A stretch of DNA of 63,960 nucleotides, filler included, from Ionaspis alba (taxonomy: Eukaryota): assembly GCA_964255285.1 (NCBI GenBank). It is 5 parts of 5 records of this genome, joined end to end, with 100 filler letters (N's around TTAATTAATTAA, not from the genome) between each part and the next. Parts side by side here need not be neighbours in the genome. Positions count along the whole stretch, not along the records: positions 52,846 to 63,960 come from CAXUUL010000567.1; 4 more parts are not named here. One strand, given 5' to 3'. A program made the translations under genes and the position numbers. Below, piece after piece: positions 1 to 63,960 of the stretch; the stretch's first letter is position 1; each line of letters begins with the position of its first letter. The notes under the pieces were generated by a model. That model was given only the letters and a program-made list of their open reading frames with translations, did no database searches and was not told the DNA's origin.

Positions 1-1043
1 CCTGCCCCCCTCCTCCCCACCCTCCACATGTCCCGCATCCAGTTCCGGATTACTCAGCCCACTCCACTTGGACTCAATCCTCAATCCCTCTGTCCTAATC
101 CCCAGTCTCAATTCCCCATGCATATTAGCCGCCAACTCGAGCCTCGGTCCAGTGCCTCCACCTTGTAGTCCACTGCCATTACTTCGGGGTTTCGCAGCCG
201 AGAGCGCGAGTTTGGTGAATCGCTCTGATATTGCTTTGAGTTGGAGGAGAGAGGGTAGCAAGATGTGTACGTCTGGGTCCCGACAGCGGGGTTCGTGGAT
301 GCCGGCGACTTGATTGGCCGAGAGGACGCGGATGGCGATTTCTTGCGTGATCGTAGTTTCGCGAGCTGGGCCCGCGACGCCGCCGAAGTCGATGGGTTCG
401 TGGGAGATGTCTTCGGCTGTGACCTCCTCGCTCATGCCATTTTGCGGGGCATTGGAGTCTCTGTGACTGGTCTCATGGCTGGACCATGTGCGGCCTTCGA
501 TACCGAGAGTTCCTGGTGTGCGGCCGGAACTGGTGAGGGGTGTGTTGGTGATGATTGTCAACACGAGGAGAGGTTGATTGTCTTTCTTTGTGAGGCGGAT
601 GGAGGCTGAGGTGGCGGACTGGGCGGATTTGAGGGCGCGGTGGAGAGGGGCGAGGGGGACTTCGAGGTTGATTGTGTTGGCCGGGGCGGCGGATTGGATG
701 TTGTAGTCCTCGTCGAAGATGGCGTCCTGGTGCAATTAGACCCCGGATATTGTGGGCATGGGTTTTGACGCGTACATTTGCAAGTACGCTATCCCGAGTT
801 CAGCTGTCAGTCGTGCCATAGCATGCTCGTGGCTACTCACGCCCAAACTTGTGAGCCTTGCTCAGGGACTACTGTGCAGCGCAATTGCTCATTGTCAAGT
901 CGCACCCAAGCAATTTTCCCTAAGAGATTCAAGGATCCCGCGAGCTCTTCGAGGAGATGTCAACATAGTCCGTTACATTCTTTTGGCAGTTTGGTCATAC
1001 TGGTAAAGGTGTTGATGTTCTTAATGCCACTCTTGAACCTCAT
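1..1043 (-). CDS. HUS1: Checkpoint clamp (9-1-1 complex) subunit Hus1; 4 exons visible, 3' end runs off the window
   Basis: Manual splicing: ATG at 1043 gives MRFKSGIKNINTFT|KLAGSLNLLGKIAWVRLDNEQLRCTVVPEQGSQVWA|VLAN|DAIFDEDYNIQSAA..INLEVPL..IRLTKK..HEPRCRDPDVHILLPSLLQLKAISERF..LELAANMHGELRL, typical of filamentous-fungal Hus1. Introns are GT-AG. Not in the ORF track. Confidence 0.9.
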
Positions 1044-1526
1044 CTTGCAGTTCGGCGCGGCCTCCGTTTAGACGACGTGATCGGCATGGACGGTGGCATA
1101 TAGATGAACTTGAATATTCTTTAAAGATAAGCTCGTCTAAAGGTCTCATCAAATCTTAATGTTGAGAATGATTCAATGAAGAAGTGCGTACAGAAACTTT
1201 TTTTTAATGATGTTGGTCGTTTACAAGAGACTATCGATCCTATCGGACTATGATATGCAGAACCTTAGGGTTACCAAATGCAGGGGTATCTCTCGCCAAG
1301 CCATAAACCAGGACAGTACGCCATCTTGGTCCAACTCCAAGCAATGCTCGCTAAAGGCCTGGAGAGCACAGACAAGAGTACCCGGTCAGCATGTCATATC
1401 CTCCGAACAACGGAATTGTGGATGACCAAGATCCAGAAATTGACGCCATACCAAGCGAAGTGGTAGGCTCATAAAACGCGGCACTGTCAATCACTCAGCT
1501 CCACATCACGCCCAATACTAACGTCC

Positions 1527-4500
1527 TCAATCCTCCGCCTTAGCCTTGAAGAAGACCCGTCTCGTCTGCCCAACTTTCCCCATGTACCCGAAGTCCCCCG
1601 AGCCCGTGCTCTTCTTCCTTTCTGTGCTAGCTTTGCGCGCCTGATCAAGCATGCCATCAACCCACGCCTGCTTATTCGGAGAGACGTCCGTCCTCCTAGT
1701 CTTCGGACCAGCTAGCCCAAGCGTAGCATCATCAATCCACGACATGCGGGATGAAGAACGAAGTGAAGGTGTCGAAGAGTCAGTAGATCCAGGTGTTGCG
1801 TCATGCGATCTTGCTGCGGGGTCTGGCGTGCTTGGATTCTGGACATCTGTTGAGGAACCCAAGGATCGCCTTATTTTTTTAATGTTGAATGCAGACTCAG
1901 GTCGCTGAGGAGGTGGTCGGAGGGTGGGAGAGCCAGGCCTGCTCGTAGGAGTTGATCGTCCGCTCGCAAAATTAGCTAAAGTGGTGACAGAAGAGCTCGA
2001 CTGTCCAGTCGGCAGACCCTTGATCTCGAACTTCCCATCCGAGACTGATCTTCGTCCATGGTGACTAGCGTATTCTTTCAGATATTCTCCGAGATCTGCC
2101 CAGCCGCCACCGACTCGTACCATCACTCTTTCGCCGTTTTCGCCCACTAGACGGACGTGGAGCTTTATGGGCGCGTCCTTGCCAGGTCGATGTAGGTGAT
2201 AGAGTTTGACATCCGAGTCATTATTGGTTGATTTGGACTTTGACGACCTTGAGTATGCTGGAGCTAGCCTCAGTAGTGGCGTAGATGGTTGACTCCTGCT
2301 GGGGTATACTGGTGACGACGATGAGTGGCCGTTATTGAGCCCAATCACGCTATTAGGCAGCTTTACTTCTGGTGCATCAGGGTCGGGTCCCGAGGTCAAT
2401 TGAATACGAGCGGGCAAATCCTCGAGGAGTGAAATGATTCTGGCGGCGAGTTGATCATCGATGCTCTTGGCCGAATTAGGAGTGCTCGGTAAAGGTGATC
2501 GTCGGCTTTCGCCAGGTTTTGGAGACCTGACTGCATCTCGTAGTGGTGAGTTTGTAGGTCCGAATAGGAGTCGTCTGCGACTGGCCGCATCTGAAATGTT
2601 TGGTGACAAAGTACGCTTAGAGCGAGACAAGTTAGCGTCCGTGTCGGAGACCCTCCTGGCGCTCGATTGTTTGTTGTTGTTTGCGCGTACAGAAGGGGAC
2701 TGATCTTGATCCTCATCAGACATGGGTGGCGAATTCTGTAGCGCGAATGTTGGTGAAATCCCATCATTGGTCGCACTGGAAATCTGTTCTGATGGTAGTT
2801 GGAATGGCCATCGTAGCTTATTTGAACCTACTCCAGCAGGCATTTGCGAAGTTGGGGAGGAGCAACTTGCACTCCGAGTTATGGTTATGTTGCGTACCTG
2901 TGTCTCATGTTAGCACGTCCGAAGCACGCCGTTTTGAGCTCAATACATACCTCGCTTCGTGGAAGTACTTCAATTGACGTGCTCGAAGCTCTCTTCAGTT
3001 GTACCTTGGGTCTAGGATGCACATTCCCCTCACTTTCTCGCCTAGGACTACCAGGATCTTCAGGTATGGTACGCTCTGGCACGAAGCTCGACGCCCTACT
3101 TCGAGGAACATTTGCAGATCCGAGTGCAGATGTAGCTGGGTTCTCCTTTACGGTACTGATACTTCTCTCCGTTCGCTGACTAGAACGACGTGAGAGCACT
3201 TCTCCTGGGCTTTGGACTTCATTTGGTGACCAGAAAAGCGGCTTGTCTTCCAGCGTAGTCTTGAAGTATTCAACTCGAGAAGCATCAAGTATTTCTGGGC
3301 TCGACATATTCGAGAAGCAATCCGACGTGGTTGACCCTGAGAAAGAAGCGTCTGAAGAAATGCTATCATAGGTCTGATGACCACGGGTCTTCAGATTCAG
3401 GGGTTCAGGTCTATGACTTTTCGACCATTGGATTCTGTCTTCTGCAAGAATTCCACCCGGCACGGCAGCTGGGCCATCTACTCCTTGGACTTCCTTCTGA
3501 AACAGAGATTCTGTGCCACTGGTCACAATCAGAGGTTCTGTATCACCCGCAGACTTAGACAAATCGAGAGGCTTTGCGCTGATTGGTTTAGGAGATTGGG
3601 CTTTCACAATGGCATGAAGTATTTGCTGCTCAGCATCCTTTGCTGCCTTTGGGTTTGGTGATAATTCTGGTGCAACCTTGGAATTTCCAGGCGGGCTGGC
3701 CGAGAGCCCGTCTGCGCTCGGTGTGACCAGAGAAGCGTACTCCCGCATGTTGCTCTCGGAACTCCCATTCGCTCTCGTGGTCTTCTCCACCCTCTCCCTC
3801 TGCAGCCTCCACTCGTTCTGATCCACAAGGCGTCCTGCGTCCACAACCCAGACTTCATAGCTGTCTTGAATCCCCTCCATGTCATCGATCCAGTGATCTG
3901 GAATCGTATCCTCAGTACCCTCTAGTGAATCGAGCATGGCATCTAATCTTCGTCCAAGATCTCCAACCTTTTCTTGAAGCACGCTTTTCATGGTCAGAAA
4001 TGCAGTCCTCGTGAGATCTGACTCGACTCCAGCGTCCGAGTCATACGATTGCCCAATAGCCCGCTGTGCAGACTTCATGGCTGTTTGCGTATCTTCGAGT
4101 TGCCGCAAGAAGCCTGGTGTTTGCCGAAGCACTAGTAGACGGATAAACCACACATCGAGCAAGTTGTTGAGCCGCATGATCCATGGCAGGGCATGCATGA
4201 TCGTGGCGGTAATCACGACAGTGAAATCGTCTAGACTGTTGTGAGTAGTAGCGGGAGCGTCGACTCGTTCCTCGAGTGAAGAGGACCTTGACCTAGGTAA
4301 TAGATGAGCTCCTCGGACATGGTCTTTCAGCTCTTCCACATCAAGGGCTTCCATATTGTCCCTGATGACCTCTATCCTATCCTCGTAATTCTGCACGATG
4401 TCTGCCGGTAGAGATCCGAAATACACAGTTTCCTCGCCACCTTCTCCCACAACCAGAGATCCATTGTCATCCACTAAAACTTGATTCAAACATCCGTTAT

Positions 4501-4912
4501 GTTCTCTTGTATAGGTTTGTCTTTCTCTTGCATCAGGTTTTTCGAACTTGCTCTCAGGCCACTGCCATGCCTTAACTTCAGTATGCCATTCTCTTAGTTT
4601 CTTCGCTGCTAGAGCAGCCCGGATGCCCAATGCTCTTTCTGATGTGGACGCATCTGCAATGCTCTCTGATATAAGTCGAGTCCGATGTCCTGAGCCATTA
4701 GGTAGAGCTTCAGTAGCTCTCAGCGCGTCAAGAGTTGAGCTTGGAGACAAATTCGAAATCAGTGGGTCGATTTCGGTACTGGTGAATTGCTGACGACGAT
4801 GCGGTGAGCGAGACGGCGAGCGCGAGTTCGAACAATAATCCTGTGCTTTGAATCTTGTGGCTGGACTGAGGACAGCGGGGTTGGGGGATTGTTGGTCCAT
4901 TGCTAGCTTCAT
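1527..4912 (-). CDS. Large Ser/Pro-rich protein with C-terminal GAS2 (GAR) microtubule-binding domain; 2 exons
   Basis: ORFs 2885..4912 and 1527..2843 join via a GT-AG intron at 2950-2898 (GTATGT..GCTAAC..CAG). Motif HVRLVGENGERVMVRVGGGWADLGEYL is GAS2-type. The N-terminal part is helical/coiled-coil-like. Confidence 0.8.
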
Positions 4913-6457
4913 GGTGAGGTATGCGCGAGAGAACCATGAGAAGTAAACACTGCCATGGCTCTATTTCTCACCAACTCCTGCTGTGATAGCTGCTGGCACC
5001 AAAGTAGATTTTGATCACTCGCCCATAAGAATTGATACAGATAGTTCGGGGAGGCAAGGGAAACCGAGTGGGACAAGTTGGAGATTCATACCACAACCTG
5101 CCCGTTTAATCCTGTCAAAGGGTCGCGGCAGGGAAGGCACGGCATGGTCTAGGCTGCTGACGTCGGTGCTCGGAGCTCTTAGGCGCTCCAAAGCATTGCG
5201 ACCCCCTGGAATGACCGTTGACCTCCCCGTCTGCCAGGAACACACTCCCCCACAACTCCACATAATTGTAGTCGATTGACATGCAGTTGCAATATGTCGT
5301 GGACCAGTCTAATATACGGCTGGGTCAGAGCTTGCATTCCTGTACGCGCTATCCCATGAGACGAGTCTCCTCCTTGCATAGTACTTTGCCGTGCACGAAT
5401 GGTGGGGTCTTCTGCACGTTTTAATGCATATAAGCCTGTAGATGCAGGAAAAAACTTGCAGGCATTGGCTTACACCGAACGTTACTGCCGTCAAGCTTTA
5501 CCGGTCATACTGCGTCGAATGGAAGGGACTTTCTGTTCGCCACTGGATGTGTCTGCTTCAGACATTTTCTCTTTCCTTTTTCAATTTGGAGGAGATCTGA
5601 TGACTTCTACTATGTGGTCGAGCCTCCTCACAGGCGTGTAATAGGAAAAGATCACCAAATCAAACAATACGGACGGCCTCCACTTGCTGTGACTGACTTT
5701 CTGGGCGGCTTACATTGACCACTGTGCTGTCATTTCGATGGCTTACGTTCTACCTCTCTCGTCCTAAACAGTACCTGAGTAAATGCAACCGTGGGAGGAC
5801 ATTGGCTAGGGTACTCAATGGCGCTCTCTATTTCTCCTACATGGAACCCGGACGCCGAGGAAATGAGATTACCCTAGACTCTCTGGAGCAGAACTCTTCT
5901 CTCGGCCATTTCTTATCCACAAGGTCAGCTTCGGTCCAATCTTATGGTTGGTTCATGGAATCTAGTATGCTAACGGAAAGTCCTCCGGTGTCCATTTTTT
6001 GGGCAACTTTTGCCGTGAGCAGCCCCATGTCATAAAGCATGAGGAAGCGGCCTCCCGAGTATATAGTAGAATATTGCAATTCATCCGAAAGTATCGGCCG
6101 CTTTATCGTTCACAAGTGAAATTCAGTTTATATTCATGACTGGATGACAGCAGGCTCTTGTTGGCAATCCACAGATTTGCAATAGAGAAAATGAAGTTGT
6201 ACATCGGCTATGAGCACGCGTGCGTCACTCGCAACGTATGCCTGCTGCTTCCAACCCCCACTATAACCCACGGCTTTGTCTCCGTCACCTCTGTTATGCC
6301 TAAACAATGCCAGCACTACCGTTCTGGCTATCAATCTCATACTCACCAGTGACATTGGACCCAACCAGATGTCTGCAACAGTAGCTTTTTATTAAATCTA
6401 TGAGCACCAAGAAGACAGAACCCGTCTCCCAGAAGCTGTCCGGTGACGTCTGGCAAC

Positions 6458-9253
6458 ATGACTCGTTCCCCAACTATTCAGACCACGCCTCCGCCTACTC
6501 CGCCCTCACCTTCAGCGTCCTTCTATGATCTAAGCGACGATGAAGAAGGCGAATATAACACGATAATGCACAGCAGTTCCGGTAAAGGTGTGAAGCTACT
6601 ATTCTCGAAGAGCAAGGTAAGGATACCTGCGACGCAAAGCTAGAGACCATGCTTATAACCGATAGGTCTACGTGCACCCTACACCTTCTTCGAAAGACAA
6701 CATACCAGGCTTCATTGCGCTCATACAGCAGAAACCCACGGGCACCGATCCCGATCAACGCCCGACATCCTCATCTTCTTCCAAAAGTGTCAAAGCAACC
6801 TCTTTCCTTCTCTCATGGGTACCCGAATCGTCTCTTGGTGACGCTTACGATGCATACGCCAAGGTTGACCTCTCGGAAGCCTCTTCGCCTCCTAAACAAA
6901 CCCCACTCGTTCCTCAGCCCCCTACCACTACGACTCACGGCAGCTCCATTGGAACATATGCCTTCGCAGTGCCTGTTAGCGAGATATACTCCCTCTTAGT
7001 CAGACCACCCAGTCTGGGATGGTGGTTCGGAAGCGTAGTGATTAATACCCGGTCCGGGGACAGTTTCCCTGCTCTGTTCTTCCACGACAGTGAATGCCAG
7101 TCTACTATTTTGCAGAAGAAGCGCATGGTCAGGGAGACCTTTGATCCATTTGGCGAGGGTGGAGGTACATTTTGGGGTGGTGACGAGGTCTTAAGATGGC
7201 TGAAGAGATATGTTAAGGTGGAAAGGTCAGGGGTTGATCCTTCGGTATACCTGATCGAGCCAACAGCAGAGGATAAGCTTGGGTTCAGCAGCAATCCGTC
7301 ATCGCCAACTGGTGTAGGGCTACCTGGTACTGGAAACAGAGCAGCAGGCCAAGTCGGAATTGCAGGCCCAAGCACCACGTCGGCCTCAGGAGGCATAGAC
7401 GGCGCCATGGATCCATTCACAAAGGCTTTGAAACAAGCTCGGTGGAATTTTTTGGAGAAAATGAGTCAAGTAACAACATTCACAAGAAAGACCGCTCAAG
7501 AAATTGTCGAAAATCCAAAGCTCCCTCCGCAGGTTCGGAGGCTGATGAAAAACCCCGAGGTCCAGACCTTGCAGGACGAATTTGACAGCGCGAGAGTGTA
7601 TCTTGCAAGATGGGCTATGGGTATGGCGGAGCAGAGTGAAAGAGAGAGGAACCAAAGAATCTGGACGGCTCGTGATGTGCTAGAAATGGAGGAAAGCGAT
7701 GTTGGAGAATTTGAGATCCTTGACGCTGGAAGCTTGACATTGAGTGACAAGAGGAAACCTGTCACCTTGAAGGAGTGGAACGGCTTCTTTGATGCTCATA
7801 CTGGGCGACTTCAGGTTACTGCGGATGAGGTCAAAGAACGGGTCTTCCATGGCGGACTTGACCCGAACGACGGCGTGAGAAAGGAAGCCTGGCTTTTCCT
7901 GCTTGGAGTGTACGAGTGGGACAGCACAGCTGATGAACGAAAAGCTATGCTTAACAGTAAAAGAGACGAATTCGTTCGGCTGAAGGGTGCTTGGTGGGAG
8001 CGGATGGTCGATGGTACAGGTACAGCAGCAGACAACGAGTGGTGGAAAGAGCAGAAGGGTAGGATAGGTAGATCATCCTCGGACCTCCTACTGTAAAATT
8101 GGATCAGAAAGGCTAACTCAACCCATTGCTTGGGGTACGACATATAGAAAAAGACGTCCACCGCACCGATCGTCACATCCCTCTTTTCGAGGGCGAAGAC
8201 ATCCCACATCCCGATCCCGACTCGCCGTTCGCAGAGGTTGGCACGAATGTGCATCTCGAGCAGATGAAGGATATGCTGCTGACCTACAACGAGTACAATC
8301 GCGATTTGGGGTATGTCCAAGGAATGAGCGACCTCCTAGCTCCTATATACGCAGTCATGCAAGATGACGCCGTCGCCTTCTGGGGCTTCCAGAAGTTTAT
8401 GGATCGTATGGTAAGTATCCCTTGTCAACCACTACGACCGGTAAACACTAACCTCCATCGCTAGGAACGGAATTTCCTCCGCGACCAATCCGGCATGCGC
8501 GCTCAACTCCTTACACTGGATCACCTCGTCCAGCTCATGGACCCTAAACTCTACATGCACCTCCAATCCGCCGACTCGACCAACTTCTTTTTCTTCTTCC
8601 GCATGCTCCTTGTCTGGTACAAGCGGGAGTTCGAATGGACCGACACCCTACGTCTATGGGAAGCCCTGTGGACCGACTACCTAAGCAGCAGTTTCCACCT
8701 CTTTATCGCGCTCGCAATTCTCGAGAAGCATCGAGACGTCATTATGGAGCACCTAAAGCATTTCGACGAGGTGCTCAAATACGGTACGTCGAACTCTTTC
8801 CCCCTCCCCTGCTTCTTGCCTCTGCCTCTCCCTCTTCAAGACCCTCAGAAGAGTTCAAGCTGATCAACTATAGTCAACGAACTCTCCAACACAATCGACC
8901 TCCCCAGCACCCTCTCCACCGCCGAATCTCTCTTCCGCCGCTTCCAACGTACCGTCGAAGCCGTCGACAAGAAACATAACTTTCCAACCCCCAGCATCCG
9001 TCAGCGCAAAACGGTTGAAAACTCCACAACTCCCACCTCCGAAGCACCCTCATCTTCGACCAGTGCGGCAACCGGCAGTGATGCGAGGAAGGACAGTATC
9101 GGAAAGGCAGTGGCGAAAGGTGTTGGTGCCGAGGCGAAGAAAGACGGGGAAGCGAAGGAGAAGGTTATTAGTCCTGAGTTGAGGATATTGCTTAGTCGGA
9201 AGGTCGTTACGATGGAGAAGGAGGAGGTTGTGGGGCATGGGGGTGGCGTGTAG
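6458..9253 (+). CDS. GYP7: Rab/Ypt GTPase-activating protein Gyp7 (TBC domain); about 5 exons
   Basis: Motifs VKLLFSKSKVYVHPT, FPALFFHD, REAWLFLLG-like KEAWLFLLG, IEKDVHRTDR (Arg finger), YVQGMSDLLAP (Gln finger), FFFRMLLVWYKREF. Introns are GT-AG and the stop TAG is at 9251-9253. Confidence 0.93.
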
Positions 9254-9901
9254 GCGGTTGGCTTGGGGTTCGTTTTATAGGCTACGGTGAATGACACGAT
9301 TCTTTAGTGAGAAAAGATGGTGTTCTTGGTTGTGGAAGGCGCTGGCGTGTTATAAGTGGTTGGAACGGTGTGGGGCCAGAGGAATAGGTGTGCCCGAATT
9401 GGGACGTGCTAGATGGGAAATGCATGGTCCGAGTGGCGTATGAAAGTCCCCGGAACGTGGTCAATGGATGTGCGAGGAGGGCCTCGAGCATGTTGTGGTA
9501 GCGGACATGGAGAGTAACAGAGGTGTATGAGTTAACGAGGAAATGGACAGTGTGTATTGGAGGGCGCTGGCCCTTTGCGTCTTGAGCATGGAATGGCTAT
9601 TCTTCTCTGGCTTGGCGAGGGTGCTTTCTGGTATTATTGGGTGTGCATTGGATGAACCTCCAATATCGATAGGAATGCATTAGCGTTGGCCGCTGAATAT
9701 GGGACTTGTATGCCACGACGAGCGTTGGATGCTCCTTGCATTAAAGAGTAAGGACAACCCTATCGATCCTTTCGAGCCTCATGGAAAAGACTGGAATATT
9801 TCTGCATTGCGGCCATATATTATCATAAACCTGTAAGCCAAGGATATGGACACTCGTCCACCAGCCAACTATGCATCATGCCCTGTCATACTTCGGTGAA
9901 A

Positions 9902-10111
9902 TTCCCAGTGACAGACTCCAACGCTTATGCATCATGGGTATCAAATTCTCGAAGCTNNNNNNNNNNNNNNNNNNNNNNNNNNNNNNNNNNNNNNNNNNNN
10001 NNNNNNNNNNNNNNNNNNNNNNNNNNNNNNNNNNNNNNNNNNNNNNNNNNNNNNNNTTCCCAGTGACAGACTCCAACGCTTATGCATCATGGGTATCAAA
10101 TTCTCGAAGCT
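9902..10111. repeat. 55-nt exact direct duplication flanking a 100-N gap (assembly overlap artefact)
   Basis: 9902-9956 is identical to 10057-10111. Confidence 0.9.
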
Positions 10112-10162
10112 CGTCTCCACACCTACCCATGCCGAGGCCCTAACGCGATGAGGGAACTCCAG

Positions 10163-12029
10163 TCACCGAACAGGAATCTCCCAAGCACCTTCTTCTTGAT
10201 CATCCAACTCATCACTATCCCACTCATCCTCCTCATCATTCTCCACCATCTGCAGAAAACGCTGCAACCCTTGGACCGGCGGTCCTCGCTCCAGAACATT
10301 CGGCACCGGCCTCGGTCGCGCAAGACCCTGCTGTACCCGCGCATTGACGCGAATACCGTTAGCAGCCGGTGGAGCAGGCTGCTGGCGCACAACCGGAGGT
10401 GGTGGGGGCGGAGCAGGAGGTGCCGGAGGCGGAGGAGCCCCGAAATCAATTAGCACCTCTTCCTGATCTTCGGGTGGGTCCTCAATGGGTTCGTGGTTCT
10501 CAATCGGCCGAAATCTGTGGGGATCAACCCCATCACCTTCCTCCAGCTCCCAAAGCCTCATATAGCAGTCTCTGAAGCGCGTGTTAAAGTGCTGATATGG
10601 GTTTGCTTCGTCGAGCCAGGCACTGCACAGATAGCAGAAATGCGAGTTGCACCGGAAACAGATCATATGGTTGCAGCCCATGGTCTTTTGGCATCGGGCA
10701 TTGCAAGTCGGGCAGGGGGTGGAGTGTGCTCTGAGATATTCTTCGGAGGCTTTTTCTTCGGCTGTCAGCTCGCGGGCTTTACGTGGGAAGCAGGGCGCGA
10801 ATTCCCCGTGCCAGCCTGTACGGCAGACGATGCAGAAGGCGAAGGAGCAGTCTTCACAGACAGCGAGACGTTCGCCCGGGGGTGGAAATTTGGTGTCGCT
10901 GGAGTTGGGGTCGTAGGTGGGTGGGAGAGGTGGCTCTTCGTCTTCCTCACCAGAATCTGCTGCTTGGGTGAGGTCGGAAGGTTTGGGGTATTTCTTTGAA
11001 CGTGCGGCACCCTGACACCACTGCCTAGGGCAGTAGACTGTTGTGCGGTCTGATTCGAGCATTTTCTTCCGCTTTAGATTGACGTATCGCTGCACCGTCT
11101 CCTGCTCTAAAGGAATCTGAAGCAATTCACTGGGATCGAGTGTTCGGTCAACTTTCCTCCTTTTCTTCCTTCCAGGTGTAGGCCCTGAGTCTTTGCCACA
11201 GTTTGGAGCAAGACATTTGACGTTTGTGATGTCGCCTCCTTCAATGCAGGAATTGTAGAAGTCTTGCAGACATGCCACGCAGAAAACATGCGAGCAGAGC
11301 AGTAGACGATGGCAAGCCGCACCTTTCTTCGGTTCTATCCGCCACATCAGTGGGTCTTACTCTCATAGGATAGACCGGGGATGACCAACCTAGACAGACT
11401 CCACACTCAAAAGTCTCCTGCTCAAATTTTGCCCGCTTCGCCTTTGAGTCAAAGTCTAGAAGAGAGATCTCGAGCTCTTGGGATATTTCTAGTGGATTTC
11501 CATCCCCCTCCATCAGCCCAAAGCTATCCTCCGCCTGCTGTTGTAGATAATCGATGTAGGCAAACACAACCTGATCGCGTCCCATCTCTTCCCACAGTGT
11601 CTGACCCGCATTTCTCAGCTCATCCAGCTTGTATTTGGGTAGCCATGAAGACTCGGATTCCACTTCCAGAAGTGGGGCGTGTTGTGTAGGGTATCCTTGA
11701 GGAAGTGTGATATGAAGTAAAAGTGGTGGCAGATGAGAGACCAGCCGAACATCGTCAGCGTTGAGGGCGTTTCGGTCTACAGCGTTTTCAGCTGTTGATT
11801 CGTCCGCCGGTACGCCGTTTGAGCTAGGTGGTGTAGGTAAAGCCGCCGGTGGCGCACTCGTGGGAGCTGGAGAGAACCGGATAGGCAGTGGTATAACAGG
11901 AGAGACAGGAAGCTCGATAGAAGCGCCAAATGGGTCTGCAGAATCGATGATAAGCTCTGGAAATATTGCAGCTATGGTAGTGAGTTCGACTGCGCGCTCA
12001 TCCTCAGAGGCTTCCTCGTCCTCAACCAT
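10163..12029 (-). CDS. ITT1: RWD-domain RBR (RING-IBR-RING) E3 ubiquitin ligase, Itt1/RNF14-like; 2 exons
   Basis: N-terminal RWD (ELTTIAAIFPE..HLPPLLLHITLPQGYP), RING1 CGVCL|EPKKG..CSHVFCVAC, IBR, RING2 CPTC..MGCNHMIC..FCYLC. Intron at 11389-11335. Confidence 0.85.
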
Positions 12030-12415
12030 CGCGTGTCGTGTTCCAGGATAGCGGTGGGGAGCGAGACTAGATGTTCCGAGGTAAAGATAGATAGTGGTAA
12101 AAGGAGAAGTCGGTGCGAACTCTACTTGAAATATGACTCTATCTAGAAGTGTTTAGACCTCTGTCTGAAGGATCGTGGAGCCCCGGTGGCTGACTCACAG
12201 AGGCGTTGGTGAGGGAAGCTGCAGAATATAATTGCGGAATCGAGTCAAAAATTCGAGAGCCGCTTTAACGTTAGACCAGGGAAACATCCCCCTCGACTTT
12301 CTGGCCTCGTCGTCGCTTCTACGAGTGGGGATGTTCTTGCGCAGACATCTGGAAACTCTCATTTGTTTTTCATCACTCGAGTCTCAAGTGGAAAGTTCTC
12401 AATCTTGCGGGCAAG

Positions 12416-13138
12416 ATGGAGGATACTCCCATGGCATCTTTGTCATTGACTCATGTCCACTATGTATACTCCACCGTTCTTTCTCCAAGCTACAATGCAC
12501 TGACTTGCTATCAGAATCCCGACGATCCAATATCCTATCTTTGCGCGTGGCTTGCCCTAGTCCCTCAAGGCCTTTGCGTCATCTACGTCACACTGATATG
12601 GGCAACACGTGAAGTGGAGATTGGTCTCATGTTTGCAGGGCAGATGGCTTGCGAAGCATTGAATTTCCTGCTGAAGCGGATGATCAAAGAGGAAAGGCCA
12701 AAACGTATGATGCTTGAGTTCCATGTGAAAAACATTGTGGGCGGGGTGCTAAGTCAAAAGTAGAGATGTATGGTAAAGGCTATGGCATGCCATCCTCCCA
12801 CGCCCAATTTCTCGCCTTCTTTTCCATTTACCTATCACTCTTCCTCCTCGTCCGACACCGTCCTCCTGTCCCGGAACACAATCGCCTACCTTCATTCGCA
12901 GGTCCTTTGAGTCTGCTCATACCATCTCCATATATTCAACGTGTCATTCTAGCTCTTCTCGTGCTGGGTATGGCTGTTCTTGTCTCATTTTCACGTATAT
13001 ACCTGAATTATCATACTCCTCGGCAAGTCCTCGTCGGATGTTCTGCTGGTGTGCTCTCTGCCATTTCTTGTTACCTGGTGACATTATTCATTCGAAAAGA
13101 GGGTTGGCTATACTGGATTCTCGATAGTGAGATCTGCA
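12416..13138 (+). CDS. CAX4: Dolichyl pyrophosphate phosphatase (PAP2 family, Cax4/Cwh8/DOLPP1-like); 3' end truncated by scaffold end
   Basis: SLSLTHVHY|NPDD, KRMIKEERP, GYGMPSSHAQF and SRIYLNYHT are the three PAP2 motifs. Two GT-AG introns. Confidence 0.88.
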
Positions 13139-13238
13139 NNNNNNNNNNNNNNNNNNNNNNNNNNNNNNNNNNNNNNNNNNNNTTAATTAATTAANNNNNN
13201 NNNNNNNNNNNNNNNNNNNNNNNNNNNNNNNNNNNNNN
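13139..13238. other. Artificial scaffold linker (44 N + TTAATTAATTAA + 44 N)
   Basis: Six-frame stop spacer at 13183-13194 flanked by 44 Ns on each side. Confidence 0.97.
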
Positions 13239-13534
13239 GGATTGAAGCGGCGAGTCAGAAGCGATCGTGGATAGAATCTCAACTGAGGTTGTTGTATGAT
13301 AGTCTCGAGGATCTGGATGAGGGAACCATCAGACCTGCAACTGCTCGGCTTGGATCCGTTCCAGTCCAGAAGAATGTGAGACCATATCTTCCTGAGCTCT
13401 CGGTGTCTGCGATATGGGCGCCAACCTGCACCTTGGACGAATTCACAGGTGAGAGCGAGATTGTCAATGTCATCGACACACAGGGAGTCAAAGACGGCTT
13501 CAATCATCTCACTCGGTAGGGAGGACAAAGTCAT
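13239..13534 (-). CDS. F-box-like protein, N-terminal fragment (truncated by scaffold end)
   Basis: MTLSSLPSEMIEAVFDSLCVDDIDNLALTC is an F-box-like pattern; it aligns by eye with the neighbouring 425-aa ORF. Confidence 0.65.
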
Positions 13535-13947
13535 GGCAAGAAAGTTGGGTTTGTCAGACGGTTATATGAGCTCTCCCTTGGGCGGCGAGGTCAATCTTGC
13601 GTGATCAAATAGTCTGGTACTTTCAAGTCGCCCTAGAGAGCAGTAGTGAATTACATGTCGGGCACAGAAGTACTCCGGTGTGCGTCAAGGCGTTACCCAA
13701 AAAATGAACCAATCGCCGCACTAAGCACTTCCCCTTCCAAAAGATGAGCAGAGGCGTTGCGAAGCCCACCTCATCTGAAGTTAGAGGTCGTCGCATACGT
13801 GACTGTATTACGATCAACCTGTTTACCAGGAAGGACTGCTAGTTGATTTCCTACTGCATTCGGTCAATTGGTTCTGTGTACCATGCTTAATGTCCTCGGG
13901 GTAATGTGACCAGGCACGGGACGCATTTTCTCAAAGACTGCAGAACC

Positions 13948-15225
13948 CTACAGCCCTTTGCCAAGAGCATCCTCGCAGCGTACTCCGATCTCCAGACACG
14001 AGCCAGCCACATCTACTACTCTTCCTGACCAGCTATCACACATCTTTAAGAGACGTAGATTTGGTAAAGATCCCTTCGATACTCGAATTTCGTAACACAA
14101 CCCTTTGATTACCTTGATCTTGGAGTGATTGTATAGTTGGATGGTCCGTGTCGATATAGGGAAAACATTAGCAAAGTCGGCGATGTCGTGCAGCTCCGGG
14201 TCAATCAAGAATCCCATGTCGAGGCCCACGGTCTTCAACGCCCGGAAGTTGCGAAGGGACTGAACGTAGTGATTTTCGAGAAAGGTTGTAGTGAGCACCA
14301 ACACTTTCAATGTGCCGCTAAAATACTCTCCGAGCGCTTGGCAGACCAGATGAGGGTAGAACTTGCCGCTCCCACAATATTCTGAACAATGTTCGAAGCT
14401 GAAGGCTGTCAGGAATGGCATGTTTTGAATAAGTAAGCGAATAGATGTCACTTTCAGTCCGAAGTTGCGGATGTCAAGGGTCTCAACATTCGAACAGACG
14501 TACTCATGTTGCCATGGTTCGTCGTCCGGCATCCCATCTTCGATGGTAAGATGGCGCAAAGAGGTTATACTTGCCCAAGAACAAATGACTGGGAGTGTTA
14601 GATCTGGGGTAGGCGCGTAGTCCTCGAACAAAGTTAACCTGTGAAGCCGTGTCAGAGGTACAGAACTAGCGGTGCCTCGGGTCTCCGTTCCGAGAATCGA
14701 GTTGATCATGGTCAGCGAGGATCGAGTGGCCATTTCGAGCGAAATCGACAGATATCTAAGGTTTGGAAGCATCGTGAGGAGGAATGCGAAGGCAACATCT
14801 TCATTGCCCAACATTATCTGGTCAGACCATTCGTCTACAGTGCTGACAAACGGCGAATCGGAGAGGAGCTGACGAAATCCAGCTGCGTCTTGGACAATTT
14901 TCTTATCCCAGTCTTGCTCCTCTCTGGCGTAATGTACATGCCAACGTTTGCTCAACCCGTACGTTTGAATCCTCTTGATATAGTAGGCGTTTTCAGGAGT
15001 CCGGCTTAGTGTATGAATAAGTTTGAAAAGCGTTCCGAGCGGCTTGTCAGAACCAAGCACTGGATCACCGAACTTTTTCTTCTTCTCTCGATGCTCATCC
15101 ATTCGATAGGCACTCGAAGCTCGGGTATGTTGGCAAGCTAGAGCGAAATTGTCAAGGTCAGATGGAGCCACTTGGTTCGCAATCTCCCGAAGCAGCTCGT
15201 TGGACAGCCCAAGCAATGATGCCAT
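13948..15225 (-). CDS. F-box protein with LRR-like C-terminal region, intronless
   Basis: MASLLGLSNELLREIANQVAPSDLDNFALAC F-box, followed by LxxLxxLxI repeats (LPNLRYLSI, SLRHLTI, VETLDI, LKVLVL, LPNLRLLKM). Confidence 0.75.
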   Translation of the reverse strand: MASLLGLSNELLREIANQVAPSDLDNFALACQHTRASSAYRMDEHREKKKKFGDPVLGSDKPLGTLFKLIHTLSRTPENAYYIKRIQTYGLSKRWHVHYAREEQDWDKKIVQDAAGFRQLLSDSPFVSTVDEWSDQIMLGNEDVAFAFLLTMLPNLRYLSISLEMATRSSLTMINSILGTETRGTASSVPLTRLHRLTLFEDYAPTPDLTLPVICSWASITSLRHLTIEDGMPDDEPWQHEYVCSNVETLDIRNFGLKVTSIRLLIQNMPFLTAFSFEHCSEYCGSGKFYPHLVCQALGEYFSGTLKVLVLTTTFLENHYVQSLRNFRALKTVGLDMGFLIDPELHDIADFANVFPISTRTIQLYNHSKIKVIKGLCYEIRVSKGSLPNLRLLKMCDSWSGRVVDVAGSCLEIGVRCEDALGKGL

Positions 15226-16124
15226 GGTTAGCTAGTCATTTATGTTAGCATAGAAGATCTTCGTAAGTATGATTAGAGCTTCAGTCACCGTCATGAACTT
15301 AAGAAGTTCATACACTTTTTGTCTTATCTATCGTCAAGGTGACACCGTGATTAAGCTGACACGAAGTGTTAAGGTGACGAATATGGAGATGGAGAGGCCA
15401 GGTTTGACATTTGTAGCTCTTGAGTGGATGGTGACAGCCTAAGAAGAATGCAAACGTCGCGTGTTTGCTAGCAAGTCACATCAGATGATCAGGGCGTCGA
15501 GCTAATGCGGTTGATTTCATATGTGGAAGAGAGTGAGCCGTGACTCAAGCGCCAATCTGGAATCTCAAAGAAACATCGATCCCAATTGGGTGAGCTCTCA
15601 CGCTCATCCAATGTGCTTGGGTGGAGTAAAGAGGCTCATGTTCAGGTCGATTGGATTACTCACGTATCATAAGGTGAACTTCTCAGGCTTGGACAAGATA
15701 AAAGACCGATAATACAATATCGCGATCCGACTAGGGGTTTGTTTGAGCTTTGACGAGTTGAGATATCAGTAGAGGAATGTTTTCTCACAGAATGTCGTGA
15801 ACCAGTGCCTGGTTAGCTTGATTGAAACATATAATGGTCTTCGATCTTCTAGCTCTATTTGGAGAGTCTCAAGAGCCCTGAAGGTGAAGTGAGAGCAGGC
15901 TTTCATTAGCCTCATATGCCAACAATGCTCCACTAACTTCTTTGCTATCCGGCCATTCCGAAGCACCAGGAAGGACAAGTTAACTACCATGAGTAAGTTA
16001 AGCCTGTCCAAGCTGCGGACAAGCACCCATAGTACACTTTCTATGCGTTAACATCATTCAGACATGTCAGATAGAAGAACTAATGCAACAACTCAGCGAT
16101 ATCAACTTTCAAGCTTCAGCCTCT

Positions 16125-17639
16125 TCAAAGCTTTGTGTCCTGCCTCGTCGAGTCACTCAGTCTCCTCCTAGGAAGCTCAACCACTGCTCCGACGCCACCT
16201 ACTCCAGTTGATGAGTTGGCCCCACCACCATTCAAAGCGGAAGGTCCAGCCTCCACCGAGCTCTGCGTCCTGAGCATTGCTGCTCGGTGCTGACTCTGCA
16301 GCTTCGAGCTCATCAGCCACTGCAGCTGAACTCTCAGATTCGTCAGTACAGCATTTGTATGTGCCATATCCTCTTTGTTGCGCAAGCTTTCGTTGATGAC
16401 TGTGGTGCTGGTCTTCGCGTCGAGCTCAGCAATGGCATTCGAGACTCGAGAGACCTCTTCGCGGAGGGATTCGTGAAGAGAGAGGAGATGAGCAGCCGTG
16501 GAGTCGAAGGGAGCTGGGTTTGAGGTAGGATTGGATGATATGACGGGGAGGGTAGACGGGTCGTTGGGACCGTTCAGGCCAAGGAATTCTTGCATGTTTG
16601 TCAAGGAGGCTTGGTAGATAGAATTCTTGCGTTGTAGCTGCTTAAGAGCGATAGCGTGCTCGTCCAAGCGGGTGTTCTGGGAGTCGAGGAAGGGGCCGAG
16701 CCTGCGGAGCGGACATGTCGATTGGTGCTGATCAAGCTCGGTCCGTTTTGCTGAGAAGTCGCACCCGTAACAAGAGGCGCTGCAAAGGAAGTTGGCGTCA
16801 GGGCACGCCTTTCTATGAGCCTCAAGTTGATGAAAGGGCAATTTCAATTTGCAGTCAGGACAGGTAGCTTTGCGGCTCTCACAAGCCTTGTCCCGATGCT
16901 CTTTGAGGTTGAGCTCCATCACATCGGAATGGCAATCCTCGCAAGCCACAACCCAGTGCAGACATCGGTTTCCACTAAGGTCCCCTCTAGGTAGCTTCAA
17001 TTTGCAATCTTCCGATGGACAATTGATTTCTTGGTAATCACAATACCGTTCGACGTGGCTCTGCACAGTTCCTCGTGACAAGATCTCTTCACACCCTTTC
17101 TCGTGCAATGGACACTTGACTAGCAACTCATCCAATATCCGTACCACGAGCTTAGGTACTCCTGCTATCTTACAATCGTCTGTCTTCCTGCGACACGTGG
17201 GACAATTCCGCAAGTCTCTGGATTGATGTAGTAATGCCTCGTTGACGCAGTCTCTGCAGAAGACATGGTCACAGACCAAGGCGACTGGATCCACGAAAGG
17301 GCAATGGCAGATGGCACACATGAGGTTCTGATCGAACGTACCAACATACTCCAAGTTCCTCAAGTCAACCTGGTTTACTGGTGCCCTGACCGTTGCCTGC
17401 TTCGCTCGTAATGGTCCGTCTCTGCTGTTGGAACGCTGAAAGCGATGTGGAGCATGTGGGAAAGGTCTCCTTGATGGGACAGAGGTGCTGCGGTAGGTAT
17501 CCATAACCGGTATGGAGAGGTGGAAGTAATCCTCCGGGGAATGCTCTTCAACCAATGCCTCACGTTCGTCTGGGCTTCTGGAGTATATCTCGTCTGGTGT
17601 AAGGGCGTCATCCTCTGCTCTTCGCCATCGATCTGCCAT
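16125..17639 (-). CDS. RING finger and TRAF-type zinc-finger protein with C-terminal coiled coil
   Basis: RING CAICHCPF..CDHVFCRDC..CPTCR, then LLVKCPLHEKGCEE..HVERYC and repeated C-x2/4-C..H..C TRAF-type fingers. First ATG at 17639 (MADRWRR). Confidence 0.82.
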   Translation of the reverse strand: MADRWRRAEDDALTPDEIYSRSPDEREALVEEHSPEDYFHLSIPVMDTYRSTSVPSRRPFPHAPHRFQRSNSRDGPLRAKQATVRAPVNQVDLRNLEYVGTFDQNLMCAICHCPFVDPVALVCDHVFCRDCVNEALLHQSRDLRNCPTCRRKTDDCKIAGVPKLVVRILDELLVKCPLHEKGCEEILSRGTVQSHVERYCDYQEINCPSEDCKLKLPRGDLSGNRCLHWVVACEDCHSDVMELNLKEHRDKACESRKATCPDCKLKLPFHQLEAHRKACPDANFLCSASCYGCDFSAKRTELDQHQSTCPLRRLGPFLDSQNTRLDEHAIALKQLQRKNSIYQASLTNMQEFLGLNGPNDPSTLPVISSNPTSNPAPFDSTAAHLLSLHESLREEVSRVSNAIAELDAKTSTTVINESLRNKEDMAHTNAVLTNLRVQLQWLMSSKLQSQHRAAMLRTQSSVEAGPSALNGGGANSSTGVGGVGAVVELPRRRLSDSTRQDTKL

Positions 17640-18035
17640 TACCCTAGGCCTCAAATATATGTCATGAGAAGTCAAGTATAGTGGAGGTTGCTTCGAAGGA
17701 ACACACAAGCCGAACGTGGGGGAACGATAATAGTAAATCGGTCTTCCCGCCTCGGATTGGTGTAACGCAATTCACTTGTGGGGCCGCACATGCGGCGCGA
17801 TTTTGCTTACAGCCCGCTGCAGCATATCAGACCGAGTGTCACATCCAGCGGCACGACTATCAGAGGTACATCAGATCTTAACTCTGCCACATCGCATGAA
17901 GAGATGAATTAAATCTTCGTCTTTGTATCTCACCGTCTTTATTACGTTGTAATCATAAACTTCTAACCGTCATCCTGACGATCCGCTGCCTAACATCGAC
18001 CTCACACGAACTGGGCTCATAATCCACTGTCCTAC

Positions 18036-18909
18036 ATGGCCAATCCAACGCAGCTCTTTCTCCTCGCCGATCACATCAAGCTTTCTCTTCTCGAGCGCCA
18101 GAGAGCCATTTCCCTCAACCTCGAACCCAATTCCCAGGATGGCAATATCTCCCGTTCACTGGAGTCAATGCGCGAAGGCATCGAAGCCATAGAACAGCAA
18201 ATCACCCGAGCAGAAGAAAGAGGAGAAGCGTGAGCCTTCACATACTAAGTCTCGCAATTCCCCTTAATTAACCCACCTTGCTAGCAATCTATCCACCCTC
18301 CAAGACCAACTTCCTCAACTCCGCTCTCAATACACCGACCTAGAAACCCAGTTCCGTGGCTTTTCCACCACCAGCCCCACCAGTATTTCTCAACCCAACG
18401 ATCCAGCCCTGAAGCCCGACTTTGACGCCGCTCAAGAGCCCCGCTCTCGTAATCCATCCTCTTCCCACAACAAATCCTCCGCAGCCTCGAAAACCGTCCG
18501 CTTTACCGATACTCCCCCCGACGTCGAAGAGACAGCCGCTCGCGCAGCACTCTTCCCATACCGCGATGACCCTGCCTCGGACGGAGCTCCAGATCAGTCA
18601 AACCTCGACAATGTGCAGATTCACGAGTATCATAAATCGGTGTTGCGGGATCAGGACGAGCATCTAGATCGGCTTGGGGAGAGCATTGGTCGGCAAAGGG
18701 ATTTGAGTATCCAGATCGGAGATGAATTGGACGAGCATGTCATGATGCTTGATGACGTCGAGGACCATGTGGATAGACATCAAGGCAGACTAGATGGGGC
18801 AAGGAGGAGCTTGGGGAAGGTTGCGAGGAAGGCGAATGATAACAAGCAGTTGACCGCGATTTTTATACTGATTATTGTTCTGGTGCTATTGATTGTTATA
18901 TTAAAGTAG
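18036..18909 (+). CDS. SYN8: Qc-SNARE, Syn8/syntaxin-8-like; 2 exons
   Basis: N-terminus MANPTQLFLLADHIKLSLLERQR, SNARE motif DQDEHLDRLGESIGRQRDLSIQIGDELDEH, C-terminal TM IFILIIVLVLLIVILK. One GT-AG intron near 18229-18284. Confidence 0.8.
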
Positions 18910-19283
18910 AGCCTTGGGTTGGGCACAGGCAGGGGACTGGGGCAATTGGCGTTTCGCGACTGATTTATGGGTTTGGTGCATCTGGGAGGGCGTGGTTTGG
19001 GACATGAGTGAAGCCTTCTATACGGTGGGGATATAAGAGACCAGTATACAGAACAGCCATCTTGTCATAGTGCACGTATAGCCACAGGTGCACTCACGAG
19101 AAACACAGCTATGCGCTCTGCAAGTTCAATGCCTTAAATGTACAGAAATACAATATATCGGTAGCGCTCTGCATAGCACTTTCCAGTGTCTCGTTGAGGT
19201 TTCGACGTCCTCACGTTCGGTTGCGCTTCTCCAGCTCATCCTCTCCGCCGTCTCGTCCCGCACATCCCGCACCCCACCTCTAC

Positions 19284-19896
19284 CTACTTCTTGCCCTTCT
19301 GCTTCTCGGCGAAATCCGAGGTCTCCTTCTGTAACTTCGAGATTTCCGCTTCCGAAGCATCGATTTCCCCTCGGTCCGCTTTCAGCTGCAGAAACCATTT
19401 TATCAGCAAACCTTCTTCCCAAATATTCACTTCCAGGTGATTTTCTGTCTCCTTCGTGCTCTCATTACATTTCTCTCAGGTACGCTACCATTTGCCTGTG
19501 TGTAACGAGGGGGTGAATAATCCGTCAACGTACCGCTGCTTCGCTTTGACTGGCTAGCTCGCCTTTCCAGTGTCCCTGTCCTTTCTTCTGCTTCTCCAAT
19601 TGATCGTTCTTGTGTTCGTCGATCTCGCTAGCTACATCATCGCGATCTATTTGGTAGAAGCCAAGCCTGTTAGCCTTTGAATCTCCTGGCACTGTGCCAT
19701 TCCCAATCTAGGGTTTGGCTTTGAATGAATATAGAAAGGCGTAAAAGAAGCGGAACACACGCTTACTGCGGTCTGTCTCGTTGAGGGCGCGGCGAGCAAC
19801 GCTGAAGTGGAACGAGCGGGAAGCGGGGACCGTTGGTGAGCGGATGGATGCTCGCGAAACAGGTGTTCGGAAGGCTGATCTGTAGAGGAAGGACAT
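19284..19896 (-). CDS. Small (about 114 aa) conserved fungal protein with a mitochondrial-presequence-like N-terminus; 3 exons
   Basis: Exons 19896-19767, 19646-19534 and 19385-19284 splice in frame via GT-AG: MSFLYRSAFRTPVSRASIRSP..NRDDVASEIDEHKNDQLEKQKKGQGHWKGELASQSEAA|LKADRGEIDASEAEISKLQKET..KK*. Confidence 0.75.
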
Positions 19897-20250
19897 GATT
19901 GAGAAAAATTGGACAGAGGTCGAAGGAAATGGGCCCTAAGGACAACTGCTAGAGGACTAGATGTTGTGGTTGAGATGGAGCGGGTTTCGGAAAAGGCCCG
20001 TTTGGCCGACGTCATGGTTCGAGGGTTTTAATCGAGCCGAGGGTGCTCTGTAGAGCCAAGACTCCAGAGAAATCTTCGATAAACATCCGACGTTTGCTTA
20101 GCGCAACAGGTTAAGAGTCAAGATAGTATTGTTTTATAGCTTAAACATTCGTACTATCATATTTGAGGTTGAATGATCCGCCACAGAATTTCGAAGTTAT
20201 TAAACAGGTCAAACAGGCCCTATACCAGCGGAATCAATACCATGAAATGC

Positions 20251-23200
20251 CTAGGCATCTCTCATTTCATCTACCCTCTTTTTCATTTGGTAGGAATCAT
20301 ACAGTTCCCTGAACTTCGACCGCCTATTTAGCAACTGTACCGGACTACCATACTCCATGACAGCACCACCGTCTAGCACCAAAATACGGTCGAAATCCGA
20401 GATGGTATCTAGGCGATGCGCAATGGCAATGATAGTACAATCCTTGAACTCATCGCGGATGACTCGTTGCATCAGCTCGTCTGTCTTTCTATCAACACTA
20501 AGAATGGCATGGGTGATTAGCATCAATTCCAGATTTTGAGCCAAGAAGACAGGAGCAATTGCGTATGAGTGGTCCCGTACCTGCTCGTCACCTCATCCAG
20601 CACGATAATCTTGCCTGGCCTCAAAATTGCTCTAGCAAGACTAAACAGCTGCCTTTGTCCATGACTGAGCATATCAATATCCATGTCTACGTCGAGTCCT
20701 CCTTTTACCTCGATCACTGTCCAGAGTTGTACCTTTTCCAATGCTTTGATTAACGCTTCGTCGGCGGCGGTTTCATATGGATCGAGGTTCAATCGCACCG
20801 TCCCGGCAATAAAAAACGGATCTTGTCCAATGGCATTGAGACGGGACCGGATGTGATGGCGGGGAAGCGTCGAGATGTCGAGGCCGTCTATGGTGATTGT
20901 GCCAGAGCTGAGTTCCAGCATACGATAAAGAGCTAGGATCAAGGAACTCTTCCCGCTGTGGGATGGAGGTTAGTCGAAGGGAAAAAGCTGGAGCGACTGC
21001 CAACATGCCTTCCAGTTCGACCGCAGATACCGATCTTCTGACCTGCTTCAATTGTGATAGAGATGCTTTTCAATGCCTTAGATTCGGACTCGGTACTGGC
21101 GCGGCGTGGTGAGAACGTTGTACAATAGTAGCTGCTGATCAGAAGATAGCCTGTGAGCTTACCTATAAGCAGCCGACACGCCTTCAATCTCTATTCGTCC
21201 TCTCCTTGGCCAATCTTCAGGTGGTTCCTCTCTCTCGTTTGGCCGGTTCTCGTTGTCTATCTCCATACTGAACTGTTTGATCCTCGCGACAGCTCCTATA
21301 GAAGTCTCCAATTGCGTCCAAAACATGATCATCAACTTTAAGTACTCTGTGAATGAAATGATCTGAGTAAGAGCAACACCCGTAAAGCCTATCGATATAC
21401 TGTCACGCATCTTGACAGCACATCCAACCACAAGGACAGCCAGCGCCATTGTTACGAGATCAAGCACAAGAGTGAGCCACCGCTGGACCATGAATAGTAG
21501 ATAGAATGGCTTCTGAGAACGATCGACAAGCTGGTGGTTGAGCTCGACAGAGTCTTTTTGCCACCGAAAGGCTCTGATTGTCGCAAGGCCGGAAAGCGAC
21601 TCGAGAAATTGAGTGTATAAAGGTGCTTTCTCCTCTAGATCCATGAACCTAAGCTGTCTGGAGGTTCTCAGATAATATTTCTGGAGGAAGTAGTAGGCCG
21701 CTATGAGAGCTGGAAAAGACAAAGCTACATAAAATGTGGCGGAGGCTATCAGTATGGCTTGTGCAATGCAGATGAACAGATCTGATAGGAGCTCCGATCA
21801 GCGTGTGCCCCTTGCCGTACAAGACATTCATACATGCTCCAACACACAAGAGTGCAAGAGGTAGTTGACCATCAATAAGCTGGATATCTTGACTGAATCT
21901 AGGAGTAATTACTCAGCGATGGGCTGAGGCATCGACAGGACATGAATTCAGACCTTGTTGTGATAGATCCAGTGTCTGTAGAACTAAAGAATGCCATCGG
22001 TGCTCTGATTTCTCCATTAGCCCTAATCTTTGTAAGCTGTAGGCTGAACTCACGACATGACGGTCTTGAGTATGATCTCATGTAATCGTACTCCAGATTT
22101 CATTACCATGATATTGAAGCAAAACCTGTGCCACCAAAGCGTAAGCATCCATTTGCAAAATCAATATTACAAGCCTAGTAGACTTTGCATACCAAACCAG
22201 AGCCGCAGACGAGCATAGACCAGTCACTTGCAGGGCAGTATAAACTCCGAGGTACAATCCATTCTGTTCATTCGGATGGCTAGTGTTTGCATCTGCCCAA
22301 TACTTCAACCAGACAGCTGTGTCAAGTCAGCCATGCTAATACTTATCAATTGAGTCCTTACATACTTGGAAAGGAAAAGAAGAACGCCCAGAGTATCTCC
22401 AGCACGAAGAAGACAGAAGTGTATTGCCATCCAAGGGTTTGAAAATAGTAGTGATAGACAGACCAATCGCCAATCTGTCGTCCCTTACCGCCCGAGGTGC
22501 CAGATTTCGTATCTGACTGCTTATTCCTACGCATGTATCCAGCATCCACCTTACCTGTTAAGGCTCCAGTGGCTCCTGCATCGACGATATCATCCGCGTG
22601 CTTCAAATAGAAGCTATGGACATAGCCATTTGCGTCATTCAACTTTTCAAATGTACCCTGCTCTGATATCATTCCATTACTTCCCAGTGCAACAATGTAG
22701 TCGGCTGATGGTAAAAGATTTACTGGATGGATCAGAGTGATTGACCACAGATGAAACTGTGAAGCACCTACCGGCATGGGTAGCAACTACAACAGTGGTA
22801 CCCCATCTGCGGAGAAGTCCCTGACGTCCGTAGACACCGTCAAAGACAGCTGCTTCTGTCTTGACGTCCAATCCGCTAAAGACATCGTCAAATATCGCGA
22901 TATCCGGCTTTGAATATATCGCCCTGGCAATCGCCTATTAATCCCTAATCAGTAATATCCTAGGGTTTGTTCGGGAGCTCATTCTCTCACAAGCCTCGCC
23001 TTTTGCCCGCCACTCAAAGTGATGCCTTTGCTCCCTACCATAGACTGATCTCCATCAGGAAATGACGCAATGTCATCGGCCAGATTACACGCTATTGAGG
23101 TCCACATCAGCTCTTTGGACATGCATGAAGGCGCGATTCCACTTGCCATGAATGACTGAGTCATAAAGATCAGAATCGAAACGGGCAAAGCCAATAATGT

Positions 23201-25778
23201 TTCTCCGCACAGAGGCATTCTAGAGAGAAGTTTAGCGGATTGAACTGGTCCATTGAGTGGCTTCACCCACAATGAGCCAAGGAGTTTGCTCAGACCACGC
23301 GAGTCTGCTTGTCGATAGATGGACAAAGCCTTTGGAATTGGGTGTCTCGCCAAGCAGTGCCATTAAAAGCGTGGACTTCCCTGATCCAACTGGGCCAATC
23401 AGCAGTATCAATTGCCCTCGTTGGATACTAAGATTGATATCCCGCAAGATCGGTTCACCTTCTCTAGTCCATCCAAAGCAGCCGTCACGCACACCTATGA
23501 TCTCCGAAACTGCTGATAGCCTGTTTGCAGAAGTCGACGGCGTTGTCCTTAGATTAACGAGTTCAATGTCATCCTCATTCCCCGCTGCTGGTCGAGCTCC
23601 ACCATAAGAGTTTAAGGACTCAGAGGACATCCTAGTCATTAGCCTATGGTCGGTTCTAGAATCGGCCAAGAGAAATTGCTCGATTCTGTCGAAACAGCCC
23701 AAGGAAGACATAAGATCCATAAGGCCTGCGAACACGTAGAATAGGGGCTGCAATAGGAGTAGAAGCAATGACAGGGAGGTGAAAAGCCTGGTTGCATCAA
23801 GCGTTGTATTGGTCCTTGCGGCAACAATGGTAAAGAAGGCAAATGTGACGACCGGAGATAGCATGAGCGGTACATAGGCTGGAGCAGCAAATGTCAGTCG
23901 AAACAATCCAGAACTGCGATAAGACACTTGTTCAAAGCACATGAGCAGTGCGTTATCCCATCCATCACATACCTAACGTCGACGTATAGACCCCTAGTCG
24001 TCTGTAAGCTTTGGCAGATTTGATCTCCTCAATCCGGAGATTGCCAATAAGGTTCAAAAGCTTCTGCGTCAAACCCGCCATCTTAATGCTTTTCATATAT
24101 CCTAGCATCGTAGAGGTGATGCCTGTAGGAAGGTCAGTATAGCAATTTATTGCAAGCGCGACAAGTCGAGGTTGTGCCATTGCTGTAGCGGAGGCGCGAC
24201 GTACCGACTCGTTTCTCTATCTTCTTGACCCACACCAATTGACGTTCCTTAGTCAAAGAGGACAGCCACATCATCAGGCCTGTGGATGCTTCATCCAGAA
24301 CACATTATCAGCAAGCGCTCAAAGACTACGAAAAGCAAATGAATCACACCTGCTGCAACTAGAACAGGAGCAACACAAGCTGCTCCTATCTCCCTCTCCA
24401 GCAACCAGGTGCCCAAAGCAATTTGAACGACATTAGCCCAAAGCTCATGCACCTCCCGCAATCCGCGAACGACTCTTTCCACATCCGTACTCATAAGTGT
24501 CACAGCCTTAGAATTATCGAGTGCTGTGATGCTGATATCAAGGGTCTTGCCAAAAACAGCTGTCACGAGAGTGCCTCGAAGCATTGTAATGCACCTGTAG
24601 GTGCGGTGCCAGTAAAAGCCAGAGGATATCTGTGCCACGTCAATTGCGGGGGGTGGGGAAGGGGCATTTAGGGAGAGTGTGTGCTTACTGCCATTCCAAA
24701 ATAGACAAGACCATAAGCTCCAATCAAGCCGTATCCGATGTTGGCATCCTGGCTATGACTGGAGTCTTGCAAGTAGTTCAAGAACCTATTCACAAGAAGT
24801 GGCTGGCAAAATGTGAACGCGATCAAGACCAATCGTGGAAGTATGGGCATTAAGATCGGCCATTTCAGCATACTGATGAGAACGAGTACGAGTTGGTGCT
24901 TTCCTTGTCGAGAGGCTGCGGAGAGAAGCTTATTGGCAATCTCGTCCTATAGCCAAAGGATGATAGACTCACAACTGTTCCACGCCTTCCAAAATCTAGC
25001 TCCCAATTCCTCCGACGACAACTCCTTGTCGATCGGATAGAGATCATCGACAATCAAGATCTGGCGAAATCCCTTCCTGATGACTGAATTAAGCCACCAA
25101 AACAAACTCTGACTGAACAAACCACTAGTTTCCTCCGGGCCCCGTTGTCTGTCTGTCTCATTGAGATAGATCCTCTTCTCTCTAGCTTCAAGCAGCAGAA
25201 TAACAACTTTCAGGGCGAACGATGTAGTAAAGACGACTCGGATAATGGAATTGTAGGGCATCAACCATAGTGTCCTTAGTCTAACAGCATCAAACAGACT
25301 GGAAGCAAGAAGGTATGTATTTAACAGCACAGAGGGACGCAGCGACCTCGAATGCTCTTTGTATGATAGTAAGCAGAAGACAACGCTGTCTACAAATGAA
25401 AAAGCTGCAGCAACTATGGAGGCGTCCCTCAATGCCTGGGAATCCGTGGCCCATAAGACAAGGAGAGTCAACTGCACAATGGCAAAGACCGCAATAGTCC
25501 CCTGCCAATACTCTTATCAGCATCGACGATCTTCTATTCCACACGCACTAACTGACCAGCTTGACAATGCGGAAACCATTGCCGCCAACCCTCCTCCGCT
25601 TCCCTCTCAAAGAGAGCAGTCGGAGGGGTGCAAGCAAAAGCAAGATCACAGAAGGAGCAATGGCAAAGAAGTACTGCTCAAACGCGAAGGTGAAGTCAAA
25701 ACCGTCACGACATCCCTCGACCACAGGCCCGAAGGCGCTGTCCGCGGACGCCAGACAAAGTACCGTAGAGTCGTTCAT
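20251..25778 (-). CDS. Full-size ABC transporter, ABCC/MRP type; about 19 exons
   Basis: N-terminus [26 protein letters not shown]1 has GPVGSGKS and [11 protein letters not shown]2 has [23 protein letters not shown] and IAHRL. About 18 introns traced manually, all restoring frame. Confidence 0.93.
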
Positions 25779-26223
25779 AGTAATGGCATTCTCGATATTA
25801 AACAGTGGGCCTGTAGATCTCCTATCGTTGAGTAGAAGAGGTGTTTACAAGGCGCGTGGGGATGTTGAGGTCGTCCTCTAGATACCGCGACTGAATAACC
25901 ACCTGCCCGATCGGGGCGTCCTCGCAAGAGAACTCGGAAACTCGTCAATCCTCGAGCTATAAATTTCTGCAACATGTGATGGTCAGTCTGGTCATACCGA
26001 CTCCCCTTGGAAGAAGGAGAGTCGTGCATCCGCAGGCCTCGAACTAGTCACACTGACGCAGGGTAGGGTACTCATAATCCACTTTCCCAATCCCTAATAT
26101 AAGAGCAACCCGTACCCTCCCAGGCCCACCATTATTGTTTCCCAGTCCGAATACCCAAACATTCTGTACAGATACCTCTCCACTTCGGCGAATTCGTCCA
26201 AGCATCCAAACCCTTCCACAATA

Positions 26224-26353
26224 ATGCCCACCCTCCTGACCCTTCCCACCGAACTCCGCACCCTCATCTACACCCACCTCCTAACGCCCCACGCTCCCAC
26301 CTACCTACACCCAGCCAACCTCGCCCTCCCCGCCTCTCTCCGCCAAACCTGCC
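26224..26353 (+). CDS. F-box-like protein, N-terminal fragment (truncated by scaffold end)
   Basis: MPTLLTLPTELRTLIYTHLL is an F-box-like LxxLPxELxxxIY motif; ends at the linker. Confidence 0.55.
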
Positions 26354-26453
26354 NNNNNNNNNNNNNNNNNNNNNNNNNNNNNNNNNNNNNNNNNNNNTTA
26401 ATTAATTAANNNNNNNNNNNNNNNNNNNNNNNNNNNNNNNNNNNNNNNNNNNN
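26354..26453. other. Artificial scaffold linker (44 N + TTAATTAATTAA + 44 N)
   Basis: Spacer at 26398-26409. Confidence 0.97.
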
Positions 26454-27071
26454 TGTTGATTGTGGTAGGTGGACAGAGGGGGTAGGAGGAGTTGTGCGGA
26501 CTTTGTTGTTGTTTGTTGGTGGAGATGGAGGGGAGGATGTGGGAGGGGAGGAGGATATGGTATGGTGTCTCGAGCTGTGGTCGGGGTGGGGGAGTGGCGG
26601 CGTTTGAGGGTGCGTGTGGAAGGTGGTGGGAGGTGGAAGTCTTGGTCGTGCTCGAGGGGTGGAAGGGTGGTGGTCTCGTGGTTGCGGTCGCGGTCATGGT
26701 GGTGATCGTGATGGTTGATTGATGGTGAGGATGGGTCTTCAGGTTGAGAGCTGGACTCTATGTTTTCCTCGTCTGTGGGGCGTGGTAGTCGCAGTGCTCG
26801 GGATACCAGAGGCGAGCTGGGAGGTGGATGCCGCACATCTTCTGTGGCTGCTACTGCTGCTGCTGAACGGACAGAGAAGCGCGGGGTTGGGGCAAATTGA
26901 CTTGATGTGGGATGGGTCGTTTGCTGGGCCCTGAGTGTGGAGGGTGGCTTGGAGGTCGGGTGGGAGGACTGTTTGGTGATGAAGCGGTGGGGAGAGGGGG
27001 TCTGGCTTTGGATTAGATGGAGCTGTATGTGTGGTAGGGGAGAGTGGAGCACATCTTACCACAGGCGCCAT
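26454..27071 (-). CDS. Hypothetical Pro/His/Ser-rich protein, 5' part only
   Basis: ATG GCG CCT GTG followed by a GTAAGA donor at about 27059, then a long open low-complexity frame (HHDHHHDRDRNH, TLKRRHSP) to the scaffold end. No family recognised. Confidence 0.45.
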
Positions 27072-28693
27072 TGCGGCGGTAATCTGAAATTGGCTACATG
27101 TTCGTGATCGTGAAAAGGAATTCTATTACGACCGGTTGCGATGATATGTGTCGCCTAATGCTTGGCAGGCGTACAGAGTAAGTCCATGATGTGTTGCTTC
27201 AGTGGACATGTTTGATGGTGAAATTCCATGTGAGATTATCTTCGAATGAAGTCTACAAGAAAGCTCTAAGAGAAACAGGATGCTTCTACGACTATCTAAA
27301 CTTCGATAGAGTGGGCTGTGGAAAGTCCTAGTCCTGGTGCGCTGGGAAACCCCCAGATCCTGCTCCCATGGATCTCAAGCACATCGTTGCAGATTATATG
27401 GAGGAGTAAGGATTCCAATCTAGCATCCTCCTTCGAACTGCACAGGCCACCGAGACTCCTACTAGATATAAACTGGATAAGCATCTTGTAGATCCTCGCA
27501 GGCATGTTTTGACTGTTATCGCTGGGAGCCTTGAAACTCCCTCCAGGTCTGTTTGAAAGGACACGACGTTCTTTGAAGACCCTAACGTCAATGTTCACCA
27601 AGTCAGATTCATATTAAACAAGTTGCTTCTCCCATTGTAGAACAATACAAGTTTCGTAGAGGGCGGCTATCCCTCCCGTCTTTGGCAATCTGTTGGTTAG
27701 CAGGAAAATCATGCGTGTTAGGAACATGACACCTTCAGTGTCGGCGATGATGAGACGAGCCTAGTAGGAACAAACGAGTTTATGCATAGGGGAGGGTGGC
27801 TGAAGGCATTGATCCATAGTGGCCCTCTGTTGCTCCTAGCAATGCGACACTCCCAACGACTACCAATGTGTTGCATATAGAGAGTCTCCAAGTACAATGT
27901 CAGAGAGGAACTTCGCAGTAATAGTAGATCGTAAGAGAGCTGAACCACGAAGACGGATCGACTGACTGACTGACTACACTGTTATGTGATGATGGGACGT
28001 GTGAGCATGACGCGTAATATTGCTCCGGAGTGGCCACCGTCTTTCCCAGTCGTGGAAATGCGCAGCACGTGTAGTTCTTGTCTCGGCCAATAGTGGCGGC
28101 CATTCGGCTTGTCGGGTTCCTTGCATTATTAAGGTACTTACTACTTGCTATTCTCGGACCTGTCGTCGCCCTTTCCCCAATGCAGACGCCTCGTCTCCCC
28201 CTGGAACCGGATTTCTCTGTCCCAATAATTCCCCATCATCATCCATCCACCACTACCACAGCAACCCGCTCAGCTTACATACCATCCACCCATTTCTCGA
28301 CTATCCACCGTCGTTGCCGTTCCTTCATCAACTGCACCTCTCGGTACGATAATACCATATTGCAAACCGCTTTCGCTCTTCGCTCACTGGACAGTATCAC
28401 CACTTTACCAGTTGTCTAGATCGCTCCCCCTGTTGGCCGCTTTGTCGCTCGCTTGAACAACCTTCCAGTGGCCCGTCGTCATCTCTCAGAGTGTCCTCAG
28501 TTATCCACGACCTCTATTGCCGCGACCTTTAATACTCCGACCGTGACATATCCTTTATCTACGACTGCATGCATACCTAAGATTCGAATACAGAAAGCTC
28601 TCCGGCGAAGAAGAAGAAGAGGTGGCGGACTTGGCATAAAGTGTCGGTCGGCATTTTCTCTAGGCGCTGAGCGAACCACACGACCCTTCGACG

Positions 28694-31002
28694 ATGCGCT
28701 TTCCATCCATTTCGAGCCCTCTGGCTCTCCTCTCCGCTGCCATCCTCATTTTCTCATCTCCAGCGTCGGCAGAACGCATGCTATTGTCTAATTCCCTGAA
28801 TCCGTGCTCGAAGAACCCAGGCTTTACGGCGACATTGTTCGACGTGGTCCTCACCCCCGACAACAAAACCCTCACCTACAACATCAACGGCATTTCGTCC
28901 ATATCTGGCAAGGTGACGGCGGAGTTGAACATCATCGTCTATGGAAAAGTCATTTTCAACAAGACGATTAACCCGTGTGACGATCCTTCGCTCGTTTCTC
29001 TGTGTCCGATGAACCCTGGCACGATTCCCATCAAATCCAACTTACCGCTCGACCAAAGCGTCATCGACAGAGTTCCTGGGATTGCCTACATGATTCCCGA
29101 TATCGACATCAAGGGCAGGGTCTACATCCGAAACAGCGACACCGGTGCCGACCTTGCCTGTCTGGAAGCCGAGCTCTCGAACGGGAAGACCGTCGCTCTC
29201 GAGGGAGTCCAGTGGGCTATTGCAGCAGTCGCAGGTCTTGGTCTCCTCTGTTCCGCTCTTGCTTCCGGCTTCGGACACTCCAATACCGCCGCTCACATTG
29301 CGGCTAATGCCTTGTCACTGTTCGGATTCTTCCAGGCCCAGGCCATCATTGGCATGACTGCTGTGTCCATGCCTCCGGTCGTCGAGTCGTGGACTCAGAA
29401 TTTCCAGTGGAGTATGGGACTCGTCAGCATTGGCTTCATGCAAAATGTCTGTACTTGGTATCAGAGATCTACCGGAGGAACACCATCGACGATCTTGTCG
29501 ACATTGGCCACCGTCTCCGTTGAAGTACAAAAGCGATCCCTCGAAATGGCTGATCGACTAATTTCGAGAGGTCTTGCTCATTTGTTGCCGCGAGCCACTT
29601 CGAATGCTAACGATAGTACGTCTACTGCAAACCCGGTGACCGTTGTCAGGGGAATCGAGCGTGCAGGTTTCCGGGCTGAGATTGAGCCTACCAACATCTT
29701 CCTGACTGGACTGGGTTTCTTCGTGGCCTTCATAGTTTTTGTGACCATCGGAGTAGCTCTGTTCAAGGGTGTCTGCGAATTGGCTGCCAGGAATGGCTGG
29801 ATCAAAGGCGAGAAGTTCCAGGAATTCCGCAACGGTTGGAAGATCGTGCTGAAGGGGATCCTTTTCCGACTGGTGAGTTTTGGTTCATTGCTACATGCTT
29901 CTTGTGGTGCTAACGACCTGCAGGTTCTCATCGGTTATCCTCAGATGTGTATCCTATGTCTTTGGGAGCTCACAAAGAGAGATTCTGCCGCAGAAGTCGT
30001 CGTTGCACTCTTCTACATTGTTGCGATGAGTATAGCACTGGTCTGGGCCGGCTTCAAGGTCATCAGGATTGCCAAACGCTCTGTCGCCATGCACAAGAAC
30101 CCGGCATACATCCTGTACTCTGACCCTGCCGCTTTAAACAAATGGGGATTCCTTTACGTCCAATTCCGTGCAACAGCCTACTACTTCATCTTCGCCATCC
30201 TGATCTACACCGTCATCAAGGCTCTGTTCATCGCCTTCGCCCAGGACAACGGCACTGTGCAGACGATTGGACTGCTAATCGTCGAAGCACTCTATCTCAT
30301 CGGTGTATGCATCCTCCGCCCATGGATGGACAAGAAAACAAACACCTTCAACATCTCCATCGCAGTCATCAACTTCATCAACGTCATCTTCCTCCTCGTC
30401 TTCACCAACGTCTTCAACCAACCCGTAAGTCTACCCCCTTCCCCACCCATCCCGTCCCATCCCATACCTTCAAACTAAACCCCCAACCCCAGGGCCTCGT
30501 CTCCGGCGCCATGGGCGTCATCTTCTTCGCCTACAACGCCATTTTCGCCCTCATCCTCCTCCTCATGGTCCTCATCTCCTCCATCATCGCCATCGTCAGC
30601 AAAAACCCCGACACCCGCTACCAGCCCATGCGCGACGACCGCGGCTCCTTCATCAAATCCCAAAACAACCTCACCACCGAACTCGACGCCCTCGGCGCCA
30701 CCGCCCGNNNNNNNNNNNNNNNNNNNNNNNNNNNNNNNNNNNNNNNNNNNNNNNNNNNNNNNNNNNNNNNNNNNNNNNNNNNNNNNNNNNNNNNNNNNNN
30801 NNNNNNNGGGGATTCGAGAGGCTTTTATGGTGCAGGGGCTGGGTATGGTGGCAGGTCGAATAATAATTCTCCTGCTCCGCGATATGATCCCGGGATGGCG
30901 TATCAGAGGAGTGGGAGTTTGCAGTCGAATACGAGTTATCGACCGCAGCAGCAGGGTCATGCGCCAGGGCCTTGGCAGAGGGGGGCGGGGTACGAGCATT
31001 GA
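28694..31002 (+). CDS. TRP-like membrane protein, flavin carrier FLC/Pkd2/spray family; 3 exons, gap inside the last exon
   Basis: Signal peptide and ML-like N-domain (..ACLEAELSNGKTV), FQAQAIIGM..WTQNFQWSMG, WGFLYVQFRA, RPWMDKKTN, PDTRYQPMRDDRGSFIKS. Confidence 0.9.
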
Positions 31003-31477
31003 GGTTGAGGGGGGAATATAAGATCGGAGATTAGGGTGGTAAAGTGGTGGTGTTGTGCTTTTTATTGTGCTTGGATGAGGATGAGGTCGTCTACTTGCTG
31101 TGGTGGATTTTTTCCCTTTTTTCTTGTTATCCTTCTATGGATGCATGCATCGGGCTAGAGGCAGCGCCTCTGGTGGCACGGGCGAGGAGCTTTTCTTGCT
31201 GAAGCTCAGTCTGGTCCGCATCTCGAATGGCGTTTTGGGGATGGTGGATGGGGATTTGTTTATAGCTTGGGTTGTAGATAGTAATTCAACTACGCTTCTT
31301 GTTTGAAGGTTTTGAGCCCAGCTTATTGAATGTCGTGAAGTGATATGTAGACTAGTAAGTATTTTACGGGGCAGGCTTCTACATGATATATATCGCTGTC
31401 AACAGGCTAGATGATTGAAGAATGTAACTTAAGCATATATTTTACCATGTTTCTACTTGGACTACTCACAAGGTGTT

Positions 31478-33000
31478 CTAGACTCCCACATACCCCCTCT
31501 TCTCCGGCCCCAACTGCGACCCCTCTGGACTATCCACACTCCTCATTCCCGTCACCCTCGTATCCAGCATACTCCACCCGGACTGCAACCTACCAATACC
31601 CACACGAAACATCTTCCCAAACCTTACCTCCCCCCTTACCGGATTCTGGAGAACAGGCGTCTGGGACCCGTGCGAGCGGCTGGAGTGGACATCTCGAGGA
31701 GTAGGTGTGGAATCGCTTTGGCGTGTTCGCCGAGTGAGGCGGGAGAGGAGACGGGTTAGGGAGGGGAGGTGGAGGAAGTGCAGATTTAGTTGGCGGAAGA
31801 AGGGGGGAAGGGAGGGCATGCAACTGCACATTATGCCGACGTTGATTTCGACGGCACTGGATGGGGAGGTTAGCTGGAGGCTTGTGGGGAAGAGGGTAGT
31901 GAGGGTCGCCTACGTGGTGATGTAGTTGGGGATTAGGATCCAGGTCGTGTCGGTTGTTTGCAAGAAGAGAATTCGGTAGTAGAGACTTAGGATGGTGGTA
32001 ATGCAGCCGCTGGGATTGGGTCAGGGAGCGTTTCTTGGTTGCTAGGTTGTGGCGTCGGAGGGAGCAAAGAAGAGAAGACTTACAGGAACCCAGTCATGAA
32101 GATTGCGGTCACACCGATCTTTTTCTGGAGGGAGAGTTGAAGTTTCCAGATAACGGGAACGGGCAGAAGCAGCAGATAGAAGTCTCCGATGATGTTGGCC
32201 ACACTTTGCGCAATACCCAATCTTGCAGCATCGCTCGCGCAACTGGGGGCGGTGAAGCTGATGAGGAAGCTCTGACCGCCCCGCGGATAACAGAACACGA
32301 AGGCGAGCACGAAGCATGTGGTGTATAACACCAGGTGGAAGGCTATACCGATGAAGATCAGGATTCGGATGTGCCGGACCAGGGTGAAGACGCGCAGGTA
32401 GAGAAGGAAGAGCGAGAGCTTGACGAGGAACATGACGGGTGGGTAGATGACTAGGCTGGCAAGGATTTTCTGTTTGTTCGTGGTTGTCAGATGGGCTGGC
32501 GCGGATTGAGAAAGGAGCGGTTTGAGAGTACCTGGAATGTCGATTGTTTGAATGAGCTTATGTATAAATCCCACATGTGTGGGCCTACGCCATCGTAGGC
32601 CGCTGGAAATTGTTAGTAGCAAGAACGTAAGAGAGGAGTTAAGAGACCTACAAAGTAAATTAATAGTAGTGTATCCTATCGATCCAATCTATAAAGCCTT
32701 TAGTCACGAGCACAGACTACTAGCAGCCTTCTTTTCTTTACCATTGCAAAGAGACAAGCATCTATTACAGTTAGCTAGTTCCCAATACCTAGTGGAAGAC
32801 AACATACAGTCATCATATCCAAACGCTCGCGTGAGCCTCAGTCTTGCATACATCCGTACAACGAAGAGAATAAACGTAACCACCAAGCTGGTGGTACACA
32901 CAGCCACCGCTACATTGCTTCGAGAATCAGGGTGTATGAAATTGGGAGTCACGCCTGGTGGCGGTTGTGCCACAGGAATGGGAAGATTGATGTAGTCCAT
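31478..33000 (-). CDS. Rhodopsin-domain (PTH11-like, non-CFEM) integral membrane protein; multi-exon
   Basis: PPPGVTPNF, RMYARLRLTRAFGYDD, VKLSLFLLYLRVF, NIIGDFYLLLLPVPVIWKLQLSLQKKIGVTAIFMTG, VEINVGIMCSCMP. Confidence 0.85.
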
Positions 33001-33828
33001 GAGAAGACTATGTAGGAAGACAATGGACAGGGAGTGAGTGCTTCAACTCAATTCAATACAGAAGGATGGCGATTTGAGGCAAGCAACAACCATTCTTCGC
33101 ATATAAAGAGCATCGCATAGACTCAAAACAAGGACACGGCAGCGGAAGAAGGGATTATATCAAAAAGCACAACATTTTGAGTGTGGCATGGCCGAATCCC
33201 AGCGGCACATCAATCTTAGAGGTGTGTGTATGAAGAGGCGTATAGCCGGCTCAATCAGGATTCGCACTTGTAAAGTATGACCACGAGTGTGCCATCTCAA
33301 CCTCAATAGCGTGCCCGAAGGAAGGTAAGAATCCTCTAAACAAACTGATGATCGGTTTCAGAGATTGGCTACAGAGTTGATAGTACGAGTAGGATCTGGC
33401 TGTGCCTCGAAACAGACTCGATCGTGCAGGAGACTATCAGGGATATAAGAAATATGCCGAGCCGCGAGCTGAACACGTATCTGGATTGACCATCATCTTT
33501 CGCTGATGCAAGTGGTGGTGTAAGCCTTCTCTTAGAAGGCTGACCAAAAAGCTGTCACAGAGCGTAGCTGATGCAGATCAATTGAGTACTTCTCGTGATA
33601 GAAATCGAAGAACCAAAGGTCGACAAAGACTGAATGGGACGTGGTCAAAACGTGAAGATTCCGCCACCAACNNNNNNNNNNNNNNNNNNNNNNNNNNNNN
33701 NNNNNNNNNNNNNNNNNNNNNNNNNNNNNNNNNNNNNNNNNNNNNNNNNNNNNNNNNNNNNNNNNNNNNNNTCAGATGTCATAAGCTTCTCATAATCTCA
33801 TTCGGCTGTCTATGAACTCAAGTCAAAC

Positions 33829-35370
33829 ATGTTTGTGGACGCGTTGATCAAGGTGTCTCTGCAGGCCATTTCTTCTGCAAGTCAATCTCGAACGAGCTTA
33901 CCTGTATCACTTCTCTTACTATTCGGTACATCATGGATAACATGGAGGATCTGGAGATTCACTATCCGCCCTACTCTGTATCCAAATGAACCAAAAGAAA
34001 TTCCGTACTTGGTACCGATATTTGGCCACGCTCTTGCATTTTACAAAAGCTTCAATGACCTTGTTGCGCATGGCCGACAGCACTTGGGTAAAACTAACGA
34101 GCTGTTCACGTTGACTATCGCTGGAGAGAGAATCTATATTGTGTTCTCCCCCGAAGATGTCTCAGCGGTCTATAGAAATAATACAACCCTTGAATTCGAT
34201 ACTCATGTGCAAGATCTATTCAGGTTATTTGATGGATCATCTGATGGGATCACGAAACTGCGTATGCCTTATCATGCAGAAGAAAATGAATCAAAACCAG
34301 CCATCGGTTTCAATGGACTCCCTCCTCCACAAAACAGCGTCGGTGTGCATATCCGTCAATCATACAAGCAACAACTACAGCCAGGGGATAAGCTCGACAT
34401 CCTGGAAGTCAAGATAATGCAATCGCTCACCAACTCCCTCGACACCGTTCACAAGCAATGTATCTTACAAGGAGAAACCACACTCTCCGTCCTCCAACTA
34501 ACCAAAGGCACCCTCCTCGATGCCGGAACCGCCGCCCTATACGGCGACCAACTCCTCACCATCTCCCCCACCTTCATCGCCGACTTCTCTGCCTTCGACA
34601 CCAACAGCTGGATGCTGCTCTACCACTATCCAGCTCCTTTCGCCGGCGCCTGCAACATCCCCAAACGCAAAGTCCTCTCCGCCTTCACCTCGTACTTCTC
34701 ACTCCCGCCCTGCTCCCGCAGCTCCACCGCTCAATTCCTTCGCACAATCGAAGCCTCCCAAAGGGAAATATCCCTCTCCGACGCCGACATCGCCAGCTCA
34801 GCCTTCATCTTCTACTGGGCCATCAACAGCAATCCCTGGAAACTCGCCTTCTGGGTCCTCTGCTACATCCTGCACGACCCATCCCTTCACGGCCGCATTC
34901 TCGCAGAAACGAAACCCGCCATCCGCTCTGACGCATCGGGAGGGCTTGATATACAGTACCTCATGGCATCCTGCCCCCTCCTCGAAGCAACCTTCAACGA
35001 AACCCTCCGCCTCGTCGCAGCCTCCACCTCCATCCGCAACGTCATTGCGCCCACCGCCATCGGCTCCAAGATCCTACTGCCAGGCTCCCGCCTCCTCATG
35101 CCCTACCGCCCCATGCACTTCTCGGCCGAAACTTTCGGGCCTGACGTCGAGAATTTCGACCCCGAGCGGTTTTTGAGAAACCCGGGGTTGAGCAAGCATC
35201 CGGCTTTTAGNNNNNNNNNNNNNNNNNNNNNNNNNNNNNNNNNNNNNNNNNNNNNNNNNNNNNNNNNNNNNNNNNNNNNNNNNNNNNNNNNNNNNNNNNN
35301 NNNNNNNNNNGAGCCGGTTAAGGGGGATGATTTGAGAGTGAGGGTCAAGATTAGAAGGGAGGGACCGTAA
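33829..35370 (+). CDS. Cytochrome P450, CYP7/CYP8-like fungal group; the heme-binding motif falls in the N gap
   Basis: N-terminal TM with PKEIPYLVPIFGHAL, I-helix WAINSN, ETLR (ExxR), FDPERF. Gap 35211-35310 starts where the FxxGxxxC motif is expected. Confidence 0.88.
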   Translation: MFVDALIKVSLQAISSASQSRTSLPVSLLLLFGTSWITWRIWRFTIRPTLYPNEPKEIPYLVPIFGHALAFYKSFNDLVAHGRQHLGKTNELFTLTIAGERIYIVFSPEDVSAVYRNNTTLEFDTHVQDLFRLFDGSSDGITKLRMPYHAEENESKPAIGFNGLPPPQNSVGVHIRQSYKQQLQPGDKLDILEVKIMQSLTNSLDTVHKQCILQGETTLSVLQLTKGTLLDAGTAALYGDQLLTISPTFIADFSAFDTNSWMLLYHYPAPFAGACNIPKRKVLSAFTSYFSLPPCSRSSTAQFLRTIEASQREISLSDADIASSAFIFYWAINSNPWKLAFWVLCYILHDPSLHGRILAETKPAIRSDASGGLDIQYLMASCPLLEATFNETLRLVAASTSIRNVIAPTAIGSKILLPGSRLLMPYRPMHFSAETFGPDVENFDPERFLRNPGLSKHPAFXXXXXXXXXXXXXXXXXXXXXXXXXXXXXXXXXXEPVKGDDLRVRVKIRREGP

Positions 35371-35641
35371 GACCGTGAGATTGGTCTTTTAAATACAATT
35401 GAGCGGAGTCGAAGAAGGGGCATAGAGGCCTCTGGTTTTGGAAGATCAACCTTATCCATCTGGATCAAGGGAGGTCCCCTCAATTCTTTTTATCTCTTCT
35501 TTTTTTTACTAAAAATTGGAAATCGATTCGACGACTGGTAGCGCGTGGTAGGTGACGCATCGACCTCAAAGTAGCGGGAAAGCAGCCGAGCTCTTTCATC
35601 GTAAATGTTATCGGATCAAGAACGCTCACCATCCGCTGCGT

Positions 35642-37131
35642 CTACTGTCGTCTTTCTTCTCGCCGCCATTGCTTCCGCTTATACCGCCGTAGCTCGTACA
35701 TGCAGCCGCTGGCGAGGACATAAGCCAGTCCAGCAAATATCTGGGGATAGAGATAGGTGCGAGAGGATGCCGGCCGTCGCAACTTGAGGGCTATGACTTC
35801 GGAGACTGTGATACTGTGAGCAACCAAGCTTTTCTACGTGACATGAAGGAATTTTGGTTCAGAAGAGGGTCTTACAAGCTGCTGGGATCACAACGGAGAG
35901 CCAGGCGAGAGAAAGAAGTGAGGGAAGTTCAGCGAGGCCAGCCACTTCTACCGCCACCGGTCCAACGGTCTATCGAATCATCAGGATCAATATTCCAAAA
36001 ACTCTCAAGGGCAAGGAGTATGGTATCGGTCCGACTCACCACCCAAAAGACCCCTAAAATTGCTCCATTCACAATGGCGAAGACAATGGTCACAGCATAG
36101 TTAGTTGCTGGTATCCAAAGCACAAAACAAGTCAAACCGGAAAACAGGGTAAGTAATCCAGCGGTCTCCAACCTCCCATACCGATCACTAATGATTCCAG
36201 TAAACGGTCTTCCAATCGCCGTGCCCAGATTCAAGAAAGCAGCCACATTTGCCGCCTGCGAACTATCCAATCCAATTGACCTCGAAAAATCCGGCAACGA
36301 GAAAAGCAGCGTGATATACCCCAACATGCTAATACACGACCATGCCAACAGCAGAAAGACATCATATCGTACCAAGAGTTTGGTATCAAATCCTCTCTGC
36401 GGCGGCTTCACACTGGTATTTCGATTCCTTATCAACAACGCCGCAGCAAAATTCATACTCCCACACACAATCGCCGAAATGCGATACGACCACGCCAGCG
36501 AAATGTGCTCGATCATAGCCGCCGTCCCAAAGGAGAATATCAAACCTCCGATCCCTGACCCTGCAGCACTGATCCCATTCGCTAGACTGCGCTTGCGCTG
36601 GAACCACTGTGATAGGATGGCGATGCTGGGGATGTAGGTGAAGCCGACAGCGAGACCGATGAGGATCCCTTGGGTAAGGTATAGGTGCCAGATATGCTGC
36701 GCGAAGGAGGCGCCGATGAAGCCTGTGATGAGGAAGAGCACGCCGAGAAGCATGGGGAGCTGGGTTCCGTAGTGCCGGGCGAGGATCGTGACAACTGGGG
36801 CTGAGAGCATGGCTACGGCGAAATCGAGGCCGCCGATGAAGGCGAAGTCGGTGGGAGTTGCTTCAGGGAAGATGTTGTGGGAGAGGTAGTAGGAGAGGTA
36901 TACGCCGTAGGACTTGCTCTTGTTAATTGCGAGGGGCTATAGAGGGTATGGGGAGGAACGCACGGCTACGATGCCCCAGGTGAAGCAATTGATGCTGAAG
37001 CAAGTCGCCACGCAGATCCAGCCGTATCCGCCATCTGGAGGTGGTTCTGCTTCAGTATCATCGAAGGATATTGGGGAAATGATCGGATCTGTGGTTGGAG
37101 GGGAAGGTGGGGTCTGCTCCGCGGCGGCCAT
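35642..37131 (-). CDS. MFS transporter, monocarboxylate porter (MCH/MCT-like); 4 exons
   Basis: PPPDGGYGWICV, LYLTQGILIG, QWFQRKRSLANGISAAGSGIGG, GRPFTGIISDRYGR. Three GT-AG introns. Confidence 0.9.
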
Positions 37132-37482
37132 TGCATGTAGAGTCTTGAAGTTGAGAAGCAAGAACAGATCGACCACGATTGTAGGTAGATAGAGGCATTT
37201 TGATGCTTAAAAACTGATGCAGAGCGCTCTAGTAAATATTGTACGCAATGTCAGGAAAATAATGCCGGGTGATGTCAAAGAAAGCCGCTTACCCGGGAGT
37301 TCTCATATACTCTATTTCCACCAATAGGAGCCCGGCAATGACATCTCGAAACGAGGTACCAAACCAAACATATAAACTCGGGTCTGTGATCCAAGAACGG
37401 AATTCTATCGCGCCTCTACAGATTCCTTCTCTGCTTCAAAGACACTTATTCCAAAACTCCATAGTTCTGTGGACCTTGACAA

Positions 37483-38080
37483 ATGACGACCTCCCAGGAA
37501 CCACCTCCTTGGCACGCCAGCTTCCCTGCACCGCGGCAAGCGAATCCTCCCGCTGTCTCATGCGCGGAGGTCCTCGAATGGTTTCAGGCCGGAAAAATAC
37601 CTGGGAAAGATTTCTTGCTTGTTGATCTACGAAGGACGGATCATGAGGTAGAATCTGCTTCCCTCATTCCTGAATAAGGGAAATTGTGAGGATCTCCGAC
37701 TAGTGACGCTTATTGCTTCGACTATAGGGCGGTACAATCCGTGGCTCCCTCAACTTGCCCGCGCAGAGCATTTTTACTCTTTGCCAACTCTTTATGAAAT
37801 GGTGAAACTTGCGGGTGTGAAGCATGTTCTCTTTTACTGCAGTCTGTATGCCTCTTTCGATAGGACAAGCGAACAGTCAGCTGAGATTCACCCCCTTTAA
37901 GGCTCGTCAAGGGGAAGAGGGCCCAGAACAGCGGGATGGTTTGCTGATTATATAGAGCAGAGAGGTGGTGGAGTCGTGAAATCCTGTATCCTGGAGGGGG
38001 GAATCAAAGGGTGGGTGAAAGGCGGAAAGGAGTATATTGAGTACATGGACGGGTACGAAGAATGGCCTTGGAAGCAGTGA
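37483..38080 (+). pseudogene. Cdc25/rhodanese-fold arsenate reductase/phosphatase (Acr2/Ych1-like) with an apparent 1-bp frameshift
   Basis: PPWHASFPAP, LLVDLRRTDHE|GGTIRGSLNLPAQS, then the frame changes at T5 (37771-37775) to YSLPTLYEM..LFYC|SSSRGRGPRTAGWF..LEGGIKGW, which carries the CX5R active site. May be a sequence error rather than a pseudogene. Confidence 0.75.
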
Positions 38081-38315
38081 CGGATTGGAGCAGTTGGAAT
38101 CTCAAACATGATAGACTTAAAAACGAAATAGATGCAGTATGTAGTTTGACTTGCATGCGAAAACTGGGGTATCTGCGGTCTCCCTCTTTCCATAGCACTT
38201 CAAGCTAAAGATATGGCTCTATAATTCCACGCTATGCTGCACATAGATCCACACATGTCTAGGCAACGCCCACCAATGCATACATTACCGTAACTTCGTG
38301 CTTTAGGTAATACTT

Positions 38316-39137
38316 TCAGCTCAAGCGACTTCGCTTACCGCTTCCTCCTATTCCATCTTTCCCATCACCGAGACTGCCGATATCGAAGAAGTCACCGAAT
38401 GCTATCCTGCGCTTGGATCCAGCACCATTACCGAGTGCACGTAAGGAGTTTGATGATCGCGTATTGTGTCGATTGGAATGATTATTGTGTCGATGGGGAG
38501 TCCGAGGTCCACGTGGTAGGACCTCGACACGAACTGACGGGCTGATCGTAGGGTTTTGGTTGCTTGAGACGAGTTCCGGTTGTTGTATGATCTCAGTTGG
38601 CTGCATCTCGATATCGTGTGGAAAAGGATGAGGTGAGCGGAAGGAGAACGCTTCTGACCTAGCAGAGACAGTGTTCTGCTGTAGAATGGACAGAGGAAGT
38701 GGAGGTGAGCGGGCGTCCTCCACCCGTACTGGTGAGCTTGATCTGCTCAAAGGTTGTTGTCGGATCGGCTCGGGAACGGATTTGTGGACTATCGTAGGCG
38801 ATGGGCTCCCAGAAGGCTTCTCGCCGTCCCCTCGCTCATCGTCACTATCGCTTCCGGCTTGGCCTTGTCCACTCCCGTCTAATCTTTCTGTAGCCCATTG
38901 CCTAACACGCCAACCCTCACCATCCCCTAAACCTAGGTTCTCCTTGTCGAGGAATGTGAGTAGAGCGTCTAGTGCATCTTGATATCCGGCTTGCCTCGCA
39001 TGAGCTTGGTCTATCGCGGCTGTCTTGTAGAGGTTGGTGACTGATAAAGCAGCTGCTTTGAAGTCTTGAATCAGCTTTTCTGGTGGTTGAATGGATGACG
39101 TGGGCAGTGATTTATTGAGGCTCTTCATCGAGTCCAT
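38316..39137 (-). CDS. Conserved fungal hypothetical protein
   Basis: 273-aa ORF with a helical FKAAALSVTNLYK..GYQDALDALL..GLGDGEGWRVRQWA block and a basic C-terminus (KRRI, GKRSRLS). Confidence 0.75.
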   Translation of the reverse strand: MDSMKSLNKSLPTSSIQPPEKLIQDFKAAALSVTNLYKTAAIDQAHARQAGYQDALDALLTFLDKENLGLGDGEGWRVRQWATERLDGSGQGQAGSDSDDERGDGEKPSGSPSPTIVHKSVPEPIRQQPLSRSSSPVRVEDARSPPLPLSILQQNTVSARSEAFSFRSPHPFPHDIEMQPTEIIQQPELVSSNQNPTISPSVRVEVLPRGPRTPHRHNNHSNRHNTRSSNSLRALGNGAGSKRRIAFGDFFDIGSLGDGKDGIGGSGKRSRLS

Positions 39138-39553
39138 TCTATTTGGTCCTAGTTAAACAAGAGCAGTGTCAGCAAATTGTTTCGGACAGGGCAAGAGATC
39201 TATCACAGCATGTGGACGAGAGGAATGGATGTGATCGTACTTCCGCCTCAGCCGCTGTCTAGTACAGATGATGACTTTTGCCGGTCCACGGTGCTCGAGT
39301 ACAAGTCGAAGCGAGAGGTATTACAGAAGTAAGGACTGTATTATGGAGGAGATGACCAAGTATAGCGTTGAGATCAGTGATGTGGTCGATCGGAAAAGGT
39401 GGTGGCTCCAGCAGGTTTAGGTTGGGCGCTGATTCGGGATCGTGGCTGCTAGCAAGGAATGAATGACCGACAGGGTTTCGGAGTATCACTTACGAAGCGC
39501 CTCGGGAGGATCACAGTCACAGTCATAAACTAGTCCATAATAGGATAAAATAC

Positions 39554-39653
39554 NNNNNNNNNNNNNNNNNNNNNNNNNNNNNNNNNNNNNNNNNNNNTTA
39601 ATTAATTAANNNNNNNNNNNNNNNNNNNNNNNNNNNNNNNNNNNNNNNNNNNN
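39554..39653. other. Artificial scaffold linker (44 N + TTAATTAATTAA + 44 N)
   Basis: Spacer at 39598-39609. Confidence 0.97.
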
Positions 39654-42600
39654 GCACTGCCTAGGTACATAGAATTCAGTCAGGGCAGGTCATTGTTGAT
39701 CTCTGTTCTGTCGTTAAAGAACTAGTCGAGAATAGCCTGGATGCTGGTGCCACCTCGATTGGTATGTCTGGAGCTCACACATTATTTCAGAGCGTCAATC
39801 TAAGTATTGCAGATATACGTTTCAGATCCCATGGGCTTGAATTGATTGAGGTTCAAGACAATGGGTCTGGGATATCCAAGGATGATTATGAATCCATCGG
39901 TAGGCATCGTCTAGTGAGATGTGTCATCTGCAAGCAGCTGAGAGATTTCAGCACTCAAGCATTACACGTCGAAGCTCTCCAGCTACGAGGATCTTGTATC
40001 CTTGAAAACTTTTGGATTCCGTGGTGAAGCTCTTTCATCACTTTGTGCACTCTCGAATGTCCATATCATTACTGCCCAGGAGGAAGAAGTACCAAAGGGC
40101 ACAAGGCTAGACTTTGAGACCTCGGGTAAGCTGCAAGCTACCCAGGTGGTTGCCAGCCAGCGCGGTACTACTGTTTCGGTTGAGACTATCTTCAAGAACC
40201 TCCCTGTACGACGTCAGGAGTTGGAGAAGAACATCAAGAGAGAGTATGGCAAGGTGCTTGCCTTGTTACAGGCTTACGCCTGCATTAGCGTCAACGTCAG
40301 ATTCTCCGTGAGCAATGTCATGGCCAAAGGCAAGAAGTCCATTGTGTTTGCTACTAAATCGAATCCTTCTACGAGAGACAACATCGCCAATGTTTTCGGT
40401 GCTAAGACGCTATCGGCCTTGGTGGTTCTTAATCTTGCCTTCGAAATGCAAACGAGTGCTGGGGCTCTTGGCACTGAAGAGGACGGATGGTGAGTTTGTC
40501 TCGACCAATAATGCGCTTTCTATAACACTGGAAGTTGACCAACAAGTGGCAAGCAAGTCCAAGTGCTCGGCCACGTCTCACGGCCGGTGTTCGGGGAAGG
40601 CCGTCAGACACCAGACCGGCAGATGTTTTTCGTCAATGCTAGACCATGTGGACTTCCTCAAGTGGCTAAAGTCTTCAATGAGGTATACAAGACTTACAAC
40701 CTCTCACAATCACCATTCATATTCGCCAATGTGATACTTGACACAAGTACGCTCTAAGGGAAATCATCCGCTCTACGATGCTGACTTCTGAGAGATGCTT
40801 ACGACGTAAATGTATCACCCGACAAGAGGACTATCATGCTGCACGATCAAAACGCTTTGTTGGAGTCAATCAAGGTATGCAAATTCATGGCTGACTCCAC
40901 TCAAGAGGCTGATTAGCAGACGTCGTTGACCGAATTATTTGAGCGACAACAACAAACAATACCGCAATCTCAGCAAACGGGACAGCAGCTTCCTCTTTTC
41001 AAGCCACCGACAATCAATCGTCAGATCCAACAAGTTTCAGGTTCCCCAGCATCAAGAGTTCCGATCTCATCCAACGAGACAAACGGATTGAGAGCGACGA
41101 CGTCCAGTCTAGGTCGATCCGATGATTCTTCACGGCCTTCCGCAAACGGACAGGCAGAAAACTTGATACATCGATTCCTGGGGCGAAAAGCCCAAGACCG
41201 CGTCTCTGAAGTTGCAAGCAAGTCAAAGGTGGCGAAGTACAACGAAGGAGTATCAGCCGATAAACAAAAGCTCGTGAACAAACTTTCGAGAATGGCTGAA
41301 AATGTCAACCAGGTAGACGACTACGAAGATGCTCAGGACATTGCTGCATCCGATGCATATCGTCGAGGCATGGATGTTCCGCAGCGTGATTTCAATCAAC
41401 GAATAGCTGAGCAGGAAGCGCTGGCGCGACAGGGGACAGAATTAGAACCAACAACCTCTCCTGTAGACGAGGAACCAATTTCATCTATTACCAACACTCC
41501 AACAAAGCCAGCTTTGGGTGTGGTCCCAAATGCATTTGATCGTATGCGTCCTGCACGAACACCCCTTCAAACGGCGACAATCACCATTGGGTCGAAAACG
41601 ACGACGACAACTATTGGCAATCTTTCCTCACAACCGGGCTTAGAAGTGGATTGGCAGAAAGTACTTAACCCACCTTCATCTTCACCTGTAGGCCAGCATT
41701 TTGGTAACTCTCTTCGAGTGTTTTCAGCGCCAGGCAATCAGCGGATGGACTCGCCGGCTGAAGAAAGCAACGAAGATGCGGAGACGCCTGGCAGTCCTCG
41801 TTCTAAAGTGTCTGATGAGCCCGAAGAAGGGCAGAGAGTTCCTAGCAGCACTGGGAGCCGCACTGGTCCTGAGAGCGATGCCGAGGATGTGAGTGATGCT
41901 GGTGCTGACACTGCTAAAGATGTAGAGGATGGTGGTGTTTCTCTGCTACAAATGGAGAACTCCGACTCAGACGAGGAGTACCTGGACGAAGAAGCGAAGA
42001 AGGCGAAGGAAGACGCAAAAGTTGCTCATTTGATACACGAAGCCGAACAGAGAGCCGCCAGACCAAGTCAAGACAGCTTAAAGCGAGCAAACCATATCAT
42101 GAAAAGGACTGGAGCTAAGGATTCGACAAGTCAGTTCATGCAGACTGTTGATACATCTCTTCAACTCATCGAACAACAAATCCAACATTTTGAGGCTAAG
42201 AGGCAGCAAGGTTCGCCACAAGATATTGCTGAGACAGACCAAGCAGTTGCTGTCGATGCTCAGACAGCAGAAGAGCGTCTATCTCTAACAGTCTCGAAGG
42301 AAGATTTCCTGCGAATGCGAATCATAGGCCAATTCAATCTTGGATTCATAATCGCCGCTCGCCCTGCACATCAATCCGACTCACCCAAGGGCCATGTTCC
42401 CACAGACGATGAGCTGTTCATCATCGACCAGCATGCTTCGGACGAAAAGTACAACTTTGAGCGATTGCAAGCGTCGACAATAGTGCAGAATCAACGTCTT
42501 GTGCAACCAAAACAGCTTGATCTCACAGCCATCGAGGAAGAGATAATCATAGAAAACCAAGATGCCCTAGTCAACAACGGCTTCCTCATCGAAGTCGACG

Positions 42601-43175
42601 AGAGCGGCGACTCCCCTGTCGGCCAACGCTGCAACCTCATCTCTTTACCCATGAGCCGTGAAGTCACCTTCTCCACCCGGGATCTAGAGGAACTACTAGT
42701 GCTTCTGGCTGAGTCACCTTCCACTGCTACTTCTTCAGCAATCGCCAACAGTACCTTCCACGCCCACATTCCCCGACCAAGCAAAGTACGGAGAATGTTC
42801 GCCATGCGTGCTTGCAGGTCGAGTGTTATGATTGGCAGAACGCTCACGGAGAAGCACATGGAGAAGCTGGTGACCAACATGGGGCAGGTCGACAAGCCTT
42901 GGAATTGTCCCCATGGGCGGCCGACGATGCGACATCTGGCTGGACTGGCAACCTGGCAGTCCTGGAAAGAGGGAGACGGGGTTGTGGGTATGGAAGAGGA
43001 GGGAGAAGCTAGGGATCTGGCGTGGGAGGATTGGCTACGTGGAAAGGCAGATAGTGAAGAGGAAGAATTGGACAAGACAGGCGACGCTGGGGAGGAAGAA
43101 GATGACGGCATGAGGGATGAAGCCACGTCGAGCGTTGGCAGTGAAGATGTTGAGGACGATACTTCCAGGAATTGA
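39654..43175 (+). CDS. PMS1: DNA mismatch repair MutL homolog Pms1 (human PMS2 ortholog); first exon missing
   Basis: VHRIQSGQVI..VKELVENSLDAGA, DNGSGI, TFGFRGEALSSL, YDVNVSPDKR, endonuclease motif DQHASDEKYNFE, ACRSSVMIG, CPHGRP. Confidence 0.95.
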
Positions 43176-43379
43176 AGACGGATGATATCAGAGATACCCA
43201 AGATGTGGCTTATGTTCGCCTTATCTGCTGTTATAGATAAACCCCATTTCTCATATCCGCCAGGACTCGCAAGCTGTGTTGCTGCCTCACGTCTACTCTG
43301 GACCTGGAAGTCCATCTCTTTCACTTGGTTCACTACGAAACTCAAGTAAGCGTTTCCTCGCCCATTCCGAGCCACTTCA

Positions 43380-43997
43380 CTACACGTAGTCGATTACCAA
43401 CTGGACATCCGAGCAAGCCGCGGGCGCCGTCTCAAATTTGATCTTCCAGAACAACTGAACGGCCGGACCATAGGGAAGGGTATTGTTGCAAGCTACAAGC
43501 TATCATGTTAGAATCGTCTCTCAACCCTAAGTCCTCATACGCGGCGAGCGTCACTCACCATAGAATCCTCCACTCAACGGATTGCGGTACTTGATAAACC
43601 CCTGATCAACATTCACCCCCTTCGTCCCAGCACCCGCGTTGATCTCTACGGGATTGTTTGGCAAACTCTGGTCGATTACAAAGCCATATGGAAAGCCAGA
43701 ACCAGCATAGTCGAAGATGAGATCACCTTGGGCGTTGGCGATTTCATCGGCAGTACCGTTGATGTGGCCGACGATGCCACTTATTCTTGGCGACTTCGGG
43801 CTGAGAACGGCGTAGTTGAAGGCTGGGTAGATGTGGTATGGTTCGAGGACAAGATTCTCGAAGCTGGGGTTTTTGGTGTCGAGGACGTGGGAGTGGAGTC
43901 TGAAGGAGGGAGAGGAGTCGCGCGGTTGCAGTGTAGGGAGTGCGAGGGTGAGAGGAAGGGACAGGAGGGGAACAAGGGTGCCAATAGCAAAACGCAT
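43380..43997 (-). CDS. Small secreted protein; 2 exons
   Basis: Signal peptide MRFAIGTLVPLLSLPLTLA. After the GTGAGT..CTAAC..TAG intron it continues FYACNNTLPYGPAVQLFWK..ACSDVQLVIDYV*. Confidence 0.78.
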
Positions 43998-44299
43998 CTT
44001 TCTGTTTGTGAACAGGAACTTTTTGGAGTCGATTTTATGAGACGGTGGAGGAAGTCGGTCAAACGAGATCTTTATATAGCGTACTTCGAGGTGTTACACA
44101 AATTGGGAAAGAGCATCAAAACTCTACACCGGATTCGTGCAAAGGAAGTGGATGTACAAGAACAAATACGAACTTCTAGGTCANNNNNNNNNNNNNNNNN
44201 NNNNNNNNNNNNNNNNNNNNNNNNNNNNNNNNNNNNNNNNNNNNNNNNNNNNNNNNNNNNNNNNNNNNNNNNNNNNNNNNNNNGACGTTTCGAACACAA

Positions 44300-44670
44300 T
44301 TATTGTGTTCGAACTTCACCGTCTGCCTCCACTGTTATGTGGTCGTTGGTCTTCAGGGTGTGGACCGCATCGGCGGGGAATTCAGCTCTGTATCTCTATA
44401 AGACAGTGCTCACTCCCTTTGTGCCTTTAAGTTGTGCTACGTACGTGAAGCCCTTCATCAAGGTGAACTCGTGCGTAATCTTGCCGCCTTGCGACGTAAC
44501 CGCCTCCTTAGCCCTGGGATATGTGAGAAGCAGTTCATATACGAGCAGATTGTTCGCACTTGTCGAGCTCAGCAGCGGAAGCGTTCTCCTTGAGTGTCAC
44601 CTTAGGAAGTCACTCTGGTCAGCAAAGATACAGTCCATATACGTGGACTACTTACGTTGTAATTGGGCAT
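44300..44670 (-). CDS. Stand-alone peptidase inhibitor I9 (Pbi2/POIA-like subtilisin-propeptide-fold inhibitor), 70 aa, 4 exons
   Basis: Exons 44670-44656, 44600-44560, 44513-44445 and 44387-44300 give MPNYNVTLKENASAAELDKAKEAVTSQGGKITHEFTLMKGFTAEFPADAVHTLKTNDHITVEADGEVRTQ*. All introns are GT-AG. Confidence 0.88.
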
Positions 44671-44988
44671 TCTGGTAGTTGTCGTGTGGTGTACAAGTCG
44701 ACGGGTGAGAAGTCTGAACGCCGAAGAAGCTATGATTGAAAGAGTCCCTCTATTTGTAGTATGATGGCAATGCTAGTCTATGAAGAAACAGAATTGCTGT
44801 ATCTAGGACGCGCTGACAACGATAAAGCCTCTCAGCTAGCCTGGCATGTCATCCCACCAAAGCCCCACGAAGCTAATGACGCAATCCCGGTAAAACGATC
44901 TCCCTAGCGCAGATTTTGGTCCAAAAAGTTCGGGATATCAAATCCAAATATTGCGTAGGGTTTTGAAGTTGCGGCGTAAAGGTCGACG

Positions 44989-47900
44989 ATGGACAACCAG
45001 GCCAACAGACCTCACCGCAAAACCAAGGAGAAGAAAAAACACTCTGGAGGTAACGAACCCATTCTTTAGTTACTACGCGCCAATATACTGACGACTGGAA
45101 GGGCCTAATCCGAAAGCCTTCGCCTACGCGAATCCTGGTCGGCTGCAAAAGCAGGCGGCGCGCTCTCACGATGTATGCTCAGTGTGAAAAGATTACTATG
45201 GGGAAAGGCACTTATCGGAGAATAGGTCAAGGAGAAGAGACTACACGTCCCTCTGGTGGACCGGCTGCCAGAGGAAGCGCCCCCGATAATAGTTGCAGTC
45301 GTGGGACCTCCTGGCGTAAGAAATTCCGCACTATATGCTTCAGGTTCAGAGGTCTGATACCTCGGACAGGTCGGCAAGACTACGTTGATCAAATCTCTCA
45401 TCAAGCGCTACACCAAAAACTCCCTTACCTCCCCCAGCGGTCCGCTCACAGTCGTTACCTCGAAGCGACGGCGATTGACCTTCATAGAATGTCCCGCCGA
45501 CTCCCTCGCAAGCATGATCGACGTCTCGAAGATTGCCGACATCGTCCTACTCATGATAGATGGCAACTTTGGTTTCGAGATGGAGACAATGGAATTCCTC
45601 AATATCCTTTCGGCGAGTGGCATGCCAGGGAATGTCTTTGGGATATTGACGCACTTGGACCTGTTCCGAAAGCCAAGCACGTTGCGAGATGCTAAGAAAA
45701 GATTGAAGCACAGGTTCTGGGGCGAGCTATATCAGGGTGCGAAACTGTTCTATTTGTCAGGAGTCATCAATGGACGGTATCCTGATCGAGAGGTACACAA
45801 TCTGTCAAGATTTATTTCAGTCATGAAAAATCCAAGACCACTGATCTGGAGGAACTCGCATCCTTATTGTCTAGCCGACCGATTTCTAGACCTTACAGCA
45901 CCTACAACCATCGAGGAAGACCCGAAGTGTGATCGAACTGTTGCATTATACGGATATCTGAGAGGCACGAATTTTCCTGCAGATGGTGCTCGAGTGCATG
46001 TACCTGGTGTTGGTGACCTGGGCGTTTCATTGATTGAAGCGCTTCCAGATCCCTGTCCGACACCTTTTATGGACCAAGCAATTGCCAAGGCATCAGGGAA
46101 AACTGGACGTCGAAGATTGGGAGAAAAGCAGAAGTTACTCTTTGCCCCAATGTCGGACGTGGGTGGTGTCTTAGTGGACAAAGATGCCGTCTACATTGAT
46201 GTCAAAACGTCGACTTTCGACAAGGACGCCGAAAATAGTGAAGGTCGAGGTTTTGGGGAGCAGATGGTCGTGGATTTACAAGGTGGGCGTAGGCTGCTTG
46301 GAGAGGTCGAGGAAGGAGTAAGGCTCTTTTCTGGTGGAGGTATGCTCGCTGCGAATGACGCAGAAGAGGACCAAGGCCATATTGGAAGGAAGGAAGCTCG
46401 GACTGCTCGGGTAGCAGAAAGTGATGCGCAAGACGACGAGTTCAATGATGGAGAGGAAGACTTCGTGAGCGGCGAAGAAATCGACGAGAATGATGAGGAG
46501 GACGACGAAGCCGCTGAGCTTGAGGGTGAAGAGATTCCTCCCAACAGACTTGGTCGCATATTCAAGTTGGCTGACGACGATACCAAAGTCAACCCCTCAG
46601 ACGGAGAAATTGCATTTGCGGATAGTGACTCGGAACTCGGCTCTATTTCAAGTGTCGAGGATCAGGAGCTTGAGAGTGGATTGAGCGATGAAGAAGATGA
46701 GCTGGCGGACGACGCCGAGGGAGATCTTGGCGCCTCAAGATGGAAGCAGAACTTGAGAGAAAATGCAAGCAAGCTTCATGNNNNNNNNNNNNNNNNNNNN
46801 NNNNNNNNNNNNNNNNNNNNNNNNNNNNNNNNNNNNNNNNNNNNNNNNNNNNNNNNNNNNNNNNNNNNNNNNNNNNNNNNCTTGGCGCCTCAAGATGGAA
46901 GCAGAACTTGAGAGAAAATGCAAGCAAGCTTCATGGTACCCACCAGCGATACCGGACCTCCGATCTTGTACGGATGTTCTATGATGAGAGTTTGACACCG
47001 GCTGAGGTAGTCCGGAGATGGAGAGGAGACGTAAGTCCTTCAAGGGAGGAGGTTGCAGCGAGTAACGGAGCGGACAGCAAAGAAGACGGAGATGACTTCT
47101 TTCGGAAAACGAAGAACGTTGAGGATGATGACATCCTTGAGAGTCGAAGTGTTCCCAACTATGACTACGAGAAGCTTGCAGCAAAATGGAGTATGGAAAG
47201 CAATATTGAGGAAATCCGAAGTCGTTTCGCTAGCACCAGGTTGTCAAAGGAGGAGCGAGAAAACGGTGACGAAAACGGAGCTAGCTCGGCTGCAGAAGGG
47301 GATGATGATGAAAATGACGAGGGCGATGGAGAATTCCAAGATCTTGAAGCCACAGAAACCAATGAGAATCCGCAAATCTCTGACAATGAATCAAACACTA
47401 TTGAAGCTGAGCGGGAGAAAAATGCTCGACGAAAGGAGGAATTGAAATTGCGATTTGAGGAAGAGGACAAAGAAGGCTTCGCCAACGATAAGACTAATGG
47501 ACGGAGAGATGGAAACGAAGGGGAAGAAAAGTTCGGTGAAGATGATTGGTATGATGCTCAGAAAGCTCAAATTCAAAAGCAGCTCGCCATCAATCGGGGT
47601 GAATTCGAATCGCTGGACGAGCAATCACGAGTACGCGTCGAAGGATATAAAGCGGGAACTTATGCCCGTATTGTCTTGGAGAACGTGCCTTACGAATTTG
47701 CGGCCAATTTCAATCCACGCTACCCAATCATCATTGGCGGTTTGTCATCCACTGAGGAAAGGTTTGGATTTGTGCAAGTACGCATCAAGCGACATCGGTG
47801 GCATAAGAAGATTTTGAAGACCAATGATCCTCTCATCTTCTCCCTCGGCTGGCGCAGATTCCAGACTATGCCCGTGTACAGCATATCGGACTCGAGAACA

Positions 47901-48863
47901 CGGAATCGCATGCTCAAATACACGCCCGAGCACATGCATTGTTTTGGTACATTTTACGGACCACTCATTGCGCCAAACACTGGATTTTGTTGTGTTCAAT
48001 CCTTTTCCAACAAGACTGCTGGATTCCGGGTAGCAGCTACTGGTGTGGTGCTGAACGTCGATGAGAGCACGGAAATCGTCAAGAAGCTTAAGCTCACTGG
48101 ACATCCATATAAGATATTCCGGAATACTGCTTTCATCAGGGACATGTTCAGCACATCCTTGGAAATTGCTAAATTTGAAGGAGCGAGTATCCGAACCGTC
48201 TCCGGCATTCGAGGGCAAATAAAACGTGCCTTGAGCAAACCGGAGGGACATTACCGAGCTACCTTCGAAGACAAGGTCTTGATGAGCGATATCGTCTTCC
48301 TCCGGGCCTGGTATCCGGTCAAACCTCACCGTTTCTACAATCCAGTCACCAATCTCCTCGTCGAAAGCACTGCAGAAGATCCGGAAGAAGGCTGGAAAGG
48401 AATGAGGTTGACGGGAGAGGTCCGAGCAGCAGAGGGAGTACCAACTCCACAACAGAAGAACTCAGCATATCGACCAGTCGAAAGACCTACCCGACATTTC
48501 AATCCGCTCCGAGTACCGCGTCAATTGGCGGCAGATTTGCCTTTCAAATCACAAATAGCAAACATGAAGCCGCAGAAAAAGGCGACCTATATGCAGAAGC
48601 GAGCCGTGGTGCTCGGAGGTGAGGAGAAGAAAGCAAGGGACCTGCTGCAGAAAATCATGACCCTTCGGAACGAAAAGGTGGAGAAGAGGCGGATAGCGCA
48701 GGAAGCAAGGAAGGTAGGGTATCGGAAGAAGGTGGCCGAAAATGCGGAGAAGAAGCAAGATCGAGAGAAACGTGAGAAGGATGAGTATTGGAGGAGGGAA
48801 GGCAAGAAGCGGAAAACGGTGGGTGGGGGAGGTAGCATTGGAGGCAAGAGGAGGAAGAACTGA
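44989..48863 (+). CDS. BMS1: Ribosome biogenesis GTPase Bms1; 4 exons, interrupted by an artefactual gap/duplication
   Basis: [74 protein letters not shown]. Confidence 0.96.
46726..46935. repeat. 55-nt exact direct duplication flanking a 100-N gap inside BMS1 (assembly overlap artefact)
   Basis: 46726-46780 is identical to 46881-46935; removing 155 nt fuses the two BMS1 ORFs in frame. Confidence 0.92.
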
Positions 48864-49876
48864 GGAATCTCAATTGCATCCTTTGTTCGGAGAGCATATA
48901 GACTAGGGCTAGGGGGCATATGTCGGTGCGGAGTTGGCATGCATAGCGTAAGGATATCCATCTTCGAGACATTGATTGCTCGTAAGGTTTCGACCGAGGT
49001 CAAAATCGTTCACCTATTAACCATCTGGATCTACTATGTACCATGTCGTAAATAATCGCACCAGATACCCCTTTTGTATAGTCATTGAGATTGGCGAGAA
49101 ATCTTTTGGGACTCCTGCCGGTCCAGTCATCTCAATTCGGAGTCGTCTAGCACACCGATACAATCCCTGTCCTACTGCACTGATGCTTTCCACACGGACG
49201 GAGTATGTCGCAATCGCGGAGTGGCGATATGTTGATCGCTCATAAGCACGAACTGCCGTTCTCAGCCCCAGGACCCCAGAACAATCAGCAGAAGAAAACG
49301 ATTTGACACGAAAGAACACATGTGGTGCAGAAGACTCACCTCCAAATAGCAATCCACCCCGGGGCGGACGCTACCGTTACATGGCTGAACCTCCGCGTCC
49401 ACCAATCACGCCCTCGAAGCGCCCAGCGAACCGAGTTTCACTCTCGGCGAGCACAACCCTATCCCACCAATCAACCATGCTATGTAAAGACATCAACGGC
49501 CTTGCTGAAGAAACGAGTGCGCAATCCCGACACCCAGCGCTGGCAAGTGCTTCGGTGCCTGCTGAAGAAGTCCTGTACAATGCCACCCTTGCGATGGACT
49601 AATCCCACCACAGGATTACCTTGACGCTGAACTCTATGAAGCGTGTCACCCTCCTCCTGGAATTTCGTGGTCCGGGCCGGAGTGAGCCTGTCGTTTGGAT
49701 GGTGGGCCGAGGGGATTGTTTTGCTGCTGGGATGTCGCGGTGTCTGGGGTAGAAAGGGTGTATATTTGGAGGGTTGCTGCTGATCTTGTTTTATTTTTGT
49801 TCTCTACTTTTTTTATTCTTCTAGAGGATGAGAGCGCTGGTTCTGCTCGTTGTTTGTGAATAACATTTTTGTAATC

Positions 49877-51372
49877 ATGGCATGGCTGGATCGAGTTACG
49901 CACAGTTTGCGCACGACTTGGCCACTGTCATTATGTACACATCAGGAAGAGCCTCTTGATGAGGAATGGCCGCCATCTTGTGAGAGTCCCATGGGAGTAA
50001 ATGCAGAAGCAGTACTGATCGGGTATCAGGGCCACCGTTGGAGAAACCATCGTACTATCAACAGCCGGCACGGATGACCTCCGCAAGACTCGATTTCGGC
50101 ATCTCAAGGCCAATCTCGCAGACTTATCAAGCTCCTCAGTCGAATGGTGAAAGCCGAACGTTCATGTCGAGGGCATCAAGCAGAGCAAGTCTTGCAATAA
50201 GGAGACACGGGTCTAATGCATCACGTCGTCCAATTATCTCCGCGCCATCTGAGTTCAGAAGGACGGATACCTATAGTGAGCCTCCACAAAAAGCCTTCCG
50301 CCCATTGGAGTTGAGCATCTACCTGCCAGGCAACGAGCTTCGCCCGCTCCCCACCTTCAGCAACGGACCAGCTCCTGACATTACTGTTCCACCCATGGCG
50401 CACATCAAGCGACCTGCACTCTCAAGGACTCCAACAAATTTCAGCATTCCCCGCAAGCCCGTAGGCTCCATTAGACGGGTCACCCGTGTCATCTCCATTC
50501 ATAGAGACACGGAGGCGGCCTCCATTTCATCAAGCCACCTCGCCCGTTCCAACTCCATTTACCAAACCGACGTTACCACCCTCTCATGCTCCACCCAAGA
50601 CTTCCTCGACCTCCTCGACGACGCCGAACCACAACCCCGCCCACCTGTACCTCTGAGGATCCGCCCTCCTCTGACGCTCCCCAAGACCATTCACCGTAAC
50701 GCCAGCGATCAGAACCTTCGCCTACGCGCCCACCTCGAAGAACGGCAAGAGATGGAATCGCGGCTGCAGGACTTCGACACCATTCTCGAGGAGCTCGATC
50801 ACGTCTCACCGAAGATCGACTACACGGAGGAAGAAGATGCCACCATCCGCTCGACCATCGAAGCAACGCTGCGAGAAAGACGTGCTGTGCGCTCGCTCTC
50901 GGCCACTAAGCCCCTGCAAATAACGCAGACCAGCTCAGTCCTACCAATCTCAAAATACTCGCCTCAATCCCCGTCACGACCACCTCCACCGTATCACAAG
51001 AAATCACCCTCGCTGCCCATTTCCCTGCGCTCTCCTTACCCACCACCAGCCTACGCACTGCCAGCCGCTCCACAATCGGCACCTCCGCAGCCTACTAATT
51101 GGGAGTGGTTCCATGCTGATGCGCACGGGAGTCCAAGCCCACAGATGAGCTTCAGCCCTCACAGCCCACAGCATAGTCAGCACAACCGGCATCCTTCCAA
51201 CTCTACTGTTTCGGACTGTCCGAGTCTGGCTAGTGCATGGAGCACGCCGACGTCGTCGCCGAATGGGAAGAGCCATCCGCTGTATTCGTGTCAGGCGGGG
51301 TTTCCGTGTCGGAATTTGATCTCGGATATGGATAAGGAGGTTGCGGTAGTGGGGTACGGGGTGGCGTTCTAG
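49877..51372 (+). CDS. Hypothetical Ser/Pro-rich protein; probably 2 exons
   Basis: Likely start MAWLDRV at 49877, an intron GTGAGA..ACTGAT..CAG near 49980-50029, then a 444-aa open frame with a structured block ISAPSEFRR..FRPLELSIYLPGNEL. Confidence 0.6.
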
Positions 51373-51604
51373 GGCTGGAGGAATTGATGGGAATAAGGTG
51401 TAAATGGTTATGAAAGGTGGGGGGGAGGTTGTCGGTTTTCGGAGTCATGAAGCGAACTTCTTTGGTAGAGAATTTAACGAATCTGACGAATTTGACATTT
51501 AGCCCTTTTGCTAGCGACTGTTGAACCCAGCTCACGAGTCATGTCACCCTTTCCCCAGGACAATCATTCTTCCTCGCACTTCCCAGATTCTCATCTGCCT
51601 CACT

Positions 51605-52745
51605 TCACACACCACCGCCCAGCCCCCTCAACCTCAGATAAACATCCGTGCCCCAACCCCAAAGACTCTGCACCTCAATGCCACCCCCAAAGTACTCCGC
51701 ATAAGCTCTCCCCAGCGGTAACCCATACCCTAACCCCGCCAAACTACTACTCTCACCCCCGGACGCCGACAGCGTATTCAGCGCATCCATAGTATTATTC
51801 CCCACTCTCCCGCCCAAATCCCCTCCCACCCCGACGCCCACTCCAGCACCAGCACCACCCCCTCTCTCCCTCATCTCCTCCTCCCCAAAAGTAGTAAAGC
51901 TATACCCCCAAATATGCGGCAAATGCTCCGGACTGATCCCACCACCCCTATCTCTTATCCTAATCGTCACACTCGGCGCCTCCGCCTCCCCAGTCGGCAA
52001 CTCGCCCTCCCGTCCCCTAATCGCAGACTCCAAGCTCGTCTTTCTCCCAGCCCCGGTACACGCCGAATCGGCGATCGTGACCTCCACGGGTTCTCTCTCG
52101 CGGCCGCTTTCGACAGTGGCGCGGAAGGCGTTTTTGAGGAGTTCGGTCAGGATGTACTCGAGGTGGGTGGGCACGTGTGCGAGGGTGGCGTCTACGTTGC
52201 CGGAAAGAACGATCCGAGGACGGACGCCGTATTTCAGCTCGCAGATCTCGGAGACGTGGGATTCGCAGTGGGTGATGAGGGGGGCGGGACGGAGGAGGGT
52301 GTCGATGATGCCGATGTGGGAGGAAGGATATGGTTGTTGTGGTGGAGCGTGTGCGGAGGAGGGAGAGGGTGCAGAAGGCGGGTTCCGTGGTTGCGAAGAG
52401 AGGTGCAGGGCGATGTGTTGTTCGGCGATCAGGCGGGTGCCGATGCGGGCGCGGAGATGCTCATCCAGGAAGCGGGTGATGGCTTCGGGACTGATGTAGC
52501 GGCGGCATTCAAGGAAGCCGCGGGCGAGGAAGGGGATTGTGTTGGCATGGGTTTGGACGAGGTCGGCCATGACTTCTGTGAATTGCAGCTCTTCCTCAAG
52601 GGTGGTGATGGAGCGGGAGTGGTAGGGGAGGAGGGTCCGCAGGGAGTGCAGGTAGTTGCTGTGGATGCGAGCGATGTGGGGGTTCGAGACGACTATGAAG
52701 GGGAGGTTGCGGAGGGCGCGGAGGCGGTGCGCGAGGCGTTGGGGG
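51605..52745 (-). CDS. Mitochondrial alpha-ketoacid dehydrogenase kinase (PDK/BCKDK family, Pkp2-like); 5' truncated
   Basis: RLAHRLRALRNLPFIVVSNP, FLDEHLRARIGTRLIAEQH, N-box ELLKNAFRA, G1 DRGGGI, G2 GLGYGLPLGRAYA. Confidence 0.9.
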
Positions 52746-52845
52746 NNNNNNNNNNNNNNNNNNNNNNNNNNNNNNNNNNNNNNNNNNNNTTAATTAATTA
52801 ANNNNNNNNNNNNNNNNNNNNNNNNNNNNNNNNNNNNNNNNNNNN
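52746..52845. other. Artificial scaffold linker (44 N + TTAATTAATTAA + 44 N)
   Basis: Spacer at 52790-52801. Confidence 0.97.
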
Positions 52846-53660
52846 CTCCCCCTCTCCTGCTGCACAAACATATCGCCAATCGTCCCCCCACCCATCGTAA
52901 TGGCCGCCGATCCGGCCGCCCCCTCCAGGAAGCGGAACCCAATCAACATGTTCAGATTACTGCTGACGGCGCACGCGATCGTGAAAATCACGAACAGCAC
53001 GTTGGTTACGTGGTAAAGGGGCAGGCGCCCGTAGAGCTCGCAGAGCGGCGCGATTATCAGGGGCCCGGCTGCGTAGCCCAGGACGTAGACGCTGACGACG
53101 AAGGAGCCAAGGAGGGTGTTGGTGGAACCGAATTCCTGAAGGACTTCCGGGACGCCGGGAGCGAACATGGAGGATGCGAGGGGTCTGAAGTAGGAGTGCA
53201 GCTGTTAGTGTGAGAGAGGAGGATTTGGGATGTAGGGGGTGATGTACGTGATGAAGGTCATTGCGGAGAGAATGGCTATGTTGTTCCATTTCTTGCGCTT
53301 TGTCCAATTCGTTGCACAGGCCGGGTCGTCGGGGCCGTCGAAGTCAACGATGTTGGGATCTCGAGGAGCGGTAATCTTGGCGGTTGTGGCTTCTGTAGCG
53401 CCTGGGGGGTTCTTTTCGAGGTCTTTTTCACTATCGCCCTGAGGGGGGCGATCAACCGTTATGGTGTCTGTGGAGGAGGGCTTGGAGGTTGGATCGCCAT
53501 TGTTTTTGGAGATGCCGGACTCGAAAGACGTTTCTGACGAGGGCCTCTCGGGGGGTATAGTCGTTGTAGTCGTCTGAGGTGTTGGGTCTTGTGTTTGGAT
53601 GATGGCCGGCTTGTATTGCTCGTCCACCTCGATGGCTGCGGACGGGATCTTTTCAGCCAT
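52846..53660 (-). CDS. MFS drug:H+ antiporter (DHA1 family); 3' truncated
   Basis: [66 protein letters not shown]. Confidence 0.9.
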
Positions 53661-54489
53661 TGGGGTTTCGAAGGTCTGCACACAATATCTGTATCAGTAG
53701 GGAAGACATTTCAAGCTGCATAATATCGAAGAACGAAGATAAGACTATTGAATGATTGGAAGTGTTGCCGATGTTGTGAACAGACGTACATATTATGCCC
53801 AGTAATAACTTTCGGGTTTACCCGTCGCTAAGCGCCGAATCCGGGGAAAATACAAGCTTTCTGTCGATGGAATTCTCCCAAGATGCGGATCGTAGTAAAG
53901 GAAGCTTGGTTTTTTGCTTCAATCTTCTTTGGGAATTTTTCATCGAAAGTAGAGACGTATGTCGCATGATATAGAAGCTGCAATCTGGACCTAATAATAT
54001 TCCGATGAGCTGATGAGCTTGAACAACCCCCCTTCTTCGGATTCCCGGCATTCGTATTGTTTCCATCGTGGTTGTGCAGGTAATACCCTTGCATTATTAA
54101 TTATCCCGAAATCTCACCGATCCGGCGGTCGGGAGCTTCGCTTATGGAAGCGCGGGGATAACCCAATACATAACTTGGCATAACTCGCCCTAACTTCTCC
54201 GTCCCGATACGCATCGTTCCCCCATCTCACCTCATTCTGGTCATGCCACTGTACTGCTTTGAAAGGTGCCGCATCTGTTCATTCTATAGAATATCAAAGA
54301 AAACTCAAAAGAGCTCAACATTTGACGCATAAGCATAATCATAATTTCCAATTCGCTTATACTCGCTATGGATATCATAATGATATTTTTAGCCCTCATG
54401 CTTCATGACGTACTCAACCTCTCATCTATGCACAATCACCTCCACTTTCTAGCAGTCTATCCATCCATACTCACAATTCCCGTCCAATC

Positions 54490-57400
54490 TCACTCTATAG
54501 ACAACTCCTTCGCATCACAAAACAAATCAATCAGACACCCTGCTGACCAAGCTTGGGTAGGTGACTAAAAACCCCATCAATCAGCACAATCTTCACAACC
54601 AGCACATCACACACATGACAGAAAACACTCACCGAGTCCCCACAAAATTCCCTATTCCGGTTTGTCAATTCGGTCAGCCCCGCCCACGGACTCTCCTGAA
54701 TCGCCTTCTTACACCCTTGCAGCCGGCGCGTAATCTGCTGGAAGGCCTCCACTCTCTCCTCTTGCGTCTTGCGGCGCATGAGATCGAATTTCAGTAACGC
54801 TCTCAGGAAGAATCCTGTAGGCCACAGCCATTCCGGTCCTTGGTGGTAGTTCCTTCCTTTCGAAGTCGCGAAGTCGGTCGAGTCTTCCGAGTTGTTGTAG
54901 TAGGGCCGGTAGTTCAGATCGGTGGGGTCGAGCGTCGCCATCCCTGTGGGACCGCGGAGGACTTTATCGGCGAGCTCGAGAGCGCCGAGGGCGCGCGAGG
55001 GGGTGAAGAGATTGGGGGCCACGGTCATGGCGATGGGGAAGTTGGCGCGGAGTTGATAGTCTTCGTATTCTTTACCGGAGCGGTAGAGGTCTTTGTAGAT
55101 GCCGCGGCGGTTGATGATGCTGGGGTTGACATCGAATTCGGAGTCTTCGGCTGAGTCGAGCGGAACGTAGTAGCAGCGTTCGAAGTTGGTGCGGATCTTG
55201 GAAGCCCAACTGCTAAGGGTCACGGTTTCTCCGGAGCTGGTTTCCACGCTGGAAAATCGGTAGGTGCCTTTCTTGTGGAGATTAGCGAGCCAGGTTAGTG
55301 TGCTGTACGCTAGACCTGTGATTTCGATTGCGGCGCCGTCACGAGGTGTGCCGGGGACGCCTTTGCTTCCGGCTTTTTCGCTCTCGCCCATCTTGTCCAT
55401 CCACGTTCCGCAGTTGTCCTGGCTTCCGCCAAAAATGATACCGGTTTCCCAGTCGACCTTGACGTCAATCTGGAATCCTTCGGACTTCATTTGCATGTCT
55501 AGATTCGGTCCCGCATTGGCTTCGCGGAATGAAAGTCCTGTTGCATGTCGCTGGAGGGCTTCCTGAATGATCTCTTCGATGGTGGAAGACTTGGAATATG
55601 CTCTTGGGTCGTCGAAGTCGAACCACCTATCGTCGTACGGCAGGAAACGCCGAGCGACCTTCTCTTTCAGCATCTCAATACCATTTGGTACCATGTTTGT
55701 GTAGTCCTGAATGCTTTGCAAGAAGAACCAGATCGAGTCTCTTGAGTTATAGCGAGGCAACTTTCCTCCACTCAATAAGTTCGGGATCATGCCATGCTTC
55801 AGAACACTGGCGAAGGCTAGTATGTGCTCTCTTGCATCTTGGTTTCTGCCTGTCCCCAGGAACAGACCTCTCAATGATATGAAAACATCTCGTCCCCAGC
55901 ATCGAGCCCAATCGGTAGAGAAGTGAGGAAGACCTGCGGCTAAGCTGGGTACACTTTTCGTAGGATAGAGAGAAGCAGATTTTGTATATCCAGTCTGTTG
56001 AATGCTGACCATTGCAAGACTATGGATGAACCTTTGACCATGCTTGACGTCGTCACTCATCAAGCCTACTCCTCGACTAAAAGCAGCGTTGTAAGCAGTC
56101 TGAATGACCAAAGCGAAGTATCTTGGTAGCAGAAAGCTTGGGAGCTGTCTTATCGCATAGAATCTTTCAGCAAGCCATTGAACTGGTTTGCGAAGGCAGG
56201 TGTAACCTTCACGCTGGATCAAATGCTCTAAACGACCTGTGATGTAGTCCAACGCCCATTGCCCATCTCTGAGATGATTGCATATCGGATGTCCAAGGTC
56301 ATTGTGGCTGATAACATCACGAAGTATGCTCCACCACCCTTGAAGACCTGAATATACTAACGCACCGTGATTCGGGACAGCATACACCCCGTCCTTGCCG
56401 CCACTGAAATCACGTTCTTCAGCATCGCATCGGTAGAGGACGAAGTTCAGGTCAATGAGGCCAAGTTCACCAAACGCCTCCTGAGATCCACTAGTGACNN
56501 NNNNNNNNNNNNNNNNNNNNNNNNNNNNNNNNNNNNNNNNNNNNNNNNNNNNNNNNNNNNNNNNNNNNNNNNNNNNNNNNNNNNNNNNNNNNNNNNNNCC
56601 TTTCCTCGACTTTGGGTGCACGCGATGTACCGTGACATACTCCCCTTCGTGATGGATATGCGTTTCATCATAGCCGTCTTTGCCCATTAGAACGTGTATT
56701 TGGTTGAGAAGCTTCTTGATGCCACCAATGCCACCTTCTCCTGCGCCAATCTTGACGGTACGATCTGATGATGCCGACGTGTATAGGCGTGTCTCATGTA
56801 CCAAGTCCACTAATTTCGGATAGATCTCATCATAACCCATAACACTACCCGTAGCACATGCGCACATGTTCACAAGAGCAGCATTCGGCAGTGTATCACG
56901 AGCATCTCGCTTCTGTGCTGGGACCTCATTGTCGTGAGTACAGTCCATGAAGAGGGCGTGAACAGGACTTTGTTTGATCCTTCGCACAATCTCCTGTTTT
57001 GGCTTTGGCTCACCCTTGTCTCCGTTAGCTGAGCCATTCTGTAGGACGGCCTTCTCCTCCCCAGACACTTCGTCGACCTCGAAGCTGCCTATCGGTCTTC
57101 CACCATGTCTATGTACCAGTCTACTGAGCTCTTGAGTACTCCATGCCTGCATGGCTTCCCGAATTAGAGCACTGAGTCCTAATCTTTTAACGAAGACATA
57201 GTCCATCTCTTCTGAGCCGGTGAAGAGTTCTGCAAAGACAGCGATATCTGATCTGACTTTCCTTGCCTGGTCCAGAAGATACTCGGCTACAACCAGAGGC
57301 GTGGAATGACAATTATCTATGCGAAACCCAGCAAAGTGTCTGGCCATGAGGCGCGTGTACTTCGTCATGAACTTCCATAAGAAGGGGTTGTCGTTAGGGC

Positions 57401-59054
57401 AAGTACCATAACGCAGCTTAACACAGTCTTGCCATACAATGACTTCTCTTCGTAGATAAGCTCGTGAGTCGGGTCCGGCGTGATCTTTCATCGCATCAGC
57501 TGCCCATATCCAGCCATTGTTGACAAGTGCGAGACTATCCGGGCTGTGAAATTTCGTTGTAGCATTGAGAGGTAGTCTTGTGAAATAAGATTCGATGAGA
57601 GGGCTCTCCGCGGTAATAGGCCCTGCCTTCGGGCCATGATCATCAAGTCGTACGTACTTGACACGGTTAAACACTTGCTCCATAATCTCAGCCACGTCCG
57701 CATCATACTCTTGGTAGAGAGGAACATTCAGTTCGTCCAGGATCTGAGTCATGGTACTCAAAGCAGCGCCTTGAGTGGGAGCCCCTTCATCTTCGGTATC
57801 GTAACGTCCATAGATCACTGTCAGAAGAGCTGCACCAAGCTGAGGGTCAGGATGTCTGTGATATCGTGGACCCATCTGTGACGATCCAACGAAGCCATTG
57901 TCAAGAAGAAAATCTGCTTGTTCTCTCAAAGACCAATCTTTCACACCCTCCAGGCCGCCAACGCCAATTCCACCGAACCCTGATTCGGGTATTGTGATTT
58001 GGGCTTTCGTCCACGATTCAACAGCAGCTTTAGCCCATCTCTCCACTTCAACTACATAGTATTCCCATAGCCTCAAAGGACTGATAACGTGAGATGTGAC
58101 ACCATCCATAACCTGGAGGAGATCATCTACACCGTGCAGAGTCGTCGGTAGTCCGAGTTTCTTGAGATTACCACTATATTCTAGTAGCGCAGTGTCTAGT
58201 TCCAGAGCGGATCGAAGCCAGGGAGCCGTTTCGACATTATAACCAGACTCCGGATGCTCTTCAAGCCATTTGCTGTTATTGGCAGTATGATTCCAAACCA
58301 CGTCCGTCATCCCGAGCAGGCCATGCTCTTTCTCCATGCTTTCTACTAATTTTGCAACATCCTTTTCGCCATTGGGAAAGCAGACCGGGTCGAATTCCAG
58401 CTGATTGAACATGCTGTAGGGCGAATTGGACTCTCCTCTTTGCATCAATGGAGTGAAGTGGACCATGTTATAGCCCCGCTGTCCAATTCCTTTCAAATGC
58501 TTTTCCCAATCATCCGGATACCTTCCCATGAATTTCGACAGTATCGAGAATATAGAAAGAGCATTGAGAGGAAGGGGAGAGTCGCTAAGCGTGAGCCTAG
58601 GAGAGACATCGATGTAATAGGTGAGTGTTTTGGTAGAGGCCGGCTTTAACACAGTCTTCGAGGTCGAGAATTCAGGTAAAGGAGTGTAGGTGGTATGGAA
58701 AGCAAATGCACCCGCCGAGGTGATTGGCACATCAATCTCTATGATGCGATTGAAGTCGGGGTTAAGTCTAGTAGCATGTCAGCCGCGAAGCATTGGACTA
58801 GCGACTGTGTGATCTACGCACTTGTACTCTGTGTATGCGTCTCTCTCAAATTCGTTTCCTGGAGCTGGAATGTTGACCCAGAGGCTCCCTTCACGACATA
58901 TTGAGCTTGTACCTTCGACGGCAAAGCGTACAGAGTATGGAGGATCCGAAGGTGGGGGAAGGTAAATATATCCGCCTGGAACGTCGGGAGCACCTTCGTC
59001 GGTCAATGGAAGAAGGTATACCTCCTGCGAGGTTTGTAACCCTGAAGGTGCCAT
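54490..59054 (-). CDS. GDB1: Glycogen debranching enzyme (4-alpha-glucanotransferase/amylo-1,6-glucosidase); 3 exons, internal gap
   Basis: HFTPLMQRGESNSPYS, DVVWNHTA, GFRIDNCHSTP, AELFTG, MDCTHDN, WGRDVFISLRG, GTWMDKMG, YHQGPEW, final exon SPTQAWSAGCLID. Confidence 0.96.
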
Positions 59055-59616
59055 TTGGGATTACTGCAAGACAAAGCAGTAGGGTTGTAGAGAAAGTAAG
59101 CCTATTTCGAGAACATGAGGGGTTTGTCCATAGAAGCACACTTTTATCCAAGAAGGAAAGAATGGAGCTTCCTGAGCTCCTAAGTTTATAGGTTACAATT
59201 GAAATGAATAGTGGAGGGATGAGACAGCAAAGTGGGCTTTGCGTTGTTGAGGACAGACATTACTGTTGTTGATTTGGAGCGTAGCTCCCCGGTCGTAATA
59301 ATGGCATCTAGCGACTGCGCAAAAAAAGTCAATCGCTGAAATTTAGCTGGCAGACTACAGGGAAGCGGCATTGACCACGTTTTGTGCACGGGCCATGAAA
59401 GTGGGTTGGCTTTGCTGTTCTCGGCCCTCACACTAAAGGATGACCTCTTCGACATTGCTCAAGCCTGAACATGTACACCCTTTTGCTAGGCTCAGACACC
59501 CAGCAAGTAACGTGTCGTGTCTGACGATGATACTTTTGTCTTGAGAAAGACAGAAAACAGCCGTAGCATTGTGCACGTCATGATTGAGGAAATGGTCGAT
59601 CTGGCAATTGTTAAAG

Positions 59617-60706
59617 ATGCCTCCTATTGCCCGTGGCCAGCTCTTCAAGAGCTTGCAAGATTTCAAAAAGGCACTGCACGAATGGGCCCTTGAGACTAAT
59701 TTTACTCCTGCAATCTTAGATAGTGACAGTCGAAGAGTCCGTGTTGGTTGTCGGTATGGACTAGTACATTTCATTTTCTGCTTTATAGCAAAATAGACGC
59801 AGAATTTGTTCTGATACTTCTACAAACAGAGCAAGTCCGGATTGTCAGTTCAAGATCCGTGCCAATTACGATGAGAGTCATGGTTATGCCAAGGTTACCA
59901 GCTGTTTTGATGTCCATGACTGTTCTTCATTTTCCGGCGAACCGGTCTCTCAACGTGTGAAACGGACAGAGGCAACGAAAATGGCCTTTCTTCTCGAGCA
60001 TGTCCCGCAACTCATCGATGTGAACTCAGAAACATCTACCAAAGCTATTATCGAAGCTATAAAGCAAAAGTATGGCCAGGAAATTGCGATTCGTCAAGCT
60101 CAGAAGGTCAAAGCTCGTTTGGTATCGAAACCGAGAAGTCCATGCTCGTCCTGCGGGCAGTTTCACGAGAACAACAATACCTGCTCAACTCGATCAGAAT
60201 CTCGTCAAGATCTAGAAGAGATCCACTCTAACGAGATCAACAATGACATGTCATTACCCGAGGACCACTTAGGAAATGATGTTTCCCACGCTGTGGCTCT
60301 TGTTGAGAGACGGACGATACCTACGTCGATGCCCATAAGCACGTCCTCAGTGGCTACTAGTGCACTAGCTCTGCCTGCTATCTCGAAAGGTTGTGGACAA
60401 GCCCCTGGGGAGCGCTCAGCTCGAAACTCTCAAGGCACTGTCAGAAGGGTTCCCATCTCACAACCCAGCCAACCTTCTTACTCCGCAGCAAGCGTAGGTC
60501 AACCACAACGCACTGGCAACGATGGAAATTCATCAGCAGGGGATCGTCCTCAGCCCTCTGGGAATTCGCAAGCACCGTCGAAGACTCCTCAAGAGGTTCG
60601 AATGGAGGCTGCTAGACTGATGCAAAATGCCGCCAGATTGATGCAGGAGGCAGCAAGACTCAATGCTGAAGCTGCACGTTTGACAGCCTCGGTTGCCAAT
60701 GTCTGA
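59617..60706 (+). CDS. MULE/MuDR-transposase-derived zinc-finger protein (WRKY/GCM1-type domain plus CCHC knuckle, no DDE core), 337 aa, 2 exons
   Basis: Exons 59617-59753 and 59830-60706 give GQLFKSLQDFKKALHEWALETNF..DSDSRRVRVGC|RASPDCQFKIRANY..VHDC (C-x5-C-x23-H-x-C), then KAIIEAIKQKYGQEIAIRQAQKVK, CSSCGQFHENNNTC and a C-terminal (AARL) x4 heptad. Confidence 0.72.
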
Positions 60707-61562
60707 GTGTCGTCCAATGATGAGAGGCTCGTTAGCCTCGTAAAAGATCTTGAACGGTCGATGAAGATGCCTTAGATCTCTGCATGCTCCTGGGATGTCT
60801 TCCAGTGGAGACGCATGTGTTGGGCACACGTATTGATACGTACAAGTTACCTGCGGTCGAACTGCCTATTTCTCTGAAAGAAACTTGCCAAAGGGACTTG
60901 AACAGTCACCCTTGGTGGACATTTACTTGCAACGATGATGCATGAACAAATCTGTCACACCTGGCATACTATGGCCTGTCATGCAGACGCGTCTCATCCT
61001 CGTATCGAGCTAAATGAGATGGACTTTATGCAATTTTCGCAATTTTCCTTGAACAGGGATCGCTGAGCCTCGATGCTGCAGCCGTCCGCCAAATCCTCAC
61101 GGAAGGCAAATTGTCGCATCCGACAGGCCTTGGGAAAAGCAATAATCATACAGTGTCGAAACGATAATGATAAGCTGAAAATATACGTAGGTTGCCTGCA
61201 GGAACTTACTATTGATTGGGCGATCTCGAGGATCGGAATGCAAGCCTGCATGCGCTAAAACGGTGGCTTGTCCCAATCCGCAAACCTACAACTCTCACGG
61301 TGATGCTGCGATACTATATCGAGGCAAGCTTTGGCGTGTTCACACCCTCACGGAGAATTCGTGGGCCTCGTTCAGCTGAAGGCCACCACAAGAAGCATGG
61401 AGTTGGAGGGGCTCAGGCTGAAAAGTGAGGCTCCGCATAAACGACCAGACCATTGGAGACAGAGGCGGGCGGGTACATGAGCACGACGTGCCTCCTGAGT
61501 TTTCAACTTCTGTATTAGAAACTCTAGCCAATTACTTGTCCAAGAAACTATCACTACACGAC

Positions 61563-63845
61563 ATGGGTACTATCGTGCCAACGTCAGTCGGTTGGACCGC
61601 GACTTGCGTCTCGCTTGTTAGCAACCTCACCACCGGCTTCGTGGACGTGAATGGACTGCCTATGGTAAAAAGAGATAACAATACTTGGGGGATAGATATA
61701 ACTACATGCCGCAGCCATTGCAATGCTTCGATCATTCCCCTTGTAAGCGCACTCTTTCGAATTCGAAAATGGCCTCTACTCTGGGCACTATCGGCTCTAG
61801 CGCGTTGTGGTCTCTGTTTTAACAATCGCGAGCGTCCATATTTCTTGAAAACGCTCGATAGATGTGCCGTCCTTTTATTACCACAGTCTTGGCTCGGCTG
61901 CTTCCTTAGCACCTTAGTTTTTATTCAATACTGCTTACTTCTCTCGTCACATTTCTGATCGGCTACTGACCACTTCTAGGATTTCAATTTCCAGAATTTT
62001 GCAACCTCATTCACAAACTATCTCCTACCATGGCTTGCACTTACAGCACAGCTGCCGTACGAAACTGGAAGTCCGTGGAGCAATATCATGAGTCTGTGTA
62101 TGGCCGTGGGAAGTCCTGCATTAATAACCTACTCTTTGTCCCTGACTATCCTTAATCGTTCCTGGGTTCGTCAACAATTCGATTCTCTCTTTTCTCGAGC
62201 ACGAGGTCAGAGTGTGCACCAGAGATTCCCAGGATATGCCGACCGCGTTCGGGCCGCTCAATACTTGCTGCAAGAAGCTCAACAAGTACCAATGAGAGCG
62301 TCGCAGGATAGTGGATGGCTCAGCAGTCTGGTAGTCGTTGGAGATAATCAGAAATGGTGGCAGAGGATGAGAGACAGGCTAAATAACACCCGTCGCGGGG
62401 TTACCTTTTCGCTTACCGCCCAGATTGTCATGGCAGCTATTGCTTGGCTGTTCACCGTGATATCAGCTTTCATAGGCTTCTTAGGTGATATGGTCGTTGC
62501 CCTGCAGATCTCTGCGGGGAGTTTATGGATCTGGATGGTAAGTTTATCAACTCTCAAGAGCCCTCAAAGTGGTGCAATGACCCCCAATTTGAATCGTTTC
62601 GAGCAAATGACAAGCTCACATATCTAAATTGATCATATGCTCAGTCATGAGTCAACACGTTTTATCTGCGGGACGCACACAAACCTAGTCCACTATTCTG
62701 ACATTTTTCAGATACCGGTCATATGTGGTTGGATCACAGTAGGAACTCAGTCACGGCCGGGCTCCATTGCAGAAGTACTTCGTGCAGACAAAGCCCACAG
62801 AGCGCTTGAACCTCCTGTTGGAGTAGCTAGTCGTTACACGGAAAGCGGTGAACAGCGTGCTATCACAGCAAGATCTGGACTCACTCCTGAGCCACATCGT
62901 GTTCATCAGACAGTAGTCGGTGGCTTTCAAGTACCGCCGTTAGCCAACGTGAGGATTCCTTCGTGGTTTGGCTGCGACATTAGTGGCGACGAAAGAAGGC
63001 GCGGCCCTATCTACAATTATTCGAGGGTCTTTACTTGGTGGCAATGCGCGACATCAGTGGATGAGGCTATGGAAGCTACTATGACTAGCATCGAAGCTGG
63101 GGGGACCTGCCAAACGAGACAGCCTTGGGATACAGCCCGCAAAGCCGAGGACAATCTTGCAGGCGACTCCCTCCAGACAGCGAGATATTGTGGACTGACC
63201 ACCAACTCCATACACGCGTACCCAAAATGGTCGGATATCCCTGCTGATGTCTGGAAACGGATGATCACTGCTGCTCTGATGGGCATTTTTGTACAATGGG
63301 GCACGACTGGTCCAGCCATAGTGATCGCTTACACTACACCGGTCCAAGGGTTTGGGTGTCGGTCTGGCGCCTACACACTCTACGGCAGTCTTGGCGTTGC
63401 CGCATGGTTCTTCCTGACAATATCAATGCTTCTGTCCCATGGTGCCATGCTTCGGTATCAAGAAGTCCACGCGAACAACCCGATGATAGACCTTCGCAAG
63501 AATGTCAATGGGCAAAACCAGTACAAAAGGACGTGGCCGCACACTTTCATCTGCGCCGCTGCGGTTGTTACACGATACCTGGGCAAGACGATTGCAGTTT
63601 GCAATGCGATCTGGATTCTTTTAAGCAGCCTCTTCGAGTACATCGGAGGCTTTGACAACTGCTGGTGTAAAGGAGATGTGCTTGGGCTCGGCGATCGGGG
63701 GTGGGTTGTCCTGTACAAGACAGCGGGCGAGCTAGCCCAAGCAGCGCAGACACCTTGGGCTACTGGCGTTGCGACAAGTATTCTTGTCTGCGTATTCTCA
63801 TTTTCGTTCTTTTGGTTGGGATGCAGGAGGACCGGCGAGGACTGA
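61563..63845 (+). CDS. Uncharacterised multi-pass membrane protein; 3 exons
   Basis: Exons 61563-61742, 61980-62537 and 62712-63845 give FTNYLLPWLALTAQLPY, VGSPALITYSLSLTILN, LWIWM|IPVICGW, FVQWGTTGPAIVIAY.TP..GFGCRSG, FDNCWC. Several hydrophobic helices. Confidence 0.8.
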
Positions 63846-63960
63846 ATAATGGTGTGAGATAGTAGTGGGGACATGATGATCTGGATTGGAGACTGTTTTC
63901 TGGTCATAATCTTAATCAAGACACATGCATAAATTTCGTCTATCGAGCCTCGGGTCGAGG

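Follow-up and report, generated by a model that had tools for sequence, protein, structure and literature searches.

Whether a MULE transposase has been turned into a host gene is the question raised by positions 59617-60706 of the window, the whole 63,960-nt stretch of Ionaspis alba DNA that was analyzed here. A preliminary description had read this locus as a host-domesticated, MULE-derived WRKY/GCM1-type gene. We examined its gene model, its domains and predicted fold, the parts of a transposon that should be missing, its position and conservation in related genomes, and the readings that compete to explain it.

Gene structure and splicing

The locus had been proposed to be a two-exon gene that encodes 337 amino acids and is interrupted by an intron at 59754-59829, and this model agreed with the translation, with the intronless orthologs and with a profile HMM. 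A scripted join of 59617-59753 and 59830-60706 produced an open reading frame of 1014 nt (337 codons), which begins with an ATG at 59617 and contains a single terminal stop. The gene is composed of the following parts:

59617..59753, plus strand: exon 1, codons 1-45 and the first two positions of codon 46; the N-terminal helix, zinc-finger strands 1-2 and ligand C45 are encoded here
59754..59829, plus strand: intron of 76 nt, GT-AG, phase 2, within codon R46
59830..60706, plus strand: exon 2, which starts with the third base of codon 46 and ends in the TGA stop at 60704-60706

The intron showed a GTATGG donor from 59754, an ACAG acceptor to 59829 and, about 20 nt before the acceptor, a CTGAT sequence resembling a branch site, and the product that retains the intron stops after 59 amino acids. 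Orthologs in lichen metagenomes were found to be without this intron, as 22 of 22 full-length ORFs (loci L001-L024), with lengths of 313-369 codons, were uninterrupted. Upon comparison with 16 distinct intronless orthologs, 59754-59829 was the only gap-free choice among the 24 in-frame, stop-free GT..AG alternatives present between 59700 and 59900. In addition, the spliced product matched an HMM of the N-terminal 148 residues of the orthologs in one piece (positions 1-147, 232.7 bits), compared with 76.4 bits for exon 1 alone and 138.7 bits for exon 2 alone. Colinearity with the intronless orthologs thereby validated the predicted splice model independently of RNA. Of the sequence sets listed for 59400-60900, none was derived from RNA, and the two that contained the stretch (X1 and X2) were contigs with the intron present and were DNA-like. 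To judge from these comparisons, the locus is probably a real, intact, two-exon host gene, a degree of confidence that we attach to the reading as a domesticated DNA-binding gene overall.

Domain layout of the protein

The spliced translation was divided into five regions:

59617..59926, plus strand, residues 1-78: HxC-type WRKY-GCM1 zinc-finger domain, interrupted by the intron; ligands C45, C51, H75 and C77
59954..60130, plus strand, residues 88-146: three-helix segment, homologous to the part of MULE transposases that links the zinc finger to the catalytic domain
60143..60184, plus strand, residues 151-164: CCHC-like zinc knuckle with C151, C154, H158 and C164
60185..60583, plus strand, residues 165-297: Ser/Gln/Pro-rich linker, variable, predicted to be disordered and poorly alignable
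60584..60703, plus strand, residues 298-337: C-terminal helix with four (E/N)AARL(M/N/T)(Q/A) heptads; candidate coiled-coil or partner-binding helix

The translations reproduced the arrangement that had first been read from the DNA, namely a zinc finger with the ligand spacing C-x5-C-x23-H-x-C, a helical segment and a knuckle with the spacing C-x2-C-x3-H-x5-C. In an alignment of 45 sequences, all four ligand columns of the zinc finger and the three Cys columns of the knuckle were at least 90% conserved. Most orthologs carry the canonical C-x2-C-x4-H-x4-C knuckle, while the His is shifted by one position in the window and in Xylographa. Because of this non-canonical spacing, and because the window knuckle had no Pfam match, it may be degenerate. 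Several orthologs contain a second canonical knuckle, and the scores of some orthologs against the zinc-knuckle Pfam models were near the cut-off (27.5 versus 27 for P0151 and 26.1 versus 27 for P0115).

The remainder of the protein had been described as a low-complexity tail. This description was correct for the Ser/Gln/Pro-rich linker, but not for the end of the tail, where the four conserved heptads form a helix that had been missed. In the ortholog alignment, the heptad columns of residues 298-337 were nearly invariant within the family, and the C-terminal helix was the most conserved stretch apart from the N-terminal module.

Family assignment and predicted fold

Pfam scans of the window were performed on the two exon products separately, and the zinc finger was thus split. 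Exon 1 alone matched DBD_Tnp_Mut (PF03108) with 30.7 bits against a gathering cut-off of 25, and the Xylographa ortholog P0005 matched it with 44.2 bits; the anticipated profile match was therefore obtained in both proteins. No Pfam family was assigned to the exon 2 product; CCDC85 was considered at an E-value of 0.18 and rejected, as it fell under its cut-off. The AFT family (PF08731, cut-off 21.6 bits) matched neither of the window exon products, between which the domain is split by the intron, and was passed by some orthologs, such as P0125 with 26 bits. PF03101 also had no match in the window exon products.

The fold was predicted with AlphaFold2 for ortholog P0005, which is 46% and 42% identical to the two window exon products, using the 45-sequence alignment. 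The model of P0005 revealed a helix at residues 13-27 (pLDDT >90), which was followed by four strands (31-36, 40-45, 54-60 and 65-72) and by three helices at residues 97-107, 116-127 and 133-143 (pLDDT >90). The knuckle came next, followed by a disordered stretch at about residues 165-295 with a pLDDT of 42-51 and a C-terminal helix at residues 298-334 with a pLDDT of 82-95. When this model was compared with the PDB using Foldseek, the top match was the Aft2-DNA complex (4lmg), with an E-value of 7e-5 and a probability of 1.0, and the next was AtWRKY18 with an E-value of about 0.08. A second structure search, independent of Foldseek, also placed Aft2 first, with a Z-score of 8.9, an rmsd of 2.3 over 75 residues and a sequence identity of 27%; the runner-up had a Z-score of 5.5, and WRKY domains showed Z-scores of 4.3-4.7. 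The structural match to WRKY/GCM1 domains that had been predicted for this protein was thus found on the ortholog model. The three-helix segment matched other structures with Z-scores of 4.4-5.2, in particular PriRep1 with dsDNA (5.2) and the N-domains of ArgR and AhrC (4.9 and 4.4), and we assigned no fold to this segment because such matches represent common arrangements only. The ESM Atlas gave no usable match.

The features of the HxC family were distributed over both sources, as the four-stranded zinc sheet with an N-terminal helix was present in the ortholog model, and the short C-x5-C spacer with HxC ligands was present in the window. Taken together, the profile matches and the predicted model indicate that the protein is an HxC-type WRKY-GCM1 member whose origin is the DNA-binding module at the N-terminus of a MULE transposase.

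Absence of a transposase core and of element ends

P0220 and P0241, which contain both PF03108 and a MULE catalytic domain, aligned to the window and to the homologous loci only over their residues 2-136, and homology to MULE transposases stops where the catalytic domain would start. Because core-bearing MULEs match only through their first ~136 residues, the finger and the helical segment correspond to the MULE N-terminal module. The DDE catalytic domain (PF10551 MULE or PF00872) was absent from exon 2 at E-values up to 10, and tblastn with P0220, P0241 and P0257 as queries found no match to the MULE catalytic part, either across the 63,960 nt of the window or within any of the 25 homologous loci described below. 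The SWIM finger had no Pfam match, and the helical segment and the knuckle lie too close together to accommodate it. The Pfam and tblastn results therefore agreed with the earlier claim that DDE and SWIM are gone.

It is plausible that DDE and SWIM were lost through an internal deletion that spared a C-terminal knuckle. Residues 724-759 of the plant MULE P0257 (762 amino acids) weakly resembled the window knuckle region (E-value 0.2), and searches with residues 1-165 of P0005 and with P0220 for longer proteins, that is, for full-length fungal MULE relatives, gave nothing or one plant MULE.

The inverted-repeat scan of 58700-62000 detected only six inverted pairs of 12-22 nt with 77-93% complementarity (15-22 nt and 77-87% for the best), none of which convincingly brackets the gene, in line with the reported absence of terminal inverted repeats (TIRs). 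Target site duplications were not definable, as there were no TIRs. By tblastn, the gene was present in one copy in the window. The statement that stop-codon decay is absent also held, and extended to the family, as the frame was intact in all 17 distinct coding sequences.

Orthologs and the neighboring GDB1 gene

A search with exon 2 identified 148 homologous proteins at E-values up to 1e-3. Among the matches listed (120 of the 148), the 24 proteins with species names came from 24 different Lecanoromycetes, one protein each. These species, whose taxonomy was spot-checked, spanned Ostropomycetidae (Xylographa, Trapelia, Stictis and others) and Lecanoromycetidae (Lecanora, Sticta, Teloschistaceae and others).

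The surroundings of the gene in the window are as follows:

54531..59060, minus strand: GDB1-like ORFs (glycogen debranching enzyme; Pfam GDE_C, 356.9 bits)
59055..59616: intergenic region of ~560 nt, head-to-head with GDB1; candidate bidirectional promoter

We compared this arrangement with 25 homologous loci, which were obtained from a pattern scan of lichen-metagenome contigs and in which neighbors were located by tblastn with the window ORFs. Several of these loci are near-copies from different assemblies, and they comprise 16 distinct coding sequences besides that of the window. GDB1 was located beside the homolog in 21 of the 25 loci, as in the window; in 16 loci it was head-to-head at a distance of about 0.5-0.6 kb, again as in the window, and in five (L002-L006) its orientation was inverted and its distance 4.6 kb. 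In the remaining four (L001, L009, L020 and L025), the upstream flank was too short for the position to be judged. Orthologs next to GDB1 in related genomes had been expected for a domesticated gene, and these loci provided them. The conserved head-to-head position may be no more than the consequence of a promoter region that both genes share and that is not easily disrupted.

Selection

Pairwise dN/dS values were calculated by the Nei-Gojobori method (NG86) for the 17 distinct coding sequences, using pairs with a dS of 0.05-2; the pairs are not independent. For residues 1-164, the median was 0.069 (range 0.046-0.196) for the 15 pairs kept, with 35 of 136 pairs giving any estimate. The zinc finger was the most constrained part with a median of 0.035 (9 pairs), followed by the C-terminal helix with 0.11 (25 pairs) and the helical segment with 0.12 (37 pairs), while the linker showed a median of 0.63 (49 pairs) and the whole protein 0.18 (17 pairs). 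Synonymous sites were saturated between the window and the loci (dS 1.5-3.6), so that the constraint demonstrated here is that of the family; for the window copy, only the intact frame and the conserved ligands point to it. The purifying selection predicted for the gene, with dN/dS well under 1, was thus confirmed for the family, in which the structured parts had medians of 0.035-0.12.

Wider family and phylogeny

A profile search of 1.84 billion representatives identified 454 proteins at E-values up to 1e-3, 184 at up to 1e-10 and 60 at up to 1e-30. Among the best 150 of the 454, PF03108 was found in 97 (E-value up to 1e-4), a MULE catalytic domain in four, and no family in 49, many of which are fragments; none of these 150 was longer than 595 residues. 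The relatives included MULE transposase fragments (P0218, P0220, P0223 and P0241) and coreless proteins from Eurotiomycetes (Aspergillus, Emergomyces and Polytolypa), Leotiomycetes (Blumeria and Stromatinia), Dothideomycetes (Teratosphaeria) and Xylobotryomycetes (Cirrosporium). The coreless relatives keep the finger and the helices and differ in their tails: in the Dothideomycete type, a canonical CCHC directly follows the helices, and the other types carry different cysteine motifs. One protein from Cirrosporium carries a fusion to PF11951, a fungal transcription-factor domain.

In a quick maximum-likelihood tree of 147 columns, which included four core-bearing sequences and many rows from short contigs, a clade of 98 rows (SH-aLRT 97) contained all coreless families and none of the four core-bearing rows. 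The spliced window protein was located within the Lecanoromycete clade (SH-aLRT 97), with a best identity of 64%. This topology gives a hint of one old domestication behind the coreless families, and only a hint because of the few columns and few transposases in the tree. Most likely, the Lecanoromycete subfamily is nested in an older Pezizomycotina family that arose from the MULE N-terminal DNA-binding module.

Proposed function and alternative explanations

The preliminary reading as a host-domesticated, MULE-derived gene of the WRKY/GCM1 type was supported from several sides, as the protein matched PF03108 and the Aft2 fold, the family was syntenic with GDB1 and had a low dN/dS, and TIRs and a core were both missing. 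We consider it likely that the locus is a domesticated, MULE-derived DNA-binding host gene without the core. Within this reading, a role as a transcription factor is favored with moderate confidence. In the proposed mechanism, the β-sheet of the zinc finger would recognize a particular DNA sequence via the major groove, like that of Aft2 and the WRKY factors, and the helical segment and the knuckle would give extra nucleic-acid contacts. The C-terminal heptad helix would pair two molecules or recruit a conserved partner; the regulator probably pairs through this helix. Overall, the protein would regulate its targets in a sequence-specific manner, most likely as a transcription factor.

An ordinary decaying or non-autonomous MULE fragment with a chance open frame would share the descent from a MULE transposase that we found for this gene. 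Such a fragment is hardly credible here, in view of the single copy in the window, the missing TIRs, the GDB1-adjacent position in 21 of 25 loci, the dN/dS far under 1 and the frame kept in 17 of 17 distinct coding sequences; synteny, constraint and the absence of TIRs led us to reject a transposable-element relic. A truncated transposase could, in contrast, be retained as a transposon-control factor that binds MULE terminal repeats and blocks active transposases or recruits silencing, and the KP repressor of the P element is a truncated transposase of this type. The module that was kept is the part of a MULE expected to recognize the element ends, as it aligns to MULE residues 2-136, and fragments of related MULE transposases exist (P0218, P0220, P0223 and P0241). 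However, the subfamily is fixed under strong constraint at one syntenic locus across two Lecanoromycete subclasses, whereas transposon families usually turn over faster than this. Neither the window nor any of the 25 loci contained a MULE element near the gene, and the fusion of a relative to PF11951 also speaks against transposon control, which we regard as unlikely.

The conservation of the knuckle and of the C-terminal helix bears on a further explanation, in which the protein acts in chromatin or repair or binds RNA or single strands, with the knuckle or knuckles and the C-terminal helix as the central parts and the finger giving general nucleic-acid affinity. The knuckle cysteines (at least 90% conserved), the second canonical knuckle of several orthologs and the C-terminal helix, as the most conserved part outside the N-terminal module, are consistent with such a role. 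However, the strongest constraint lies on the WRKY-GCM1 finger (dN/dS 0.035), the knuckle spacing is shifted in the window, and the sister families in other classes swap the knuckle for other C-terminal motifs and keep the finger and the helices. We therefore judge this role to be slightly less probable still than transposon control.

In a broader version of the domesticated-regulator reading, a single domestication that predates the divergence of Lecanoromycetes, Eurotiomycetes, Leotiomycetes, Dothideomycetes and Xylobotryomycetes would have given rise to the coreless proteins of all five classes. The proteins would then be an ancient, as yet uncharacterized set of sequence-specific regulators present throughout Pezizomycotina, to which the Lecanoromycete branch added the coiled-coil helix and the lock to GDB1. 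This scenario is doubtful, although not quite as improbable as transposon control. If it were true, the head-to-head lock would result from a shared, regulated bidirectional promoter tied to the control of carbon storage in the lichen fungus.

Comparison with known systems

The closest described proteins are the coreless HxC proteins. Passages of the computational description by Babu et al. 2006 (PMC1702500) define the HxC family and report Coccidioides and Aspergillus members with a truncated or lost transposase domain. They also describe WRKY-GCM1 genes that stand alone, occur in single copy and are conserved across the filamentous ascomycetes, together with a fusion to a Zn knuckle in Ustilago. 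The window protein resembles the coreless members described there in its short Cys spacer, HxC ligands, N-terminal helix and lack of a transposase core, and its sequence is related to the Aspergillus and Onygenales members. The suggestion that such a protein is possibly undescribed in filamentous fungi was therefore not upheld, as the kind was already known from the coreless HxC proteins of Aspergillus and Coccidioides in that report. In contrast to the other coreless HxC proteins, the Lecanoromycete tail consists of the knuckle or knuckles, a long disordered linker and the four-heptad helix, and none of the Eurotiomycete, Leotiomycete or Dothideomycete relatives examined showed this helix. 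Our literature search, with subscription journals outside its scope, found no functional study of the Lecanoromycete subfamily or of the coreless HxC relatives. The main text of a 2024 screen for co-option of fungal transposable elements (PMC10799480) contains no mention of Mutator, MuDR or WRKY, and its two mentions of 'MULE' concern plant Pack-MULEs. The Lecanoromycete subfamily thus appears to be uncharacterized, and the heptad helix and the fixed position beside GDB1 appear to be what is new. With these additions, the coreless HxC proteins of 2006 form a broad Pezizomycotina family with class-specific tails.

The Hop-clade MULE transposases of Ascomycota share a homologous N-terminal finger and helical segment with the window protein (P0220 and P0241), and Dupeyron et al. 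2019 (PMC6446971) tabulate a CCHC finger for the Ascomycota Hop subgroups. Hop-clade MULEs have a DDE domain, terminal repeats of 22-99 bp and multiple copies; in contrast, the DDE domain and terminal repeats are absent here, and the window contains one copy.

Aft1 and Aft2 (Rcs1), the iron-regulon transcription factors of budding yeast, are similar to the window protein in having a MULE-derived WRKY-GCM1 domain without the core, and Aft2 provides the closest solved structure. The two are not identical in kind, however, as the window exon products had no PF08731 match, the identity was 27% over 75 residues and there was no sign of iron sensing; in the passages on this group, Babu et al. 2006 (PMC1702500) place Aft/Rcs1 in a family with an insert between the cysteines and not in the HxC family.

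The plant FAR1/FHY3, FRS and MUSTANG proteins are likewise MULE transposases that became host genes, and FAR1 and FHY3 are DNA-binding transcription factors. These plant proteins retain the MULE core and SWIM in inactive form, whereas the window protein has no core, no SWIM and no PF03101 match. Textbook cases of the origin of new regulators include transcription factors derived from transposases, among them Aft1/Aft2 and FAR1/FHY3. The locus described here leaves current concepts unchanged and adds to these cases a clean, well-constrained example from the lichen-forming fungi, for which functional genetics hardly exists.

Genomic neighborhood of the zinc-finger gene

The upstream neighbor of the zinc-finger gene in the window was the glycogen debranching enzyme gene (GDB1), which was recognized by two Pfam families, and an open reading frame with hydrophobic stretches was found on the downstream side.

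54531-59060, minus strand: GDB1; GDE_C, 356.9 bits; hGDE_central, 150.9 bits
61980-62627, plus strand: open reading frame of 215 codons

The GDB1 gene contained at least one short intron, near position 58779, and its coding region included a run of N; the window held 1052 N in total. No Pfam family was found for the downstream open reading frame, and none of the 25 lichen-metagenome loci contained a counterpart of it beside the homolog. Synteny was therefore limited to the GDB1 side.

We also observed that the orientation of GDB1 relative to the homolog was inverted in one lichen-fungus lineage (L003, 5650-10000; likewise L002 and L004-L006). In this lineage, the following gene, given with its L003 coordinates, was located between GDB1 and the homolog.

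6872-8194, minus strand: gene with an HhH-GPD base-excision-repair domain, 28.8 bits

This layout is a local rearrangement in which the linkage of GDB1 and the homolog is still kept.

Sequence variation and intron position

Low-depth contigs from a second sequencing run (X2, organism B) shared over 99% identity with the window across 59499-60900. All four differences were non-coding, corresponding to none in 518 covered coding bases and four in 360 covered non-coding bases; given the depth of less than 5, they may be errors.

59537, 59539, 59597: differences upstream of the ATG
59760: difference in the intron

Several database models of the family (P0004, P0009, P0010, P0014, P0118 and P0121) began at, or close to, profile position 46, where the intron of the window is located; other lineages may therefore carry an intron at the same site, with exon 1 overlooked by gene callers. 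An intron at this position was missing from all metagenome loci examined.

Comparison with related proteins

The N-terminal module of the family was joined to other domains in P0188, P0152, P0243 and P0200, where the partner was a Fungal_trans_2 (PF11951), SH3, L-rhamnose mutarotase or 3-hydroxyacyl-CoA dehydrogenase domain; part of these may be gene-model fusions.

The sister families that also lack the DDE catalytic domain differed in their conserved C-terminal cysteine motifs.

Leotiomycete type: C-x2-C ... H-x4-H; P0155, P0157, P0163, P0164 (Blumeria, Stromatinia)
Eurotiomycete type: short FKIEF-C-x2-C; P0162, P0168, P0171, P0185 (Onygenales, Aspergillus)

These differing motifs suggest one common DNA-binding module with tails specific to each class.
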